A DNA stretch of 64,000 nucleotides from an uncultured Candidatus Saccharibacteria bacterium (GTDB lineage: Bacteria; Patescibacteriota; Dojkabacteria; SC72), in assembly GCA_964403155.1 (NCBI GenBank), contig CAYOEG010000002.1, positions 8,147-72,146 on the forward strand. Reading direction: 5' to 3'. The position numbers and the translations under genes are program-made. Below, in pieces: positions 1 through 64,000 of the stretch (its first letter is position 1; each line of letters begins with the position of its first letter). A model generated the notes under the pieces. That model ran no database searches. It saw only the letters and a program-made list of their open reading frames with translations, and was not told the DNA's origin.

Positions 1-931
1 TTTCTTCCTCAGGTGAGAAGTCTCCAGTATCTTTACTTTCTACTCCTGCTTTGGCTAATTTTTCTTTAGCTTCTGCGACTGTTAAATATGGGAAATCTCC
101 TTCCGGTACTTTGATGTCTACATCAAATACTTCCTTTATCTTCTCTCCATATTTTGTTTTAACCTCAGCAAGCATTTTCTTAAGCATTTCTTGTTCGTAA
201 TGACATATATCCTTATACGAATCTATATATGCCATCTCTACATCGAAGCTTGTGTATTCTGTTAAGTGTCGTGTAGTAAATGATTTCTCTGCTCTAAATA
301 CAGGTCCCATGTTGAATACTCTTTCTAAGTCTGATGCCATTCCCATCTGTTTATGGAATTGTGGGGACTGTGCTAGGTATGCTTTTCTATCAAAATATTT
401 TACCTCAAATACACTTGCACCTGATTCACTTGCGGCACTGATTACTCTTGGGGCTTGTATTTCTACAAATCCGTTGTCTACACAATATTGTCTGAATGAT
501 GCTCCCATTGTTGTAGCTACATCCATCATTAGTTGGTTTCGCTTACTTCTTAGATCTATCCATCTGTAGTCTAATCTTTTGTCTAATGCACTTACGTTAT
601 CTACGTGTTCTCCTTCTATGGATATTGGAAGTGGTGTTTTAGATAGTGAGTCTATTTTTAGTGTTTTTATTCCTATTTCATATCCACATGCGACTTGTTT
701 TGCTTCTTTTACTTCTCCTGTTATGTCTACAATTGATTCAGCGGTTAGTGATTTTGCAGTTTTGAATACTTCTTCGTCTCCATACCATGCTACGGTTTGT
801 ACTATTCCACTTCTGTCTCTAACCATTATGAATATGATTTTTCCTTGATCTCTTATGGTATCTACTCTTCCTCTTATTCTTACTTCTTTTCCTATGTTTT
901 GGGAGAGTTCTCCAATATGTGTTCTTTCCAT
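1..931 (-). CDS. class II aminoacyl-tRNA synthetase, archaeal-type AspRS/AsnRS family (C-terminus lies beyond window start)
   Basis: Minus-strand translation from ATG (plus-strand CAT 929-931) reads MERTHIGELSQNIGKEVRIRGRV.. with an OB-fold anticodon-binding N-domain and a KRLDYRWIDLR motif. It is paralogous to the complete gene at 19997-21316. The listed + ORFs 252-569, 579-848 and 797-982 are antisense shadows of this gene. Confidence 0.7.
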   Translation of the reverse strand, partial: MERTHIGELSQNIGKEVRIRGRVDTIRDQGKIIFIMVRDRSGIVQTVAWYGDEEVFKTAKSLTAESIVDITGEVKEAKQVACGYEIGIKTLKIDSLSKTPLPISIEGEHVDNVSALDKRLDYRWIDLRSKRNQLMMDVATTMGASFRQYCVDNGFVEIQAPRVISAASESGASVFEVKYFDRKAYLAQSPQFHKQMGMASDLERVFNMGPVFRAEKSFTTRHLTEYTSFDVEMAYIDSYKDICHYEQEMLKKMLAEVKTKYGEKIKEVFDVDIKVPEGDFPYLTVAEAKEKLAKAGVESKDTGDFSPEEE

Positions 932-994
932 ATGTGTTATATAGATATTAATAATGGGAATTATAGCATAATTATATCGTGATATAATTAAATT

Positions 995-1447
995 ATGAAT
1001 GATTACAAATATACTCAACTAGCAATTGAAATGGCGAAGAAGTCTTTCGATGAGGGCGCTTTCCCTGCTGGTGCAGTAATTGTCAGAAATGATGAAGTTG
1101 TAGCTCAGAATACCTCTGCTAAATATCCACAAATCAACTTCCATGCAGAATCAAAAACTATTGATGAAGCAATTAACAAATTGAATTCACAGCTTACAGA
1201 TTGTACCTTATATTGTTCTATGCAACCTTGTTTAATGTGCCTTTCAAGAGCATATTGGGCTGGTATTAGAAGAATAGTATATGTAGTTGAGAAAGAAAAA
1301 GTAGATACTAAGCTCTGCTATGAGAGTCCATTAGATCATGAAAATATAGCCAGTAATTTCAATGAGAAGATCGAGATTATACATTTGCCAGACTTAGAAG
1401 ATGAAGCGATGGAAACATATAATAAGTGGGTGCAAGCAAATTCCTAA
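995..1447 (+). CDS. CMP/dCMP-type zinc-dependent nucleoside/nucleotide deaminase (TadA-like)
   Basis: HAE ... PCLMC zinc-binding motifs of the cytidine-deaminase fold; the 150-aa size fits TadA or guanine deaminase. Confidence 0.55.
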   Translation: MNDYKYTQLAIEMAKKSFDEGAFPAGAVIVRNDEVVAQNTSAKYPQINFHAESKTIDEAINKLNSQLTDCTLYCSMQPCLMCLSRAYWAGIRRIVYVVEKEKVDTKLCYESPLDHENIASNFNEKIEIIHLPDLEDEAMETYNKWVQANS

Positions 1448-1448
1448 G

Positions 1449-2534
1449 CTATTTCTTCCCCAACTCCTCCCACAACTGCTTCTCTCTCCTGTCTAACTTC
1501 GTAGGGACATCCAAATTTACTCTCACATAATGATCACCCCTCTTACCATCACCATTAAGAATATATGCACCCTTACCCTTTATTCTAAAAATAGTACCTG
1601 ATTGAGTACCCCTAGGAATCTTTAACTTAACACTCCCTGCAACAGTCTCTACCTCAATGCTACCCCCTAACACAGCCATAGGAATATCAATACCAACCTC
1701 AGAATAGATATCATTACCTCTTCTCTCAAAAATATCTGAAGCCTCAACCTCAATCTCAACATACAAATCACCAGAAGGAGTACCATTCCTACCCGCATTA
1801 CCACCACCTCTAAATCTTAAAACCATACCATCATACGAACCCGCAGGAAACTTAACACTAACCTTCTCAGAATCACTCTTAACACCAGAACCACCACAAC
1901 TACCACAAGGGGACTTAATAGTCTTACCAGTACCATGACACTTAGAACAAACACCCATAACCGCCATCTGGCCTAAAATAGTATTTCGAACCTGCCTCTC
2001 CTGGCCAGTACCATGACACACAGGACACTCCTCAACCTTACCATCCTTACTACCAGTACCATCACACACATCACAAACTACATCCCTCTGGACATTAATC
2101 TTGTATTCACCACCCTCCATAGCCTCCATGAAATCTAGCTTCACTCTGTAACGAATATCACCCCCTCTCTCTTCTCTAGTTCTTTGATTACCACCAAATC
2201 CAAAATCAAACCCACTATTTCCTCCACCAAAGAAAGAATTAAAAATATCACCCATATCAAAAGGAGTACCACCACTAAAATCTGAATATCCACCACCACC
2301 AGGATTAAAACCAGCAGTACCTGCGAAACCATACTGATCATATGCAGACCTCTTAGTCTCATCCGAAAGCACTTCGTATGCTTCCTGTACCTCCTTGAAT
2401 TTATCCTCAGCACCATCATCCTTATTCACATCAGGATGATATTTCTTAACTAGCTTTCTGTAAGCCTTCTTAAGTTGATCTTGTGTAGCTTTTTTCTCTA
2501 CACCCAATACTTCATAGTAATCTCTTTTTTCCAT
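1449..2534 (-). CDS. dnaJ: chaperone DnaJ (Hsp40)
   Basis: N-terminal J domain with HPD, Gly/Phe-rich linker, four CxxCxGxG zinc-finger repeats, C-terminal substrate-binding domains. Confidence 0.95.
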
Positions 2535-2545
2535 AGCTCATCATT

Positions 2546-2579
2546 TTAGCAAACGTCTTTTTAATTTGCTAGTGAATAC
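2546..2579 (-). promoter_or_regulatory. CIRCE-like inverted repeat (TTAGCAAAC-N9-ATTTGCTAG) abutting a putative extended -10 (TGgTATTCA) upstream of dnaJ
   Basis: 7-bp perfect inverted repeat TAGCAAA/TTTGCTA with a 9-11 nt spacer, 12 bp upstream of the dnaJ start. It has the same architecture as the sites before groES and hrcA. Confidence 0.5.
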
Positions 2580-2607
2580 CACACAAATATTTGTTGAAGT
2601 TAACAAT

Positions 2608-2889
2608 CTACCCCTGCTTACTTCTTTTCTTAATTGTGTTTTTTACCCATTCCTCAGGATCTATACCCATCTTGTTACAAAATGCGAATATTAATGTAAG
2701 TAAATCTCCTACTTCTTCTGGGATTGGATCTGTGTCTCCAATACTTTTCTTGTATCCAGGATGCTCTGCTAAGAATCTTGCACTAATTTCTCCCAGCTCT
2801 TCTTGCATAGCAATAAGAAGAAGCTCTGGTGCAGTATCCCAACCATTATTCTTGTACATCTCCTTAACTTTCTGCTGTAATTCTTTCAT
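2608..2889 (-). CDS. MazG-like nucleotide pyrophosphohydrolase (small all-alpha NTP-PPase)
   Basis: EELGEISARF and EEVGDLLTLIF motifs typical of MazG-type NTP pyrophosphatases; 93 aa. Confidence 0.55.
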   Translation of the reverse strand: MKELQQKVKEMYKNNGWDTAPELLLIAMQEELGEISARFLAEHPGYKKSIGDTDPIPEEVGDLLTLIFAFCNKMGIDPEEWVKNTIKKRSKQG

Positions 2890-2959
2890 ATATTCTAAGA
2901 TTCATTTTAATACATACAGTATACCGCACAATTGTTAAGAAATCTGGTAATATATCACT

Positions 2960-3757
2960 ATGGAAAATCCCCAATGGAACATACAAACCGAAGACCAAAA
3001 CAAAATTAAAAAAACTAGGATATGGATATCTGCCATATTTGCAGGCATAGGGATAATCATTATAGCGAGCCAAGTAGTACCACTAGCTAAATCTTACATA
3101 GACGGATTAATAGAACAAACCAGAGCAAACTCCAAAGTAGAACCAGTACCCGAATCATACAAAACATATATAGAATCACAATTAGCCTACTATGATCCAG
3201 GCAAAAGCTACTTCGCTAATCTCACATCACAGCTAGGAGTATTAGGAGTTTCAACAGAATATTACGATGTAACCACACAAACAGAGAAAGCAATTATCAT
3301 AGACAAGGATTATGCAACAAACATGGCCATCAATATTCCAAGCATAGGAATATCAAACATCAACATAACCCCAAACGTAGATAGCTACAATGAAGAAACA
3401 TACAACAAATACCTCAAACTAGGATTAGCACATTTCAGAGGAACTCCCTTGCCAGGAGATGGAGGTAACTCCTTCATATATGGTCACAGTGCAGTAGAAA
3501 CCTTCTTCAGTACACACCAAAACCTACCAGAGACAATCTTCTCAAGATTGAGTAATATAGAGGTGGGAGAAGAAGTAGATATAACTAAGGATGAAAAAGT
3601 ACTAAAGTATATCGTAAGAAGTAAAAAGATTGTCTCCCCTGATGACTTTTCCATACTAGAATCTCAAAATGGGAAAGAAACCTTAACCATGATGACTTGT
3701 TGGCCACTTGGCATAGGAACTAAAAGATTAATAGTAATAGCTGAAAGAACAATTTAA
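2960..3757 (+). CDS. sortase (membrane-anchored transpeptidase)
   Basis: N-terminal TM anchor; catalytic His (IYGHSAVE), TLTMMTCWP catalytic Cys motif (TLxTC) and downstream Arg (GTKRLIV), in the canonical H-C-R order. Confidence 0.7.
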   Translation: MENPQWNIQTEDQNKIKKTRIWISAIFAGIGIIIIASQVVPLAKSYIDGLIEQTRANSKVEPVPESYKTYIESQLAYYDPGKSYFANLTSQLGVLGVSTEYYDVTTQTEKAIIIDKDYATNMAINIPSIGISNINITPNVDSYNEETYNKYLKLGLAHFRGTPLPGDGGNSFIYGHSAVETFFSTHQNLPETIFSRLSNIEVGEEVDITKDEKVLKYIVRSKKIVSPDDFSILESQNGKETLTMMTCWPLGIGTKRLIVIAERTI

Positions 3758-3774
3758 AATATTAAAAAGAAGAT

Positions 3775-5112
3775 ATGACACTAGATCCGAAGAAGAAGAA
3801 ATTTGTATTAATTGGAAGTATTGCGTTGGGAATAATGGTTATACTTGCGGTAATACTTTTACTCGTTAAAACGAACTCTAACAAAAACGAGGAAGATGAG
3901 CTTGGTACCGCAGAGCTAGTATATTGGGGTCTGTGGGAACCATCATCTGTAATGCAACCACTCATAGATCAGTACGAATCAATGCATAATGGGATAACGA
4001 TTCTTTACTCTCAACAAACATATACTAACTACGAAAGCAGGTTGTATACAAGACTTCAGCAATCTACAACATCCTCAGAACCTGCACCTGATATCTTCAG
4101 AGTACACAGTACTTGGACTCCAAAATATTACAAATATCTCTACCCACTCCCAGCATCTACAATGTCCGCGAGTACGTATGCCAGCACTTTCTACCCTACT
4201 GCAGTTTCAGATTTTACAGCCAAAGATGGAAATATCTATGCAATGCCATTAGAAATCGATGGGTTAGTTGTGTATTACAACAAGCAAATTTTGGCAAAAG
4301 CTGGTGTTACAGAAGTCCCAACAGATTGGGATTCTTTCGTAGAATTAGCACAGAAGTTAACAATCAAAACATCTGCCGGGAAAATCACACAATCAGGATT
4401 AGCCATAGGGACCTCCTCAAATGTCACTAATTCTGCAGATATTCTCTCATTCCTAATGCTACAACAAGGAGTATCAATAATAGATGATGCTAGAACTACC
4501 GTTACTCTTAATACTACCAAGGTAAAAAGTGTTGTCGATACATACACAAGTTTTGCCGTCGGAGATGATGCCATATGGGATTCAAGTTTGGGATCTGATC
4601 TCAATATGTTCTACCAAGGAAAACTTGCAATGATGATAGCTCCAAGTTGGACAGCGTTTGATATCTTACAATCTGCTACTACAATTGAATTCGGGATGGC
4701 TAAATTACCACAATTAGGTGCAAATGAAGATGCCGTCTACTACTCTACCTACTGGGGAGAAGCTGTAAGCAAAAATTGTAGTAATCCTAAAGCTGCATGG
4801 GATTTCATAAACTTTTTAGCACAGAAAGAACAACAGAAAACGCTATTCTCTAATGCTGCAAAGATACGAGCATTCGGAGAGCCATATTCATTAGTTGAGC
4901 TTAACAGTACGCTTGGGGAGAATACATACCTCACCGCAATTGCAGAATCTGCACCTCAGATGAAATCTTGGCCAATGGGAGATGAATCATTTGTAAAAGC
5001 AACATTAAACGAAATGATTACGAGTATTGTAGAAGATGGAACTAACACACAAGTTGCATTAAAAGCAGCAGAAGAAGAAATCAATACACAACTTGCAGAA
5101 ACTAATAAATAA
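3775..5112 (+). CDS. extracellular solute-binding protein, ABC-transporter family 1-like (membrane-anchored); no cognate permease or ATPase nearby
   Basis: N-terminal TM anchor followed by LVYWGLWEP ... PDIFRVHSTW, resembling sugar-type SBP_bac_1 proteins; about 445 aa. Confidence 0.5.
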   Translation: MTLDPKKKKFVLIGSIALGIMVILAVILLLVKTNSNKNEEDELGTAELVYWGLWEPSSVMQPLIDQYESMHNGITILYSQQTYTNYESRLYTRLQQSTTSSEPAPDIFRVHSTWTPKYYKYLYPLPASTMSASTYASTFYPTAVSDFTAKDGNIYAMPLEIDGLVVYYNKQILAKAGVTEVPTDWDSFVELAQKLTIKTSAGKITQSGLAIGTSSNVTNSADILSFLMLQQGVSIIDDARTTVTLNTTKVKSVVDTYTSFAVGDDAIWDSSLGSDLNMFYQGKLAMMIAPSWTAFDILQSATTIEFGMAKLPQLGANEDAVYYSTYWGEAVSKNCSNPKAAWDFINFLAQKEQQKTLFSNAAKIRAFGEPYSLVELNSTLGENTYLTAIAESAPQMKSWPMGDESFVKATLNEMITSIVEDGTNTQVALKAAEEEINTQLAETNK

Positions 5113-5129
5113 TCGCTATTATATACTTA

Positions 5130-7271
5130 ATGAAATTTCGAAATGCCCCAAGAAAATCCAAAAAGTTTTTAACCATATATCTGACTTTTTTCCTTCTGTT
5201 ATCAATCCCACTTGTAACGTGGGGAGTTGTTACAGGATCCTTTGATTTAAGAAATTTCGCCTTCGATGATCTTGTCGTTAGTGATGAGAATCCCTGTATA
5301 ATTTCACTCCCAAATGTTAATCCATACACCCTTGAGGTTGGTAAAAGTATAACGGTACAGGTAGATGCAGAAATTAAGGATTCGGGCATTGCAGAATTAA
5401 GAATAGTAGATTCAAAGGGGAATGCAATTCATACAGAAACATTTGATGATGCACCAATAACTCTAGCAACTAGTTTCAAATTCACACCTATGTCCTCAGG
5501 AATAGTTGATATGTTGGGAATGATAAAAAAGGTTGGAGGTGGAAGTGTCGCTTGTAAAATTAGTAGCGCATATGATGTATTAGGATTAAAAGCTTTAGCA
5601 AATAATAGTGCACCAGAATTTACAACCGTACCTGCTGGCTCCAAACCATCACAGGATATTACAACAGAAACTACATACGAATATACACTTGAGGCTAAGG
5701 ATGTTGATGGGGATCGTATAAACTACTCATATTCTTTTACAAAAGGTAATGCTTGGCTCAAGCCAACAGTTATTGAAGATGGATCAAATGGGAGTCTAAC
5801 CATAAAGTTCCAAGGTTCAACAGATGTGGCAGGAAGCTATCTCGCCAACGTATTCATCCACGATGGATACAGTAAGCATCTTGATGGGCAAGCATGGGTT
5901 ATAAGTGTAAGCCCAAGTCAAAACGATGTTCCACTAGTCAGGATTATTACACCATACTCTGCAACCTCGGTTAATCAGGGTTCCCCTATAAGCATCTCAT
6001 GGGAAGCATCTGATTTAAATCTAATTACAAAATATTCCATCTCTTTAGCAGAGAATCCCGCAGATGAAGATAGTTGGATACCTGTAAACACAAGTATTTC
6101 TGCACAAACAAATTCATATTTAATAAATACTTCAAATATCCCAAGCGGAGTATATAAGATTGTCGTAAGAGCTACAGATAATCAGACACCTGCATTAACA
6201 GGGACTACCGTATCCGCTCCCATCACAATCATCGGATCATCGAACCCCAATGAAGAAGATGATGTAGCCATAATTGCAGATCCACAAGTCACCAACATGA
6301 CCCCTACTACATCAGATACCATCTTTAACAAGCAGGTAACTATAAAAGCAACTTTAATTGCTGGAACAAATGCCAAAATAAAGGATGATACTGTTGCTAT
6401 CAAGTTAGACGATAAGAACATTACTGAAGAGGTTAGTATTAACAAGATATCTGATACAGAGCATACGATAATATATCAGACAGAAGAGGATCTCACAGTT
6501 GGGTTACATAAGGTCGAGGCTACTTTTGAAGATACAAATGGAAATACTGTAGAAAAGGATTGGACATTTACTATTCTCGAGGATGAGACACAAGTTGCAG
6601 AGGGCTATGTAAAGCTTTTTGGATACCAGGTAAGTCAAAGGACATTGATAATAATCGGGATTGGTATTTTAGTGGTAATAATCGCCATAGTAGCCCCAAT
6701 AATTATTTTCTCAGTATGGAAAGAGGAGCAGAAAAAGAAAGATTCTGAACCTGAAGATAAAGGATATCTCCCAAATATTCCTTCAGAACCAGTACCTACA
6801 GCAGATGTAAGTATTAATGATGTTAGAAATCTTGTGCAAACAGAACCTGAGGTAAAAGAAGAAGAAAAGAAACAAGATGTATGGGATAACTATGCAGCAC
6901 CAACTCCAATAAAAACACCTAAAGAAACAATTGTCATACCCGAACCTGAAGTAGAGATTCCAGCACCCATTGTAGAACCAGAACCAAAGGTAGAGGAAGT
7001 CATTCTAGAATCTGTGCAAACAACTACTCCTACTCCAGTAATCGAGCCAGAAGTAGTTCAACCAACAGTACCTGAGGTTGTGGAGGAGAAGACTCCTGAA
7101 CCAGAGCCAATAGTTACAGAAGTTCCACAACCAACAACGGAAGAAGCTCCTATGCCTACCCCACCTGAGCCAGATCTCTCACAAGACTTGGATCAAACAG
7201 ATGAATTAATGGCAATATATGAACAGATCCAACAGTCAAATCAAGAGGAAACTCCAAAGAATAGCCAATAG
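5130..7271 (+). CDS. type I membrane surface protein with Ig-like/He_PIG (cadherin-like) ectodomains and a Pro/Glu-rich tail
   Basis: Signal/anchor sequence; He_PIG-like motif TTETTYEYTLEAKDVDGDRINYSYSF; TM helix IIIGIGILVVIIAIVAPIIIFSVW; about 200 aa of PEPEV-type low-complexity C-terminus. Confidence 0.6.
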   Translation: MKFRNAPRKSKKFLTIYLTFFLLLSIPLVTWGVVTGSFDLRNFAFDDLVVSDENPCIISLPNVNPYTLEVGKSITVQVDAEIKDSGIAELRIVDSKGNAIHTETFDDAPITLATSFKFTPMSSGIVDMLGMIKKVGGGSVACKISSAYDVLGLKALANNSAPEFTTVPAGSKPSQDITTETTYEYTLEAKDVDGDRINYSYSFTKGNAWLKPTVIEDGSNGSLTIKFQGSTDVAGSYLANVFIHDGYSKHLDGQAWVISVSPSQNDVPLVRIITPYSATSVNQGSPISISWEASDLNLITKYSISLAENPADEDSWIPVNTSISAQTNSYLINTSNIPSGVYKIVVRATDNQTPALTGTTVSAPITIIGSSNPNEEDDVAIIADPQVTNMTPTTSDTIFNKQVTIKATLIAGTNAKIKDDTVAIKLDDKNITEEVSINKISDTEHTIIYQTEEDLTVGLHKVEATFEDTNGNTVEKDWTFTILEDETQVAEGYVKLFGYQVSQRTLIIIGIGILVVIIAIVAPIIIFSVWKEEQKKKDSEPEDKGYLPNIPSEPVPTADVSINDVRNLVQTEPEVKEEEKKQDVWDNYAAPTPIKTPKETIVIPEPEVEIPAPIVEPEPKVEEVILESVQTTTPTPVIEPEVVQPTVPEVVEEKTPEPEPIVTEVPQPTTEEAPMPTPPEPDLSQDLDQTDELMAIYEQIQQSNQEETPKNSQ
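6700..7200 (+). repeat. low-complexity Pro/Glu/Val-rich coding repeat (gaacc(a/t)gaa units) inside the 5130-7271 CDS
   Basis: Repeated PEPE/PEVE/PTPV peptide units visible in the translation and as reiterated gaaccagaa/cctgaa DNA motifs. Confidence 0.4.
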
Positions 7272-7297
7272 CATACAGAATTGATATAATCTGGACT

Positions 7298-9097
7298 ATG
7301 AAAAACCTTACATACAAAGAGATTAGAGATCGATATATAGAATTTTTCAAAAAGAACGGACATACAGAAATCCCAAGTGCTCCACTCGTACCAGAAAACG
7401 ATCCATCGGTACTCTTTGTTAATGCAGGTATGTTCCCATTGGTGCCCTTTTTGCAAGGAGAGAAACATCCTAATGGAACAAGATTGGTCGATTCACAAAG
7501 ATGTGTAAGAACAGGAGATATAGAAGAAGTAGGAGACACATACCATTACACAACTTTTGAAATGCTTGGGAACTGGTCACTCAATGACTACTTCAAGAAA
7601 GATGCAATATCTATGACTCTAAAGTTTTTTATTGAAAAGTTAGGATTTGATATTAATAAAGTATATGCAACTGTTTTTAAAGGAGATGATACTGCTCCAA
7701 AGGATACTGAATCTATCGAGGTTTGGACGAATCTTTTCAAAGAGTATGGCATTGATGCAAGGGCAGAAAACAAAATAATAGAGAATGGAAAGGAAGACAA
7801 CTGGTGGGAACTAGCTACTGGTGGTCCATGTGGTCCAGATTCTGAAATATTCTATGAAATAGGTGGGAAACTTGTAGAGGTTGGTAATAATGTCTTTATG
7901 GAATATCTCAAGGTGGGCAATGAATACAAGCCATTGGGAAGGCATAATGTAGACTTTGGCGGAGGATTGGATAGATTAGCTTCAATATGCCAAGGGGTTA
8001 ATGGTGCATATGAGACAGATATTTACAGACCCGTATTTGATGCGGTAAAGAAGCTATCCAAGAATGATATTCTAGAATCCCAAAGAGTCATAACTGACCA
8101 TATTAAGGCTGCTACGTGGATAATTATGGATGGTGTAGAACCAAGTAAGACAGAACAAGGTTATATCCTTAGACGTTTAATTAGAAGAGCAGTAAGACAT
8201 GGTAAAAAGCTTGGCATTGATGGATTATTTACTAGAAAGATTGGAGAGATAGCTATTAATCAATTCTCCCCTATATGGAACAAATTAGAGACAGACAGAG
8301 AAAGAATTTTAAATACATTGGAAGAGGAAGAGAAGAAATTTAGTAAAACATTAGACAATGGTTTAAAAATGTTTAAACAGTATTATCCTGATACAACAGA
8401 AAATGGGATGATAAAAACCACAAAAATTAATACCGAGATGAGTTTTGGTGAAGCGGCTTTTTATTTTTACGAAACATATGGTTTTCCATTAGAGTTATTC
8501 ATTGAAGAACTGACCCCTTGGTTGAGAAAACAGAATCTTTCTACACATGAAGAAGAAATTCGTATTCAATTCGAAGAAGAGCAGAAAAAGCATCAAGAAC
8601 TTTCGAGAACGTCATCTGCAGGACTCTTTAAAGGAGGCCTCGCAGACACATCAGAAATATCTACAAAATATCACACTACAACCCACCTACTCCTTGCAAC
8701 ACTAAGAAAAATACTCGGAGACCAGGTATATCAAAAAGGAAGTAATATTACTCCTGAAAGATTAAGATTTGACTATCCAGCAGATACAAAACTAACACCA
8801 GAACAAGTAAAACAAATAGAAGAAATGATAAATGAACAAATACAAAAAGGATTACCAGTAACATACGAAGAATTCCCCAAAGAAGAAGCATTAAAACTAG
8901 TACCATATGCAGCATTCTCTGAAAAATATGGCGATATCGTAAAAGTATATACCATAGGAGATAAATCAAACCCCTACTCCATAGAAATCTGCAATGGGCC
9001 ACACGTACAAAACACATCAGAACTAGGCAAATTCAGAATAGCTAAACAAGAAAATGTGGCAGCAGGTGTAAAAAGAATTAAAGCTGTATTAGAATAG
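7298..9097 (+). CDS. alaS: alanyl-tRNA synthetase, short form lacking the C-terminal C-Ala domain
   Basis: Class II AlaRS catalytic core (FVNAGMFP, RCVRTGDIEEVG, GNWSLNDYF); editing-domain HxxxH (HTTTHLL) and CxxxH (CNGPHV) motifs; 599 aa versus about 875 in typical bacteria. Confidence 0.85.
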   Translation: MKNLTYKEIRDRYIEFFKKNGHTEIPSAPLVPENDPSVLFVNAGMFPLVPFLQGEKHPNGTRLVDSQRCVRTGDIEEVGDTYHYTTFEMLGNWSLNDYFKKDAISMTLKFFIEKLGFDINKVYATVFKGDDTAPKDTESIEVWTNLFKEYGIDARAENKIIENGKEDNWWELATGGPCGPDSEIFYEIGGKLVEVGNNVFMEYLKVGNEYKPLGRHNVDFGGGLDRLASICQGVNGAYETDIYRPVFDAVKKLSKNDILESQRVITDHIKAATWIIMDGVEPSKTEQGYILRRLIRRAVRHGKKLGIDGLFTRKIGEIAINQFSPIWNKLETDRERILNTLEEEEKKFSKTLDNGLKMFKQYYPDTTENGMIKTTKINTEMSFGEAAFYFYETYGFPLELFIEELTPWLRKQNLSTHEEEIRIQFEEEQKKHQELSRTSSAGLFKGGLADTSEISTKYHTTTHLLLATLRKILGDQVYQKGSNITPERLRFDYPADTKLTPEQVKQIEEMINEQIQKGLPVTYEEFPKEEALKLVPYAAFSEKYGDIVKVYTIGDKSNPYSIEICNGPHVQNTSELGKFRIAKQENVAAGVKRIKAVLE

Positions 9098-9100
9098 ATC

Positions 9101-9532
9101 ATGGTAAAGTACCCAATATTAGCAATAGATTACGGTAAAAAGCACTTTGGATTAGCAATATCAGATTCAAAAGGAATCATTGCATCACCATTAGAAGTAC
9201 TCTCCATAACCGAACACCAAGGAAAAGATGAAATCATTCAAAATATAGTTGCCATATGTGAAGAATACAAAATCCAAACAATACTACTTGGATATCCCCA
9301 AGCATTTGTAGATAATCACAAAACCACTCAGAAAAATATTTCAAGATTCGAATACAAACTCAAAGAAAAGCTTACCCTACCTATCATTCTCTACGACGAG
9401 AGCTTTTCTACAACTTCTGCAGAAAATATGCTAATATCTTCTGGACAAAATACGAAGGGGTTTAGGACTAAAATAGACAAAGTGTCGGCAGCAGTATTTT
9501 TGCAAGAATTTTTAAATTCAAACAACAAGTAA
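9101..9532 (+). CDS. ruvX: Holliday-junction resolvase-like RNase H-fold protein YqgF/RuvX
   Basis: ILAIDYGKKHFGLAISD N-terminus and VSAAVFLQEFL C-terminus typical of YqgF. Confidence 0.8.
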   Translation: MVKYPILAIDYGKKHFGLAISDSKGIIASPLEVLSITEHQGKDEIIQNIVAICEEYKIQTILLGYPQAFVDNHKTTQKNISRFEYKLKEKLTLPIILYDESFSTTSAENMLISSGQNTKGFRTKIDKVSAAVFLQEFLNSNNK

Positions 9533-9534
9533 AA

Positions 9535-10536
9535 ATGTCAAAACCTTTAAGAAGTATCATTAGGATTTTTTTCTTTGCCCTATTAACTGTAATCGTAGCA
9601 GGAGTAATAATAAAGCTTGATTATTCTAACGCACTCAAAACATCCAATAGTGATAATACAGACAAAGTCACAGTTGAAATACAGTCTGGGGAAACAGTAG
9701 AGCAGATAATACAGTCATTGATTGACCAAGGCTTACTTAAAGAGAAGTGGGCAAACTATGTAAAAATATACGTAAGGCTTAACGATTTAGCATCTAAGCT
9801 TCAAGCTGGTACATACAATATCCCACAGAATTTAAACATAGTTGAACTAATACAAACTTTACAGATGGGTAAAAATCCAGAAACATGGGTTACTGTTTTA
9901 GAAGGATTACGAAAAGATGAGATAGCAGACAAGTTAGTAGCAGAGATAGGTGGAAACTTCTCAAAGGAAACATTCCTAACACTCACAACGGACAAAACTC
10001 TAATCTCTTCTTTTGGTTTAAACGCAGAAATTAAAGATTTGGAAGGCTATCTATTCCCAGACAAGTATGCATTTGGGCAAAACGTAACAGAGGAAGATGC
10101 TATAAAAACCATGGTAGAGAATTTCAAAACGAAGGTTGGTACAACTGACAGCTATCAAACTATTAAGTTAGCGAGTTTAGTTGAGAAGGAAGGTAGAAAG
10201 GCAGAAGACCGTGCCCTAATTGCAGGAATATTTTTAAAAAGATATGAAGAAGGTTGGACACTGGGTGCAGATACAACAATTATGTATTACTTAAAGACAT
10301 GGAAAGAGGCAGACATAACCGCAGCGGACTTAGCAGATAGTAACCCTTACAATACTAGGATTGTCACAGGCTTCCCTCCTACTCCAATCTGCAACCCTGG
10401 ACTCGAATCAATCAACGCTGCTCGTAATCCCGTATCCTCAGACTACTATTACTTCATTAGTGACAAAGAAGGTAATATGCATTATGCTAAAACAGCCGCT
10501 GAGCATCAAAACAATGTCAGTACCTATCTTTATTAG
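9535..10536 (+). CDS. mltG: endolytic murein transglycosylase MltG (YceG-like)
   Basis: Single N-terminal TM and YceG-family motifs (LEGYLFPDKYAF, VEKEG). Confidence 0.8.
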   Translation: MSKPLRSIIRIFFFALLTVIVAGVIIKLDYSNALKTSNSDNTDKVTVEIQSGETVEQIIQSLIDQGLLKEKWANYVKIYVRLNDLASKLQAGTYNIPQNLNIVELIQTLQMGKNPETWVTVLEGLRKDEIADKLVAEIGGNFSKETFLTLTTDKTLISSFGLNAEIKDLEGYLFPDKYAFGQNVTEEDAIKTMVENFKTKVGTTDSYQTIKLASLVEKEGRKAEDRALIAGIFLKRYEEGWTLGADTTIMYYLKTWKEADITAADLADSNPYNTRIVTGFPPTPICNPGLESINAARNPVSSDYYYFISDKEGNMHYAKTAAEHQNNVSTYLY

Positions 10537-10557
10537 TTAAATTAAGACGCTGCCCGA

Positions 10558-12024
10558 ATGACTCTTGATATGCAAATAACAGATACAAGTAAAACAGAAA
10601 TGCCACTTGTAGAGATCCCAGAAAAAGAAACTTCCATTGTCGAGACCAGGACTCCAGACAAACCAAAGAAAAAAAGAAAATTGGGATGGTTAATAGCATT
10701 AATCATAGTCCTAATAATTGGTGGTGTAATAGGATTCGCAGTATGGAAAGGTGTATCAATATTTCAAAAGATAGGGTTAAAAATAGATGCAGGCTCATTA
10801 TCAATCACAAATCAGGAGCCAGAATTACAAAAAGATTCATCTGGTAAATATACAAATGCGCTAATAATTGGCATCGATACAAGAGAAAATAGTGGTGGGT
10901 TAAATACAGACACCTTAATAGTATCCTCTTACAACTACGAAACAAACAATATTACAATGATCTCCATACCAAGAGATCTCACTGTAGAGATCGGCGAAGA
11001 TTCTGATTGGTACAACAAGATAAATGCCGTATATGCCTTTACTAAAGAAGATGATGACGAAGAGAAAGGTATCTTAGAGCTCAAAAGAACAATTGAAGAG
11101 CTTACAGGAATGGAGATTCAATACTACGCAATGGTTAACTTTGAAGCATTCACACAAATTGTCGATGCTGTGGGAGGAGTAGATATCAATGTAGAGAATA
11201 GCTTCACGGACTATCAATATCCTTTAGGTAACGGATATCAAACAATCTCTTTCAAAGCTGGAGTTCAAATAATGAACGGAGAAACTGCATTGAAATATGC
11301 AAGATCAAGACATTCATCAGACAACGGAGAAGGTTCTGACTTCATGAGAGCAAGAAGACAACAAAAAGTTATAATGGCAGTAAAAGATAAGATATTAAGC
11401 TCTGAAACTCTTACAAATCCAAAAGCCGTAATGGGAATATTCTCAGCCGTAGCTGATAATATCAAGATTTCCGCATTTACAATTAGTGATATAGAGGCAG
11501 CTTTAAATCTTGCAGAAGATTTTAATGAAAACAATGGAATGTCATACTCTTTTGTACTAGATCCTTCTGCAGGAAATAGTCAATTAGTCGCAAATCTCTC
11601 TACATACAATGCAGATGGCTCCCTCGCATCCTATGTAATCGGTCCAAAACTAGGATTAGGGAAATACACAAATATCAATGAATATGTTGATCATATTCTT
11701 GTAAAGCCCGGGATATACTCAGACGATGCAAATATCTACGTTTACAATACAGGTCTAGGCTCACAAGAAGTCACAGATTTAGTGAAAACATTAAAAGCAG
11801 ACTACCCATACATAAACATCATAAACAAGGGAACTCTCTATTCTGACAAGGAAGGTACATACATCTATTCACATACTGAAAATGAATTTACTGCTACCGT
11901 GGATGAACTTGCAACAAGGTTAGAAATTACTAACAAAGTAAAACCAGAATATGTAACAAACAATTTAAATGGAGAAGATGTTACAATATTACTTGGTAAA
12001 GAAGTTCAGTTAGTAACGGAGTAA
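10558..12024 (+). CDS. LytR-CpsA-Psr (LCP) family cell-wall polymer transferase
   Basis: TM anchor followed by NALIIGIDTRENSGGLNTDTLIV ... ISIPRDL, the LCP signature. Confidence 0.8.
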   Translation: MTLDMQITDTSKTEMPLVEIPEKETSIVETRTPDKPKKKRKLGWLIALIIVLIIGGVIGFAVWKGVSIFQKIGLKIDAGSLSITNQEPELQKDSSGKYTNALIIGIDTRENSGGLNTDTLIVSSYNYETNNITMISIPRDLTVEIGEDSDWYNKINAVYAFTKEDDDEEKGILELKRTIEELTGMEIQYYAMVNFEAFTQIVDAVGGVDINVENSFTDYQYPLGNGYQTISFKAGVQIMNGETALKYARSRHSSDNGEGSDFMRARRQQKVIMAVKDKILSSETLTNPKAVMGIFSAVADNIKISAFTISDIEAALNLAEDFNENNGMSYSFVLDPSAGNSQLVANLSTYNADGSLASYVIGPKLGLGKYTNINEYVDHILVKPGIYSDDANIYVYNTGLGSQEVTDLVKTLKADYPYINIINKGTLYSDKEGTYIYSHTENEFTATVDELATRLEITNKVKPEYVTNNLNGEDVTILLGKEVQLVTE

Positions 12025-12028
12025 AGAA

Positions 12029-12937
12029 GTGATATACAAACTGTATCATGGTTCATCGCCATATCTGTCCCTTAGGGCTTTAAAACAAGATATTACGAAT
12101 TTTACTGATATTAAATTTCAGGTAATTAATGCAGAAATTCGTGACTCTCAAGAAATATATGACCAGGTTGGAAGTAAATCACTTTTTGAAGCACAGAGAG
12201 GAATAATCATTAAAAGGCTTTACAAAAACAAAGACAAAGATCGACTGATTGAGAGCATCTTAGCCATTATCGAGAAAAACCAATCTCAGGACATAATATA
12301 TTTTTGGGAAGAGGAGAAGATCAGAGTAAATACTAAATATCTAAAGTTTTTCAGCAAAAACTCTGCAGTTGAAGAGTTTGATGAATTAAATAAAAGATCA
12401 TTTGCGACATGGTTAAAAGAAGAACTTGATAACAACGGATTAAAGATGGACCTCCCTCTACAAAAGCTTCTCGCAGAGAAAACTAATTACGATCCTGAAA
12501 GATGTATTAATGAAATAAAGAAACTAAAATTAGATCCAGAATCAGATCTTCGCTATGTTACAGATACTCTAGAAAGAGATATTTGGGCATTGATAGATGC
12601 AATAAATCACAAAGATAGGGCTCAAAGCATGAACATATTAGAAAATCTATACAAACAGAACAACGACCCTAATTACATACTCTCTATGCTTGCAAGAAAT
12701 CTAAGAATCATGACCCTTGCAAAATACCTAAACGAGCAAGGTAAGTCCTTCAAAGAAATTTGTTCAATCCTCAGAATTCCACCATTCACCCTCCCCTCCA
12801 TACTGGATAGTTCTAAAGGCTATGAATGGAAAAATATCCAACAGATATACAAGAAATTGGCCAATCTAGATCAACAAATTAAAACAGGAAAAATTGATGG
12901 GAATCTCGGTTTAACTCTCATATGTCCATACCTATAA
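12029..12937 (+). CDS. holA: DNA polymerase III delta subunit
   Basis: GTG start; pattern matches HolA (IWALIDAINHKDRAQSMNILENLY..., SMLARNLRIM, KSFKEICSILRIPPF); 302 aa. Confidence 0.55.
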   Translation: MIYKLYHGSSPYLSLRALKQDITNFTDIKFQVINAEIRDSQEIYDQVGSKSLFEAQRGIIIKRLYKNKDKDRLIESILAIIEKNQSQDIIYFWEEEKIRVNTKYLKFFSKNSAVEEFDELNKRSFATWLKEELDNNGLKMDLPLQKLLAEKTNYDPERCINEIKKLKLDPESDLRYVTDTLERDIWALIDAINHKDRAQSMNILENLYKQNNDPNYILSMLARNLRIMTLAKYLNEQGKSFKEICSILRIPPFTLPSILDSSKGYEWKNIQQIYKKLANLDQQIKTGKIDGNLGLTLICPYL

Positions 12938-12942
12938 ATCAT

Positions 12943-12971
12943 TTGACACCATTATATTATTAACTTAAACT
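12943..12971 (+). promoter_or_regulatory. putative sigma70-type promoter (TTGACA-17-TAAACT) for the 13003 surface-protein gene
   Basis: TTGACA at 12943-12948, 17-nt spacer, TAAACT at 12966-12971, about 30 nt upstream of the start codon. Confidence 0.3.
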
Positions 12972-13002
12972 GAATAGTGAATATTCATTTACACCTGCCC
13001 TA

Positions 13003-14754
13003 ATGGAAGAAGGAATACGAGTCACGCAAGTGAAAGCAAAATCTAAGAAACTCCAGACGGTCCTTCTTGTCATAACAGGGATTTTAGGACTTGCACTTGT
13101 CGGTACAGCAATCTATTTCTACACCATCAAAGATACCTCTTCTAATACTGACGACTCCCGTACCATAACCTGTGGCTGTTATTATATAGATCCAAAAGTT
13201 AGTACCGAGTGTGGAGATCCAAGAAGAACTTTCAAATTTGAGCTTTCTACAGGCACTAGTACTGATACATGTAAAACAACTTGCTCCACAAGCAATATCT
13301 CTACTAATGATTTAAACAGTAGCACCGAACAAGATCTCTATCAAATATGTCAACTACAAAGTATCGCAGATACAAGCTGTCAATCAATGACAATTAAAGA
13401 TAAGAATGGAAAGATTGTTACGGGCGAAGTAACTTCAGCAGACGAATTAACTATAGAGGCGACATTTGACAAAGAATACACCGATTACAAATTCATCATA
13501 AATAACGAATCTGTAGATCCAGATGTAATAACACCCAATAAGCTAACAATACAAAAGGCTATTAGTGACCTCAGCTCCTCAACTGCTATAAACATAGTTG
13601 CGACTGGTACAACAGAGGATGGGGAGCAGATAAATACCCCTATCTGTAGAAGATTAATAGAGGTAACACAATCAAGTGAAGCAAATGTTACTAATCTCCA
13701 ATTGACATCAAGGCTTGCTAGTGGCGTTACCAAAATTTCTAGCGCCAGGATCGCAACAGGAGAACTCTCCTCAACTTCAGATATATCAGTCAAATTTACA
13801 TTCAGTGATACAGTCTCTGTGCTAACAATGACCAAGGGATTCACCGTAGATAGTACCGCAGGGACAATAGAGATTATAGAGCAAGATCTATACAACACAG
13901 CAAACTTCTCCGAAGGCAGAAGTTTCTCTGATCTTGATACATACAAGAGTAGTATGACAATACAATCCGAAGTCTTCGTTTCTGCTACCTCTATTGGCAA
14001 AGCTTCCACAAGTGTAGACTTCTCAACAACCGAGGAAAAAGAAGACAATGATACAGAAACAACACTATCTAGCTTCTCTGTAACAAATAGTGCTAACCTA
14101 CAATGTGTAGAAAGAGTATCCCCTTCCAATGCAATACAGTACACGATTGTAGTAACGAACAAGAGCACTACATCACAAAAGATCACCAATATAACTGACA
14201 AATTACCTCTTGGATTTGCATATACTGCAAATAGTACAAAAATTAATAGTGTCACAATAACAGATTCTGGATATGTCGCCACAGCTAATGTCGGAGATAC
14301 ACAACAAATAGTATTTGCGAAAACAGATGGGTGGACACTAAGTGCCAATCAATCCCTTACCATAGTATTTGGAGCCACAGCCGGCTCGGAAACACTCTCT
14401 GGAGCAAATAACAACGAAGTTGTTGTTACACCGGAACAAGTTCCTGCGGATCCATCAACACTACGAACATCCAAGAACGTTACCGTTGCCCAAGACTGTG
14501 ACAATGTAACAGAAGAGGAAGAAGAAACACCTAGCACAGGGATGTTCGATAGCATAGTCGCAAAGGTTTTGATAGGTTTAATTATAGTTCTAGCAGGATG
14601 GTTCGTATACAACAAGCCACAAGGGAAGATACTTGTCGAGAAGTTTGTAGATTCTGATCTATACAAAGACACAGAACTTAACACTTGGAAAATATTCAAA
14701 CCAAAGAAATACTTCGAAGAGATTGTCGTTAGAAAAACGCAAAAGAGAAATTAA
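13003..14754 (+). CDS. Cys- and Ser/Thr-rich surface protein with DUF11-like repeat domain and C-terminal TM anchor
   Basis: N-terminal TM; Cys-rich segment (TITCGCYYIDPKVSTECGDP...TCKTTCSTS); DUF11-like block (TIVVTNKSTTSQKITNITDKLPLGFAYT); C-terminal EEEEETPSTG + hydrophobic helix + KPQGK resembling a sorting signal, followed by an extra 50-aa tail. Confidence 0.5.
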   Translation: MEEGIRVTQVKAKSKKLQTVLLVITGILGLALVGTAIYFYTIKDTSSNTDDSRTITCGCYYIDPKVSTECGDPRRTFKFELSTGTSTDTCKTTCSTSNISTNDLNSSTEQDLYQICQLQSIADTSCQSMTIKDKNGKIVTGEVTSADELTIEATFDKEYTDYKFIINNESVDPDVITPNKLTIQKAISDLSSSTAINIVATGTTEDGEQINTPICRRLIEVTQSSEANVTNLQLTSRLASGVTKISSARIATGELSSTSDISVKFTFSDTVSVLTMTKGFTVDSTAGTIEIIEQDLYNTANFSEGRSFSDLDTYKSSMTIQSEVFVSATSIGKASTSVDFSTTEEKEDNDTETTLSSFSVTNSANLQCVERVSPSNAIQYTIVVTNKSTTSQKITNITDKLPLGFAYTANSTKINSVTITDSGYVATANVGDTQQIVFAKTDGWTLSANQSLTIVFGATAGSETLSGANNNEVVVTPEQVPADPSTLRTSKNVTVAQDCDNVTEEEEETPSTGMFDSIVAKVLIGLIIVLAGWFVYNKPQGKILVEKFVDSDLYKDTELNTWKIFKPKKYFEEIVVRKTQKRN

Positions 14755-15161
14755 AGATCCGCAAGTGAGAAATCTAATGCTTTACCATTGTATCCATACG
14801 TTACCTCATCTGAATTTATGAGAAGATAATATCGTTGAGTTGTCAAAAGTTTTTCCAACTTTACCTCGTGTGTTTTTGATCTTACCTTATTAGTCTGATC
14901 CACTCCTACCATTACCAAATTATCCCTATTATCACCATACTGGACAAAACCAACACACTCCTTTTTGGTACTCCATTTAACAATCGCAGTGTATTCCTGC
15001 TCTCCTTTTTCGATAAAAATATTGTAAGGTACACAATCTCGTTTCAAAGAAGCAAAGATATTCGAACCAAAAGTATTTTTTACAAACAATAAAGAGAGGG
15101 AAAGCCCCACTATGAAAATACCAAAAAAACCTGTTATTAAAAAAATCTTAGTTCGCTTCAT
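14751..15161 (-). CDS. hypothetical membrane-anchored protein (Fn3-like beta domain?)
   Basis: N-terminal TM then about 100 aa predicted extracytoplasmic; overlaps the upstream gene by 14 nt, so likely an operon. Confidence 0.4.
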   Translation of the reverse strand: MKRTKIFLITGFFGIFIVGLSLSLLFVKNTFGSNIFASLKRDCVPYNIFIEKGEQEYTAIVKWSTKKECVGFVQYGDNRDNLVMVGVDQTNKVRSKTHEVKLEKLLTTQRYYLLINSDEVTYGYNGKALDFSLADL

Positions 15162-15564
15162 TACTCTCGATCAAAATATAACTTTCTTTTATAGACGAAT
15201 GCTCTCCATCTGATACACGAATCTTTAACTTGTACTGCCCTTCACTCCCAACAGAAGGGACTCCGTATACTTTTTTTCCATCAACAGACATCCAACTAGG
15301 AGCATTAATCAAAGTAAGTGCCAAATCCTCATCAGAAGTATCACCATCTGAGCACTCCGCAATATATGCGTACTCTTCCCCTACAACACCCACAGCTGTA
15401 GGAGAATTTACAATGTATGGGACATCTACAATGTTACTTTTCCCTAACACTGTCTCTGTATCACTAGTATCCTTGTTTCTCTCCATCAGAATAATTCCTA
15501 CTGTACCAATTATCAAAACAACAAAAACACTGAGAACAACTTTAGCTTTTCTACTAGCATCCAT
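15148..15564 (-). CDS. membrane-anchored protein with He_PIG/cadherin-like domain
   Basis: N-terminal TM; PTAVGVVGEEYAYIAECSDGDTSDEDLALTLINAPSWMSVDG matches the putative-Ig (He_PIG) consensus. Confidence 0.45.
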   Translation of the reverse strand: MDASRKAKVVLSVFVVLIIGTVGIILMERNKDTSDTETVLGKSNIVDVPYIVNSPTAVGVVGEEYAYIAECSDGDTSDEDLALTLINAPSWMSVDGKKVYGVPSVGSEGQYKLKIRVSDGEHSSIKESYILIESNEAN

Positions 15565-15659
15565 AATACGAGTTTAACACAAAAAAATATGTTTACAAAC
15601 AATAGATTTACATATATAATACTCCTAGTTTAAGCAGTTTATATTATCCATTGTAGGAA

Positions 15660-15956
15660 ATGCCAAATTTAAAAACATCAATAAAAGATTTAAGAAAGAA
15701 CAAAAGAAGAGAAGTTGTTAATGACAGATTAAGAGAAAGATCTAAAAAATCTGTTAAGAAATTTAACACACTTCTTTCTGATAACAATATTGATGAAGCA
15801 AAGGCTACATTGAAGCATATATATAAAGTCCTTGACAAAGCAGCTAAGAAAAATGTTATAAAAGATGGTAAGGCAGACAGATTAAAAGGTCGTCTTACTA
15901 AAAAATTAAACACTATTGCCCAAAATAATGTCAAAGCTGCTAACAAGAGCGCTTAA
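15660..15956 (+). CDS. rpsT: 30S ribosomal protein S20
   Basis: Highly basic 98-aa protein, PNLKTSIKDLRKNKRRE N-terminus and helical KA-rich body typical of S20. Confidence 0.75.
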   Translation: MPNLKTSIKDLRKNKRREVVNDRLRERSKKSVKKFNTLLSDNNIDEAKATLKHIYKVLDKAAKKNVIKDGKADRLKGRLTKKLNTIAQNNVKAANKSA

Positions 15957-16479
15957 AATATCTCTAGCACCAGCAATATTGCTAATTGCGGGGAAATTTC
16001 TTGGTATTTTAGGAACAAGTCTCGCATACAATCTTAATTTTCAAATCAGTAATGATCTTGGAACGAATTTTTCGGTCCAGATATTCTTTCCAGATGCTTC
16101 AATGACTCTCTTTGTAAACTCAATTTCCAATATTGCCATGATTGCCTTCATAGCAATCCCATTAGCGATATTCATAACTAAAACATATCTCTACAATACC
16201 GTTGCTAAGAACCCACGAACCATTATTAAAATGACTCGCTTCAACATACTCAAATGGATAACTAGCAAGGATACCTCTTTTCTTAAAATATTCATCTGGT
16301 GTGCATTCCTTTGGATAGCATGCGGCATAACTATCGCACATACACTACAAGGAAATACATATGAATGGGTCGGAATAATAGCTGGAAGTCTAGCACTCCT
16401 AGCATCTCTGTTTACAATCAAGACATTTGAGATTGAAACTGATAATATATATCCAACAGAACATAACAGATATTACTAA
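15916..16479 (+). CDS. hypothetical polytopic membrane protein (start uncertain: TTG at 15916 or ATG at 15928/16102)
   Basis: Four or more predicted TM helices; the ORF overlaps the rpsT 3' end, so the true start is probably downstream. Confidence 0.35.
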   Translation: MPKIMSKLLTRALKISLAPAILLIAGKFLGILGTSLAYNLNFQISNDLGTNFSVQIFFPDASMTLFVNSISNIAMIAFIAIPLAIFITKTYLYNTVAKNPRTIIKMTRFNILKWITSKDTSFLKIFIWCAFLWIACGITIAHTLQGNTYEWVGIIAGSLALLASLFTIKTFEIETDNIYPTEHNRYY

Positions 16480-16480
16480 G

Positions 16481-17050
16481 ATGGTAAAAGAGAGAACACA
16501 AAAAGCAAAGAATTTCTTTTCTGTAATTGTAGAACCTTTTGCAATGGGCTTACTTGCCCTACTCTTCATAATCCCCACAATCACAGTGATGAATCTTTCT
16601 CCAATTACTAAAAAATTGGAGCAATTAAATGTTTTGGGTGTAAATACTGCATCTTCTGTCTCTGTCACATTGGTTGGTGGTAAACATGAGGTGTTTTCAG
16701 AAGAAGATCTTGTTAAAGTATCGAGCTCAGAATACAACTATGCTGTAAGATTAAGTAAAAGAGCAGCAGACAGTTACTCAAAACCGATATTAGAAATCGA
16801 AAATAAAACATCTGAGGTGCAAGAGATCTCTTTCCTGGGTCAAACAAAAACTTCTACTCAGTCAAATATAAGCCTTCAGATTGATCAAAAAGCATATAGA
16901 CTAGAGGATGACAAAGGATTCACATACCCACATAGTATTTTCTTAGCTCCTACTGAGAAGGTAATTGTATTCCTCTCTGTTGAAAATCTCACAGGTATTC
17001 AGTTCTCAGAAACTTTCGATCTTCAAGTTAAGGTTGTAGAAAACCTTTAA
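16481..17050 (+). CDS. hypothetical membrane-anchored protein
   Basis: ATG at 16481 directly follows the upstream stop (TAA 16477-16479); N-terminal TM (FAMGLLALLFIIPTITVM); the listed ORF from 16427 is a 5' over-extension. Confidence 0.4.
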   Translation: MVKERTQKAKNFFSVIVEPFAMGLLALLFIIPTITVMNLSPITKKLEQLNVLGVNTASSVSVTLVGGKHEVFSEEDLVKVSSSEYNYAVRLSKRAADSYSKPILEIENKTSEVQEISFLGQTKTSTQSNISLQIDQKAYRLEDDKGFTYPHSIFLAPTEKVIVFLSVENLTGIQFSETFDLQVKVVENL

Positions 17051-17089
17051 AATCTACAAAAATCCCAAGGTATAAGATATAATGCACCT

Positions 17090-18901
17090 ATGCTTGATAA
17101 AATTCGTAACTTTTCAATAATTGCACACATAGATCATGGTAAGTCTACCTTGGCAGATAGGATGCTTGAGGCAACACATACCGATCTTACACATGAGAAG
17201 CGAAAAGAGAGAGTTTTAGATAGATTAGAACTTGAGCAAGAAAAAGGTATAACCATAAAACTTCAGGCATGTACGATGCATTGGAAAGGCTATCAATTAA
17301 ACCTCATTGATACACCAGGGCATGTAGATTTCTCATACGAGGTATCAAGATCATTAGCTGCATGCGAGGCTGCTATTTTACTGGTAGATGCAAGTCAGGG
17401 GATTCAAGCTCAAACACTCTCTAACGCTAGGAAAGCAATAGACTTGGGACTGAAATTAATCCCTGTTTTAAACAAGATAGATCTACCAGGAGTGCATGTA
17501 GAAGAAAGAGAAAATGAAATTGTTGACCTGCTCGGATTTAACAAAGATGAGATCATAAAAGTATCTGGGAAAACAGGAGAGAACGTAGGCAAATTACTAG
17601 ATTCAATAATTGAACACGTCCCTACCCCACAAGGCGATAGCAATACTCCCCTTAAAGCATTAATCTTCGATTCTTTCTACGACGAACACAGAGGAGTTGT
17701 TGTAGCAGTGAGAATTTTCGAGGGACACGTTAAACACGTTCATGGGAAAGCTATATCTTTAAATATTCTTCAAAGACAAGAGAAATTCAAACCTACAGAA
17801 GTGGGAATATTCTCACCAGATTTAGAAGAAACAGGGGTATTAAACACTGGCGAAGTTGGATATATAGCCACTGGATTGAAAGATATCAGCTACTTTACTG
17901 TCGGAGATACTATCTCTGATAAAGATGACACCTCCCCACTCCCTGGCTACAAAGCACCAAAACCAAATATCTTTGCAACATTCTTTCCAATTGATTCAGA
18001 AGACTATGATAACCTTAAAACTGGATTAGCAAAACTTGCGCTTAACGATGCATCACTGACATACACAGATCAGAGATCTAACTTACTTGGATCAGGGTTT
18101 AGATGTGGCTTTCTAGGCCTCCTACATATGGATATCATTCAAGAAAGACTTGAGCGTGAGTATGACGTCAACTTAATAATTACAGCCCCTACAGTTGAGT
18201 ACCAAGTAACAAAGATGACTGGTGAGGAGATAGAGATACAAACTCCACAAGAGATGCCAGACCCATCGTTGATAAAAGAGATTAGAGAACCTTGGGTAAG
18301 GATAGAGCTTCTAACACCAGCACAATATATGGGAGATTTAATGAAGCTATGTCAGTTTCGAAGAGGTCAGTATGTAAATACTAAGTATCTTACACATAGT
18401 AAGAGTGATATGCAGATGAAGGATCAGTACATTGTATTGGAATATGATATGCCATTGGCATCATTGATCTCTAATTTCTTCGATCAGATGAAAAATATAT
18501 CCAGTGGATATGCCTCTATGGAATATGAATTCATTGATTTCTTTCCTGCAGATATTGTCAAAGTTTCAGTATTGGTTAACCATGAGGAGATACCTGCACT
18601 AAGTTTCCTTGATACTAGAGATGGTGCAAGAGCTAAGGCCGTAAAACTTCTCGAAGAGATGAAGAAAGTAATTCCACGACAACAGTTCCCTATTCCACTT
18701 CAAGCAGCAGTAAATTCAAAAGTACTTGCAAGAGAAGATATTAGTGCATTTAGAAAGGATGTTACCTCAAAACTCTACGGTGGAGACTATACAAGAAAAT
18801 TGAAACTACTCCAGAAGCAGAAAAAGGGGAAAGCTAGATTAAAACAGATTGGAAAAGTAAATATACCTCAGGAGGCATTTTTAGCTATACTTAAGACATA
18901 A
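17090..18901 (+). CDS. lepA: translation elongation factor 4 (LepA)
   Basis: IRNFSIIAHIDHGKSTLADR G1 motif, DTPGHVDF, NKIDLP and the LepA-specific C-terminal domain; 603 aa. Confidence 0.95.
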   Translation: MLDKIRNFSIIAHIDHGKSTLADRMLEATHTDLTHEKRKERVLDRLELEQEKGITIKLQACTMHWKGYQLNLIDTPGHVDFSYEVSRSLAACEAAILLVDASQGIQAQTLSNARKAIDLGLKLIPVLNKIDLPGVHVEERENEIVDLLGFNKDEIIKVSGKTGENVGKLLDSIIEHVPTPQGDSNTPLKALIFDSFYDEHRGVVVAVRIFEGHVKHVHGKAISLNILQRQEKFKPTEVGIFSPDLEETGVLNTGEVGYIATGLKDISYFTVGDTISDKDDTSPLPGYKAPKPNIFATFFPIDSEDYDNLKTGLAKLALNDASLTYTDQRSNLLGSGFRCGFLGLLHMDIIQERLEREYDVNLIITAPTVEYQVTKMTGEEIEIQTPQEMPDPSLIKEIREPWVRIELLTPAQYMGDLMKLCQFRRGQYVNTKYLTHSKSDMQMKDQYIVLEYDMPLASLISNFFDQMKNISSGYASMEYEFIDFFPADIVKVSVLVNHEEIPALSFLDTRDGARAKAVKLLEEMKKVIPRQQFPIPLQAAVNSKVLAREDISAFRKDVTSKLYGGDYTRKLKLLQKQKKGKARLKQIGKVNIPQEAFLAILKT

Positions 18902-19938
18902 TGATCAAGAGTATAAAGTTAACCAATTTCAGAAGATTCAAAGATTTAAATATTGAGATATCTAAGGATATTGTTGTATTACACGGGGATAACGCGAAAG
19001 GAAAAAGCACAGTTCTGGAAGCTTTACATCTAGTTACTAATGGTGATTCTCCATGGGCATCTTCTGACGAATTTGTAAGTAATGATCAAGGAGAAGAAGA
19101 TAGGTATGCAAGAGTAGAGATTACGACAGATGAACACACATATGCGTTTTTCAAAAATCATGATAGAAGGATTTGTAAGATTGATAACCAGAACACCACT
19201 CCTAAGAAATTTTTCCAGAGTAATGCTTCTACAATTTTTAATCCTGAACAGATTGAGATTTTAATGATTTCTCCATCACATAGGAGAGATTTTCTTGATG
19301 AAGTTATATGTAAGATCGATTATGAATACAATGATACTTTGGCAAAATTCAGAAAGGTGTTAAGACAGAGGAATGCATATTTAAAGAAGCTAGCTAAGAA
19401 ATTCTATGATCAGGGGATTATTGCACGTAATGATACTCAACTTAATTTCTGGACTAATGAGTTTGTAGAATTAGCAAAGGTTATTCAAAAAAAGAGACTT
19501 GAGTTAATTGAGAAGCTTTCTGATGGGGATTTTAGTATTGAATATGTTAAATCAAATAAGGAAGATATGGATGTTGCAGTAGAAGAAGCGAAGAAGAAGG
19601 ATATTGTTACTGGGTGTTCTAATGTGGGTCCTCAGAGGGATGATTGGGATATTATTGTTGAAAAGAATATTAAGAAGTTTGGGTCTAGGGGTGAGAAGAG
19701 GTTGGCTATCGGTAATTTGATTTTCAGGATTCAGGATGTTTTGAATAATGAGTTAGGGTTCTACCCTATTCTTTTGTTAGATGATATTGCTTCGGAGTTG
19801 GATAAACAGAATACTGGGAAGATTTTTGGCGAGAGGCATATTAGTAAGCAACAGACGTTTATAACGATTGTTAATTATAAAGAATTACCTAAAGAGATTG
19901 TTGAAAAAGCACAGTTGATTGATTTGAATAAGATCTAA
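18901..19938 (+). CDS. recF: DNA replication and repair protein RecF (SMC-like ATPase)
   Basis: LTNFRRF..., Walker A GDNAKGKST, Walker B ILLLDDIASELD; 345 aa; start overlaps the lepA stop (TAATG). Confidence 0.75.
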   Translation: MIKSIKLTNFRRFKDLNIEISKDIVVLHGDNAKGKSTVLEALHLVTNGDSPWASSDEFVSNDQGEEDRYARVEITTDEHTYAFFKNHDRRICKIDNQNTTPKKFFQSNASTIFNPEQIEILMISPSHRRDFLDEVICKIDYEYNDTLAKFRKVLRQRNAYLKKLAKKFYDQGIIARNDTQLNFWTNEFVELAKVIQKKRLELIEKLSDGDFSIEYVKSNKEDMDVAVEEAKKKDIVTGCSNVGPQRDDWDIIVEKNIKKFGSRGEKRLAIGNLIFRIQDVLNNELGFYPILLLDDIASELDKQNTGKIFGERHISKQQTFITIVNYKELPKEIVEKAQLIDLNKI

Positions 19939-19952
19939 GTAATCGAGCACAC

Positions 19953-19987
19953 ATCCATACATGGGCTTTATTCTCCCATGTATGGAT
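19953..19987. terminator. bidirectional intrinsic terminator between convergent recF and aspS/asnS
   Basis: Perfect 13-bp inverted repeat ATCCATACATGGG-ctttattct-CCCATGTATGGAT followed by TATTTGGGG. Confidence 0.6.
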
Positions 19988-19996
19988 TATTTGGGG

Positions 19997-21316
19997 CTAT
20001 GGAGTCAATCGCTTCACTCCTCTATAAATATATGTAACCTCTCTAACATTCTTAACCTCAAGAAGTTGCATTAATATTCTTGTCGGGCCAGGGGCAAAAC
20101 CCCCATGAGGAGGACATCCATATTCAAAGAATTTTAGATAACTTCCAAAATCCTCTAGCTTGAATCCCTTTTCCAGAATTTGTGCTTTAAGAACCTCGTA
20201 TCTATGTTCCCTGATAGCACCACTAGTAATCTCTAACCCCTTATACAGCAAGTCGAAGCTTTTAGTAAATTGAGGCCTACCCTCATATCTCATACTGTAA
20301 AATGCTCTCGAAGAAGTTGGATAATCATAGATGAAAACGAATCCATGAGAATACTTCTCTTGAATGTATTGACCTAAGGCCCTTTCCTCTTCTGGGGATA
20401 TATCATCAACCTTTTCACTCTTAACTCCAAGCTTTTTCAGAAGACTTTTTGCCTGTGTGAAAGACATTCTTTGGAAAGGCATCTTCGGGATCTTTACTTT
20501 CACCTTGTACTCTTCTTGTATCTCCTTTGAATGGCTATGCTTAATCTCCTTTAGCATTTTTACAATCATTTTTTCTTCTTCCTGCAAAAGCTCTTCAACG
20601 GATTCTACGAACGATAGCTCAACATCGTACATTGTAAACTCGGTATCGTGCCTTGAGGTAAAAGATGGGTTTGCTCTAAATACAGGACCTACCTCAAAAA
20701 CTTTTTCTAGCCCAGAAGCCATCGCCATTTGCTTGTATAGTTGAGGAGATTGAGCAAGAAAAGCTTTCCTTCCGAAGTATTTTATCTCGAAAAGTTCTGA
20801 ACCAGACTCTGTTGATGTAACAGATGTCTTAGGAGAGTGTATCTCAATATATCCCTCTTCTATACAATGCCTTCTGAAGGCACTTTCCATTGTAGTCCAA
20901 ATCTTAAACACCAAACTACTTCTAGGTTTCCTCAGATCTAACCATCTGTAATCCAATCTTTTGGAGAGTGTTGTTTTACCATCAGATTTTTCAACTACTG
21001 GAATAGGTAGAGACGCCATTGGTTCCGAAAGGATTTTTACCGATTCTACTTCTATCTCATATCCCGATGGAGCTTGTTTTTCCTGTTTTACTAAGCCCGT
21101 AAGTTCTACTACAGATTCTATCTTTATCTGCTTCAAACTCTTAACAAGTTCTTTTTTCAGGACAACACACTGGATCGCTCCCGTAATATCTCTGATAATT
21201 AGAAATCCTATTGCGCCTTGCATTCTTACTGTTTGTACCCAGCCCTTAAGCAATATTCTTTCTCCAATCTTTTCTTTCATTTCTTTTGTATATGTTCTTT
21301 TCATTTTTATATTCAT
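19997..21316 (-). CDS. archaeal-type aspartyl/asparaginyl-tRNA synthetase (class IIb)
   Basis: OB-fold N-domain; KRLDYRWLDLR; class II motifs FRANPSFTSRHDTEF and GGFAPGPTRILM; 439 aa. Confidence 0.85.
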   Translation of the reverse strand: MNIKMKRTYTKEMKEKIGERILLKGWVQTVRMQGAIGFLIIRDITGAIQCVVLKKELVKSLKQIKIESVVELTGLVKQEKQAPSGYEIEVESVKILSEPMASLPIPVVEKSDGKTTLSKRLDYRWLDLRKPRSSLVFKIWTTMESAFRRHCIEEGYIEIHSPKTSVTSTESGSELFEIKYFGRKAFLAQSPQLYKQMAMASGLEKVFEVGPVFRANPSFTSRHDTEFTMYDVELSFVESVEELLQEEEKMIVKMLKEIKHSHSKEIQEEYKVKVKIPKMPFQRMSFTQAKSLLKKLGVKSEKVDDISPEEERALGQYIQEKYSHGFVFIYDYPTSSRAFYSMRYEGRPQFTKSFDLLYKGLEITSGAIREHRYEVLKAQILEKGFKLEDFGSYLKFFEYGCPPHGGFAPGPTRILMQLLEVKNVREVTYIYRGVKRLTP

Positions 21317-21319
21317 AAA

Positions 21320-21640
21320 ATATTAATTAGTAAATTTGTAAGTTGATAATATGTCCTCCTGTCGGAGGATTATTTTTTCTATTATTTAAATTGTGTATAT
21401 AACAAAAAACACCCATGTACTAAAATCATTAAATAATTTCAGTACAAGGGTGTTTAGATACACGGTGCCACCTTGTTTTAGATAAATATTACTATCTATC
21501 TCTTACAAACCTACTCTTGGTGAAGATATAGGTTTAGAGCTATTACAGGCTCACCTGTGAGGTTCTACTTACTTTCGCTTTCTTCCTCAAGCTCATCTGT
21601 GTTTGCAGAATCATTGCTGTATATAAAGATTATACTACTT
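21320..21640 (-). promoter_or_regulatory. T-box riboswitch leader of the aspS/asnS gene (promoter TATAAT about 21628, T-box sequence 21461-21477, terminator 21401-21455)
   Basis: Minus strand reads AAACAAGGUGGCACCGUG, matching the T-box consensus AAUUAGGGUGGNACCGCG. It sits immediately 5' of a long imperfect hairpin (AACACCCuUGUACUgAAA...UUUaGUACAuGGGUGUU) followed by UUUUUUGUU, about 85 nt upstream of the ATG. GGUG of the T-box can pair with CACC of the terminator 5' arm to form the antiterminator. Confidence 0.6.
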
Positions 21641-21686
21641 TTATTAAGAAACTGAAAATAAAGGACTATTTAAAAGTGAATCTCAA

Positions 21687-22736
21687 CTACGAGTTTTTCT
21701 TTGCATTGATAATTTTTATTGGTGCATGAAGCATCATACAACGTATACTACCCTGCCTAATTAATGGATAATACAACATTGGAATCTGTGTCGTGTAAAC
21801 TTGATCTTCCCCAACTATTTCATTTAAAAGATCAAGAAGTATTTCATCTCCACTTGTAACAATAACACTACCATTTGCAAATTGCTCAAAATTTAGGGCA
21901 CAGGGAAGGGATTGATGCTCTCTTTGTACTATGATCGGGATAACATCAATCTTATCACATGCTTCCTTTATAACTTCCAAATATTTCCCATATGGGGGTT
22001 TATTTGTAGAAACATAATTCTCATCCAAGAGGAGATAGTCCCGCCTATCTTTTCCCCTAATAAAAGCTGATACTCTGTCTAGATGATCCGTCTGGAAATA
22101 TTTTTCCGTACCAGATTGGATATCAATTTCCGCCGTCAATGGTGCTGGAAGGTAAGCAAAGTCAAATCTATCAGACAAGTTTTTAATATCATTAATATAA
22201 CTTTCTCTTGATTCACAAAACCATCTTGGATCCGTAGTTAGCACTTTCTTTCCTACTCTTAAAACTCTCCCCCCTTCTCCGAGTGGAGATCTTTTGCATG
22301 ATAAATCCGGAATGGACAAATTAGATTCAGAGCTAATATAGACATCATCATCAAAATTGACAAACATATCTCTAGGAAAGAATACTCCTCCTATATCATC
22401 GTCTAGTGCAACACCACGAATCTCCATACTTTTCATAATTCTGATAACAAGCTGTTCATCCATCCATTCTTTATGAGAGATAATTATTCGAAAAGGTATA
22501 TCCATCCGTTTCATCGTGTATAAAATAGAAGTGTATTCCATTAAAAACTTTTCTGCCAAAAAATCCCTATCCATAGAAACTTCAGACAGAGCGGTTACCC
22601 ATTGTTCCGATCCAACAGGTACGATAAATACATCCTTCTTGCTCTCCTCTTTTACAGGTTCTTTAAAGATTGGGGCGGAAAATAATATAACTTCATTGTT
22701 TGGAACAGGATCCTTTGAGTCTAGCGGTTCTCCCAT
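21687..22736 (-). CDS. hypothetical protein, possible pentein-fold (amidinotransferase/arginine-deiminase-like) hydrolase
   Basis: C-terminal GSIRCMMLHAPI resembles the catalytic-Cys motif (GGxRCMSxP) at the C-terminus of pentein enzymes. The N-terminal region has no recognisable motifs. Confidence 0.3.
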   Translation of the reverse strand: MGEPLDSKDPVPNNEVILFSAPIFKEPVKEESKKDVFIVPVGSEQWVTALSEVSMDRDFLAEKFLMEYTSILYTMKRMDIPFRIIISHKEWMDEQLVIRIMKSMEIRGVALDDDIGGVFFPRDMFVNFDDDVYISSESNLSIPDLSCKRSPLGEGGRVLRVGKKVLTTDPRWFCESRESYINDIKNLSDRFDFAYLPAPLTAEIDIQSGTEKYFQTDHLDRVSAFIRGKDRRDYLLLDENYVSTNKPPYGKYLEVIKEACDKIDVIPIIVQREHQSLPCALNFEQFANGSVIVTSGDEILLDLLNEIVGEDQVYTTQIPMLYYPLIRQGSIRCMMLHAPIKIINAKKNS

Positions 22737-22777
22737 AGTACTACAGTATAAGTCACAGGAGTCTTAAATACAATATC

Positions 22778-23119
22778 TCACAACCTTTTACAGAAGGCCT
22801 CATCATACACCCTATACATCTTCTGTATACCATTCTCTAATTTGTAATAATGGAATATATAGAATACCTCTACAATAAATATTATTCCTGTAAATACTAC
22901 CATTACCCAAGAGAAATATATCAATATAATAATAAATCCAAACATTAATAACATTGCAAATAACATAGTAACTAAAAGATGTATTAATCTCTCATGTTGC
23001 ATAAATTGAATATGGGAGAGAAAATCAGATCTATACGTTTCTAAATCACTTTTACTCAAATCCTTATTAGATAGTTTAGATTTAATATATTCTAAATAGG
23101 TATTCATATAGTCGATCAT
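22778..23119 (-). CDS. hypothetical small membrane protein (2 TM)
   Basis: Hydrophobic C-terminal half (LLVTMLFAMLLMFGFIIILIYFSWVMVVFTGIIFIV). Confidence 0.4.
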   Translation of the reverse strand: MIDYMNTYLEYIKSKLSNKDLSKSDLETYRSDFLSHIQFMQHERLIHLLVTMLFAMLLMFGFIIILIYFSWVMVVFTGIIFIVEVFYIFHYYKLENGIQKMYRVYDEAFCKRL

Positions 23120-23241
23120 AGAAATGCAGATTAAGATTATTTACCATTATACCTTTAAATATTATTCAGAGGTTATTGCAAAGCCCTATAATTATTCTAT
23201 AATAAATAAACTCCCCAAGAATAATTTATCTATTTAACACC

Positions 23242-23703
23242 ATGCATTTAGATAATAATACTCTCGAAAGGGAATATACTCCAAACCTCCAATCTATCTC
23301 TTTCGGAATGATAAATAAAACTGAGGAGATACAACATTTAAATGAACTTGAGCTATATTTCGTACTTGAATCCTGTAATCGTGAGATGTGGTTTACACTT
23401 TGTTCTCAAGGAGAGCCCAAATCCGAAGATGATATAGAAAGAATTATCAACGAAATAGTCAGTCTTAATAATATTAAACAGGTATGTCTTTTACAAACTG
23501 CAATGTTTGGAACTGATGCACACAAATCAGAAACCGGCGTAACCGTAGAAACAGGTCCCTTATTTGCGAAATGGTATGCTTTCTATAATAACCATTGCAA
23601 AGACACATTCGAGAATGTACAACCATACATTGAAGCCAAGAAATCTGGCAAAGATATATCTCAATATTTACCCGAAGGAGACTGGAAAGATTACGTGGTC
23701 TAA
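23242..23703 (+). CDS. hypothetical protein
   Basis: 153-aa ORF with no recognisable motif; convergent with the NTase gene. Confidence 0.35.
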   Translation: MHLDNNTLEREYTPNLQSISFGMINKTEEIQHLNELELYFVLESCNREMWFTLCSQGEPKSEDDIERIINEIVSLNNIKQVCLLQTAMFGTDAHKSETGVTVETGPLFAKWYAFYNNHCKDTFENVQPYIEAKKSGKDISQYLPEGDWKDYVV

Positions 23704-24462
23704 CTACCCTATTATCTTCTTTCTAAAATCCCCATCAAAGAACTCAATTTTCCCTCTCTTGTTATTATTCCATAACCTCGCTATCTCAGGTCTATGTAAA
23801 GATATAATCATAAACAAAAGTTGAAGAATGAAGAATTTGAAATTAACAATCTTGAGAAACCAATTACTCCTCTTAGAAACAAATACCCTACTCACTAACA
23901 ACTCACCCTTAACACCATATACCTTCCTTAACCAATCATTCTGAGAATAGATATAGTTAAGATATTTTTCATTGTATATCGGAATCAAATACATCAACTC
24001 ATGAAAATTAAAAATATCACTCTCAAACACCAAATCTCTTTCCTCGCAAATCAAATTGACACAAAACTTATCCTTAACCACATCCCCATTTCTAATCCTC
24101 CTAATCCTATGATGAAAAAGATTTTTTAATGTAATAATTCCACGATATATCCAAGAAGTATAGTTCTTAACAACAACAAACACATCAATATCATCCTCTT
24201 CCTTTGCAAAACCTGCACCCACAGAACCAGAAATACCAACAAACTTTAATAACCCAAAAGCCTTAAGATATTTAATACCATTCTTCGCAATATCAACCTT
24301 CCTTACAACCTCAACATTCTTAACCTCTTCATCGAAAGATTGATCATTACTCTTAACAAAACCTTTTCCCCAGATATATTTAGCCTGTTCTCTTGAAACT
24401 CCTAATCCCATCCTCAATCTAAACTTCCCTAGTTCTAACAATGCTTTTGTTTCTACTCCCAT
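23704..24462 (-). CDS. Pol-beta-superfamily nucleotidyltransferase domain protein
   Basis: GISGSVGAGFAKEEDDIDVFVVV fits the hG[GS]x9-13Dh[DE]h NTase motif; 252 aa with a helical/hydrophobic C-terminal half. Size and layout are reminiscent of ANT(4')-type or minimal NTases. Confidence 0.5.
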   Translation of the reverse strand: MGVETKALLELGKFRLRMGLGVSREQAKYIWGKGFVKSNDQSFDEEVKNVEVVRKVDIAKNGIKYLKAFGLLKFVGISGSVGAGFAKEEDDIDVFVVVKNYTSWIYRGIITLKNLFHHRIRRIRNGDVVKDKFCVNLICEERDLVFESDIFNFHELMYLIPIYNEKYLNYIYSQNDWLRKVYGVKGELLVSRVFVSKRSNWFLKIVNFKFFILQLLFMIISLHRPEIARLWNNNKRGKIEFFDGDFRKKIIG

Positions 24463-24537
24463 AGAATATTATACCATCTAATAATTTTCTTAATATTCTG
24501 CTAAACTTTAGGTTAGAAAAATAGTAAAATCTGCCTT

Positions 24538-25329
24538 ATGAGACAACATCCAATACCACAAAATATATTAGATGTAGAGTTCAAACTCTTTACAAAGTTT
24601 ACACTTAAAGAATTCGCATACCTTGCCATTGGTTTAGGAATCGGAGGAGTATTGGTATACCTAATGGTAGGACACACAATTCCAGTAATAGTTGGGATCC
24701 CTGGCCTCATACTCTCTGCAGGTGCAGGAATATTCCTGGGATTAGTACCAATAAATGATCAAGATGCAGATGTATTCATAAAAAACTATGTAAATGCAAT
24801 AACTACACCAACACAAAGAGTCTGGTTAAGTAAAGAGATGCAGGAAGACAGAAACAAGCCTTCTGTAAAACCAGGTGCAGACGGGAAATTAGTACAAAAA
24901 AGCTTTAAAGATAAAGTGACCGAGATAATTGGTGGAAATAAGCAAATAGTAGTAGAAGAGACAGCTCCAACGATACCTGCAAATAATACCCCCGTATCAT
25001 TATCTGAGTTAACAATATCAGACAGTAACAGAAACAAATATGAATTTAGTATCCAGAACTTAGAAAAATTACCTGGGAATATCAATATCTGGCTCTATAC
25101 CGGAGAAATGACCCCATCCCCAAATGTCATAACCTATATGAAGGATGAGAATGGTAAAATACTCTACGCAAACAGAACAGGGAACAGTGGCTATTTCCTA
25201 ACTAACAAGATATGGCCAAAGGGGATATATCAATTAGAGTTTGTGCATCCTCAGTTCAGATTCCCAAAGGTAAAGATCATAATCGAGGAAGAAAGTCATA
25301 AATTACCGATTAAAATAAAGAACATTTAA
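24538..25329 (+). CDS. VirB3/PrgI-like two-TM membrane protein with a C-terminal extracytoplasmic domain (T4SS-like module)
   Basis: Two adjacent TM helices (FAYLAIGLGIGGVLVYLMV / IVGIPGLILSAGAGIFLGLV) at the N-terminus; immediately precedes and is translationally coupled to the VirB4-like genes. Confidence 0.45.
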   Translation: MRQHPIPQNILDVEFKLFTKFTLKEFAYLAIGLGIGGVLVYLMVGHTIPVIVGIPGLILSAGAGIFLGLVPINDQDADVFIKNYVNAITTPTQRVWLSKEMQEDRNKPSVKPGADGKLVQKSFKDKVTEIIGGNKQIVVEETAPTIPANNTPVSLSELTISDSNRNKYEFSIQNLEKLPGNINIWLYTGEMTPSPNVITYMKDENGKILYANRTGNSGYFLTNKIWPKGIYQLEFVHPQFRFPKVKIIIEEESHKLPIKIKNI

Positions 25330-25330
25330 A

Positions 25331-25981
25331 GTGGATCAAAATACAAGGGCAAGAGCTATTGCCTCAACACAAGATGCATTAGAAGTTAGAGATATCCGAG
25401 AGGATCTTGTTGTAACTAAAAGCGGAAGTGTGGCAATAGTAATTCAAACGTCCGCCATTAACTTTGACCTTCTAGCCGAGTATGAACAGGATAACAAAAT
25501 ATATGCCTTTGCAGGACTTCTAAATTCACTCAATTTCCCCATTCAAATCTTGATCCGAACAAAGCGAATAGATATCACTTCATATGTTGACTATCTTAAA
25601 TCACAAAACGAAAGAGAGATGAGCGAAGGGTTAAGAAAACAATTAGAAATCTACACCCTATTTATACAAAACCTCATCGTACAGAATGATGTCTTAGACA
25701 AAAATTTCTTCATAGTAGTACCTTACAACCCTGGGCTTACTTTAAACGATGTAGGTTTCCTAAAAAAGAACAGTAAAAAAACAAAAGAAGAGGAAGAAAA
25801 ATATCAGAACATGGAGATAGACCAATTAGTGGAGAAAGGTAAAATATACCTCTATCCTAAGAGAGATCATATACTCAAACAACTCTCAAGAATGGGATTA
25901 TTTGGTCATCAATTAAACAATACTGAATTACTTTCTGAATTCTATACAATATATAACCCCGAGGAAGAAGAAAATGCCTGA
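25331..25981 (+). CDS. VirB4 N-terminal-domain-like protein (separate ORF, translationally coupled)
   Basis: GTG start 1 nt after the upstream stop. LVVTKSGSVAIVIQTSAINFDLLAEYEQDNKIYAFAGLLNSLNFPIQILIRTKRIDI matches the N-terminal segment of Gram-positive-type VirB4 (PrgJ/TcpF/Orf16 family). Overlaps the next ORF by ATGCCTGA. Confidence 0.45.
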   Translation: MDQNTRARAIASTQDALEVRDIREDLVVTKSGSVAIVIQTSAINFDLLAEYEQDNKIYAFAGLLNSLNFPIQILIRTKRIDITSYVDYLKSQNEREMSEGLRKQLEIYTLFIQNLIVQNDVLDKNFFIVVPYNPGLTLNDVGFLKKNSKKTKEEEEKYQNMEIDQLVEKGKIYLYPKRDHILKQLSRMGLFGHQLNNTELLSEFYTIYNPEEEENA

Positions 25982-28403
25982 AGAACTAAACAACTACAAC
26001 CGAACACTTGATAGCAAAATCTCGCAAGAGCTTAAATCTCAGACTGAGAAACTACAGTCCGTCGGAGAGAAATATCAAACATTCAGACAAGAACTAAAGA
26101 AAGAGATGGAGAATGGCAAAGCGAAAGAGGAAAAAGATAAATTCAATGACCCCCTGAAAACAGATGAAGAACCAAAACCAAAGAAGAATCCAATTTTGAA
26201 GCTCCTAGATAAGCTAGCTGAAAAAATAAATGGAAAAAAATCTCTTGAAGAAACAACTACTTCGGGAAACAAGATTGAAGATGATGATATAACAATGCTG
26301 GATAAAAATATGTCCATCAAAGATATCATTGCACCACTGGATATGGAACTCGACTTTAACGACATGCAGATGGGGGACTATTTCTTCAGAGTATTTAAAG
26401 TCTCTGGTTACCCTCGTATCGTTGGACCAAATTGGTTATCACCAATTATAAATTTTGAGCATTCCTTACGTATTAGTACCTTTTACTACCCAGTTGAATC
26501 TAAAGTCATTCTCGAAAAACTTAAGCGAAAAATCGGAGAGATGGAAGCCACACTCTACTCTCAAATAGAGGATCGAAAAGTTGTAGATCCTACACTTAAA
26601 GTTGCGCTCTCTGATGCACAACAGTTGCAAGACTCAATTGCAGAAGGTTCAGAGAAATACTTCCACTACGGAATGTACATCACAATATATGCACCTAACA
26701 AGGATCTATTAGAGAAATATTCTAGAAATGTAACTTCGACCCTAGCTGCGATGAATGTGGTTGCCATACCAGCAATTTTGCAACAAAATGAAGGATTTCT
26801 GAGTACACAACCTTTGGGATTAGACAAACTATACTTCACTAGGAACATGGATACCACCTCCCTTGCCACAACCTTCCCATTCGTGACTTCAGAGTTAACA
26901 ATGGAGAAGGGAATTATGTATGGCGTAAACATGCATAACAAAAGCCTGGTCATATTTGATAGATTCCAGTTAGAGAATGCAAACACCGTAGTATTTGCAA
27001 AAGCAGGTGCAGGTAAAAGCTATTTTGTAAAACTAGAAATTCTTAGGAGTCTAATGCTGGGAACCGAGATCATCATTATAGACCCAGAAAGGGAATATGA
27101 CGAACTTTCCAAAGCAGTAAACGGACTTTACATCTCATTCTCACAGGACAAAGGAAGCAAGATGAATCCATTTGAACTCTCAGGAATTAAAGACGAGGGT
27201 GATGACGAGCTAAGAATGAAACTACTTGCATTACATGGTTTCTTCAAAATACTTTTCGGGGGACTTACTAATGTTGAAGAATCCATTTTAGACAAAGCAT
27301 TAATACTCACTTACAGAGAGAAAGGTATTACCTTTGACCCTGCAACACAGACGAAACAGCCTCCTCTACTTGAAGATATGTACAAAGTACTTAAGGGTAT
27401 GGCCGAGAATGAAGCTCATGATTTAGCCAGAAGAATGGAGAAATATATAATCGGTAGTGGTGCAGGAATATTCAACGAAGCAAGTAATTTTGAAATTAAT
27501 AATCCATTTACAGTATTCAGCATCAGAGACTTACAAGAAGAACTAAAACCTCTCGCTATGTACCTAATGCTTGATTTCATATGGACAAAAATTCGAAAAG
27601 ATCAGAAGAGGAGAATCCTTGTTGTAGATGAAGCTTGGTATATGATGCAAAGTTTGGACTCCGCAAATTTCATGTATTCAATAGCTAAACGTGCAAGAAA
27701 GTATTATCTCGGCTTAACAACAATTACTCAGGATGTCGCAGATTTCCTAAATAATGATATGGGGAAGGCGATTATATCTAACTCTTCAATGCAGGTGCTT
27801 ATGAAACAAAGCCCCTCTGCTGTAGATAAGCTACAAGCAGTATTTAATCTGTCTGATGGAGAGAAGAATTTCTTACTAAGTTGCGATAAAGGACAAGGAC
27901 TGTTCTTTGCAGGGTCAAACCATGTAGGCATACAAGTTATATCTAGCCAAGCAGAACACGAGCTTATAACCACAGATCCTAAAGAACTAGAGCAACGCCG
28001 TGCAAGGTCTGGCATGACTGAGACAAGAACCATAGAAGAATTAGCCCAGATATTTGAACCTCCAGCAGAGCAACAACCTATGAGAGATGGGAACTCCTTG
28101 GAAAGGCAACAACAGGTAATACGGGGAGCAATATACAAACGAAGAGATGATCAGGTACAGATTGAAAAAGAAAGAGAACAGTATCAAAAAGAATTAGAAG
28201 AAAGATTAAGACAACAGGAGCTTGAACTTAACCCAGAAAAGAGAATATCCCAACAAACTTTTCTTGATAGTTTAAAAGAGAATACTGTTTCTGGGCAAGT
28301 TATAAAATCAAGGGAAGATATACAAAAGGGTCGAACACATATAACTCCACAAGGCCCAGTTTCAAGCTATACAAATAATGGGACAGGCAACAACCAACAA
28401 TAA
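25974..28403 (+). CDS. VirB4/TraC/TrbE-family T4SS ATPase
   Basis: Walker A AKAGAGKSYFV, Walker B RILVVDEAWYM, conserved N-domain segment YFFRVFKVSGYPRIVGPNWLSPI; a KE-rich low-complexity insert of about 110 aa at the N-terminus; 809 aa. Confidence 0.8.
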   Translation: MPEELNNYNRTLDSKISQELKSQTEKLQSVGEKYQTFRQELKKEMENGKAKEEKDKFNDPLKTDEEPKPKKNPILKLLDKLAEKINGKKSLEETTTSGNKIEDDDITMLDKNMSIKDIIAPLDMELDFNDMQMGDYFFRVFKVSGYPRIVGPNWLSPIINFEHSLRISTFYYPVESKVILEKLKRKIGEMEATLYSQIEDRKVVDPTLKVALSDAQQLQDSIAEGSEKYFHYGMYITIYAPNKDLLEKYSRNVTSTLAAMNVVAIPAILQQNEGFLSTQPLGLDKLYFTRNMDTTSLATTFPFVTSELTMEKGIMYGVNMHNKSLVIFDRFQLENANTVVFAKAGAGKSYFVKLEILRSLMLGTEIIIIDPEREYDELSKAVNGLYISFSQDKGSKMNPFELSGIKDEGDDELRMKLLALHGFFKILFGGLTNVEESILDKALILTYREKGITFDPATQTKQPPLLEDMYKVLKGMAENEAHDLARRMEKYIIGSGAGIFNEASNFEINNPFTVFSIRDLQEELKPLAMYLMLDFIWTKIRKDQKRRILVVDEAWYMMQSLDSANFMYSIAKRARKYYLGLTTITQDVADFLNNDMGKAIISNSSMQVLMKQSPSAVDKLQAVFNLSDGEKNFLLSCDKGQGLFFAGSNHVGIQVISSQAEHELITTDPKELEQRRARSGMTETRTIEELAQIFEPPAEQQPMRDGNSLERQQQVIRGAIYKRRDDQVQIEKEREQYQKELEERLRQQELELNPEKRISQQTFLDSLKENTVSGQVIKSREDIQKGRTHITPQGPVSSYTNNGTGNNQQ

Positions 28404-28616
28404 CAATTTAAATCTATTAGAAGAATCAAACTACTTGGTTACAAAAGCAGTTTCAACTTCTAGTATCCCTCAACAAAGAGTCTCTTCTGATTTAGAAATG
28501 TTAGAGAAAGCCGAGAAGAAAAGTCTGTATAGAGCTAACATAGCAAAAGGTAAAAAAGACCCACAGGTATATATTGCACTTAGTGCATTAAGACTTTCTA
28601 ATCCATTTAAAGGATA

Positions 28617-29795
28617 CTAACTCAATGGACCCTGATCTTGTGGAAGATAATGCTTTAAATTATCCGCCGTTATAATTATTGGAAGCGTTGCTCCCTCTAC
28701 AACATCTCTAGCAACAGCTCTAACCATACCTGCGATATTACGTTCCAACTGCCTAATACCAGCGTCAAAACCTACAGGACGAATAATCATTGGCCAGATC
28801 GTATCATCAATTCTAATAAGTTCTTCTGAAAGATTAAGCCCCTTAAGAACCCTTGGAAATATATATCTCTTCGCAATAACCGTCTTCTCCTCATCTGTAT
28901 AACTAGTAAATCTAATCACCTCCACCCTATCCAATAAAGCCGCAGAAAGACCCCCAAGATTATTTGCTGTACATATGAAGAAAATATTAGAGAGATCAAC
29001 TGGGAAATCTAAATAATGATCCCGGAATGCTCTGTTTTGTTCAGGATCAAGGATTTCTAATAATGCTGCCATAACATCATTAAGTAATCCCGCATTACCA
29101 CTTGCTTTTTCAATTTCATCAAGAAGAACAACTGGGTTCATAGTCCCACTTCTCATCAATGCCTTAATAATTTGCCCAGGCTCCGGATCCACAGCATAAC
29201 GAGGAGTACCACGCAAAGTTCTTACGTCCCCTATTGCACCAAGGGAGATTCTTACAAATTTTCTTCCCATGGCTTGTGCAATAGATTTGGCAATGGAAGT
29301 CTTACCCACACCCTGAAGTCCTACAAAAAGAAATACTGGTGATTTAGAGAAATTATTTTGTGAGGGTATTATCATTTCCGGTCTTTCCGATAAAGAACCA
29401 ACCGAAGAAGGCATAGCAACATATTGATTGAGATTCTGCCTACTCTCGAGCTGCATCGCTGCAAGATAGTCAAGAATAGCGTTCTTAATACCATCCATAC
29501 CATAATGAGTAGAATCCATTATCTCCTTAGCATTCTTAATATCAAGATTGTCCTTGGATAACACTCCCCAAGGAATAGAAACTACGTAATTTACATATTT
29601 GCTTACATTCTCATACTCTGAGCTATACACTCCCTTCTTTGCTATCCTTTCTAATCTCTCAATACTCGAAAGAACTTCATTTTTGAGATCAATCGGGGCA
29701 TTAGAATTTACAAGCTTGTTCTTAAGTAACAAGATGTCTGAGACATTATCATCCATAGTAATATCTTGTGGTATGGGCGTATTAATATAATCCAT
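28617..29795 (-). CDS. Lon-like AAA+ ATPase module lacking the N-terminal substrate domain and the C-terminal protease domain
   Basis: Near-canonical Lon AAA+ sequence: LFVGLQGVGKTSIAKSIAQAMGRKFVRISLG, LLDEIEKAS, LEILDPEQNRAFRDHYLDFPVDLS, TANNLGGLSAALLDRVEVIRFTSYTDEEK. It ends at ITADNLKHYLPQDQ, exactly where Lon proteins begin the protease domain. No Ser-Lys protease domain adjacent. Confidence 0.75.
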   Translation of the reverse strand: MDYINTPIPQDITMDDNVSDILLLKNKLVNSNAPIDLKNEVLSSIERLERIAKKGVYSSEYENVSKYVNYVVSIPWGVLSKDNLDIKNAKEIMDSTHYGMDGIKNAILDYLAAMQLESRQNLNQYVAMPSSVGSLSERPEMIIPSQNNFSKSPVFLFVGLQGVGKTSIAKSIAQAMGRKFVRISLGAIGDVRTLRGTPRYAVDPEPGQIIKALMRSGTMNPVVLLDEIEKASGNAGLLNDVMAALLEILDPEQNRAFRDHYLDFPVDLSNIFFICTANNLGGLSAALLDRVEVIRFTSYTDEEKTVIAKRYIFPRVLKGLNLSEELIRIDDTIWPMIIRPVGFDAGIRQLERNIAGMVRAVARDVVEGATLPIIITADNLKHYLPQDQGPLS

Positions 29796-29900
29796 ATGGG
29801 CAGTAAATATATATGTAGAGTGTATATGCTAGATTAAATTATTGCAAATAAATTTGCTCCGTGATAGCCTTAATATGAATAATATTAAACTGTCCATGAG

Positions 29901-30662
29901 ATGAAAAAATCATTCCCAATATTCCTATCTTTGTTAACTATCTTGTTACTACCATTTAGAGTTTTTGCTGCAGATTTAACTACAATCCAAGAAACTGTAT
30001 CTGATTACCTTCCGTATATTTTAATAGGCGGTGCTGTGATTCTTTTAATAAGTATCATTGGTATCTTGTTAGGAAAGAAGAAAAACAAAAATACAACGTC
30101 AGAACCGATCGAGATTGCACAACCTGCAACACCACAACCTATTGCAACAGAGGAAGTAAAAACTCCTGTGATGGAAGAAACTCCTGAAGTTACTCCTGCT
30201 GTCAATATGGATACGATCTCAAATAATTTGTACTCACCAACACCAGAAGAATTACCAGAGAGACCCCCTATTCAAGAGACCCTTGGAGCTACACCACAAC
30301 CCGTACCAGAAACTAGTGATCAAAGTTCCGATCTTCAAGCAATTTTACAACAAGAATCTTCATCCGAACCTATGACACCTGTGACAGATCAGGCCTTTAA
30401 TTCTGTACCAACTCCTGAAGTAAAACAATCTCCTTTGCCAGAATCTTCCACAATATCTCCTATGGATAACACCTTGTCTACTATGCCAGAGCAATCTCCA
30501 GTTCCACCTATCGATACTACTACAAGTACTACTCCTGATTTACAACAGTTTGTGAATAATCAAGTTGCAGAAGTTCCACCAATGGCGGCTCCAGTAGCAG
30601 AAACACCTGCTTCAACAGATACAACAACACCAGCTCCAACGGGAACTCCTAGTATTGTTTAA
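29901..30662 (+). CDS. membrane protein with signal peptide, TM helix and Pro/Thr/Glu-rich disordered tail
   Basis: MKKSFPIFLSLLTILLLPFRVFAA signal; TM ILIGGAVILLISIIGILLG; then about 190 aa of PT/PE-rich low complexity. Confidence 0.5.
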   Translation: MKKSFPIFLSLLTILLLPFRVFAADLTTIQETVSDYLPYILIGGAVILLISIIGILLGKKKNKNTTSEPIEIAQPATPQPIATEEVKTPVMEETPEVTPAVNMDTISNNLYSPTPEELPERPPIQETLGATPQPVPETSDQSSDLQAILQQESSSEPMTPVTDQAFNSVPTPEVKQSPLPESSTISPMDNTLSTMPEQSPVPPIDTTTSTTPDLQQFVNNQVAEVPPMAAPVAETPASTDTTTPAPTGTPSIV

Positions 30663-31945
30663 TAGCTAGCAAGAACAGCTTCTTTTAGCAATCGTGCAAA
30701 AGTTTCAACCTCTTGTTTAGTATTGTATATTCCAAAACTTGCTCTCATGGTTGGACCGACCTTGAATCTATCATGGAGTGGTTCTGCACAGTGGTAACCT
30801 TCACGTACACAGATACCCTTCCTACTTATATATTCAACAATTCCATCTCCCTCTTTGTTCTCAATCCTTTTTTCTTTACATCCTTTAAAACTAAATCCTT
30901 CTATATTGAATGTTAAACAACCATACCTATCTGTTGCATCTGTTTTTCCAAATGGCTTAAACCATTCAATACCATCAAAGGCATCTAACAACGTTTTCAT
31001 AAGTTCTTGCTCGTGCTCGATAAGTTTTTCATAACCACCAAACTCTTGGATGGTTTTAGAAGACCATTTCAATGTCTCTCCTAATACAATTCCACTCTCG
31101 ATATCTGGCGTACCTGCTTCAAATCTCCAAGGTAAATCATTCAATTCGAACCCTTCTCTTGAGACACTCATTATCATTTCCCCCCCACCCATAAATGGTG
31201 GTAATTTCTCTAGAATTTTCTCTTTACAATACAATACACCGCTCCCAGTTGGCCCATACGCCTTGTGCCCAGAGAACACAAAAGCATCACAATCAATATC
31301 TCTCACATCTACCTTAATATGTGGAACACTCTGAGCACCATCAACAATGACAAATGCTCCAACCCTATGTGCAATCTCTACTATCTTCTTCGCAGGGTTA
31401 AGTGTTCCTAAAACATTCGAGATATGGGCAATGGATACTATCTTTACTTTTTCACCTTCTGTTTTGATCAACTCTTCAAACCAATCAAGATCTAAATCAT
31501 ACCTATAATTCACAGGGATATATTTGATTTCAAATCCTATCTCCTTCTGCAACATCTGCCAAGGAACAATATTACTGTGATGTTCCATCTCTGAAATCAC
31601 AACAATATCTCCAGACTTAAGATTTTGCCTACCATAACTATTGGCAAGTAGATTTAACCCCTCTGTTGCGTTCCTAGTAAACACAATCTCTCTGTAACTG
31701 TTTGCGCTGATAAATTGAGCGACTATCTCATGAGCTTCTTTCCATAATTCTGTGGCTTTGCTAGCTAAAACATGTGAGCTCCTATGAATATTCGCATTGT
31801 ACTCTGTGTAATATTCATTAATTGCATCCAATACAGCTTGAGGTTTCTGAGTAGTAGCTGCATTGTCAAGGTATACCAGAGGATTACCATTAACCTTAGT
31901 CTTCAATATCGGGAATTGTTCTCTAATATCATTAATCATCATCAA
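30659..31945 (-). CDS. sufS: cysteine desulfurase (class V aminotransferase, SufS/CsdA-type)
   Basis: PLVYLDNAATTQKP, PLP-lysine motif SGHKAYGPTGSGVLY, catalytic Cys in REGYHCAEPL. Confidence 0.85.
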   Translation of the reverse strand: MMMINDIREQFPILKTKVNGNPLVYLDNAATTQKPQAVLDAINEYYTEYNANIHRSSHVLASKATELWKEAHEIVAQFISANSYREIVFTRNATEGLNLLANSYGRQNLKSGDIVVISEMEHHSNIVPWQMLQKEIGFEIKYIPVNYRYDLDLDWFEELIKTEGEKVKIVSIAHISNVLGTLNPAKKIVEIAHRVGAFVIVDGAQSVPHIKVDVRDIDCDAFVFSGHKAYGPTGSGVLYCKEKILEKLPPFMGGGEMIMSVSREGFELNDLPWRFEAGTPDIESGIVLGETLKWSSKTIQEFGGYEKLIEHEQELMKTLLDAFDGIEWFKPFGKTDATDRYGCLTFNIEGFSFKGCKEKRIENKEGDGIVEYISRKGICVREGYHCAEPLHDRFKVGPTMRASFGIYNTKQEVETFARLLKEAVLASY

Positions 31946-31950
31946 TTATA

Positions 31951-32526
31951 CTACATTAATCCATTCTTAAAGTTTTTCCAGTATTCACTACCCTTCACAG
32001 TCATCGTGCCAACATACTTATTACCCAAACCATCAGTACCATACTTCCTATCACATTCCTGATCCAAAAGCTCAAAAATTATCTGGGCAATCTTCATCCC
32101 TGGATATATCTTGATTGGCAAAGGGGAAAGATTAATCAAATGCAATGTTAATCTTAGAGAATTACCTGGGTCAAGAAAACCAGCGGTAACATGAATCGCA
32201 AGCCCTAATCTTCCAAGAGAACTTTTACCCTCTAACCTTGCAATGTGTTTTCCATCAACACCTGTAATTTCTTTAACATTTGCTAAAACAAATTCGCCTG
32301 GGTTTAAGGTATAACCTTCTTCTTCATCTACTTCAACATTTTGCATAAGGTTATCGATCGGTTTTTTAACATCAATAACCCTATCCTTCTCTTTACTGAA
32401 AATTAGAAAATGACTATCTAAGTGTAAATCATATGATGCAGGTTGAAGATATTTTTCATCAAAAGGTTCTATCTTTATCTCACCTGTCTTTAATTTCTCT
32501 CGTATCGTTTTATCTGCTAGTATCAT
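31951..32526 (-). CDS. dcd: dCTP deaminase
   Basis: MILADKTIREKL N-terminus; dUTPase-like fold motif GFLDPGNSLRLTLHLIN; 191 aa. Confidence 0.8.
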   Translation of the reverse strand: MILADKTIREKLKTGEIKIEPFDEKYLQPASYDLHLDSHFLIFSKEKDRVIDVKKPIDNLMQNVEVDEEEGYTLNPGEFVLANVKEITGVDGKHIARLEGKSSLGRLGLAIHVTAGFLDPGNSLRLTLHLINLSPLPIKIYPGMKIAQIIFELLDQECDRKYGTDGLGNKYVGTMTVKGSEYWKNFKNGLM

Positions 32527-33746
32527 ATTCCTGGAATTGGGTAATTTTTTGCGAATTCTTTTATTTCAGCTTTTATTTTTTCCAAATTATCATCATTAGG
32601 ATTTTTTAATGCCCTATCAATAAACTGAGCTACTGTTTCCATTTCATCTTCTTTCATTCCTCTAGTAGTTAATGCTGGGGTACCTATTCTAATACCTGAT
32701 GGATCCCATGGTTTTCTTTGATCGTTCGGGATTGCATTTTTATTTACTGATATATTTGCTTTTTCAAGAAGATCCGAAGCTTCACTACCAGAGAGATTGA
32801 CACTTTTAACTGTATCTACAAGGAAAAGATGATTATCTGTCCCACCAGATATCACCGAATATCCTAGCTCTCTCATTCCGTTTGATAGTGTTTTTGCATT
32901 TAAAACTATCTGCTTTGAATATTCTTTGAATTCAGGTTTCAATGCCTCTCCCAATGCGACTGCTATCCCTGCGATTGTATTATTGTGTGGGCCTCCTTGA
33001 AGTCCTGGGAATACTGCTTTGTCTATCCTCTCTCCTAGTTCCTCTTTGCACATTACGATAGCTCCTCGTGGCCCTCGTAGTGTCTTATGGGTAGTTGTGG
33101 TCACCACGTCGGCAATACCAACAGGGTTAGGATATTCTCCCGTAGCAACTAGCCCTGCAACATGAGAGATATCAGCTGCAAAATACGCCCCTACTTCATC
33201 TGCTATTTTTCTAAATTCATTCCAATCTATGATTCTAGAATATGCCGAGAACCCTGCCCATATTAATTTAGGTTTATGTTCTCGTGCTAGTTTTCTAACT
33301 TCTTCATAATCTATGTATCCATCCTCTTTAACATCATAGTTAACCGAATTGTAGTACTTCCCAGAAAAAGAAATCTTGTACCCATGGGTTAGATGTCCAC
33401 CAGCATCTAATGCCATTCCCATAACAGTATCTCCTGGATTTACTAGTGCCATGTATACGGCATGATTTGCAGGAGAACCTGAATATGGTTGAACATTTAC
33501 ATGTTCTGCTCCAAACAGCTCTTTTGCTCTAGCTATAGCTTCGTTCTCTATTTCATCAATATATTGATTTCCACAGTAGTAACGCTTCCCTGGGTATCCC
33601 TCAGAATATTTATTCGTCAGAATAGAACCAATAGATTCTAATACAGATTCACTAACATAGTTCTCAGATGCTATTAATTCAATTCCTTCTATTTGTCGTT
33701 TCTTTTCTAGATCAAGTATGGACGAGATTTTACTATCTTCTATCAT
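32523..33746 (-). CDS. glyA: serine hydroxymethyltransferase
   Basis: LIASENYVS, YSEGYPGKRYYCG, TTTTHKTLRGPRGA motifs. Confidence 0.95.
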   Translation of the reverse strand: MIEDSKISSILDLEKKRQIEGIELIASENYVSESVLESIGSILTNKYSEGYPGKRYYCGNQYIDEIENEAIARAKELFGAEHVNVQPYSGSPANHAVYMALVNPGDTVMGMALDAGGHLTHGYKISFSGKYYNSVNYDVKEDGYIDYEEVRKLAREHKPKLIWAGFSAYSRIIDWNEFRKIADEVGAYFAADISHVAGLVATGEYPNPVGIADVVTTTTHKTLRGPRGAIVMCKEELGERIDKAVFPGLQGGPHNNTIAGIAVALGEALKPEFKEYSKQIVLNAKTLSNGMRELGYSVISGGTDNHLFLVDTVKSVNLSGSEASDLLEKANISVNKNAIPNDQRKPWDPSGIRIGTPALTTRGMKEDEMETVAQFIDRALKNPNDDNLEKIKAEIKEFAKNYPIPGI

Positions 33747-34599
33747 TCTTTTTGTAACAGGTCATTAAATTAGACATTAGAGAAGCAATTGTCATTGGCC
33801 CTACACCTCCTGGCACTGGAGTTATATATGAGGGGATTCCTTGTATTGAATCCCAATCAACATCCCCAACTAGTTTTCCAGTTTCGGGATGCCTATTTGA
33901 ACCAACATCTACTACAACACAATCTTCTTTTAGGAAACCTCTATTTACAAGCAATGGGACACCAGTAGCAGATATTAAAATATCTGCAGTTTGTGCAATA
34001 TCTTGTATATTCGTAGTATGAACATTGCATAGAGTTACAGTCGCGTTCTTTTCTAGAAGAATTGCTTCCAAGGGGATACCTACAATTGAGCTTGCTCCAA
34101 GTATAACTACATGCTTACCGAACAGCTTTATATTGTATGCTTCAAAAAGTTTTAAAATCCCCAATGGCGTTGCTGGTACAATTGCAGCTGGATCTTTCTG
34201 AAAAAGTTTTCCCAAATTGATTGGAGAAAGACCATCAACATCTTTTCTAGGATCAATCGCATCTAAAACTAAATTCGTATTAATCTGATCAGGTAGTGGA
34301 AGTTGAACCATATATCCATCCACATCAGAATCTTTATCCAATCCATCAATGAGATTTACAACGTCTAAGGTATTTACCATCGGGTCTAATCTATGGACTA
34401 CGACATTTATTCCAACATCTTTTCCAACCTTCTCCTTCATACTCACATATTTCTCACTACCATAGTCATTACCGACAAGGATAATATCTAATCGAGGGAT
34501 TTTTTCCCCATATTTTGTTATTTGAGAGATTTCGTCAGAAATTCCATCCAAAATTGTATCGGAAACAAGTTTCCCATCAAGTATCTTCATGAGATACAT
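33733..34599 (-). CDS. folD: bifunctional methylene-THF dehydrogenase/methenyl-THF cyclohydrolase
   Basis: ILDGK..., Rossmann GxSxxVG (ILGASSIVGIP) and PVPGGVGPMTIA motifs. Confidence 0.9.
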   Translation of the reverse strand: MYLMKILDGKLVSDTILDGISDEISQITKYGEKIPRLDIILVGNDYGSEKYVSMKEKVGKDVGINVVVHRLDPMVNTLDVVNLIDGLDKDSDVDGYMVQLPLPDQINTNLVLDAIDPRKDVDGLSPINLGKLFQKDPAAIVPATPLGILKLFEAYNIKLFGKHVVILGASSIVGIPLEAILLEKNATVTLCNVHTTNIQDIAQTADILISATGVPLLVNRGFLKEDCVVVDVGSNRHPETGKLVGDVDWDSIQGIPSYITPVPGGVGPMTIASLMSNLMTCYKKNDRR

Positions 34600-34610
34600 T
34601 CTACACTTTC

Positions 34611-36416
34611 CTAATTCTCTTTTACAATCTTGTAGAATTTACCTTTTTTCTTCGTCAATTCATCCCAACTTCCAGATTCTACTATTTTGCCATTTTCAAA
34701 GAAGTAGATCTTATCAAACATTTCTAAGTTCTCGATACTTCTAGTTATATATATTAACGTTTTTTCCTCACCTATGAAGTCCAAAATATTATTAAGAATA
34801 GTGTCTTTGGATTCTGAATCTATGAATGTAAATGCTTCGTCCATCACGAAAATCTTTCTGTTACGATACAACATTCTTGAAATTGCAAGTCTTTGCCAGT
34901 ATCCCCATGGAAGTTCTTTTCCACCCGGGAAGGTTTTACCTAGGATTCTTTCATCGTCTATCCCTTCTTTCACCAAAAGATCTTTTACCAGGCCAATTTT
35001 AGACACAGATTCATACAATTTTTTATCAATATTTTTCCTTTCTCCAGATATAACAACATTCTCCCTCACGCTAAAGTTGTAATTAATGAAATCCTGGAAA
35101 GTGACGGCTATTTTCTTTTTCAGTTGTCCTCTATCCAGATCTTTGACAGAGATATCATCTAATAGATAGTCACCTTTTTTAATCTGATACAAACCAGAGA
35201 GTATCTTCACCATCGTACTTTTGCCAGAACCATCCCCTCCAAAGAATGCAACCTTCTCACCAGGTTTTACTACTAAATCAATATGCTTTAGGACCATTGT
35301 TTTAGGATCATCTGGGTATGAAAAACTTAAATTCTTAAACTCAATTTCAGGCGTACCTTTCTTCAATTTCAGAGTGCCATGTTCATGATCGCCAAATCCT
35401 TCGTAATTCATTAGTTCAAAGAATTTCTCATCATATCCCAAAAGTGCAGATATATATGACATGGAATCAAATATGTTGTACACACTCGTATAGGTCATAT
35501 CGATATAGTCATACAAAGCTTTAAAAGTACCCAAAGAGTGTTTTCTTACAATTGCCACAGAGAGCATGTATATCACATACATAAACTTTAGACATTGACC
35601 AAAGATATTTACAATTGTTCTATCTCGGTACATATTTGCATCCGTCTTCAAATACCCCTTCAGAAACTCGTCATATTCTTCTACGTATCTTCTCTTAAGA
35701 TATGCAAAGGTATCATTGACCCTTAATTCAAGGAAGTTAGATATCTGGAGTGTCACATTTAAAAGATAGTTCAGATATTTAAGTTTACTTACATTTTCAT
35801 CCTGATATCCACGGATTTTCTTTCTCCTGATATGAACAACTACAATTTGCGGCAGTACAAAAAGGATCAAGAATAGCACAGACCAACTCATTGTCTCGAA
35901 TATTATAATTGCAGTGCTGATGATTTTAACTGCATTACCAACAATTCCAGAGAAGCTATCATACGTAAGTATCATCCTGTCTATTGAATATGCAGGTGCG
36001 TAGGTGAGTAAATCTTGGAATTTCTCCTGCTCAACATCTTGCAGGTTGGATTGAGATACTTTTGCCACCATCATATACCTAGCATCCTCCCAAACTTTTT
36101 CATAGATAACTGTGTACAAATGTAATCTTGCTTGATTACATGCCTGTAGAATTGACCATAGTACAAAGATCATGGCTATATACATAAATGCATCTGAGCT
36201 CCAAAATAGGTCCAAAGAAAATGAATTCCAATTTAAAAGGATTTTAGCTACTTCATCGATGAATTTTCCCAAGACCGTTATGCTATATACCTCTGAAAAA
36301 GTACCTAATACAAATAGGATATCTCTCGCAATTACCGTAAATGTATATCGCCCATACATAAATTTGAGTACATTTCCCAAAGTAATGAGTTTTTGTCGAT
36401 ATTTTTGTAGAATCAT
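34611..36416 (-). CDS. ABC exporter, fused TMD-NBD (type I exporter-like) with degenerate signature and H-loop motifs
   Basis: Six-TM domain then NBD with Walker A GGDGSGKST, Walker B IFVMDEAFTFID, but signature ELPWGYWQRL instead of LSGGQRQR and ITRSIEN instead of the H-loop. Start placed at internal ATG (MILQKY...) because the longer ORF to 36500 would overlap the divergent gene starting at 36431. Confidence 0.7.
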   Translation of the reverse strand: MILQKYRQKLITLGNVLKFMYGRYTFTVIARDILFVLGTFSEVYSITVLGKFIDEVAKILLNWNSFSLDLFWSSDAFMYIAMIFVLWSILQACNQARLHLYTVIYEKVWEDARYMMVAKVSQSNLQDVEQEKFQDLLTYAPAYSIDRMILTYDSFSGIVGNAVKIISTAIIIFETMSWSVLFLILFVLPQIVVVHIRRKKIRGYQDENVSKLKYLNYLLNVTLQISNFLELRVNDTFAYLKRRYVEEYDEFLKGYLKTDANMYRDRTIVNIFGQCLKFMYVIYMLSVAIVRKHSLGTFKALYDYIDMTYTSVYNIFDSMSYISALLGYDEKFFELMNYEGFGDHEHGTLKLKKGTPEIEFKNLSFSYPDDPKTMVLKHIDLVVKPGEKVAFFGGDGSGKSTMVKILSGLYQIKKGDYLLDDISVKDLDRGQLKKKIAVTFQDFINYNFSVRENVVISGERKNIDKKLYESVSKIGLVKDLLVKEGIDDERILGKTFPGGKELPWGYWQRLAISRMLYRNRKIFVMDEAFTFIDSESKDTILNNILDFIGEEKTLIYITRSIENLEMFDKIYFFENGKIVESGSWDELTKKKGKFYKIVKEN

Positions 36417-36430
36417 TAGAATATAATAAC

Positions 36431-36904
36431 ATGAGAGATAGAAAATATTTAGAAAATTTAATGTATGAACTTTGGGAAAATCATTTTTGCGATATCCCAA
36501 GGAAGAATATGGTGTTGATAAAGTTTGGGAAGTATTCTAAGAGACAGCTTGGTAGTATAAAGCTTGCTAATGAATATACTAAGATCAAGAGTTTGATGAA
36601 GAAGAATGAGAAAGAATACGAGATGCAAGATGATGGAAGAGTTACAGTCATAACTATGACAAAATATTTTCAAAATGAAATTGTTCCAGAATTTGTCGTA
36701 AGAGCAACGATCGCACATGAGCTATGTCATTACGCACATGGTTTTAGTTCTCCTTTGGATAAACAATTTGATAAACCGCACCAAGGGAATGTCATAAATA
36801 AGGAATTGGCTAGGAGAGAGTTGTTAGATGAGCAGAAGCTTGCAGACAAGTGGTTGAAAGACAACTGGGTCTCAATTGTGTATCCATTGAGCAAGTCTTT
36901 TTAA
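36431..36904 (+). CDS. small HExxH zinc-metallopeptidase-like protein (ImmA/IrrE- or SprT/DUF45-like)
   Basis: IAHELCHYAHG HExxH motif in a 157-aa protein; located directly upstream of an XRE-family regulator. Confidence 0.5.
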   Translation: MRDRKYLENLMYELWENHFCDIPRKNMVLIKFGKYSKRQLGSIKLANEYTKIKSLMKKNEKEYEMQDDGRVTVITMTKYFQNEIVPEFVVRATIAHELCHYAHGFSSPLDKQFDKPHQGNVINKELARRELLDEQKLADKWLKDNWVSIVYPLSKSF

Positions 36905-37025
36905 TATTCTAATATCGTTTATATTTGCTTTCTTCCTATTTTTTATTCTTTTGTAAAGAATTTCGAATTGTTGATATATTCCCATCCTTCTATTATCACA
37001 TTTTATTCTTTCATTTTCTTTTCAG

Positions 37026-37046
37026 ATATGACGCCAAGCGTCTTTT
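37026..37046 (+). terminator. putative intrinsic terminator after the HExxH gene
   Basis: GACGC-caa-GCGTC stem followed by TTTTAAAC. Confidence 0.35.
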
Positions 37047-37102
37047 AAACGACATGCCGTTCTATTCTTTATTCTTTTTAATGTAACTACAATTCTATAT
37101 AT

Positions 37103-37621
37103 ATGAACAATAATTATATTGGTGAGAACATTAAGATATATCGGGAGCGACAGAAGCTTACACAACAGCAATTAGCTGACAAAATTGGTAAGACATGGGA
37201 AATGATTTCTAGATATGAGAGAGGTGTGAGTTCCCCATTAAACCAACTAGATCCTTTAGCTAAGGCTTTAAATACTACCCCTTCTGATTTGTTGAATGAT
37301 ATTACTGAAAAGAATATTAAATTGAATTTTAATAGGGCTCCATTTTTTACAAATGATTCTAAAGACTTTAAAAAAGAAGATACCTACCTTTTCTACAATA
37401 CTCCAGATTGGATTTTGAGTTTGGATCCTAATGTTTTTGCCATTGATATGAAAATCGTTGATGGAACAAATGGTGTTGCTTTTATCTCTCCTAATTCAGA
37501 AATTAATATGAATGACATGGTTTTGATTAGAGAGGAAAACCAACTAAGGATTGTTATACTTAAGTCATTTAATAATATTGAGATTATTGGGAAGGTATTA
37601 GCGCAAGAGGTTAGATTCTAG
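37103..37621 (+). CDS. XRE-family HTH transcriptional regulator with cI/LexA-like (S24-like, probably non-catalytic) C-terminal domain
   Basis: N-terminal Cro/C1 HTH (IKIYRERQKLTQQQLADKIGKTWEMISRYERG). C-terminal beta domain AIDMKIVDGTNGVAFISP...NDMVLIRE...RIVILK aligns with the LexA/cI fold, but the GDSM serine is replaced (AIDM). Confidence 0.6.
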   Translation: MNNNYIGENIKIYRERQKLTQQQLADKIGKTWEMISRYERGVSSPLNQLDPLAKALNTTPSDLLNDITEKNIKLNFNRAPFFTNDSKDFKKEDTYLFYNTPDWILSLDPNVFAIDMKIVDGTNGVAFISPNSEINMNDMVLIREENQLRIVILKSFNNIEIIGKVLAQEVRF

Positions 37622-37640
37622 GTGTGATATAATTTGCATT

Positions 37641-38318
37641 ATGATAGAAGAATTCCCGAATACAACAGATGCTCATTCCAATAGTTATATTGAGAAATCC
37701 TCTTCAAATAGTTACTATGATCCCATAAACGAATCAGTAGATTATGCAAGATTTGTAGAAGATATAAGGACTTCCGTGGGTGTTGATCGTGATAAAGTAG
37801 TGCAATACCTTTCAAATGATTTGCTCTCTATACAAAAAGATTCCCCACTCCCTATTTCATACTCAGATACCAGTGATGATAATGTTAGACTTATGCAAGA
37901 GAAGCTTGCGGATTTAGGTTCGTCAGAAACACCTCTTAGAAACCAAAGCTTTCTTTCAGCACGTTCACTTACAATTTCCACATTCAGAGCATTACAGATT
38001 ATGCTTCCAGTTGTAAAAGGTTTTAGGTTAAGGGTACAGAATCCAGAGGAAATACTAGAAACGATTGTTAGCGACCAGTTATTGAAGCAGACTACTAAGA
38101 AGACTGATACTTTTGATGAAAGCGATATGAGAGAACCTGTAATGAATACAAATAATGTCCTCATATCATCCTCTTTAGATGCTTTTGCAAGAGAGAATAA
38201 GATACCTGTAAATGAGAATGGAAAAGTAACTTCAAAAGAGATTGGCACAATTGTTCTACCAACTGTCAGAAAGCTTATTATGAACATAGCAAGGAGAACA
38301 CCTGCGTTTAAAAAATAA
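37641..38318 (+). CDS. hypothetical protein (third gene of the HExxH-XRE cluster)
   Basis: 225-aa ORF, no recognisable motifs; 20 nt downstream of the XRE gene. Confidence 0.4.
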   Translation: MIEEFPNTTDAHSNSYIEKSSSNSYYDPINESVDYARFVEDIRTSVGVDRDKVVQYLSNDLLSIQKDSPLPISYSDTSDDNVRLMQEKLADLGSSETPLRNQSFLSARSLTISTFRALQIMLPVVKGFRLRVQNPEEILETIVSDQLLKQTTKKTDTFDESDMREPVMNTNNVLISSSLDAFARENKIPVNENGKVTSKEIGTIVLPTVRKLIMNIARRTPAFKK

Positions 38319-38320
38319 CA

Positions 38321-38346
38321 AAAGAGGAGGTTTTCACCTCCTCTTC
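38321..38346. terminator. bidirectional intrinsic terminator between the 37641 gene and groEL
   Basis: AGAGGAGG-ttttca-CCTCCTCT perfect 8-bp stem, with A-run on one side and T-rich on the other. Confidence 0.6.
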
Positions 38347-38357
38347 ATTAACGAAGA

Positions 38358-39980
38358 TTACATCATCCCACCCATTCCCATATCAGGTGCCATAGGTGCT
38401 TTATCCTTCTCTTCTGGTAAATCTGCGACTACTGCCTCCGTAGTAATCAACATAGTACCTACAGAAGCTGCATTAACCAACGCTAACCTAGTAACCTTAA
38501 CAGGATCTATAATACCAGTCTTAATCATATCCACATATTCACCAGTCTTTGCATTATACCCAGTATTATCATGACAATTAGCAGCCACCACAGCACCATC
38601 TTCTCCAGCATTCTCTGCAATCTGTTTCAATGGTTCACTTAATACAGTCTTGAGTATTTCTATACCCATCTGCTCATCAACATCATCTAGCTTAATATCA
38701 TTTAAAACAGCTTTAGCATTATGAAGTGCTAAACCACCACCAACAACAATTCCTTCCTCTATCGCAGCACGAGTAGCATGGATAGCATCTTCAATCCTCG
38801 CTTTCTTCTCCTTAGCTTCAGACTCGGAAGCAGCACCTACCATGATCACTGCCACACCACCATTAAGTTTAGCTAGTCTTTCCTGTAATTTCTCTCTATC
38901 ATAGTCAGAAGTTGTCTTTTCAATCTGTGCTTTGATCTCCTTTGCTCTCTCTTTAACATCAGATGCTAAGCCCTTCCCTTCCACAATGATTGTACTCTCT
39001 TTAGAAATCACAACCTTCTTTGCAGAACCTAGGTCTGCAAGTTCTACAGCTTCTAAAGTATTACCTAATTCCTCAGATACAAACTTTGCACCTGTTAATA
39101 CTGCGATATCTTTAAGCATCTCCTTCTTTCTATCACCAAACCCTGGAGCCTTAACTGCTACAACATCCAATGTACCTCTTAATTTATTAACTACTAAAGT
39201 TGCTAATGCTTGATTCTCAATATCATCAGCAATAATGACCAATGGTCTATCTGCAGCACTTAACACTTTCTCTGCAATAGCTTGAATATCTTGAAGATTT
39301 GAAAGCTTCTTATCTGTTACAAAGATATATGGATTCTCCATACTTGCTTCCAATGTCTCTCTATCTGTAACAAAATATGCACTTACATAACCATTATCAA
39401 ATTCCATACCCTCAGTATATTCAACCTCATCTGCAAAACCCTTTGCTTCCTCAACTGTTATTACTCCATCTTTACCCACCTTATCAAATACACCACCAAT
39501 CATATCCCCCAATTCCTTGTCATTATTTGTAGAGATCGTTGCAACCTGAGAAATCTCTTCCTTCTTAGAAATCTTTTTTGCAGATTTTCTTAATTCTTTT
39601 TCAACTAATTCCACACCCTTATCTATACCCCTCTTAATTGCAATTGGATTTGCACCTGCAGATACATTTCTAAAACCTGCATTTGCTATAGCTTGTGCCA
39701 ATACAGCAACTGTTGTGGTTCCATCACCTGCGAGATCATTTACTCTGTTAGATGCTTCTTTGATCATTTCAACTCCAACATTTTTAAATGGATCCTTGTC
39801 AGAAATCTCTTTTGCAACTGTTACACCATCTTTGGTAATAACTTGGGAACCAAATGATTTTGCAATTGCGACATTTCTTCCTTTGGGGCCTAATGTAGTT
39901 TTAACAACATTAGAGATAGTATCTACACCTGATTTTAAAGCTTTTCTTGCTTCTTCATTGTAAATTATTCCTTTTGACAT
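38358..39980 (-). CDS. groL: chaperonin GroEL (Hsp60)
   Basis: AAVEEGIVVGGG, DGTTTVAVLAQAI, C-terminal GGMGGMM tail; 540 aa. Confidence 0.97.
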   Translation of the reverse strand: MSKGIIYNEEARKALKSGVDTISNVVKTTLGPKGRNVAIAKSFGSQVITKDGVTVAKEISDKDPFKNVGVEMIKEASNRVNDLAGDGTTTVAVLAQAIANAGFRNVSAGANPIAIKRGIDKGVELVEKELRKSAKKISKKEEISQVATISTNNDKELGDMIGGVFDKVGKDGVITVEEAKGFADEVEYTEGMEFDNGYVSAYFVTDRETLEASMENPYIFVTDKKLSNLQDIQAIAEKVLSAADRPLVIIADDIENQALATLVVNKLRGTLDVVAVKAPGFGDRKKEMLKDIAVLTGAKFVSEELGNTLEAVELADLGSAKKVVISKESTIIVEGKGLASDVKERAKEIKAQIEKTTSDYDREKLQERLAKLNGGVAVIMVGAASESEAKEKKARIEDAIHATRAAIEEGIVVGGGLALHNAKAVLNDIKLDDVDEQMGIEILKTVLSEPLKQIAENAGEDGAVVAANCHDNTGYNAKTGEYVDMIKTGIIDPVKVTRLALVNAASVGTMLITTEAVVADLPEEKDKAPMAPDMGMGGMM

Positions 39981-40005
39981 AGTAGTACTGGTTTAAGAAT
40001 TTAAA

Positions 40006-40308
40006 TTATTTTATGACTGCTAGGATATCTTCAACATCTAAAAGAAGATATTTTTTATTTTCAATTTCGATTTCTTCTGGAGAATACTTTTTGAAATATA
40101 TTTTGTCTCCAATTTTAACGTCAAACACTAATGTTTTTCCGTCGTTATCCTTACCACTACCAAGAGTTAAAATTGTTCCAGTTGCAGGTCTTTTGTCATC
40201 ACTCGCACTTGGGGGTAAAACTAAGCCACCTTTGGTCACCTGTTCTACTTCATCAGGCTGTACTAATACTCGTTTTCCTAGAGGCTGTATATTTGTTTTT
40301 GAGGACAT
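40006..40308 (-). CDS. groS: co-chaperonin GroES (Hsp10)
   Basis: 100-aa protein, IQPLGKRVLVQP ... GLVLP..., located immediately upstream of groEL. Confidence 0.95.
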   Translation of the reverse strand: MSSKTNIQPLGKRVLVQPDEVEQVTKGGLVLPPSASDDKRPATGTILTLGSGKDNDGKTLVFDVKIGDKIYFKKYSPEEIEIENKKYLLLDVEDILAVIK

Positions 40309-40313
40309 AATAG

Positions 40314-40369
40314 TTAGCAGATAAATTTAACGATTGCTAGAATTCTATCACGGCGGAAGACTTTGTCAA
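40314..40369 (-). promoter_or_regulatory. groES-groEL promoter (TTGACA-16-TAGAAT) with adjacent CIRCE-like operator (TTAGCAGAT-N9-GATTGCTAG)
   Basis: On the minus strand: TTGACA (40364-40369), TAGAAT (40342-40347), then 1 nt and the CIRCE-like inverted repeat at 40314-40340, ending 5 nt before the groES ATG. Confidence 0.6.
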
Positions 40370-40371
40370 GC

Positions 40372-40956
40372 CTAAATAGTACCTTTTACCACTATTTTCT
40401 CTTCGAGAAGTTCTATATTCGTAATTGTTCTTCCAAGGAAGTTATTTTCACTAACAAGGATCAGGGCATCACTTATTCCCTTATTTATCTGTGTCTTAAG
40501 AGAACTTACAATTTTTTCTGGAATTAATTGATTTCCAACATAGATATTGGATACGTAGAGCTGAGCAGATTCTATGGAATCTTTTGATACATCAAGTCGA
40601 ATCCATGGAAGAGAAATATCTTGAAGATTGACCTTCACTAAGACATTCCAAACATCATCGTGCGGCATAACACAGACGTTCTCTATCATACCACCGTTGA
40701 TGATATTGGTATTTCCAAGTAGTAAAGCTGTTTCATCTGGATTAAGTTCTACAAAAGTAACATCCTCTTCTGAAAGCACGAAATCCTTAAATTTCTGGTC
40801 TAAGGATATGTCCGCAGAGAGATTACTTTTACAATGAAGCTGGGCCATCTCTTTTTGCAAATTACCTTGCCAAACAAAGTAAGAAATCACTGGGATGGAA
40901 ACTAAGCCAATTATCAAAAAGAATATTACTAACAAAACATTAAGCACTTTCTTCAT
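40372..40956 (-). CDS. hypothetical membrane-anchored protein (operonic with murJ)
   Basis: N-terminal TM LNVLLVIFFLIIGLVSIPVISYFVW; start overlaps the murJ 3' end. Confidence 0.4.
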   Translation of the reverse strand: MKKVLNVLLVIFFLIIGLVSIPVISYFVWQGNLQKEMAQLHCKSNLSADISLDQKFKDFVLSEEDVTFVELNPDETALLLGNTNIINGGMIENVCVMPHDDVWNVLVKVNLQDISLPWIRLDVSKDSIESAQLYVSNIYVGNQLIPEKIVSSLKTQINKGISDALILVSENNFLGRTITNIELLEEKIVVKGTI

Positions 40957-42733
40957 CTCCCTTTCCTCTAAAAATTTTAGCCAGCATTCTCTTTATCCAT
41001 TTCTCGAATATATATACCTCTTCAATCTTAAACACCCTCGAACCTATCCAATATGATAACACTCCATACCCAGATGTTAAGGCTGTCAAAACTATGACAT
41101 ACATAGTTCTTGAAGTATCTAATTTGAAATCAAACAACTTAAATAGCAGGTACATCCCAATACCCATTAAAATAGTATTTAAGAATTTCACAAAGAAAGG
41201 TTTTACTGTGTTGTTGAATGTAATCATTTTAGTCTTTGCATTTAACAAAATGTACAGGATGAGAACTTCAACAATATATGAAATACCAAGGCCCAAAGAC
41301 AATCCACCAACTGCCATATCAGAATCACCCCTGTTTGTACACCATCTTGCGAAATCTTGGAAGAATGATTTGAATACTTCCCAGAAACCAGCACCGTCAG
41401 CTACAGAAATTTGTGAAAGCATCTGTTGCAATATTGGTCTCCAGTCATAGTAATGACTAAAGAAATTAGTAAGGAAATACGCCACTGCAATGTTCACTAT
41501 GATACTGATACCAATCCCTATGAGAGGTAGCCATGTTTCTTTTAATGCGTAGAATGCCCTTAGGATTATCTGATCTATTGTCTGCCCTAGTATGGAGAAA
41601 GACAGTAAGATTAAACACCAAGAGGTAAGGATTGTTGCTCTCCAGTCGAATGCACCAGAACCATATATCAATCTAACGATTGGAAGTCTTAAAACTACAA
41701 ATATTGCAATCATTGGCAACACAAGATACAAAGCAAATTGGATAGACGAATTAAATATTTTTTTAAATTTTTCTCTATGCTCAGGATCGCTATATTGTGC
41801 CAAATCTGGCAATGCTAATTGTGCTACTGCACTCCCGATAATATTGATTGGGAATTGATGAAGACTCAATGCATATTTGTATGAGCTAAGAGCTCCAGAT
41901 GCCAATGAGAAACTAATTAGAGTATTAACCACAGTATTAATCTGTTCCCCAATGATACTGATGGTTCTAGGTATTGCTAATCTTACCGCCTTGGTAACCT
42001 TCGAGTCTTTTATAGCTTCTTTGAATGTTTTAAAGGAGATTGAATATTTTTGTTTGTAATCGGAGAAGAAACTTGGAAGTTGCACAACCAAATGCAGTAA
42101 AGAACCTAACACTGCAGAGATAGCAATTCCTTCTACTCCCATCTTTCCAAATGCTACAAAGATTACTGGACCAATAATTAATGCCAAATTGTAGAAAAGT
42201 GGTGCAAGGGAAGTTACAAAGAATTGTTTCTTAACCTGTAGATAACCCGTAATAATACTGCTGAATCCCAAAAGTATTGGGGATAGCAGAGTTATTCTAG
42301 TGATAGTTACAAATAGATCGACATCTTCACTGTTTATCCTCTGTGTAAAATTCAAAGCTTTTTGTAAAAACTCTGAGCTTATTATTCCATTTGTTATCTG
42401 GGGTGTGAATATGAAAAATATACCTGCTAATACAATACATAAGACAGAGAGAAGGAGGCTGAGATGATTAAAGAATCTGTCTAATCTCTCTTTTCCATCT
42501 TTATACAGTACCTCAGAGAAGATTGGAATTATTGCTGCATTCAAAGAACCAGCTACTATGATTGTGAACAACATATCAGGTATGGTAAATGCCGCCCAAA
42601 AGATATCTAATTCGTGGGATACACCAAACAGTTGAGCAATGGTTCTTAATTTTATGAATCCCAATATCTTTGTAACGAGTAAAAGACTCATCACAATAAA
42701 TATTCCATTTCTATTCAGTCCTAACTTTCTCAT
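40940..42733 (-). CDS. murJ: lipid II flippase MurJ (MviN) with extended C-terminus
   Basis: Polytopic (about 14 TM) protein; FGVSHELDIFWAAFTIPDMLFTIIVAGSLNAAIIPIFSEV typical of MurJ N-terminus; 597 aa. Confidence 0.8.
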   Translation of the reverse strand: MRKLGLNRNGIFIVMSLLLVTKILGFIKLRTIAQLFGVSHELDIFWAAFTIPDMLFTIIVAGSLNAAIIPIFSEVLYKDGKERLDRFFNHLSLLLSVLCIVLAGIFFIFTPQITNGIISSEFLQKALNFTQRINSEDVDLFVTITRITLLSPILLGFSSIITGYLQVKKQFFVTSLAPLFYNLALIIGPVIFVAFGKMGVEGIAISAVLGSLLHLVVQLPSFFSDYKQKYSISFKTFKEAIKDSKVTKAVRLAIPRTISIIGEQINTVVNTLISFSLASGALSSYKYALSLHQFPINIIGSAVAQLALPDLAQYSDPEHREKFKKIFNSSIQFALYLVLPMIAIFVVLRLPIVRLIYGSGAFDWRATILTSWCLILLSFSILGQTIDQIILRAFYALKETWLPLIGIGISIIVNIAVAYFLTNFFSHYYDWRPILQQMLSQISVADGAGFWEVFKSFFQDFARWCTNRGDSDMAVGGLSLGLGISYIVEVLILYILLNAKTKMITFNNTVKPFFVKFLNTILMGIGMYLLFKLFDFKLDTSRTMYVIVLTALTSGYGVLSYWIGSRVFKIEEVYIFEKWIKRMLAKIFRGKGDEESA

Positions 42734-42810
42734 GTTTCAAAAGTGGAGTTTATGCGACTAATATCATAATTTAAACTTTACTATTTATCAATTCATATTA
42801 TTTTAACTCT

Positions 42811-43575
42811 TTGATAATACAATTTGGTATGTTTGAACATATTATTGATTTTGTCTATCCCCAATATTGTTCTGTATGCCATCGGCATGGTGATTATCTT
42901 TGCGATAGATGTAGAAAGAATTTTAAAAGAAACCTTCCAGAATGTTATGTCTGCAGGAGGTTGTCTCCGAGCTATCTAACCCACACAAGTTGCAAAAAAA
43001 TCTCTTCTTTAAACCGGGTTTTTGTTGCTTGGGAATATAATAATGTTTCTTCAAAAATCCTCAAATTATACAAATACAGAGATGTTAAAGACATTTCCCA
43101 TCAATTAACTCACCTACTTATTGAAGAGTTACTCCGTTGTGGATTCAGTAGATATTTTGGAGATACGTTATTTATACCCGTACCAATCTCAAGCAAGAGA
43201 AAAATTGAACGAGGATTTAATCAGACAGATCAGATAGCTTTAGGTCTTGCTAGAAAATTTAGCCAAGATGTTTTATTAGACTTAGTTATGAGCAAAGATG
43301 TTAAGAATCATCGTGCTGGACAAAATATTGCACAAAGATATTTGAATAACGTCAATCCTTTTTATGTGCGTAATGGTCTTGAGTTATCGAAATACACCAG
43401 TATCACAATCATAGATGATGTAATAACAACAGGCATTACACTTGAGAATGTTGCCACTAAATTAAGACAGACCTACAATGCTAAGCTTGAAATAAATGCG
43501 ATCTGCCTTTTTAGAGGAAAACCATATTATTCTGATTCAACTGAGAGCTTGTTCAATTCTTCAACTATTGTCTGA
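42811..43575 (+). CDS. comF: ComF-family protein (double zinc-ribbon + phosphoribosyltransferase domain)
   Basis: CSVCHRHGDYLCDRCRKNF...CYVCRR zinc ribbons; PRTase motif ITIIDDVITTGITL. Confidence 0.75.
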   Translation: MIIQFGMFEHIIDFVYPQYCSVCHRHGDYLCDRCRKNFKRNLPECYVCRRLSPSYLTHTSCKKISSLNRVFVAWEYNNVSSKILKLYKYRDVKDISHQLTHLLIEELLRCGFSRYFGDTLFIPVPISSKRKIERGFNQTDQIALGLARKFSQDVLLDLVMSKDVKNHRAGQNIAQRYLNNVNPFYVRNGLELSKYTSITIIDDVITTGITLENVATKLRQTYNAKLEINAICLFRGKPYYSDSTESLFNSSTIV

Positions 43576-45776
43576 TACACCTCTGTACCAGTTTGACTAT
43601 TGGTTTCAAGTATCTTTTTCGCAGCTTTTAGGTATGATTCATATACATCCATGTTCCCCTTTTGCTTATTAACCTCAGCAGCCAACATTATGGATGGGAT
43701 ATGCTGTGCATTTATACCAAGAGCTTTTGTAAGTGCTGATAATGCATTATCCTTATCACTATTTAAAACATAGACCTGCGCCTCGTTGTAATATATTGCA
43801 TAGTTTAAAGGATTAAGTTCTACCGCTTTCTCGAGAGAGTACAATGCATCTGTGGCATAGTCATTGAAACCCATTCCTACCAATCCTAGATATATTCCTG
43901 ATCTCGCTTCCCAGTTTGCATATACATCATTCGATATATCTATCGATTTTCTGGTGTAATCTAATGCGTAATTTTTCCACTTCCCAACATTTGTTATTAA
44001 TTCCGTATCTTCTTCTGTTCCGTCTTTTGAATACTTCTCTGCTGCAAGTCCAACTAATTCTAAATACATAGAACCTGTCTTTCTGTTAATCAATGGATTG
44101 TTTCCATCAAACTTCGCAGCTGTTGCATAGTAATAGGTCATAGAATTAACAAATGTTTGTCTTTGCTCCATCGTCGGTTCAACATCAGCATATTTTGCAT
44201 TTTGTTCGACATAGAATGATTCTGCTTTTAGCAAATATGCACTAGCAACAAATTTTGACCCCCAGAGAAGTAGTAAACCGAATCCAACACATGTTAGAAA
44301 TACTGTTAATACAATATTTAAATTGTATGACATCTTACCATTCTCACCATCAGGTCTTAGATTGGCTGTCCAAAGTTTAATAACAAATTTCTCTTCTGTG
44401 TTTTTACTTAGAATATCGAGCAATATGCATCTTAAGGCAATAAATACTAAGAGTAAGAGAAGAACCAATACTCCGTATACAGCGAAAAATGATCCCAAGA
44501 AAATGTAAAGGATTAACAAATCTAGCGAGAGAAGCATTAGACTCTTTCCAACCTCTTCTTTGTAAATCTTTACCCTACCCAGATCTCTTTTGATAATTTT
44601 TATTATCAAGAATCCAAATACTCCCCATGCAATTAACCAAAGCAATCCGTTGTTTGTAAACTGCGTGAATAGTTCACTTGCACCATAGTAGAAATTCACA
44701 TCGTTGTACTGCAGAAGATTTTGGCTAAGTGGTTTATAAAGGTTGTAAGAAATAGGATATGTATCCATACCCATACCGAAGAGTCCTCGTACGAAAGAAG
44801 AAACAAATACTGAAGCAGCGACAATCCATGACACATCTGAACCTAAGGAGACTTGGGCAACAATGTTAATACTATCAGGAATTATTACTTCTCTTAAAGA
44901 AGGTATTTGTAAAACTATCGTTGGAATTAAAACTCCCAATAAAACGCCTATTGTTGCGAAGAGGATATTCTTTTTGACCGCAGAGATAATTTTTAATCTT
45001 CGAATGCCAAACACCCACATTGCAATTGAAAGCAATATGAAGAGGATTATCAATCCGATCCCCTGATTTATTGAAAATATCCAGATATTTATCGCAGACA
45101 AGATCATAGAGATTATTGTAATTGTGAGTACAGTACTCTTTCCTGTTCGTTCTATTATGTAGTCGCTTAAAAATCCTAGATTGATTAGCATCAATATGAA
45201 ATTAGCAAACAGATGACTCTTTGCGGACCTAAGTAGTGGCAAACCATCTTGTGCAAGATCCTTGTATACAGGTATAAAACCCCATATATTAATACCCAAA
45301 AACGAAAGAATACTTAGTATATTCGTGATACTAAATCCAACAACGAAAGCTAATAATGCGATCTCAATCTCCTTGGTTGTTTTTATAAATGTCCTAGCAG
45401 AAAGAGATACTAGTAAGATACATACAAATGCTATGATTCCAGTTCCCAATTTCCCATCCATCCCCCATATACTGCTGCTTAAATCTTTGGAAAAAAGAGT
45501 TGAGAATATTAGAGACAGGAATATTAGCATAATTCCTCCGTCCAAAGCTCCTTTTAATAGGGTTAATTTCCCATCCCATACAAGCTTAACAATTTCTAAT
45601 GTAATAATGATTGTGCCAAGGAATAGCACTAACAAGCCAATTCCTCTCTCAGTCCAATCCCATGGGAAAGGAATAATTGATAATGGTGCTAAAAAAAGAA
45701 TTAGATAAAACAAGTATCTTTGTATCAATGGGATACTAAGCTTCTTTTTTTCTACAGTTTTTGATTCGGTCAGCAT
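43527..45776 (-). CDS. O-antigen-ligase (Wzy_C)-like polytopic membrane protein fused to C-terminal TPR repeats
   Basis: More than 12 TM helices over about 480 aa, then TPR-like repeats (AIYYNEAQVYVLNSDKDNALSALTKALGIN...). Confidence 0.6.
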   Translation of the reverse strand: MLTESKTVEKKKLSIPLIQRYLFYLILFLAPLSIIPFPWDWTERGIGLLVLFLGTIIITLEIVKLVWDGKLTLLKGALDGGIMLIFLSLIFSTLFSKDLSSSIWGMDGKLGTGIIAFVCILLVSLSARTFIKTTKEIEIALLAFVVGFSITNILSILSFLGINIWGFIPVYKDLAQDGLPLLRSAKSHLFANFILMLINLGFLSDYIIERTGKSTVLTITIISMILSAINIWIFSINQGIGLIILFILLSIAMWVFGIRRLKIISAVKKNILFATIGVLLGVLIPTIVLQIPSLREVIIPDSINIVAQVSLGSDVSWIVAASVFVSSFVRGLFGMGMDTYPISYNLYKPLSQNLLQYNDVNFYYGASELFTQFTNNGLLWLIAWGVFGFLIIKIIKRDLGRVKIYKEEVGKSLMLLSLDLLILYIFLGSFFAVYGVLVLLLLLVFIALRCILLDILSKNTEEKFVIKLWTANLRPDGENGKMSYNLNIVLTVFLTCVGFGLLLLWGSKFVASAYLLKAESFYVEQNAKYADVEPTMEQRQTFVNSMTYYYATAAKFDGNNPLINRKTGSMYLELVGLAAEKYSKDGTEEDTELITNVGKWKNYALDYTRKSIDISNDVYANWEARSGIYLGLVGMGFNDYATDALYSLEKAVELNPLNYAIYYNEAQVYVLNSDKDNALSALTKALGINAQHIPSIMLAAEVNKQKGNMDVYESYLKAAKKILETNSQTGTEVYQTIVEELNKLSVESE

Positions 45777-45814
45777 ATCAGGCAGTTTGGATATTTTAGT
45801 TCATAAATCCTACC

Positions 45815-45850
45815 ATAAAAAAAAGAGGAGACCAACAGCCTCCTCTTCTT
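45815..45850 (-). terminator. intrinsic terminator downstream of dnaK
   Basis: On the minus strand: AAGAGGAG-gcuguuggu-CUCCUCUU followed by UUUUUUU. Confidence 0.55.
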
Positions 45851-45867
45851 TCAGAATCTAACAAGAA

Positions 45868-47769
45868 TTATTCTACAACCTCACCTTCTTGTGCTTTTTC
45901 TTCATCTTTTTTCTTTGATGAATCATCTACTTTTGGTTCTTCCTTAGGAGCTTCTTTTGCAGCTTTTTCATACATCTTTTTACCGACTTCTTGCATTGCA
46001 TTCATAAGCTCTTCAGTCTTTTTTTCTACCTCTACCTGATCAAAATCATCTTTCTCGATTAATTTCTTCAATTCATCGGATTTCTCAGTTAAATTCTTTT
46101 TATCCCCTTCCTCAATCTTGTCTCCATTTTCCTTAATAAGCTTCTCAACACTGAAGCAAAGAGTATCTGCTTCATTTTTCTTTTCAACTCTCTCCTTTTT
46201 CTTCTTGTCTTCCTCAGCATGTTTTGCCGCTTCATCTACCATCTTCTCAATTTCTTCATCTTTCAACCCTGTAGATGCAGTTATTGTAATCTTCTGTTCT
46301 TTCTTTGTAGCCATATCCAATGCTTTTACATTTAGAATACCGTTGGCATCGATAGAGAACATGACTTCAATCTGAGGAACTCCTCTTGGTGCAGCTGGGA
46401 TACCATCAAGTATGAATCTACCCAATGTTTTGTTATCTGCGGCCATTTCTCTTTCTCCTTGAAGAATATGGATTTCAACAGCAGGTTGATTATCAGCCGC
46501 AGTCGAGAAGACCTGTTTCTTCTCTACAGGGATTGTTGTGTTTCTTTCGATAAGCTTGGTCATAACTCCACCCAATGTCTCCAATCCTAATGATAATGGT
46601 GTGACATCCAACAAGGTGATATCTTTAACATCACCACCTAATACACCACCTTGGATTGCAGCACCAACACCTACAACCTCATCAGGGTTTACACCTTTGT
46701 TTGGTTCTTTGCCGAATATCTCAACAACCTTCTTCATTACAGCTGGCATTCTTGTCATACCACCCACCAGTAATACCTGATCAACCTCATTAGCTTTCAA
46801 ACCAGCATCTTTAAGAGCCTTCTTACATGGCTCCTCTGTAGAATCAATCAAGTCAGCTACTAACTTCTCTAATTGAGCTCTAGTTAATGTTTCCTTCAAA
46901 TGCTTTGGTCCACTTGAAGTTGCAGTAATGTATGGGATATTGATCTCGGTCTGTTCAGAACTAGATAGTTCAACCTTTGCTTTTTCTGCGAATTCCTTCA
47001 ATCTCTGAAGTGCGGTTCTATCATCCCTAAGATCCATGCCTTCTTTCTTCTTAAATTCATCTGCTAGGTAATCAATTATTCTCTGGTCAAAGTCATCACC
47101 ACCTAGGTGTGTATTACCATTTGTAGAAAGCACTTCAAATACTCCATCTCCGATTTCAAGAATGGATACATCAAATGTACCCCCACCTAAGTCAAAGACT
47201 ACGACTTTTTCATCTTTTCCCTTGTCCACACCATATGCAAGTGCAGCAGCAGTTGGTTCGTTTACAATTCTCTTAACATCCAAGCCTGCAATCTTACCTG
47301 CATCTTTTGTAGCTTGTCTTTGAGAGTCATCGAAATATGCTGGGACTGTGATGACTGCTTCTGTAACTTTCTCTCCAAGGAATGCTTCTGCATCTTCCTT
47401 CATCTTTGCAAGAATCTTTGCAGAGATTTCTTGTGGTGTATACCACTTATCTCTCATCTTAACCTCAACTCCGCCATTGGATGATTTTCTCATCTCAAAT
47501 GGAAGAAGTTTGATATCTTTCTGTACCTCTTGATCATCCCATGATCTACCTATTAACCTCTTTACAGAGTAGATTGTTCCCTCTGGATTTGTAACTGCTT
47601 GATTCTTAGCTAATACACCAACAAGTGTTTCGCCTTTATCATCTGCAGCTACAACAGATGGTATTAATCTTCCACCCTGTGCACTTGGTATTACATTAGG
47701 TTTTCCACCTTCCATGTAAGCCATTACGGAGTTTGTAGTTCCTAGGTCTATTCCTATTATTTTTGACAT
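45868..47769 (-). CDS. dnaK: chaperone DnaK (Hsp70)
   Basis: [25 protein letters not shown], canonical Hsp70 throughout; 633 aa. Confidence 0.97.
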
Positions 47770-47794
47770 ATTATTTGTATTAAAAAATTATTTA

Positions 47795-48319
47795 CTATTT
47801 AGATACAACAACACGAGCTGGTCTAATAACTGTGCTGTCTAATATATAGCCTGGTTGTATCAGGTCATATATTTCACCACTGTTACCTTGTTCGATTGTT
47901 GTTACCGCTTCATGTACATTAGGATCAAATTTCTCTCCCTTTTCTGGCAGGTACTGTTTTAATCCAAATTCTTCCAATGATTTATTCAATGAGCTAAACA
48001 ATGAATCTGCTCCAGACATCCAGGCTTGTGCTTGTTCCTCTAGTTTCAAATCTTTACCGGACTTAATTGCCATACTTAAAGAATCCAATGTTGGGATTAT
48101 GGAATCACATAATCTCTTTCTAGATTGGAAGAGCATAATACTCATTCTTTTCTCAGAGCTATCTGCAAGATTATGATAATCGGCTAATGCTTTTTTAAGC
48201 TGATTGGTTAGAATAAGCTTTTCATCTTCCACTTTGTCGATATTAAGAGCTAATTCTTGTATCTGCTTTTCTAACTTCTCGCATTCTTTGCATTTGATAT
48301 TTTTCTCTTCTTTCTTCAT
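47795..48319 (-). CDS. grpE: nucleotide exchange factor GrpE
   Basis: Coiled-coil N-terminus, C-terminal GYILDSTVIRPARVVVSK; position between hrcA and dnaK. Confidence 0.75.
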   Translation of the reverse strand: MKKEEKNIKCKECEKLEKQIQELALNIDKVEDEKLILTNQLKKALADYHNLADSSEKRMSIMLFQSRKRLCDSIIPTLDSLSMAIKSGKDLKLEEQAQAWMSGADSLFSSLNKSLEEFGLKQYLPEKGEKFDPNVHEAVTTIEQGNSGEIYDLIQPGYILDSTVIRPARVVVSK

Positions 48320-48337
48320 GGTTCTAGTTTTCTAATG

Positions 48338-49063
48338 TTATCTCCATCCTGACATGGATGACTCTAATGTGGTTTTAACCTCTTTCAATGCAGGGATTAC
48401 TTTCGAATAATCCATTCGTTTTGATCCTAATATTCCAACATACCCTGTCTCTCTTCCCCAAAATGGGATTTTGGTAAATGCCATTGCACAGTCTGCAAGT
48501 GTTCCAACTCCAGACTCGCCACCAATTAAAAGTGAGACTCCTGAGCCTGAGTATTTTTCCGTTATGTTTTTTAGAAACACATCATCTTCCAATATGTTCA
48601 CAATATTTCTTATTTTTTCTATTGATTGGAATTCTTCAAAGGTTAGTAATGTGGAAAGGCCAAAATATCTTATATCTTCATCTAAGATCAGGAAAACTAC
48701 AGAATCGGTTTCTTTAGACAAAATATGAAGCATTGATTTGATAACTATATCTTTTGAGAATCTATCTCTAAATATTCCTTGTCTAATTTCTATACACATA
48801 AGCGGATTAACGCTGTTTCTACCTAGTAAATCACTAACATACAATCTTAATGCTTGATCTGTTGGTAGTCTTCCTGAAGAGGAATGTGTCTTTTCTAGTA
48901 ATCCTAAATTCATTAGCTTGACCATTTCGTTTCGAATTGTTGCGGAGCTTACACCTAAATCATATTTTTCTACCAAAGATAGTGATCCCACTTCTTCAGC
49001 GTCTCCCATGAACTCTTTAATTATGGCCATTAGTATGGCTTTTTGTCTTTCCGTTATATCCAC
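48338..49063 (-). CDS. hrcA: heat-inducible transcription repressor HrcA (short form)
   Basis: N-terminal winged helix VSSATIRNEMVKLMNLGLLEKTHSSSGRLPT; 241 aa; first gene of the hrcA-grpE-dnaK operon. Confidence 0.8.
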   Translation of the reverse strand: MDITERQKAILMAIIKEFMGDAEEVGSLSLVEKYDLGVSSATIRNEMVKLMNLGLLEKTHSSSGRLPTDQALRLYVSDLLGRNSVNPLMCIEIRQGIFRDRFSKDIVIKSMLHILSKETDSVVFLILDEDIRYFGLSTLLTFEEFQSIEKIRNIVNILEDDVFLKNITEKYSGSGVSLLIGGESGVGTLADCAMAFTKIPFWGRETGYVGILGSKRMDYSKVIPALKEVKTTLESSMSGWR

Positions 49064-49064
49064 G

Positions 49065-49119
49065 TTAGCAGATACTAAGATTAGGTGCTAAAGTATATGG
49101 TAGAAAATATGGAGAGTCA
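49065..49119 (-). promoter_or_regulatory. hrcA operon promoter (TTGACT-16-TATACT) with adjacent CIRCE-like operator (TTAGCAGAT-N9-AGGTGCTAA)
   Basis: On the minus strand: TTGACT (49114-49119), TATACT (49092-49097), then 1 nt and the CIRCE-like inverted repeat at 49065-49091, directly abutting the hrcA start codon. Confidence 0.55.
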
Positions 49120-49126
49120 ATACCTC

Positions 49127-49332
49127 AGGCCTGGCTAAGGCCTGGCTTTGGTTCATAGGTTGTTCATAACTACGAAACCCCTTATTGTGTAAAGCCTTCT
49201 CGTGCATAGAATATTTAATAGTTTGTTCATATTCGATAACCAGTAGGTTGGTCTATTAGAAAACAACAGTGGTGCAAGCGAAGAGGTACATTAAGTAGTT
49301 ATGAATGTAGGCCTGGCAATAGCCAGGCTTGG
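49127..49332. repeat. GC-rich short repeats (AGGCCTGGCT x2 direct; GCCTGGC-aata-GCCAGGC hairpin) flanking about 160 bp upstream of rplY
   Basis: The motif GGCCTGGC occurs three times within 200 bp of otherwise AT-rich intergenic DNA: 49127-49150 and 49308-49332. Confidence 0.35.
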
Positions 49333-49350
49333 TCAGAGGCAACAAGATTA

Positions 49351-49379
49351 TTGTCAAAACCCATATTCTTTGATATACT
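49351..49379 (+). promoter_or_regulatory. rplY promoter TTGTCA-17-TATACT
   Basis: TTGTCA 49351-49356, 17-nt spacer, TATACT 49374-49379, 10 nt before the ATG at 49390. Confidence 0.45.
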
Positions 49380-49389
49380 CCTACTCATC

Positions 49390-50037
49390 ATGGAAACAAT
49401 TACATTACAAAAGAGAGATGTTCTGGGCAAAAAGAGTAAAAACCTACTCGCACAAGGACTTGTACCAGCAGTTATGTATAACGCAAAGGGTGATTCTACA
49501 AATCTTGAATTAGATTCATCCATTGCAAAACAAATTCTAAAAATTGCCACATCAACAACAATCTTTGATGTAACACTAGATGGAAAAACATCCAAGGTAT
49601 TGGTTAAAGATATTGATTTAAATCCTGTTACAGAAGAGATTCAACATATTTCATTCTTTGAAATTGATGAAAGTAAAAAGATGGTATTCACTATTCCTTT
49701 CGAAATTGTTGGAATATCTCCAGCAGTTAAGAATAACCTTGGTACATTGGTTAAGGTATTACCTTCCATAGATGTAAGATGTACCTTAGCAGAACTCAAG
49801 CCAAATATCGTTATCGACATCTCTGGCTTAGAGCATCCAGGTCAAATAATTGGTGTACATGATATTCAACTTCCAGAAGGTATGGAATTGATTAACAAAG
49901 AGATGGAGCAAGCAACAATCATTACCATCACAGAACTTCAGAAGGAAGAAGTCGTTGAAACACCTACAGAAGGTACAGAGGCAGTTGCCACAGATGCTAC
50001 AGCACCTGCTGCTGAAGAAGAAGTTAAGGCTGAATAG
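49390..50037 (+). CDS. rplY: 50S ribosomal protein L25 / general stress protein Ctc
   Basis: METITLQKRDVLGKKSKNLLAQGLVPAVMYN N-terminus typical of L25; acidic C-terminal tail. The ORF-track start at 49351 overlaps the promoter, so the start is taken at 49390. Confidence 0.8.
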   Translation: METITLQKRDVLGKKSKNLLAQGLVPAVMYNAKGDSTNLELDSSIAKQILKIATSTTIFDVTLDGKTSKVLVKDIDLNPVTEEIQHISFFEIDESKKMVFTIPFEIVGISPAVKNNLGTLVKVLPSIDVRCTLAELKPNIVIDISGLEHPGQIIGVHDIQLPEGMELINKEMEQATIITITELQKEEVVETPTEGTEAVATDATAPAAEEEVKAE

Positions 50038-50075
50038 CACCTTTCTCAATATCAATAAAACAGATATAATGGTCT

Positions 50076-51017
50076 ATGATTAGCGTAATTATTACCTCGC
50101 TTAAAGAACCAAAAACTATTGGGAAATGCATCAAATGTATCGCAGACAGGAAGTATTCTGGTATATCTACCCCATTCGAAATTATCCAGGTATCCCCTGA
50201 CGAGTTAACGCTAAAGGCAGGCAAGAAAGCTGCAAATGAGCTTAAGCTATCAAAAAAAGAGTACAAACATATCATAGACCCTTACAAAGGTAAGCCTACA
50301 GCCCTTAAGATGGCTTTAGAGAAGGCCAATGGAGATATCATAGTTCTAACAGATGGAGATACATTTTTTGAGAAGAACGCAGTTGCAGAATTATTAAAAC
50401 CATTTGAAGACAAACAGATAGGTGGTGTAAGTGGTAGGCCTGTTTCCCAAGATAGCATGGACAACGCTTTTGGGTATTGGGGACATCTTCTGTCTGATGC
50501 CGCCGATCACAGGAGATCTAATACTATGCAGAAAGTTGAAGAAACAGATTATTACGTCAGCGGCAAGACATTCTTCCCTATGAGTGGATATATAATGGCT
50601 ATTAGAAATATGAATTTAGAGATTCCAAAGAATGTACTATCTGATGATGCATACATTTCCTACAGCATCAGGAACAAGGGGTTGGAGATAGCATACGCTC
50701 CAAAGGCGATCTGCTATGTTAAATTCCCAACAAATCTTAGGGATTACTTCAAACAAAAAGTTAGGTCTTTAGGAGGGTTCAAACAGTTAGAAAAATTTAA
50801 TGTGTTTAAGAAAGACAAACAAAGTAGAAGTTTCTTTATCGAGCTTCCCTATGCTTTTTATGTTTTTAAATATCCAAAGAACCTCAGAGAATTCTTCTGG
50901 TCATTAGAGCTATTCCCCATAAGGTTAATTACTTGGATTAGGATATATTGGGAGAGAGTTATTTTGAGAAAAGGTATGCCTGAAAAAGGTTGGGAAAGGA
51001 TAGAGAGTACAAAATAA
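50076..51017 (+). CDS. family 2 glycosyltransferase
   Basis: ISVIITSLKEP N-terminus, DGD (VLTDGDTFF) motif, GT-A fold pattern. Confidence 0.7.
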   Translation: MISVIITSLKEPKTIGKCIKCIADRKYSGISTPFEIIQVSPDELTLKAGKKAANELKLSKKEYKHIIDPYKGKPTALKMALEKANGDIIVLTDGDTFFEKNAVAELLKPFEDKQIGGVSGRPVSQDSMDNAFGYWGHLLSDAADHRRSNTMQKVEETDYYVSGKTFFPMSGYIMAIRNMNLEIPKNVLSDDAYISYSIRNKGLEIAYAPKAICYVKFPTNLRDYFKQKVRSLGGFKQLEKFNVFKKDKQSRSFFIELPYAFYVFKYPKNLREFFWSLELFPIRLITWIRIYWERVILRKGMPEKGWERIESTK

Positions 51018-51019
51018 TT

Positions 51020-51580
51020 TTACCACTTTCCATAGACATCATATATTACCACCTCTTGGATTTTCTTCAAATCTGGCTCTGCTATTTCCTCAAGGTCAAC
51101 ATTTAAAACTTTTAGAAGATTTTCCAGATTATCTCCAATCAAAGCAAGGTCGTTAGATTCCTCAAGATCAGCCATGATCTTCTTGAATCTTCCATGCATA
51201 TCATAACTGCATCTTTGATCTCCATCACATTTCAATAAAAAATCTAATTCTTCTATACCATTTGTTGTAACATTGACTTCAATATCTTCCCAATTTGAAT
51301 AATCTATTACTGTTGTATTAAGCTCTGAAGACAAAACCTTCGAATCTGCTCTACTCAAAGTATTTCTGGATGTTTTCAAATCAACAACAATAACATCGTT
51401 TATTTTATACATCATATGATGTCCTTGTGATAAGGCTTCTTGAAGATAGTCGGATTTGAATTCTTTATAGCATTCTTCCCTTGGAATAATAGTTCCTTTC
51501 CAAGTGTCCCTGTATAGGGAATAGACGGCTTTTAGATCCGCATTCATTATGTATTGTTGCTCAATGCAATGCAAAGACAT
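51020..51580 (-). CDS. hypothetical protein (occupies the position where fusA usually follows rpsG)
   Basis: 186-aa ORF, no recognisable motifs. Confidence 0.4.
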   Translation of the reverse strand: MSLHCIEQQYIMNADLKAVYSLYRDTWKGTIIPREECYKEFKSDYLQEALSQGHHMMYKINDVIVVDLKTSRNTLSRADSKVLSSELNTTVIDYSNWEDIEVNVTTNGIEELDFLLKCDGDQRCSYDMHGRFKKIMADLEESNDLALIGDNLENLLKVLNVDLEEIAEPDLKKIQEVVIYDVYGKW

Positions 51581-51697
51581 TCTTACCCTAATGATTCAAT
51601 TAACTTCCAGATTATACAATATTTTCAACACAAGACCTTAGTACAAAATAAAAGAGGGCTTACGCCCCCTTTCCATTTCAAAACTTGTTCAGTGATA

Positions 51698-52168
51698 TTA
51701 CCATCTAAAATGTGCAAATGCTCTATTAGCCTCTGCCATTCTTTCGGTATCAATCTTCTTTTTAACAGCATCACCCTCACCAGAATATGCAGCTACTAAT
51801 TCATCCATAAGAATAGTATCAAATGCCTTTCCAGATTTCTTTCTAGCGCTATCTACAATCCATCTCACTGCCAATGTCTCCTGTCTTCTTGGAGATACAG
51901 GCATAGGAACTGAATAATTAGCACCACCTACTCTTCTAGCTTTGATTTCTAAAGCAGGCCTAACATTATCAACAGCCTTGTTGAAGAAAGTATTAACATC
52001 ATCTGCTTTGACTTTTTTAGCTCCCTCTTCAATAGCAGAATATACCAAATCCTGTGCTAAGGATTTTTTACCATCCTGCATTACCTTGTTTATCAATCTA
52101 GAGATAATGGTATTACCATATTTAATATCTCCAACTTGTGATTTTCTTTTTGCTCTTTTTCCTCTCAT
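51698..52168 (-). CDS. rpsG: 30S ribosomal protein S7
   Basis: Canonical S7 sequence (VMQDGKKSLAQ, ALEIKARRVGGANYSVP). Confidence 0.95.
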   Translation of the reverse strand: MRGKRAKRKSQVGDIKYGNTIISRLINKVMQDGKKSLAQDLVYSAIEEGAKKVKADDVNTFFNKAVDNVRPALEIKARRVGGANYSVPMPVSPRRQETLAVRWIVDSARKKSGKAFDTILMDELVAAYSGEGDAVKKKIDTERMAEANRAFAHFRW

Positions 52169-52189
52169 ATCTATATTTCTTAATTAAAA

Positions 52190-52609
52190 CTATTCGGAAT
52201 CTTTACTTCCTTTTGCACCATATTTAGATCTAGCTTTCTTTCTACCTTGAACTCCAGCTGTATCATACTTACCTCTTACAACGATGTATTTAACACCTGG
52301 GAGATCTCTCTTTCTTCCTGCTTTTACCAAGACGACGGAGTGTTCCTGTAAGTTATGTCCTTCTCCTGGGATGTAAGCTGTTACTTCCATTCCGTTAGAG
52401 AGTCTAACCTTAGTTACCTTACGCAAAGCAGAGTTAGGTTTCTTAGGTGTCATTGTTTTAACCTGTAAACATACTCCTCTTTTAAAAGGATTCTTCTCTT
52501 TTGAATATCTATTCTTAAGAGGATTGAAGTTTCTTGCCAAAGCAATATACTTCGTTTTCTTAGTTTTAGATTTTCTAGGTTTTCTTATTAATTGGTTAAT
52601 AGTTGGCAT
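52190..52609 (-). CDS. rpsL: 30S ribosomal protein S12
   Basis: [13 protein letters not shown] ..., [11 protein letters not shown] motif. Confidence 0.95.
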
Positions 52610-52634
52610 GGTCGGTATTATATAACAAATTCAA

Positions 52635-55600
52635 TTAAAAATTAAGCTCTGGGACATCTTTTATTTCTTTTACTTCTGCTTCGTCTCCTGCAGGTATTAA
52701 TCTACCAATGATTACGTTCTCCTTCATACCTCTGAGGAAGTCTGTCTTACCAAGAATTGCGTTACTTGTTAAGACTCTAACTTGCTCTTGGAATGATACC
52801 GCAGACAAGAAGCTTTCAGTATTCAAAGATGATGTTTTGATTCCCAAAAGTCTTGGTACTACAAGTGCTTTGTTCTTACCTTCCTCTGCAACTAAGCCAT
52901 TCTTTGCATCGGCTAAGAATCTATTCACTAATGATCCTACTAAGTAATCAGTATCTCCAGAATCCATAACTTTTCCAAGTCTTGCCATCTGTCTTAAGAT
53001 TATTTCAATATGGATATCATCAATTGAGACACCTTGCTCATTAAAGACCTTCTGTACTCCATCAAGAATGTATTTCTGTGCAGTAAGGATATCAGATGCA
53101 TCTGCAAGCTTCTTAGGATCTACAGATCCTTCTGTAAGCTGCTGTCCTGCTCTTACGCTATCTCCATCTTGAACAAGGATAGTTATTCCTGGTAATACAG
53201 TTACTACTTCCTCCGCCTTCGCCTTACCTTCAAATCTTAAGATTCCACTATCTATAAATACCTTCCCATCATATGGAGCCTGCTTCTCTACCTCTTCAGA
53301 ATCAATGAACATCAATTGTCCAGCCTTAACTTCCTGCCCATCTTCTACAACAACCTTAGTTGCTTTAGATATGACATAGAGTCTTGGTAATTTCTTCTCA
53401 CCAACAATAGTTATTGTTGCAGATTCATCCTCTGCAATATCAACATGAACCTTACCGGTCAATGAAGATATATCAGCCTCTGCCTTTGGTGTTCTAGCTT
53501 CAAACAACTCCTCAATTCTTGGAAGACCTTGAGTGATATCGACTTTAGCAACACCTCCCTTATGGAATGTCTGCATAGTCATCTGTGTACCTGGTTCTCC
53601 AATTGATTGTGCTGCTATGACACCAACTGCTTTACCCATCTCAACCTCTACACCATTCTCAAGATTTAATCCGTAGCATTTCTTACACATACCCAATGGT
53701 GATTTACAAAGCATTGGTGATCTTACAAAAACTTCCTCCAATTTTGATGCATCTATTAATTTTGCAATCTCCTTAGTTATGGATTCATTCTCTTTAGCAA
53801 TTACCTTACCCTCAATCTTTAGATCCTGAGCAAGAGTTCTACCGAATAGTCTATCAATGTATGAGATTCTTCTATCATCTTCTCTTCTCATTGCTAAGCC
53901 TTCACCCTCGTAACCACAATCATCTTCTCTAACGATAACGTCATGAGCTACTTCTACCAATTTTCTAGTTAAGTAACCAGAAGAAGAAGTCTTAAGTGAT
54001 CTATCTGCAATACCTTTTCTACCACCATTTGCAGCAACAAAGTATTCAAATGCACCAAGACCATCACGATAGTTACTCTTAATTGGCATTGGGACCCAGT
54101 TACCTCTTGAATCTCTAACAACACCCTTGATAGTCAAAACCTGTCTTGCCTGGATCTTACCACCATTTGCACCAGATTCGACCATCTCATATACGGAGTT
54201 ATGTTTGTCTAACTTCTTCCATGCTTCTTCTGCTAATTCATTTGCAAAATCATCCCACATGTTTGTAGAGATATTTATCTTTTCGTTCTTGGTCATCAAA
54301 CCTTGTAGGTAGTTCTCCTGCAACTGCTCATCTTTTTCCTCCATCTTCTTAATTTCATTTCTCATGTCGAAGTCTAAATTACAATCTTCCATAGCGAATG
54401 AGAACCCTAGATCTGTTGCGTACTTGAATCCTAAGAGCTTCATGTTGTCTAACAATACAACAACATCATCCATTGTCTTAGAGTTCTTAATATCATCAAT
54501 GATATTGTTTACAACCTTGTTATTTACTCTCTCGTTTATGAACTTGTAATCCTCTGGTAAGATTGTGTTGAATATTACTCTACCAACACATGTTTTAACA
54601 CTTTCTCCTTTAATTCTTACGATGATCTCTTCATTGATACCAATAACTTCTCTCTCATATGCTCTAATTGCTTCTTCTGCACTTGAGAATACCTTAGGTT
54701 TCTTTGATTCCTCAAGATCTGTCATTAAGTAGAAACCTAAAAGCATATCTTTTGCAGGACTTGCCAAAATCTGGCCATTAGAGATATTGATAATGTTCTT
54801 TGATGACATCATCTCTCTCTCTGCTTCTTTTCTAGCCTCTTCTGTTAAAAGAATATGAACAGCCATCTGGTCTCCATCGAAGTCTGCATTGAATGCTTTA
54901 CATACCAATGGGTGGATTCTGATAGCTTCACCTTCTACAAGTCTAGGATAGAATGCCTGCACACTATATTTATGTAGTGTTGGGGCACGATTTAGTAATA
55001 CTGGCTTGTTCTTGATAACCTCTTCTAATAGGTCCCAGATTATGTCTTCCTGCTCTTCTATCATTTCCTTTGCAATTCTAATGTTTGGAGCTATTTCTTT
55101 AGTCAAAAGTCTCTCAATAACGAAAGGTTTGAACATTTCCAATGCAATAGATTTTGGTAAACCACACTGATCAAATTTCAAGCTTGGGTCACCATCGATA
55201 ACTGCGCGGCCAGAGTAATCAACACGTTTACCCAAAAGATTCTTTCTGAAGAGACCTTTCTTTCCTCTCAAATCATCAGTCAATGACTGATATGGAAGTC
55301 TCTTATTATTCATCATAGCCTTTGATGGTCTATGTGAATTATCAACCAATGCGTCTACAGATTCCTGAAGCATTCTCTTCTCATTTCTCAAGATAACATC
55401 AGGTGCACCGATTTCGATCAATCTTCTTAAACGATTATTTCTGTTGATAATTCTTCTGTACAAATCATTCAAATCAGAAGTTGCGAATTTACCTCCGGAT
55501 AGAGGGATAATTGGTCTTAACTCCGGTGGTAATACTGGAAGAATATCAACGATCATCCAACTTGGATCAATCATATTCTTCTTAAATCCTTCTAGGTACT

Positions 55601-56531
55601 GAATTCTTACAATTGTCGCAGCCTTCTTCTCGCCTTTTTCCTTCTCAACTGCATTTCTAAGCTTCTTAATCTCTTTATCCAAATCCATATTCTGAAGCAT
55701 CTGCTTTACAGCTTCTGCACCCATCATTGCCTTGAAGAAGATCAAATCTCTCTCTTCAATATTCATATATTCGTCTTCACTCAATACCGTTCCAACTTTC
55801 AACTTGTCGATTGTCTGGAAGATCTTTGAGTAGAAGGCATCTAACTGTTCTTCTTTTTCAGCATAATCTTTTCTAACCTTTGCCAAAGCTTGATTTCTCT
55901 TGTGCTCTAGTTGGCTAATCTTCAATTCGTTTGCTTTTGCCTTCTTAGCAGCTTTGATATCCTCTGCGAACATCTCCTCTGTAAGTTTTAATTCTCCTTC
56001 TAATTCACTCTGTAAATCTTCTGCTTCTTGCTTCTGAAGTGTCTCTGCTTTTGATACTATTTCTGCCTTTTTATCCTTCTCTACATCAACAACCATATAC
56101 CTTGTGTAGTATATGACAGAAAGTAATTTCTTGTGAGAAATATTCAAGACAATGGACATCTTGTTAGGAATACCGTATGCAAACCAAACATGTGCTACTG
56201 GTACTGCTAATTCTATATGACCCATTCTCTCTCTTCTTACATCAGATGTTGTGACTTCTACCCCGCACTTATCACAAACAATCCCCTTATACCTGATCTT
56301 CTTGTACTTACCACAGTAACATTCATAGTTCTTAGTAGGACCAAAGATCTTCTCACAGAAGAGTCCATCTGGTTCTGCCCTAAAAGTTCTGTAATTGATG
56401 GTCTCAGCCTTTGTGACTTCACCATATGACCAATCCAAGATTTGATCTGGAGAAGCTAATGTTAGCTTCAATACATCAAAATCTTTCAAGTTCTGTTTGT
56501 TATTTAACTTCTTCATTTGATACCTCCTCAA
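52635..56531 (-). CDS. rpoC: DNA-directed RNA polymerase subunit beta'
   Basis: Zn-finger CxxC pairs; NADFDGDQMAVH catalytic motif; 1298 aa. Confidence 0.98.
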   Translation of the reverse strand: MRRYQMKKLNNKQNLKDFDVLKLTLASPDQILDWSYGEVTKAETINYRTFRAEPDGLFCEKIFGPTKNYECYCGKYKKIRYKGIVCDKCGVEVTTSDVRRERMGHIELAVPVAHVWFAYGIPNKMSIVLNISHKKLLSVIYYTRYMVVDVEKDKKAEIVSKAETLQKQEAEDLQSELEGELKLTEEMFAEDIKAAKKAKANELKISQLEHKRNQALAKVRKDYAEKEEQLDAFYSKIFQTIDKLKVGTVLSEDEYMNIEERDLIFFKAMMGAEAVKQMLQNMDLDKEIKKLRNAVEKEKGEKKAATIVRIQYLEGFKKNMIDPSWMIVDILPVLPPELRPIIPLSGGKFATSDLNDLYRRIINRNNRLRRLIEIGAPDVILRNEKRMLQESVDALVDNSHRPSKAMMNNKRLPYQSLTDDLRGKKGLFRKNLLGKRVDYSGRAVIDGDPSLKFDQCGLPKSIALEMFKPFVIERLLTKEIAPNIRIAKEMIEEQEDIIWDLLEEVIKNKPVLLNRAPTLHKYSVQAFYPRLVEGEAIRIHPLVCKAFNADFDGDQMAVHILLTEEARKEAEREMMSSKNIINISNGQILASPAKDMLLGFYLMTDLEESKKPKVFSSAEEAIRAYEREVIGINEEIIVRIKGESVKTCVGRVIFNTILPEDYKFINERVNNKVVNNIIDDIKNSKTMDDVVVLLDNMKLLGFKYATDLGFSFAMEDCNLDFDMRNEIKKMEEKDEQLQENYLQGLMTKNEKINISTNMWDDFANELAEEAWKKLDKHNSVYEMVESGANGGKIQARQVLTIKGVVRDSRGNWVPMPIKSNYRDGLGAFEYFVAANGGRKGIADRSLKTSSSGYLTRKLVEVAHDVIVREDDCGYEGEGLAMRREDDRRISYIDRLFGRTLAQDLKIEGKVIAKENESITKEIAKLIDASKLEEVFVRSPMLCKSPLGMCKKCYGLNLENGVEVEMGKAVGVIAAQSIGEPGTQMTMQTFHKGGVAKVDITQGLPRIEELFEARTPKAEADISSLTGKVHVDIAEDESATITIVGEKKLPRLYVISKATKVVVEDGQEVKAGQLMFIDSEEVEKQAPYDGKVFIDSGILRFEGKAKAEEVVTVLPGITILVQDGDSVRAGQQLTEGSVDPKKLADASDILTAQKYILDGVQKVFNEQGVSIDDIHIEIILRQMARLGKVMDSGDTDYLVGSLVNRFLADAKNGLVAEEGKNKALVVPRLLGIKTSSLNTESFLSAVSFQEQVRVLTSNAILGKTDFLRGMKENVIIGRLIPAGDEAEVKEIKDVPELNF

Positions 56532-59500
56532 CTTCCTCTACTGAAGATTTGTTTGAAATTAAATCTAAATTCAAGCAAAGCGCATTCAATTCTTTTATCA
56601 ATACTTTGAATGACTCTGGTATGTTTACTGCTTCTATCTTGTCTCCATGAATAATTGCCTTGTAAGCTGCAGATCTACCTTTGATATCATCAGATTTGAT
56701 AGTCAACATTTCCTGCAAAGCATATGGAGAGCTATGTGCTTCTAATGCCCAGACTTCCATTTCTCCAAATCTTTGACCACCCATCTGTGCTTTACCACCC
56801 AATGGCTGTTGAGAAACGGCTGTGTATGGTCCCGTAGATCTAGCATGTACTTTTTCGTCTGCAATGTGATGTAACTTCAATACATACTTGATACCAACAG
56901 TTATCTTGTTAGGGAACTTCTTACCTGTTCTACCATCATACAAGTCTACCTTTTGTGATACATCTCCCTTTGCTTTCTCAATTTCATTCTTCAACCATTC
57001 AAAGTTCTCGCCCTCAAAGATTGGGAATGCTAACTTCTGGTTAAGCATCTTTGCATATCTACCGAAGTGGACCTCTGCTGCCTGACCCATGTTCATTCTC
57101 TTTAGGAATGTTGGTGTCAAAACAATATCAACAGGTTCTCCATCTTCTGTAAATGGCATATCTTCAATAGGTCTAATAGCTGCAATTGTATTTTTGTCTC
57201 CGTGTCTTCCTGCCAATTTGTCTCCATAGTCAACTTTCTTTGTATCTGCAACCCAAACCTTGACCTCATACAATACACCTGGTTGTAATTTATCACCTTT
57301 ATTCGCTGCAAGTATCTGACTTCTAACGACAATACCTTCTTCTCCATGAGGCATTCTCAATGAGTTATCTCTAACATCGCTTGCGGATTCTCCGAAGATT
57401 GCTCTAAGAAGTCTCTCTTCTGCTGTTAATTCTTTTTCACCTCTAGGTGCAACAACGCCAACAAGAATGTCTCCTGCCTTAACTTTTACTCCTGTTCTAA
57501 CGATACCTTGTGCATCTAACTTGTGTAATATTCTGTCATTTACGTGAGGAATATCTGCAGTAATTGTCTCTGGGCCTAATTCTGTATCTCTAATCTGTAT
57601 TGGATATTCTCTAACATGTACAGAGGTAAGAAGGTCATCTCTTACGATTCTTTCTGAAATGATTACTGAATCCTCATAGTTATACCCTTCGTAGAACATC
57701 AATGCGGCTTTCAAGTTTGTACCCAATGAAAGTTCTCCATTTACTACTGTTGGACCATCTACCAATGCATCACCTTTCTTAAATTTGTCTCCAACATTGC
57801 TTAATACAGGTTTCTGAGTAAAGCATGTATTATCATTACTTCTGTAGAATGAGATCAATTCATAGTCTTTAACTCCTGCTTTCTTATATTTAACAGAAAG
57901 TCTTTTAGCATCAACATAGAGAATTTCTCCATCATCTTCAGCATATACACCCCATGAGGATTGTCTTGCGACTACCTCTTCCATACCTGTACCTACTAAT
58001 GGGCTCTCTTGTTTAATCAAAGGAACTGCCTGTCTTTGCTGGTTTGCACCAGTCAATGCTCTCATTGCGTCATTATGTGAGACAAATGGAACTAGGGCCA
58101 TACCCAAACCTGCTTGCTGACCTGCTAATACATCTACGAAATCAACAGCATTGACATCCTCAAGTACAAAGTCCCCTTTATGCCTTACTGGTACAAGATT
58201 ATCTACAATATTTCCTCTCTCATCTGTATTAACTGTTGCAGAAGAGATGTAGAACTTTTCTTCATCCATAGCATCAAAGTAGACAACCTCGTCTGAGATA
58301 AATGGTCTTACATTTACTTCTTTAATTTCTTTTTCAGCAGCTATCTTTCCTGCAATCTCTTCTGTTATTATCTCGCCTGCTTTTGCTAATGTTTTCTTCC
58401 CAGATTTAAGATCTTCTATTAGAGCTCTACCCTCTAAAGCCGCTTTGTTATTCTTCACAGCCTTAGAAACTTTTCTGTATGGAGCTTCTAAGAATCCAAA
58501 CTCGTTGATTCTAGCTAACATTGCTAACTGAGTAACGACACCGATATTTGCACTCTCTGGACTGGTTACAGGGTCAAACTTTGAGTAATGTGAGTTATGG
58601 ACTTCACGAATGGAGAATGTAGCTCTTTCTTTTGTAATACCACCTGGTCCACCTGCAGTTACTTTTCTTTTATTCTCTAATTCTGAAAGAATATTGGTCT
58701 GATCCATGAAGCTAGACAATGCGTTTGCACCAAAGAATGATTGAATAGACGCTGCAATTGGTTTGGTACCAACAAGCATAGAAGGTGTAACCTTCGCATC
58801 CTGCCCATACAAACTCATCTTGTCCTTGATATTTTTCTCTAATCTTGCGATTCCAGCAACTAGCTGTCTCTCAAGAATTTCTCCTACACTTCTGATTCTT
58901 CTATTACATAGATGGTCAATATCATCAGCAGGAATAACTCCATTATTTGTTTGAATCAATCTCTTAACCACCAATACGATATCCTTAGGATACAAAAGGA
59001 CCTCCTCTGGATTATCTATATTGTATGAAGTTCCAAGTTTTCTGTTTAATTGGTATCTACCAATCTTACCAAGATTAAACTTTCTTGCGTTGAAGAAGTT
59101 GCTCTTGATATATTTCTCTGCGCTATCTATGGTGACAGACTCATCTGGTCTCAACTTGTTGTAAATACTGATAACTGCTTCTTCCTTACTCTTAGTAAAG
59201 TCTCTTGCCAATGTAGCTTCTATGAATTTGTTCTCTGCATCTGTATCTACATCTGCAAATAATTTTCTAATTTCGTCATCTGTCTCCCATCCAAATACTC
59301 TCAAAAGCTCTGTTATCAAAACCTTAGGTCTCTTAGGAAGGATTCTCATTGAAATGACATTGTGCTTGTTAGTATCAATCTCGTACCATGGGCCCATACT
59401 TGGCATAAGTCTAACTTTGTGCAAGTTTCTGGTAGGTAATTTCTCACTAACTTCATATAAAACACCCTCTGCTCTTACGATCTGATGTGTAACGACTCTT

Positions 59501-59889
59501 CTAACTCCATTGAATACGAAGACTCCATCTTCGGTCATGATTGGAAGATCTGCAATGAAGATTTCCTGCTCTTTAATTTCTCCTGTCTTATTATTCAAAA
59601 GCTGAACTTTTGCATATACAGGAACTTCGTATGATAGTCCCTTTGCGATAGCTTCTTCTACAGATCTATATGGCTTACCATATCTAAAATCTTTGAACTC
59701 CAAAGTCCACATCTTCTCCATAGTATCCTTAACAGGATTAATCTTGGAGAAAAGCCTTTGGAAGCCACTCGCATAGAAATCATTAAACGAAGCATTCTGT
59801 GCTTCAATTAGACTTGGGAAGTCAAAATTGGAGGAGTATCCTAGTCCCAAATCTATTCTACCGGACCTATTACATTGAGGTTTGATCAT
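56500..59889 (-). CDS. rpoB: DNA-directed RNA polymerase subunit beta
   Basis: Canonical beta-subunit motifs throughout; 1129 aa. Confidence 0.98.
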   Translation of the reverse strand: MIKPQCNRSGRIDLGLGYSSNFDFPSLIEAQNASFNDFYASGFQRLFSKINPVKDTMEKMWTLEFKDFRYGKPYRSVEEAIAKGLSYEVPVYAKVQLLNNKTGEIKEQEIFIADLPIMTEDGVFVFNGVRRVVTHQIVRAEGVLYEVSEKLPTRNLHKVRLMPSMGPWYEIDTNKHNVISMRILPKRPKVLITELLRVFGWETDDEIRKLFADVDTDAENKFIEATLARDFTKSKEEAVISIYNKLRPDESVTIDSAEKYIKSNFFNARKFNLGKIGRYQLNRKLGTSYNIDNPEEVLLYPKDIVLVVKRLIQTNNGVIPADDIDHLCNRRIRSVGEILERQLVAGIARLEKNIKDKMSLYGQDAKVTPSMLVGTKPIAASIQSFFGANALSSFMDQTNILSELENKRKVTAGGPGGITKERATFSIREVHNSHYSKFDPVTSPESANIGVVTQLAMLARINEFGFLEAPYRKVSKAVKNNKAALEGRALIEDLKSGKKTLAKAGEIITEEIAGKIAAEKEIKEVNVRPFISDEVVYFDAMDEEKFYISSATVNTDERGNIVDNLVPVRHKGDFVLEDVNAVDFVDVLAGQQAGLGMALVPFVSHNDAMRALTGANQQRQAVPLIKQESPLVGTGMEEVVARQSSWGVYAEDDGEILYVDAKRLSVKYKKAGVKDYELISFYRSNDNTCFTQKPVLSNVGDKFKKGDALVDGPTVVNGELSLGTNLKAALMFYEGYNYEDSVIISERIVRDDLLTSVHVREYPIQIRDTELGPETITADIPHVNDRILHKLDAQGIVRTGVKVKAGDILVGVVAPRGEKELTAEERLLRAIFGESASDVRDNSLRMPHGEEGIVVRSQILAANKGDKLQPGVLYEVKVWVADTKKVDYGDKLAGRHGDKNTIAAIRPIEDMPFTEDGEPVDIVLTPTFLKRMNMGQAAEVHFGRYAKMLNQKLAFPIFEGENFEWLKNEIEKAKGDVSQKVDLYDGRTGKKFPNKITVGIKYVLKLHHIADEKVHARSTGPYTAVSQQPLGGKAQMGGQRFGEMEVWALEAHSSPYALQEMLTIKSDDIKGRSAAYKAIIHGDKIEAVNIPESFKVLIKELNALCLNLDLISNKSSVEEVEEVSNEEVK

Positions 59890-60004
59890 AAGACGATATT
59901 TTAGTAATGTTATAACATATTACTCTTGCATTCAAGCGGTGAATGATTCCTGCGAACCATTAAAAAGTACCGCGTTGTAAAGCAAAAACATAGGAACTCG
60001 AAGG

Positions 60005-60033
60005 ATATTATCATATTTAGCGGTATTAGTCAA
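60005..60033 (-). promoter_or_regulatory. rpoB promoter TTGACT-17-TAATAT
   Basis: On the minus strand: TTGACT (60028-60033), 17-nt spacer, TAATAT (60005-60010), about 115 nt upstream of the rpoB ATG. Confidence 0.5.
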
Positions 60034-60136
60034 AGGTTTTTTGCGCCTTTTTTACTATTCACTTAAAGTGGTAAGTATTGTATGGTATATGTGTACTTTG
60101 TAAAAATCCTTAATCTGTTTTATCATATACTACAAA

Positions 60137-62383
60137 ATGCCCAGGAAAAAGAAAAAAGAGCCAATCACAATCAAAAGTAACGAACTAAAAATCTTGTTCG
60201 GGATTGTATTGTTTGTACTTGGAATTACAATCACATTAGCACCATTCATACCACAAGATTCGGTGCTTTTTGACACTATCACTTTACAATTAGGATATTC
60301 TGCTATCTCTTGGGGACTTTTACTCATATACATATCATTCTTTTTGCTTACCAAAGGAAAGAGGTTTAAATCTCTTAGACAAGTAATCGGGCTGTTATTA
60401 TTCTCAGCATGTCTCAGTACATTGCTTTCATTCTGGCAGACTCCAGAACAACTTGGTAGTAGTGAAGCTCTTCGAGGAGCCGGAGGAGAGATTGGGAAAT
60501 TCTTCCATATGACTCTAAATGGGACATTTGGGAATTTGATAGAGATAATAATAGTATTAGTACTTCTAGTGGTAGCATTCTCCTTGATTACTGGAACTAC
60601 ACTTGAGCAGATAATGGAATTCGTAGAGTCCCCAATGAAAAAAGATGGCGAAAAAGAGAAATTTAGCCTAGGAGGATTATTCTCTGGTATCAAGATTCAG
60701 GGTGGAGAAGACGGAGAGAAAGAAGCAAGACTTACAGTCCCTATGGAAGAATTAGGTAAAGAACCAGAGATTAGAATGTACGGAGAAGATAGTAAGAAAG
60801 ATGAGGATGTATACCAAGAGCCACAGATCAAGACTGTAAATGAGGATAATTTTCCCGAGAATATTCCTGATGACCAAACCAGGGCAGATGAACTTGGGGA
60901 ACCTTCAAGACCAAAATACACTAATTGGACATTCCCAAACATTGACTTACTACAAGAAGGCGAGGTTCGAAAACAAGACGAGAAACTTTACAGAACTAAA
61001 GCGGAAGTTATTCAGAGCACACTTAAGAACTTTGGAATAGAGGCAAAGGTTGTAGAAATTGCTGTAGGACCAACTGTTTTAAGATTCTCTCTAGCTATTA
61101 CAGTTGGAACAAAAGTATCTAGAATTAAAAATCTTAGCAATGATTTAGCCTTAGCATTGGCATCCCAGACATCTTCAGTAAGGGTTGAGGCCCCTATTCC
61201 GGGAACATCATATGTCGGCGTTGAGATTCCAAATCCAATTCCTAACTATGTGTATACAAGAGATATGGTAAAGAAATTAAGACAAGAAGCAGAAAGATAT
61301 GAACTACCTTTGATACTAGGAAAAGATATCACTGGGAAGACAGCAATTCGAGATCTTAACAAGATTCCACATCTGTTAGTAGCAGGAGCAACAGGTACTG
61401 GAAAATCTGTAGCTATAAACTCCTTGATATTAGGCCTTTTGATGACAAAAACTCCTGACGAAGTTAAATTCATAATGATCGATCCTAAGATGGGTGTTGA
61501 GATGGCTGCATACAATGGTATCCCTCATCTCCTAACCCCAGTTATCACTGATATGGAACTTGTTGTTAATGCTCTTCAGTGGGTTATTAACGAAATGATG
61601 AAGAGATACAGACAACTCAAACAGATGCATGTTAAGAAATTAACAGAATACAACAAGGCACTTGGATATACTGCCATGCCATACGTTGTAGTCGTCATCG
61701 ATGAAATGGCAGATCTAATGCTCACATCTGGAGTTGATGTTGAAGGTAAAATTCAAAGACTTGCCCAGATGGGTAGAGCCGTTGGTATACATCTGATTCT
61801 TGCTACACAAAGACCTACTGTAAACGTAATCACAGGATTAATCAAAGCGAATGTCCCAGGAAGAATGGCGTTTGCAGTTGCTACAGCTATGGACTCAAGA
61901 GTTATTTTGGACGATACTGGTGCAGAAACACTTCTTGGTAATGGTGATATGTTGTTTAAAGACCAAAGCACTCCAAAAGCAATTAGAATCCAAGGCACAT
62001 TTACGTCAACAGAAGATAGTGAAAATATCATTAATGCAATCAAGGAACAAGTCGCAGAAGAAGAAGTTGAATATTCAGAAGATCTTCTCAATGCCATTGA
62101 GAAAGGTAGCAATGACAGTACAGGAGTAAACAAGGGAGGTTCTGAAAGAGATCCAGATTTCCCATTAGCTCTAGAAATTGTCATATCGAATCAGAAAGCA
62201 TCTTCCTCATTCCTTCAAAGAAAGATGAAAATCGGTTACAACAAGGCAGCAAGATTAATAGATGAGCTTTATGAAGCAGGTGCTATTGGCCCTCAAGATG
62301 GTAGCAAACCAAGACAAGTATTGGTATCTTCTCCCAATCAAATATTAAAAACTGGCGATGATGGTGACGTACAGAGTGAATAA
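60137..62383 (+). CDS. ftsK: DNA translocase FtsK/SpoIIIE
   Basis: N-terminal 4-TM domain, linker, motor domain with Walker A AGATGTGKS, C-terminal gamma (KOPS-binding) winged helix LQRKMKIGYNKAARLIDEL. Confidence 0.9.
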   Translation: MPRKKKKEPITIKSNELKILFGIVLFVLGITITLAPFIPQDSVLFDTITLQLGYSAISWGLLLIYISFFLLTKGKRFKSLRQVIGLLLFSACLSTLLSFWQTPEQLGSSEALRGAGGEIGKFFHMTLNGTFGNLIEIIIVLVLLVVAFSLITGTTLEQIMEFVESPMKKDGEKEKFSLGGLFSGIKIQGGEDGEKEARLTVPMEELGKEPEIRMYGEDSKKDEDVYQEPQIKTVNEDNFPENIPDDQTRADELGEPSRPKYTNWTFPNIDLLQEGEVRKQDEKLYRTKAEVIQSTLKNFGIEAKVVEIAVGPTVLRFSLAITVGTKVSRIKNLSNDLALALASQTSSVRVEAPIPGTSYVGVEIPNPIPNYVYTRDMVKKLRQEAERYELPLILGKDITGKTAIRDLNKIPHLLVAGATGTGKSVAINSLILGLLMTKTPDEVKFIMIDPKMGVEMAAYNGIPHLLTPVITDMELVVNALQWVINEMMKRYRQLKQMHVKKLTEYNKALGYTAMPYVVVVIDEMADLMLTSGVDVEGKIQRLAQMGRAVGIHLILATQRPTVNVITGLIKANVPGRMAFAVATAMDSRVILDDTGAETLLGNGDMLFKDQSTPKAIRIQGTFTSTEDSENIINAIKEQVAEEEVEYSEDLLNAIEKGSNDSTGVNKGGSERDPDFPLALEIVISNQKASSSFLQRKMKIGYNKAARLIDELYEAGAIGPQDGSKPRQVLVSSPNQILKTGDDGDVQSE

Positions 62384-62400
62384 GTAGTACAATTGGCGAT

Positions 62401-63336
62401 ATGATAACAGCAGGAGAAGTATTAAAGAAAAAAAGAAATTCCCTTGGGAGATCGCTTGATATATCATCCCAAGATACACGAATACAGAAAAGATTCCTTT
62501 CGTATATTGAGAATAACGAATTTGATAAGTTTGATTCTGAAGTTTTCCTTACAGGATTCATAAAGATATATTCACAATATTTGGGATTAGATACAGAGAA
62601 GGTTCTAGCACTTTACAGACGAAGCGTACCTAAAAAGAAGGTAAAAAAGAATAAAGGAAAAGAACCAAATATTTCAAAATTTAAGAAATCAATACTTACA
62701 CCAAAAGCTTTAGTGACAACGCTCTCCGTGTTATTCTTTTTAATTGTTTTTGGATATATTGGACTTCAGATATATAAATTTCAGAGTCCACCAACACTTA
62801 CAATTAGCAATCCAATAGATGAAGGTACTACAGATCAACCCAGCACTGTTGTTCAAGGAAATACACAACCAGGCGTAATACTCGAAATAAACGGATCTAT
62901 TGTCAACATCGATACTAAAGGCAATTTCTCACAAGAGATAACGTTAAATGAGGGTGTAAATATCATAACTATAAAAGCTAGAAAAAATGCTAACAATATA
63001 TTAGAGACTTCAGAAGTTAGAAAAATCACATATACAAAACCAACAGAACAGGCTGCATCAGAGCCAACTGTAAAAAAATTCAAATTGAAAATAGAAATCA
63101 GCGGAGCAAGTTCGTGGATAAAACTCGATGTTGATGGATCTAATAAAGTTGCAAAAGTTGTAGAACCTTCAACTACAGAATATTCTCTAACCAATGGTTT
63201 CTACATCATTACCGGCCGTTCCGCAAACACAAAGGTATATGTAAATGACGAAATAATAGCTTGGAAAACAAATAATTCTACAGGTGTCGCAGAAATTACA
63301 TGCAACATTTCAGACCAATCATTAATGTGTGAATAA
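62401..63336 (+). CDS. rodZ: RodZ-like cytoskeleton protein (HTH_XRE + TM + C-terminal beta domain)
   Basis: N-terminal GEVLKKKRNSLGRSLDISSQDTRIQKRFLSYIENNEFDKF...FIKIYSQYLGLD matches the RodZ HTH region; single TM in the middle. Confidence 0.55.
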   Translation: MITAGEVLKKKRNSLGRSLDISSQDTRIQKRFLSYIENNEFDKFDSEVFLTGFIKIYSQYLGLDTEKVLALYRRSVPKKKVKKNKGKEPNISKFKKSILTPKALVTTLSVLFFLIVFGYIGLQIYKFQSPPTLTISNPIDEGTTDQPSTVVQGNTQPGVILEINGSIVNIDTKGNFSQEITLNEGVNIITIKARKNANNILETSEVRKITYTKPTEQAASEPTVKKFKLKIEISGASSWIKLDVDGSNKVAKVVEPSTTEYSLTNGFYIITGRSANTKVYVNDEIIAWKTNNSTGVAEITCNISDQSLMCE

Positions 63337-63373
63337 AAGAAACTGCCCCTAGTAAAATGCTATAATTATCTAC

Positions 63374-64000
63374 ATGGATAATGATTCTAACCAAATAGAA
63401 GAGATAAAGAGTCGATTAGATATCGTACAGATTATCGAGAAATATGTACCGCTAAAACAAGCTGGTAAAAATTACTCAGGATTGTGTCCATTTCATCATG
63501 AGAAAACTCCCTCGTTCATTGTCAGTCCAGATATACAGAGATATAAATGTTTTGGTTGTGGAGAATCTGGTGATATGTTCAATTTTATTCAAAAAATTGA
63601 GAATCTCGATTTCCCAGAAACGCTACAAAAACTTGCAAAAGATGCTGGTGTGGAGTTGAAGCAATTTCAAAGTAATCCAAAATACTCCCGATTAGAGGAT
63701 ATTAACTATTTAGCCACTAAATATTACTACAATCAACTAAAAACCAACAAAATTGCCTTAGACTATATCTCTAAGAAAAGGAATTTTTCACATGATTCAA
63801 TAAAGCAATTTGGCATTGGCTATGCCCCAAAATACCCCAAATTGTTGGAGTATATTGGGAAAAACAAATTTAAAACACAGGAACTGATAGACTCGGGATT
63901 GTTTGTACTGAAAGATGGGAAAATGAAAGAGAAATTTTACGATAGAATCATGTTTCCGATACGATCATCCAGAGGAAAAGTTATTGGATTTTCTGGAAGA
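63374..64000 (+). CDS. dnaG: DNA primase DnaG (N-terminal part; continues beyond window)
   Basis: CHC2 zinc finger GLCPFHHEKTPSF...YKCFGCGESGD and start of the TOPRIM region. Confidence 0.85.
   Translation, partial: MDNDSNQIEEIKSRLDIVQIIEKYVPLKQAGKNYSGLCPFHHEKTPSFIVSPDIQRYKCFGCGESGDMFNFIQKIENLDFPETLQKLAKDAGVELKQFQSNPKYSRLEDINYLATKYYYNQLKTNKIALDYISKKRNFSHDSIKQFGIGYAPKYPKLLEYIGKNKFKTQELIDSGLFVLKDGKMKEKFYDRIMFPIRSSRGKVIGFSGR

Follow-up and report, generated by a model that had tools for sequence, protein, structure and literature searches.

Proteases with an HExxH motif are encoded beside XRE-family regulators in ImmA/ImmR, IrrE/DdrO and CapP/CapH, where the regulator does not inactivate itself; the pairing of ImmA/IrrE proteins with an XRE partner is obligate and usually operonic. 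In DdrO and ImmR, which are substrates of COG2856 proteases, the C-terminal domain is helical and is cut in a loop (PMC6868357). LexA and lambda cI (S24) join a DNA-binding N-terminal domain to an S24-fold C-terminal domain bearing a Ser/Lys dyad, together with a cleavage site. A further set of phage repressors, 186 CI, TP901-1 CI/MOR and SPC32H Rep/Ant, lack the catalytic dyad, do not cleave themselves and face a divergent small gene across a short dyad-bearing region; 186 CI, TP901-1 CI and SPC32H Rep are inactivated by antirepressors. SprT-like proteins and minigluzincins (the SprT domain of Spartan, the WLM domain of Wss1, archaeal selecase, abylysin and jannalysin) are small soluble HExxH domains with a third histidine about 17 residues further on, and Wss1 and Spartan have been described as minigluzincins (PMC4559962).

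We analysed a locus in a 64-kb stretch of DNA (64,000 nucleotides; the window) from a small chromosome of Candidatus Dojkabacteria (WS6, Patescibacteria). It shares with ImmA/ImmR, IrrE/DdrO and CapP/CapH the layout of an HExxH gene adjoining a gene for a non-self-inactivating XRE regulator, but its protease is of another family, its repressor has a beta-rich, cI-like C-terminal domain, and the obligate, usually operonic pairing gives way to separate transcription units, a dispensable association and a core chromosomal position. The locus is likely to comprise several separately transcribed, probably leaderless genes of differing evolutionary behaviour, set between an ABC exporter and groESL, rather than one functional cassette. 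It is fairly ordinary, because a core SprT-like protease adjoins, rather than forming one mobile cassette with, a phage-type repressor module that has often been lost and a gene that evolves fast; the positive results are modest, with little to surprise a specialist. A false lead is removed all the same, in that an HExxH gene beside an XRE gene need not mean an ImmA/ImmR module.

Gene order and transcription units

The sequence-only reading had placed three ORFs between the ABC exporter and groEL, and all three are present, together with a small opposite-strand ORF that it had overlooked:

34611..36416, minus strand: ABC exporter gene, fused membrane and ATPase domains (Pfam ABC_tran, E 8e-23)
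36431..36904, plus strand: SprT-like/minigluzincin HExxH gene, 157 aa, with HELCHYAHG
36872..36985, minus strand: small basic ORF, 37 aa, pI 10.7, divergent from the XRE gene
37103..37621, plus strand: XRE/cI-type regulator gene, 172 aa
37641..38318, plus strand: acidic orphan gene, 225 aa, pI 5.2
38358..39980, minus strand: groEL, on the far flank of the three genes

The order ABC, HExxH, XRE, groEL is kept across the class in the Dojkabacteria loci compared, the flanks of the XRE locus are core genes in all genomes compared, and the GC content of the locus resembles that of its surroundings. The ABC exporter, whose start at ATG 36416 is backed by the ends of its homologues in loci L005 and L007, is a neighbour lying outside the unit of HExxH, XRE and 225-aa genes. 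A search for flanking direct repeats or att sites, proposed in the sequence-only reading, found none that was convincing around the locus; no tRNA gene lies between 28 and 46 kb of the window, and no integrase was found among the neighbouring ORFs.

The promoter and terminator elements at the two ends of the locus are as follows:

36393..36430, no strand assigned: compact divergent promoter region (promoter scan and sequence; putative function)
36393-36398 and 36417-36422, plus strand: HExxH promoter, -35 TTGTCG and -10 TAGAAT separated by 18 nt, with 8 nt from the -10 to ATG 36431
36423-36428, minus strand: hexamer TATTAT of the ABC promoter, 6 nt before ABC ATG 36416
38321..38346, no strand assigned: GC-rich hairpin, intrinsic terminator of groEL (dG -15.5/-18 kcal/mol, z about -5)

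Two hairpin terminators had been described as bounding the three genes. Only the hairpin at 38321-38346 is strong; it has a good U-run on the groEL strand only, and may also end the 225-aa transcript. The second, at 37030-37042, is internal, weak and not significant (dG -6.7, z -1.1) and overlaps a conserved dyad, while the 5' boundary is the divergent promoter. Likewise, the AT-rich 200-bp spacer that had been put upstream of the genes is in fact 198 bp long (36905-37102) and lies between the HExxH and XRE genes, where it contains the small minus-strand ORF and conserved control elements; an Rfam search of the spacer gave no match, so a structured RNA reading was dropped.

At the HExxH, XRE and 225-aa genes and at the small ORF, a -10 hexamer lies 6-9 nt before the ATG. 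TAnAAT hexamers in general peak 5-9 nt before start codons (13 in those five positions against 14 in the other 59), and Shine-Dalgarno motifs were found at only 4 of 46 ORFs. Because each gene has its own -10 close before its ATG, a geometry common in the genome, the genes are best regarded as separate, probably leaderless transcription units. Genes in this lineage start just after a -10 hexamer, with Shine-Dalgarno motifs nearly absent; the same commonness led us to reject leaderless geometry as a cI-like trait peculiar to the XRE gene. With a -10 of their own and evolutionary histories that differ, the HExxH, XRE and 225-aa genes do not form the single cassette that had been proposed.

The HExxH protease and its family

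The earlier assignment of the HExxH protein as ImmA/IrrE- or SprT-like survives in its second half only. As judged from its sequence, the protein is a SprT-like/minigluzincin zincin, not a member of COG2856/ImmA/IrrE. Peptidase_M78 (PF06114) gave no match at E up to 1, nor did NCBIfam, and the Pfam SprT-like profile (PF10263) matched weakly (14.8 bits, E 0.026), under its gathering cut-off of 25.6, which sets the window protein apart from the SprT-like members in Pfam. Among 70 relatives, 33 matched SprT-like at E ≤0.01 (best 8e-6) and two matched PF06114. Searched against the PDB at sequence level, the family returned only selecase (E 0.11).

The zinc site of this basic protein (pI 9.1) is built on the catalytic H96-E97-x-x-H100 and probably takes H117 as its third ligand. 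Across 70 diverse family members E97, H100 and H117 are invariant and H96 is nearly so, giving an HExxH motif and downstream ligand in a compact domain of 100-150 aa, with the histidine spacing of SprT-like proteins and minigluzincins. The predicted structure has the minigluzincin fold, with an N-terminal helix and a three-stranded sheet before the active-site helix, and is not closest to IrrE/CapP-type proteases; its loop 107-117 has pLDDT <50, and the zinc ligands were assigned from sequence rather than from the three-dimensional model. No signal peptide or membrane segment is evident in the sequence, and the tails by which Spartan and Wss1 bind DNA, ubiquitin or SUMO have no counterpart in the window protein.

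HExxH is a core gene of Dojkabacteria whose conservation equals that of SHMT and FolD: median identity to the window across the class is 81% for GroEL, 71% for SHMT, 70% for HExxH, 65% for FolD, 54% for the ABC exporter and 51% for XRE. In all 16 loci without XRE the HExxH gene is intact and keeps its motifs, with equal mean identity (67.7 versus 67.6%). Homologues number 615, of which the best 120 listed are 69-100% identical, and make up a small family of 166 clusters at 50% identity, the named members seen being all Patescibacteria; none was found among 2.9 million viral contigs of IMG/VR. In other Patescibacteria the homologues lie in unrelated contexts without this XRE partner, and no shared neighbourhood was found for the distant relatives. 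In two Saccharibacteria loci (L082 and L086) the HExxH gene overlaps a UvrD/PD-(D/E)XK helicase-nuclease gene. A second XRE association, a 250-aa XRE protein adjoining HExxH in L073 and L077, was set aside, only the HTH domain being common to that protein and the window XRE.

The HExxH protein would thus be a vertically inherited, soluble zinc protease with a job independent of the XRE protein, its role most likely being housekeeping or stress proteolysis, possibly of DNA-bound protein substrates by analogy with Spartan and Wss1. Indirect hints of a DNA-dependent activity on DNA-protein crosslinks come from the pI of 9.1 and from the gene overlap in L082 and L086. What emerges is a small SprT-like zincin family that falls outside current Pfam boundaries and is core to Dojkabacteria, and which is a possible candidate for proteolysis of bacterial DNA-protein crosslinks, or for stress proteolysis, in ultra-small symbionts.

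The XRE regulator, its control region and the small divergent ORF

The XRE protein has an HTH at about residues 4-64 (Pfam HTH_3, E 8.6e-11), a flexible linker at 69-75 and a beta-rich C-terminal domain at 78-172, the LexA/cI layout of a DNA-binding N-terminal domain followed by an S24-fold C-terminal domain. Its best structural matches are the phage repressors lambda cI, 186 CI, P22 c2 and SPC32H Rep, the C-terminal domain being also LexA-like, and colinear signposts link it to lambda cI (PLF with YPVF, ISPNSE..ND.VLI with LVDPEQ..GDFCI, and GKVLAQ with GKVIAS). The HTH is structurally near those of DdrO, ImmR and CapH, and weakly matches profiles of the antitoxin or defence regulators MqsA, HipB, CapH and RmrA, over the generic HTH domain only.

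While the two-domain layout and C-terminal fold are common to LexA and lambda cI, the dyad, the cleavage site and the S24 match are absent. Pfam S24 (PF00717) gave no match at E up to 1. Where lambda cI has S149 and K192, the aligned positions show no conserved Ser or Lys, the site corresponding to the Ser of GDSM being D, N, E, A or T in 32 orthologues; and residues 65-100 contain no AG or CG, with none conserved in the orthologue alignment. Autocleavage is not expected, because both the Ser/Lys dyad and the Ala-Gly site are missing. The structural matches and the missing dyad bear out the proposal of a cI/LexA-like domain that has lost its catalytic Ser. If the protein is inactivated at all, a protein partner would be the likely agent rather than RecA-stimulated autocleavage.

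The elements between the small ORF and the XRE gene are listed below, conservation having been taken from an information profile of 49 unique upstream regions:

36992..37000, minus strand: putative extended -10-like element TGTGATAAT, 6 nt before the small-ORF ATG, with a comparable hexamer in most other loci
37006..37067, plus strand: conserved control region between the two divergent -10 elements
37006-37013, plus strand: T-rich repeat TTCTTTCA, in the control region
37016-37024, plus strand: T-rich repeat TTCTTTTCA, in the control region
37041-37052, plus strand: dyad TCTTTTAAACGA, in the control region
37060-37067, plus strand: box TTCTATTC, in the control region
37088..37093, plus strand: -10 hexamer TACAAT of the XRE gene, 9 nt before the ATG, with no Shine-Dalgarno

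In these 49 regions a TTCTAT(T/A)C box stands exactly 20 nt before the -10 throughout the class, and a dyad of the type TTCwTw-N2-wAwGAA lies at about -58. As the -10 is 9 nt from the ATG and no Shine-Dalgarno motif is present, the XRE mRNA is probably leaderless or nearly so. The combination of box and -10 is unique in the 64-kb window; a wider XRE regulon within the window was considered and rejected, this combination and the dyads occurring at the XRE promoter only. The protein would self-associate through the beta domain and bind DNA by its N-terminal HTH, most likely at the TTC/GAA dyads and at the TTCTAT(T/A)C box that immediately precedes the weak -35 region of its own gene, although these elements could instead be promoter elements or sites of another factor.

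The small ORF, antisense at its 3' end to the last stretch of the HExxH gene, has its ATG 108-125 nt from the XRE ATG in 28 of 29 loci of the window's subclade, and its frame stays open over 35 codons or more in 23 of the 29, as against 0 and 5 for the other two frames. The encoded peptides align colinearly and look like two helices, with no invariant residues, and 23 of these small ORFs gave no consistent Pfam or PHROG family. In the deeper-branching subclade the ORF is absent and the gap between HExxH and XRE is only 55 nt. The window's subclade has a CI/Cro-type geometry of divergent start codons 115-120 nt apart, each with its own -10 and with conserved dyads between them, a layout resembling that of 186 CI, TP901-1 CI/MOR and SPC32H Rep/Ant. 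Unlike those switches, the module lies outside any prophage and keeps a single chromosomal site throughout a bacterial class, and no homology between the small ORF and Cro, MOR, Tum or Ant was detected. In this subclade, the XRE protein would control its own gene and the divergent small ORF as a two-gene switch.

Throughout the class, the position of the XRE gene and the elements upstream of it are the same, and its identity tracks that of the neighbouring core genes, pointing to old vertical inheritance. It adjoins HExxH in 48 of 64 Dojkabacteria loci and is missing from the other 16, on at least seven separate branches, presence being scored at loci rather than whole genomes, so that genomes lacking it here might hold a copy elsewhere. 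The XRE module appears to be dispensable. An ImmA/ImmR-like pair, as first suggested, does not fit a protease outside COG2856 that stays intact wherever XRE is lost; a SprT-like protease with an XRE gene conserved at the locus across the lineage is essentially the outcome that the sequence-only reading had itself set against its proposal. As a separate observation, the adjacency of HExxH and XRE in roughly three quarters of loci was counted against full independence of the two genes, and a functional link is possible.

The 225-aa gene, the variable slot and competing readings

The 225-aa protein had been described as belonging to no recognised family, and profile searches of Pfam, NCBIfam, PHROG, PADLOC and the PDB indeed gave no match. 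Its gene has only two close homologues, with distant ones (25-40% identical) in seven loci including L046, which lacks XRE, and it is absent from most XRE-bearing loci, among them L007, the window's closest relative. Its promoter is represented by one element:

37625..37633, plus strand: extended -10 TGATATAAT, own promoter of the 225-aa gene, 7 nt before the ATG

Most homologues keep the same -10 geometry, with weaker hexamers in L008 and L009. The gene would be a fast-evolving orphan accessory gene with its own strong promoter, and the slot between HExxH and groEL would hold different cargo in different genomes. Elsewhere this cargo includes Bro-N, AbiEii, a reverse transcriptase, RNHCP, a radical SAM enzyme and a true S24 LexA-like gene: a Bro-N gene of antirepressor type follows the small ORF in L001, an AbiE pair fills the slot in L057 and L063, and in L054 a true S24 LexA-like protein (PF00717, 8e-14) is encoded where XRE is missing. 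Of the three genes, HExxH persists without XRE in 16 of 64 loci, and the 225-aa gene is patchy and found without XRE in L046.

These data bear on several other accounts of the locus. If the XRE and 225-aa genes formed a toxin-antitoxin or abortive-infection pair, XRE being both antitoxin and regulator, this could explain two genes 19 bp apart on the same strand, the MqsA, HipB, CapH and RmrA profile matches and the AbiE pair in the same slot; those matches cover only the generic HTH, however, and with a promoter of its own, no PADLOC, Pfam or PHROG match, and a distribution that omits most XRE-bearing loci yet includes one without XRE, the 225-aa gene makes this account extremely improbable. 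Alternatively, the protease might partner the ABC exporter and stand beside XRE only incidentally, its task being, for instance, to process an exported substrate, to control its quality or to provide immunity for it. The two genes are divergent neighbours in every Dojkabacteria locus of sufficient reach, and their promoters interlock, because the start codons are only 14-35 nt apart; but adjacency is weak evidence in tiny, tightly packed genomes, outgroup homologues of HExxH lie away from the ABC gene, and the protein has no evident signal peptide or membrane segment, all of which leaves a partnership very improbable. The XRE gene, small ORF and 225-aa gene could also be a decayed, recent or mobile remnant of the immunity region of an integrated phage-like element rather than a fixed host regulator. 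Phage repressors as best structural matches, the divergent small gene, the Bro-N gene in L001, weak full-length XRE relatives in viral contigs and the variable slot all lean this way, against which stand the class-wide position and upstream elements of XRE, an identity that tracks core neighbours, an unremarkable GC content, the lack of flanking repeats, tRNA genes or a neighbouring integrase, and best viral matches only 28% identical. We consider a remnant of this kind unlikely; what holds of the mobile-element idea is the resemblance of XRE, small ORF and variable cargo to a phage-type regulatory module, here a repressor and small ORF fixed in the chromosome beside a variable gene slot.

We also weighed a stress switch of protease and repressor assembled from non-homologous parts, in which the SprT-like zincin, perhaps activated by damaged DNA like Spartan, cleaves or sequesters the XRE protein and derepresses its targets. 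The adjacency in 48 of 64 loci, with a 55-nt gap in the deep subclade, speaks for it, and a non-self-cleaving repressor beside a protease follows the logic of ImmA/ImmR, IrrE/DdrO and CapP/CapH; the C-terminal domain without an autocleavage dyad, the HTH resembling DdrO, ImmR and CapH, the self-cleaving LexA-like repressor filling the slot in L054, and the overlap with UvrD/PD-(D/E)XK in two Saccharibacteria loci, which hints at a DNA-damage context, are in keeping with it. Yet the protease is not COG2856/M78, the beta-rich C-terminal domain is unlike the helical ones of DdrO and ImmR (PMC6868357), XRE has been lost on at least seven branches with HExxH conservation unchanged, each gene has its own promoter, an ORF on the opposite strand separates the two in the window's subclade, and HExxH homologues outside the class lack this partner. 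Such a switch is quite unlikely, and it is very doubtful that the two proteins form a previously undescribed Dojkabacteria analogue of IrrE/DdrO or ImmA/ImmR, composed of a DNA-activated SprT-type protease and a beta-domain repressor, that replaces RecA/LexA-type control, with the LexA-like gene substituting in L054.

Control of groESL by the XRE protein was examined separately and rejected: the XRE gene is convergent with groEL, and the groES leader carries a motif of CIRCE geometry (the variant TAGCA-N15-TGCTA) that also lies upstream of dnaJ and hrcA, hrcA itself being present.

Locus layout and conserved gene order

The three open reading frames first recognized from the sequence alone were recovered at the same positions, all on the plus strand and flanked by an ABC exporter gene and groEL-groES.

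Features of the HExxH-groEL locus (window coordinates)
34611-36416, minus strand: ABC exporter gene
36431-36904, plus strand: HExxH gene, 157 aa, with the motif HELCHYAHG
36872-36985, minus strand: small ORF, 37 aa, pI 10.7, missed by the sequence-only reading
37103-37621, plus strand: XRE gene, 172 aa
37641-38318, plus strand: third gene, 225 aa
38358-40308, minus strand: groEL-groES
40372-40956: unassigned protein gene, 194 aa, between groES and murJ

Source names of the homologues place the host in Candidatus Dojkabacteria (WS6), a Patescibacteria/CPR lineage. Across the 86 homologous loci fetched from related genomes (L001-L086), the class-wide gene order is SHMT-FolD-ABC on the minus strand, HExxH on the plus strand and then groEL-groES-unknown-MurJ on the minus strand. 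Median identity to the window was highest for GroEL (81%), followed by SHMT (71%), HExxH (70%), FolD (65%) and MurJ (61%), with ABC (54%), XRE (51%) and the 225-aa gene (30%) at the lower end. The 194-aa protein, which gave no Pfam match, keeps its position class-wide at an identity of only 29-84%, and its gene and murJ overlap by 17 nt.

The boundaries proposed earlier had to be revised. Instead of two bounding hairpin terminators, we found one robust hairpin (38321-38346; dG -15.5/-18 kcal/mol, z about -5), which mainly serves groEL; the second candidate (37030-37042) is weak (z -1.1) and internal to the unit. Likewise, the AT-rich spacer described as lying upstream of the genes is a 198-bp interval separating the HExxH and XRE genes.

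The HExxH and XRE proteins

Searched against Pfam, the HExxH protein gave sub-threshold matches to SprT-like (E 0.026) and WLM (E 0.11) and none to Peptidase_M78; NCBIfam and PADLOC returned no match. A word-index search recovered 615 homologues, the best 120 of which are 69-100% identical. When 1.84 billion representatives were searched exhaustively with a profile, no more than 166 clusters carried the family, whose signature was not found in 2.9 million viral contigs. Among 70 diverse members, Pfam matches were SprT-like in 33, YgjP-like in four, WLM in two and M78 in two; four residues (E97, H100, G104 and H117) never vary, and H96 is nearly invariant. Because of this profile and conserved-residue evidence, and of the minigluzincin class that includes Wss1 and Spartan (PMC4559962), the protein is classified by sequence as a divergent SprT-like/minigluzincin zincin. 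The proposed comparison of ImmA/IrrE with SprT models thus favours the SprT-like side, ImmA/IrrE identity being ruled out by the absent M78 match and the SprT-like matches of its relatives.

The XRE protein matches HTH_3 (E 8.6e-11), with no Pfam S24 match, and its orthologues are full length, 38-90% identical and confined to the same lineage. In its AF2 model (pLDDT 89), five helices form the HTH domain, which a disordered linker (residues 69-75) joins to a beta-rich C-terminal domain. The Foldseek matches ranked first or close to it were full-length lambda cI, the lambda-186 hybrid repressor and T. maritima LexA; the C-terminal domain of lambda cI on its own was matched as well. An hhalign comparison with a lambda cI sequence entered by hand was weak (E 2e-3) and colinear across both domains. 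Conserved C-terminal residues are P80, F82, F89, Y98, P101, W103, D108, G124, G163 and E169; neither the Ser/Lys dyad nor the Ala-Gly site is conserved in the orthologue alignment. The earlier structural reading, a cI/LexA-like regulator with its catalytic Ser replaced, is upheld, and the protein should not cleave itself. It differs from the COG2856 substrates DdrO and ImmR, whose C-terminal domains are helical and cleaved in a loop (PMC6868357), in having a beta-rich C-terminal domain.

Relationship among the three genes

Among the 64 loci reaching groEL, XRE follows HExxH in 48; on a tree of the ABC, HExxH and GroEL sequences, at least seven separate branches lack it, in many of which only 54-150 nt separate HExxH from groEL. 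HExxH is full length with intact motifs in all 16 XRE-less loci, and its mean identity is 67.7% there versus 67.6% in XRE-bearing loci; the protease function is therefore probably independent of the XRE repressor.

Family and PDB searches of the 225-aa protein were empty, in agreement with its description as an unknown gene. It has two close homologues and distant ones (25-40% identity) at seven loci; in the closest relative, L007, which lacks the gene, the groEL terminator comes immediately after the stop codon of XRE. The HExxH-groEL interval in Dojkabacteria is a variable slot, whose other contents include RNHCP, AbiEii, reverse transcriptase, radical SAM enzyme and surface-protein-like genes. 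Individual loci carry a true Peptidase_S24 LexA-like repressor gene with a divergent 102-aa ORF (L054, 6473-7723), an AbiEii toxin with a partner gene (L057, 2727-7377; L063, 3322-4603) or a radical SAM enzyme (L043, 2007-4545). The L057 slot also holds a reverse transcriptase beside a repeat-rich 441-aa protein, and the two may form a diversity-generating retroelement.

Ahead of the 46 window ORFs that reach 150 aa or more, 13 TAnAAT hexamers fall within the five positions 5-9 nt before the start codon, against 14 in the other 59 positions, and Shine-Dalgarno motifs accompany four of the ORFs; this pattern points to leaderless mRNAs as the usual expression route of first genes in this genome. 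Each gene at the locus has its own putative -10 hexamer close before its ATG: TAGAAT at 8 nt (HExxH), TACAAT at 9 nt (XRE) and TGATATAAT at 7 nt (225-aa gene, the same geometry recurring in most homologues). This geometry argues against the three-gene cassette of the sequence-only reading and for separate, probably leaderless units rather than an operon. The start codons of the ABC exporter gene and of HExxH lie only 14 nt apart on opposite strands (36393-36431; 34-35 nt in L001 and L003), and their putative hexamers abut within this gap, each inside the other gene's hexamer-to-ATG spacer, so that the putative promoters must interlock and may compete.

Independent neighbours are the best explanation of the three genes, and we consider it probable. 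What was observed is essentially the outcome that was to speak against the sequence-only reading, with HExxH most likely a housekeeping SprT-like gene and XRE keeping its place at this locus throughout the lineage. A recent mobile remnant is unlikely, as neither tRNA genes, convincing flanking repeats nor a GC anomaly was found around it, the locus has no Rfam match, and no integrase was seen among neighbouring ORFs. A novel protease/repressor switch would draw on the frequent adjacency of HExxH and XRE; set against the intact HExxH genes of XRE-less loci, it is quite unlikely. Marginally less credible is a protease linked with the ABC exporter, its divergent neighbour throughout the class, and a toxin-antitoxin pair of XRE and the 225-aa gene, adjacent in the window, is very improbable, a distant homologue of the latter occurring in XRE-less L046.

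Putative regulatory elements and wider contexts

In 49 unique regions upstream of XRE, the -10 is preceded at exactly 20 nt by a TTCTAT(T/A)C box, the -35 region is poorly conserved, and a TTC/GAA dyad occurs at about -58 (window copy TCTTTTAAACGA, 37041-37052). Within the 64-kb window, only the XRE promoter combines this box with the -10. In 28 of the 29 loci of the window's subclade, the divergent small ORF has its ATG 108-125 nt away from that of XRE, a distance of 115-120 nt among the ORFs recovered as such, and most copies are closely preceded by their own -10-like hexamer. The frame of this ORF stays open over 35 codons or more in 23 of the 29 loci, versus 0 and 5 for the remaining frames. 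When aligned, the peptides look like a two-helix protein, with no family match. In L001 a Bro-N gene lies downstream of the small ORF, and in deeper-branching Dojkabacteria the HExxH-XRE gap is only 55 nt, without the ORF. The repressor, putatively binding the conserved elements, and the small protein would form an autoregulated phage-type switch.

Canonical CIRCE was absent from the window at up to three mismatches. TAGCA-N15-TGCTA, a degenerate CIRCE keeping its geometry and not its inner arms, has exactly three copies, immediately upstream of dnaJ (2547-2571), groES (40315-40339) and hrcA-grpE-dnaK (49066-49090), and looks like the HrcA operator variant of the lineage.

Outside Dojkabacteria, the HExxH gene occupies unrelated settings. 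In four loci of another Patescibacteria group (L073, 5510-7201; L077, 5401-7216; L079, 4378-5365; L053, 3893-4306) it lies directly 3' of a gene that is Hsp20-like by eye, which with groESL in Dojkabacteria makes a recurring chaperone neighbourhood; in L073 and L077 it also adjoins a different XRE gene sharing only the HTH domain with that of the window. In two Saccharibacteria (L082 and L086, both 3164-6483), the 5' end of the homologue overlaps the 3' end of a 940-aa UvrD/PD-(D/E)XK helicase-nuclease gene, a hint that the family may act in DNA repair; a nearby 358-aa ORF is RmuC-like by eye. Berkelbacteria-like genomes carry the gene within an eno...HIT-rpsU-yqeY-ybeY-dgkA neighbourhood, and more distant members are set among glycosyltransferase genes.
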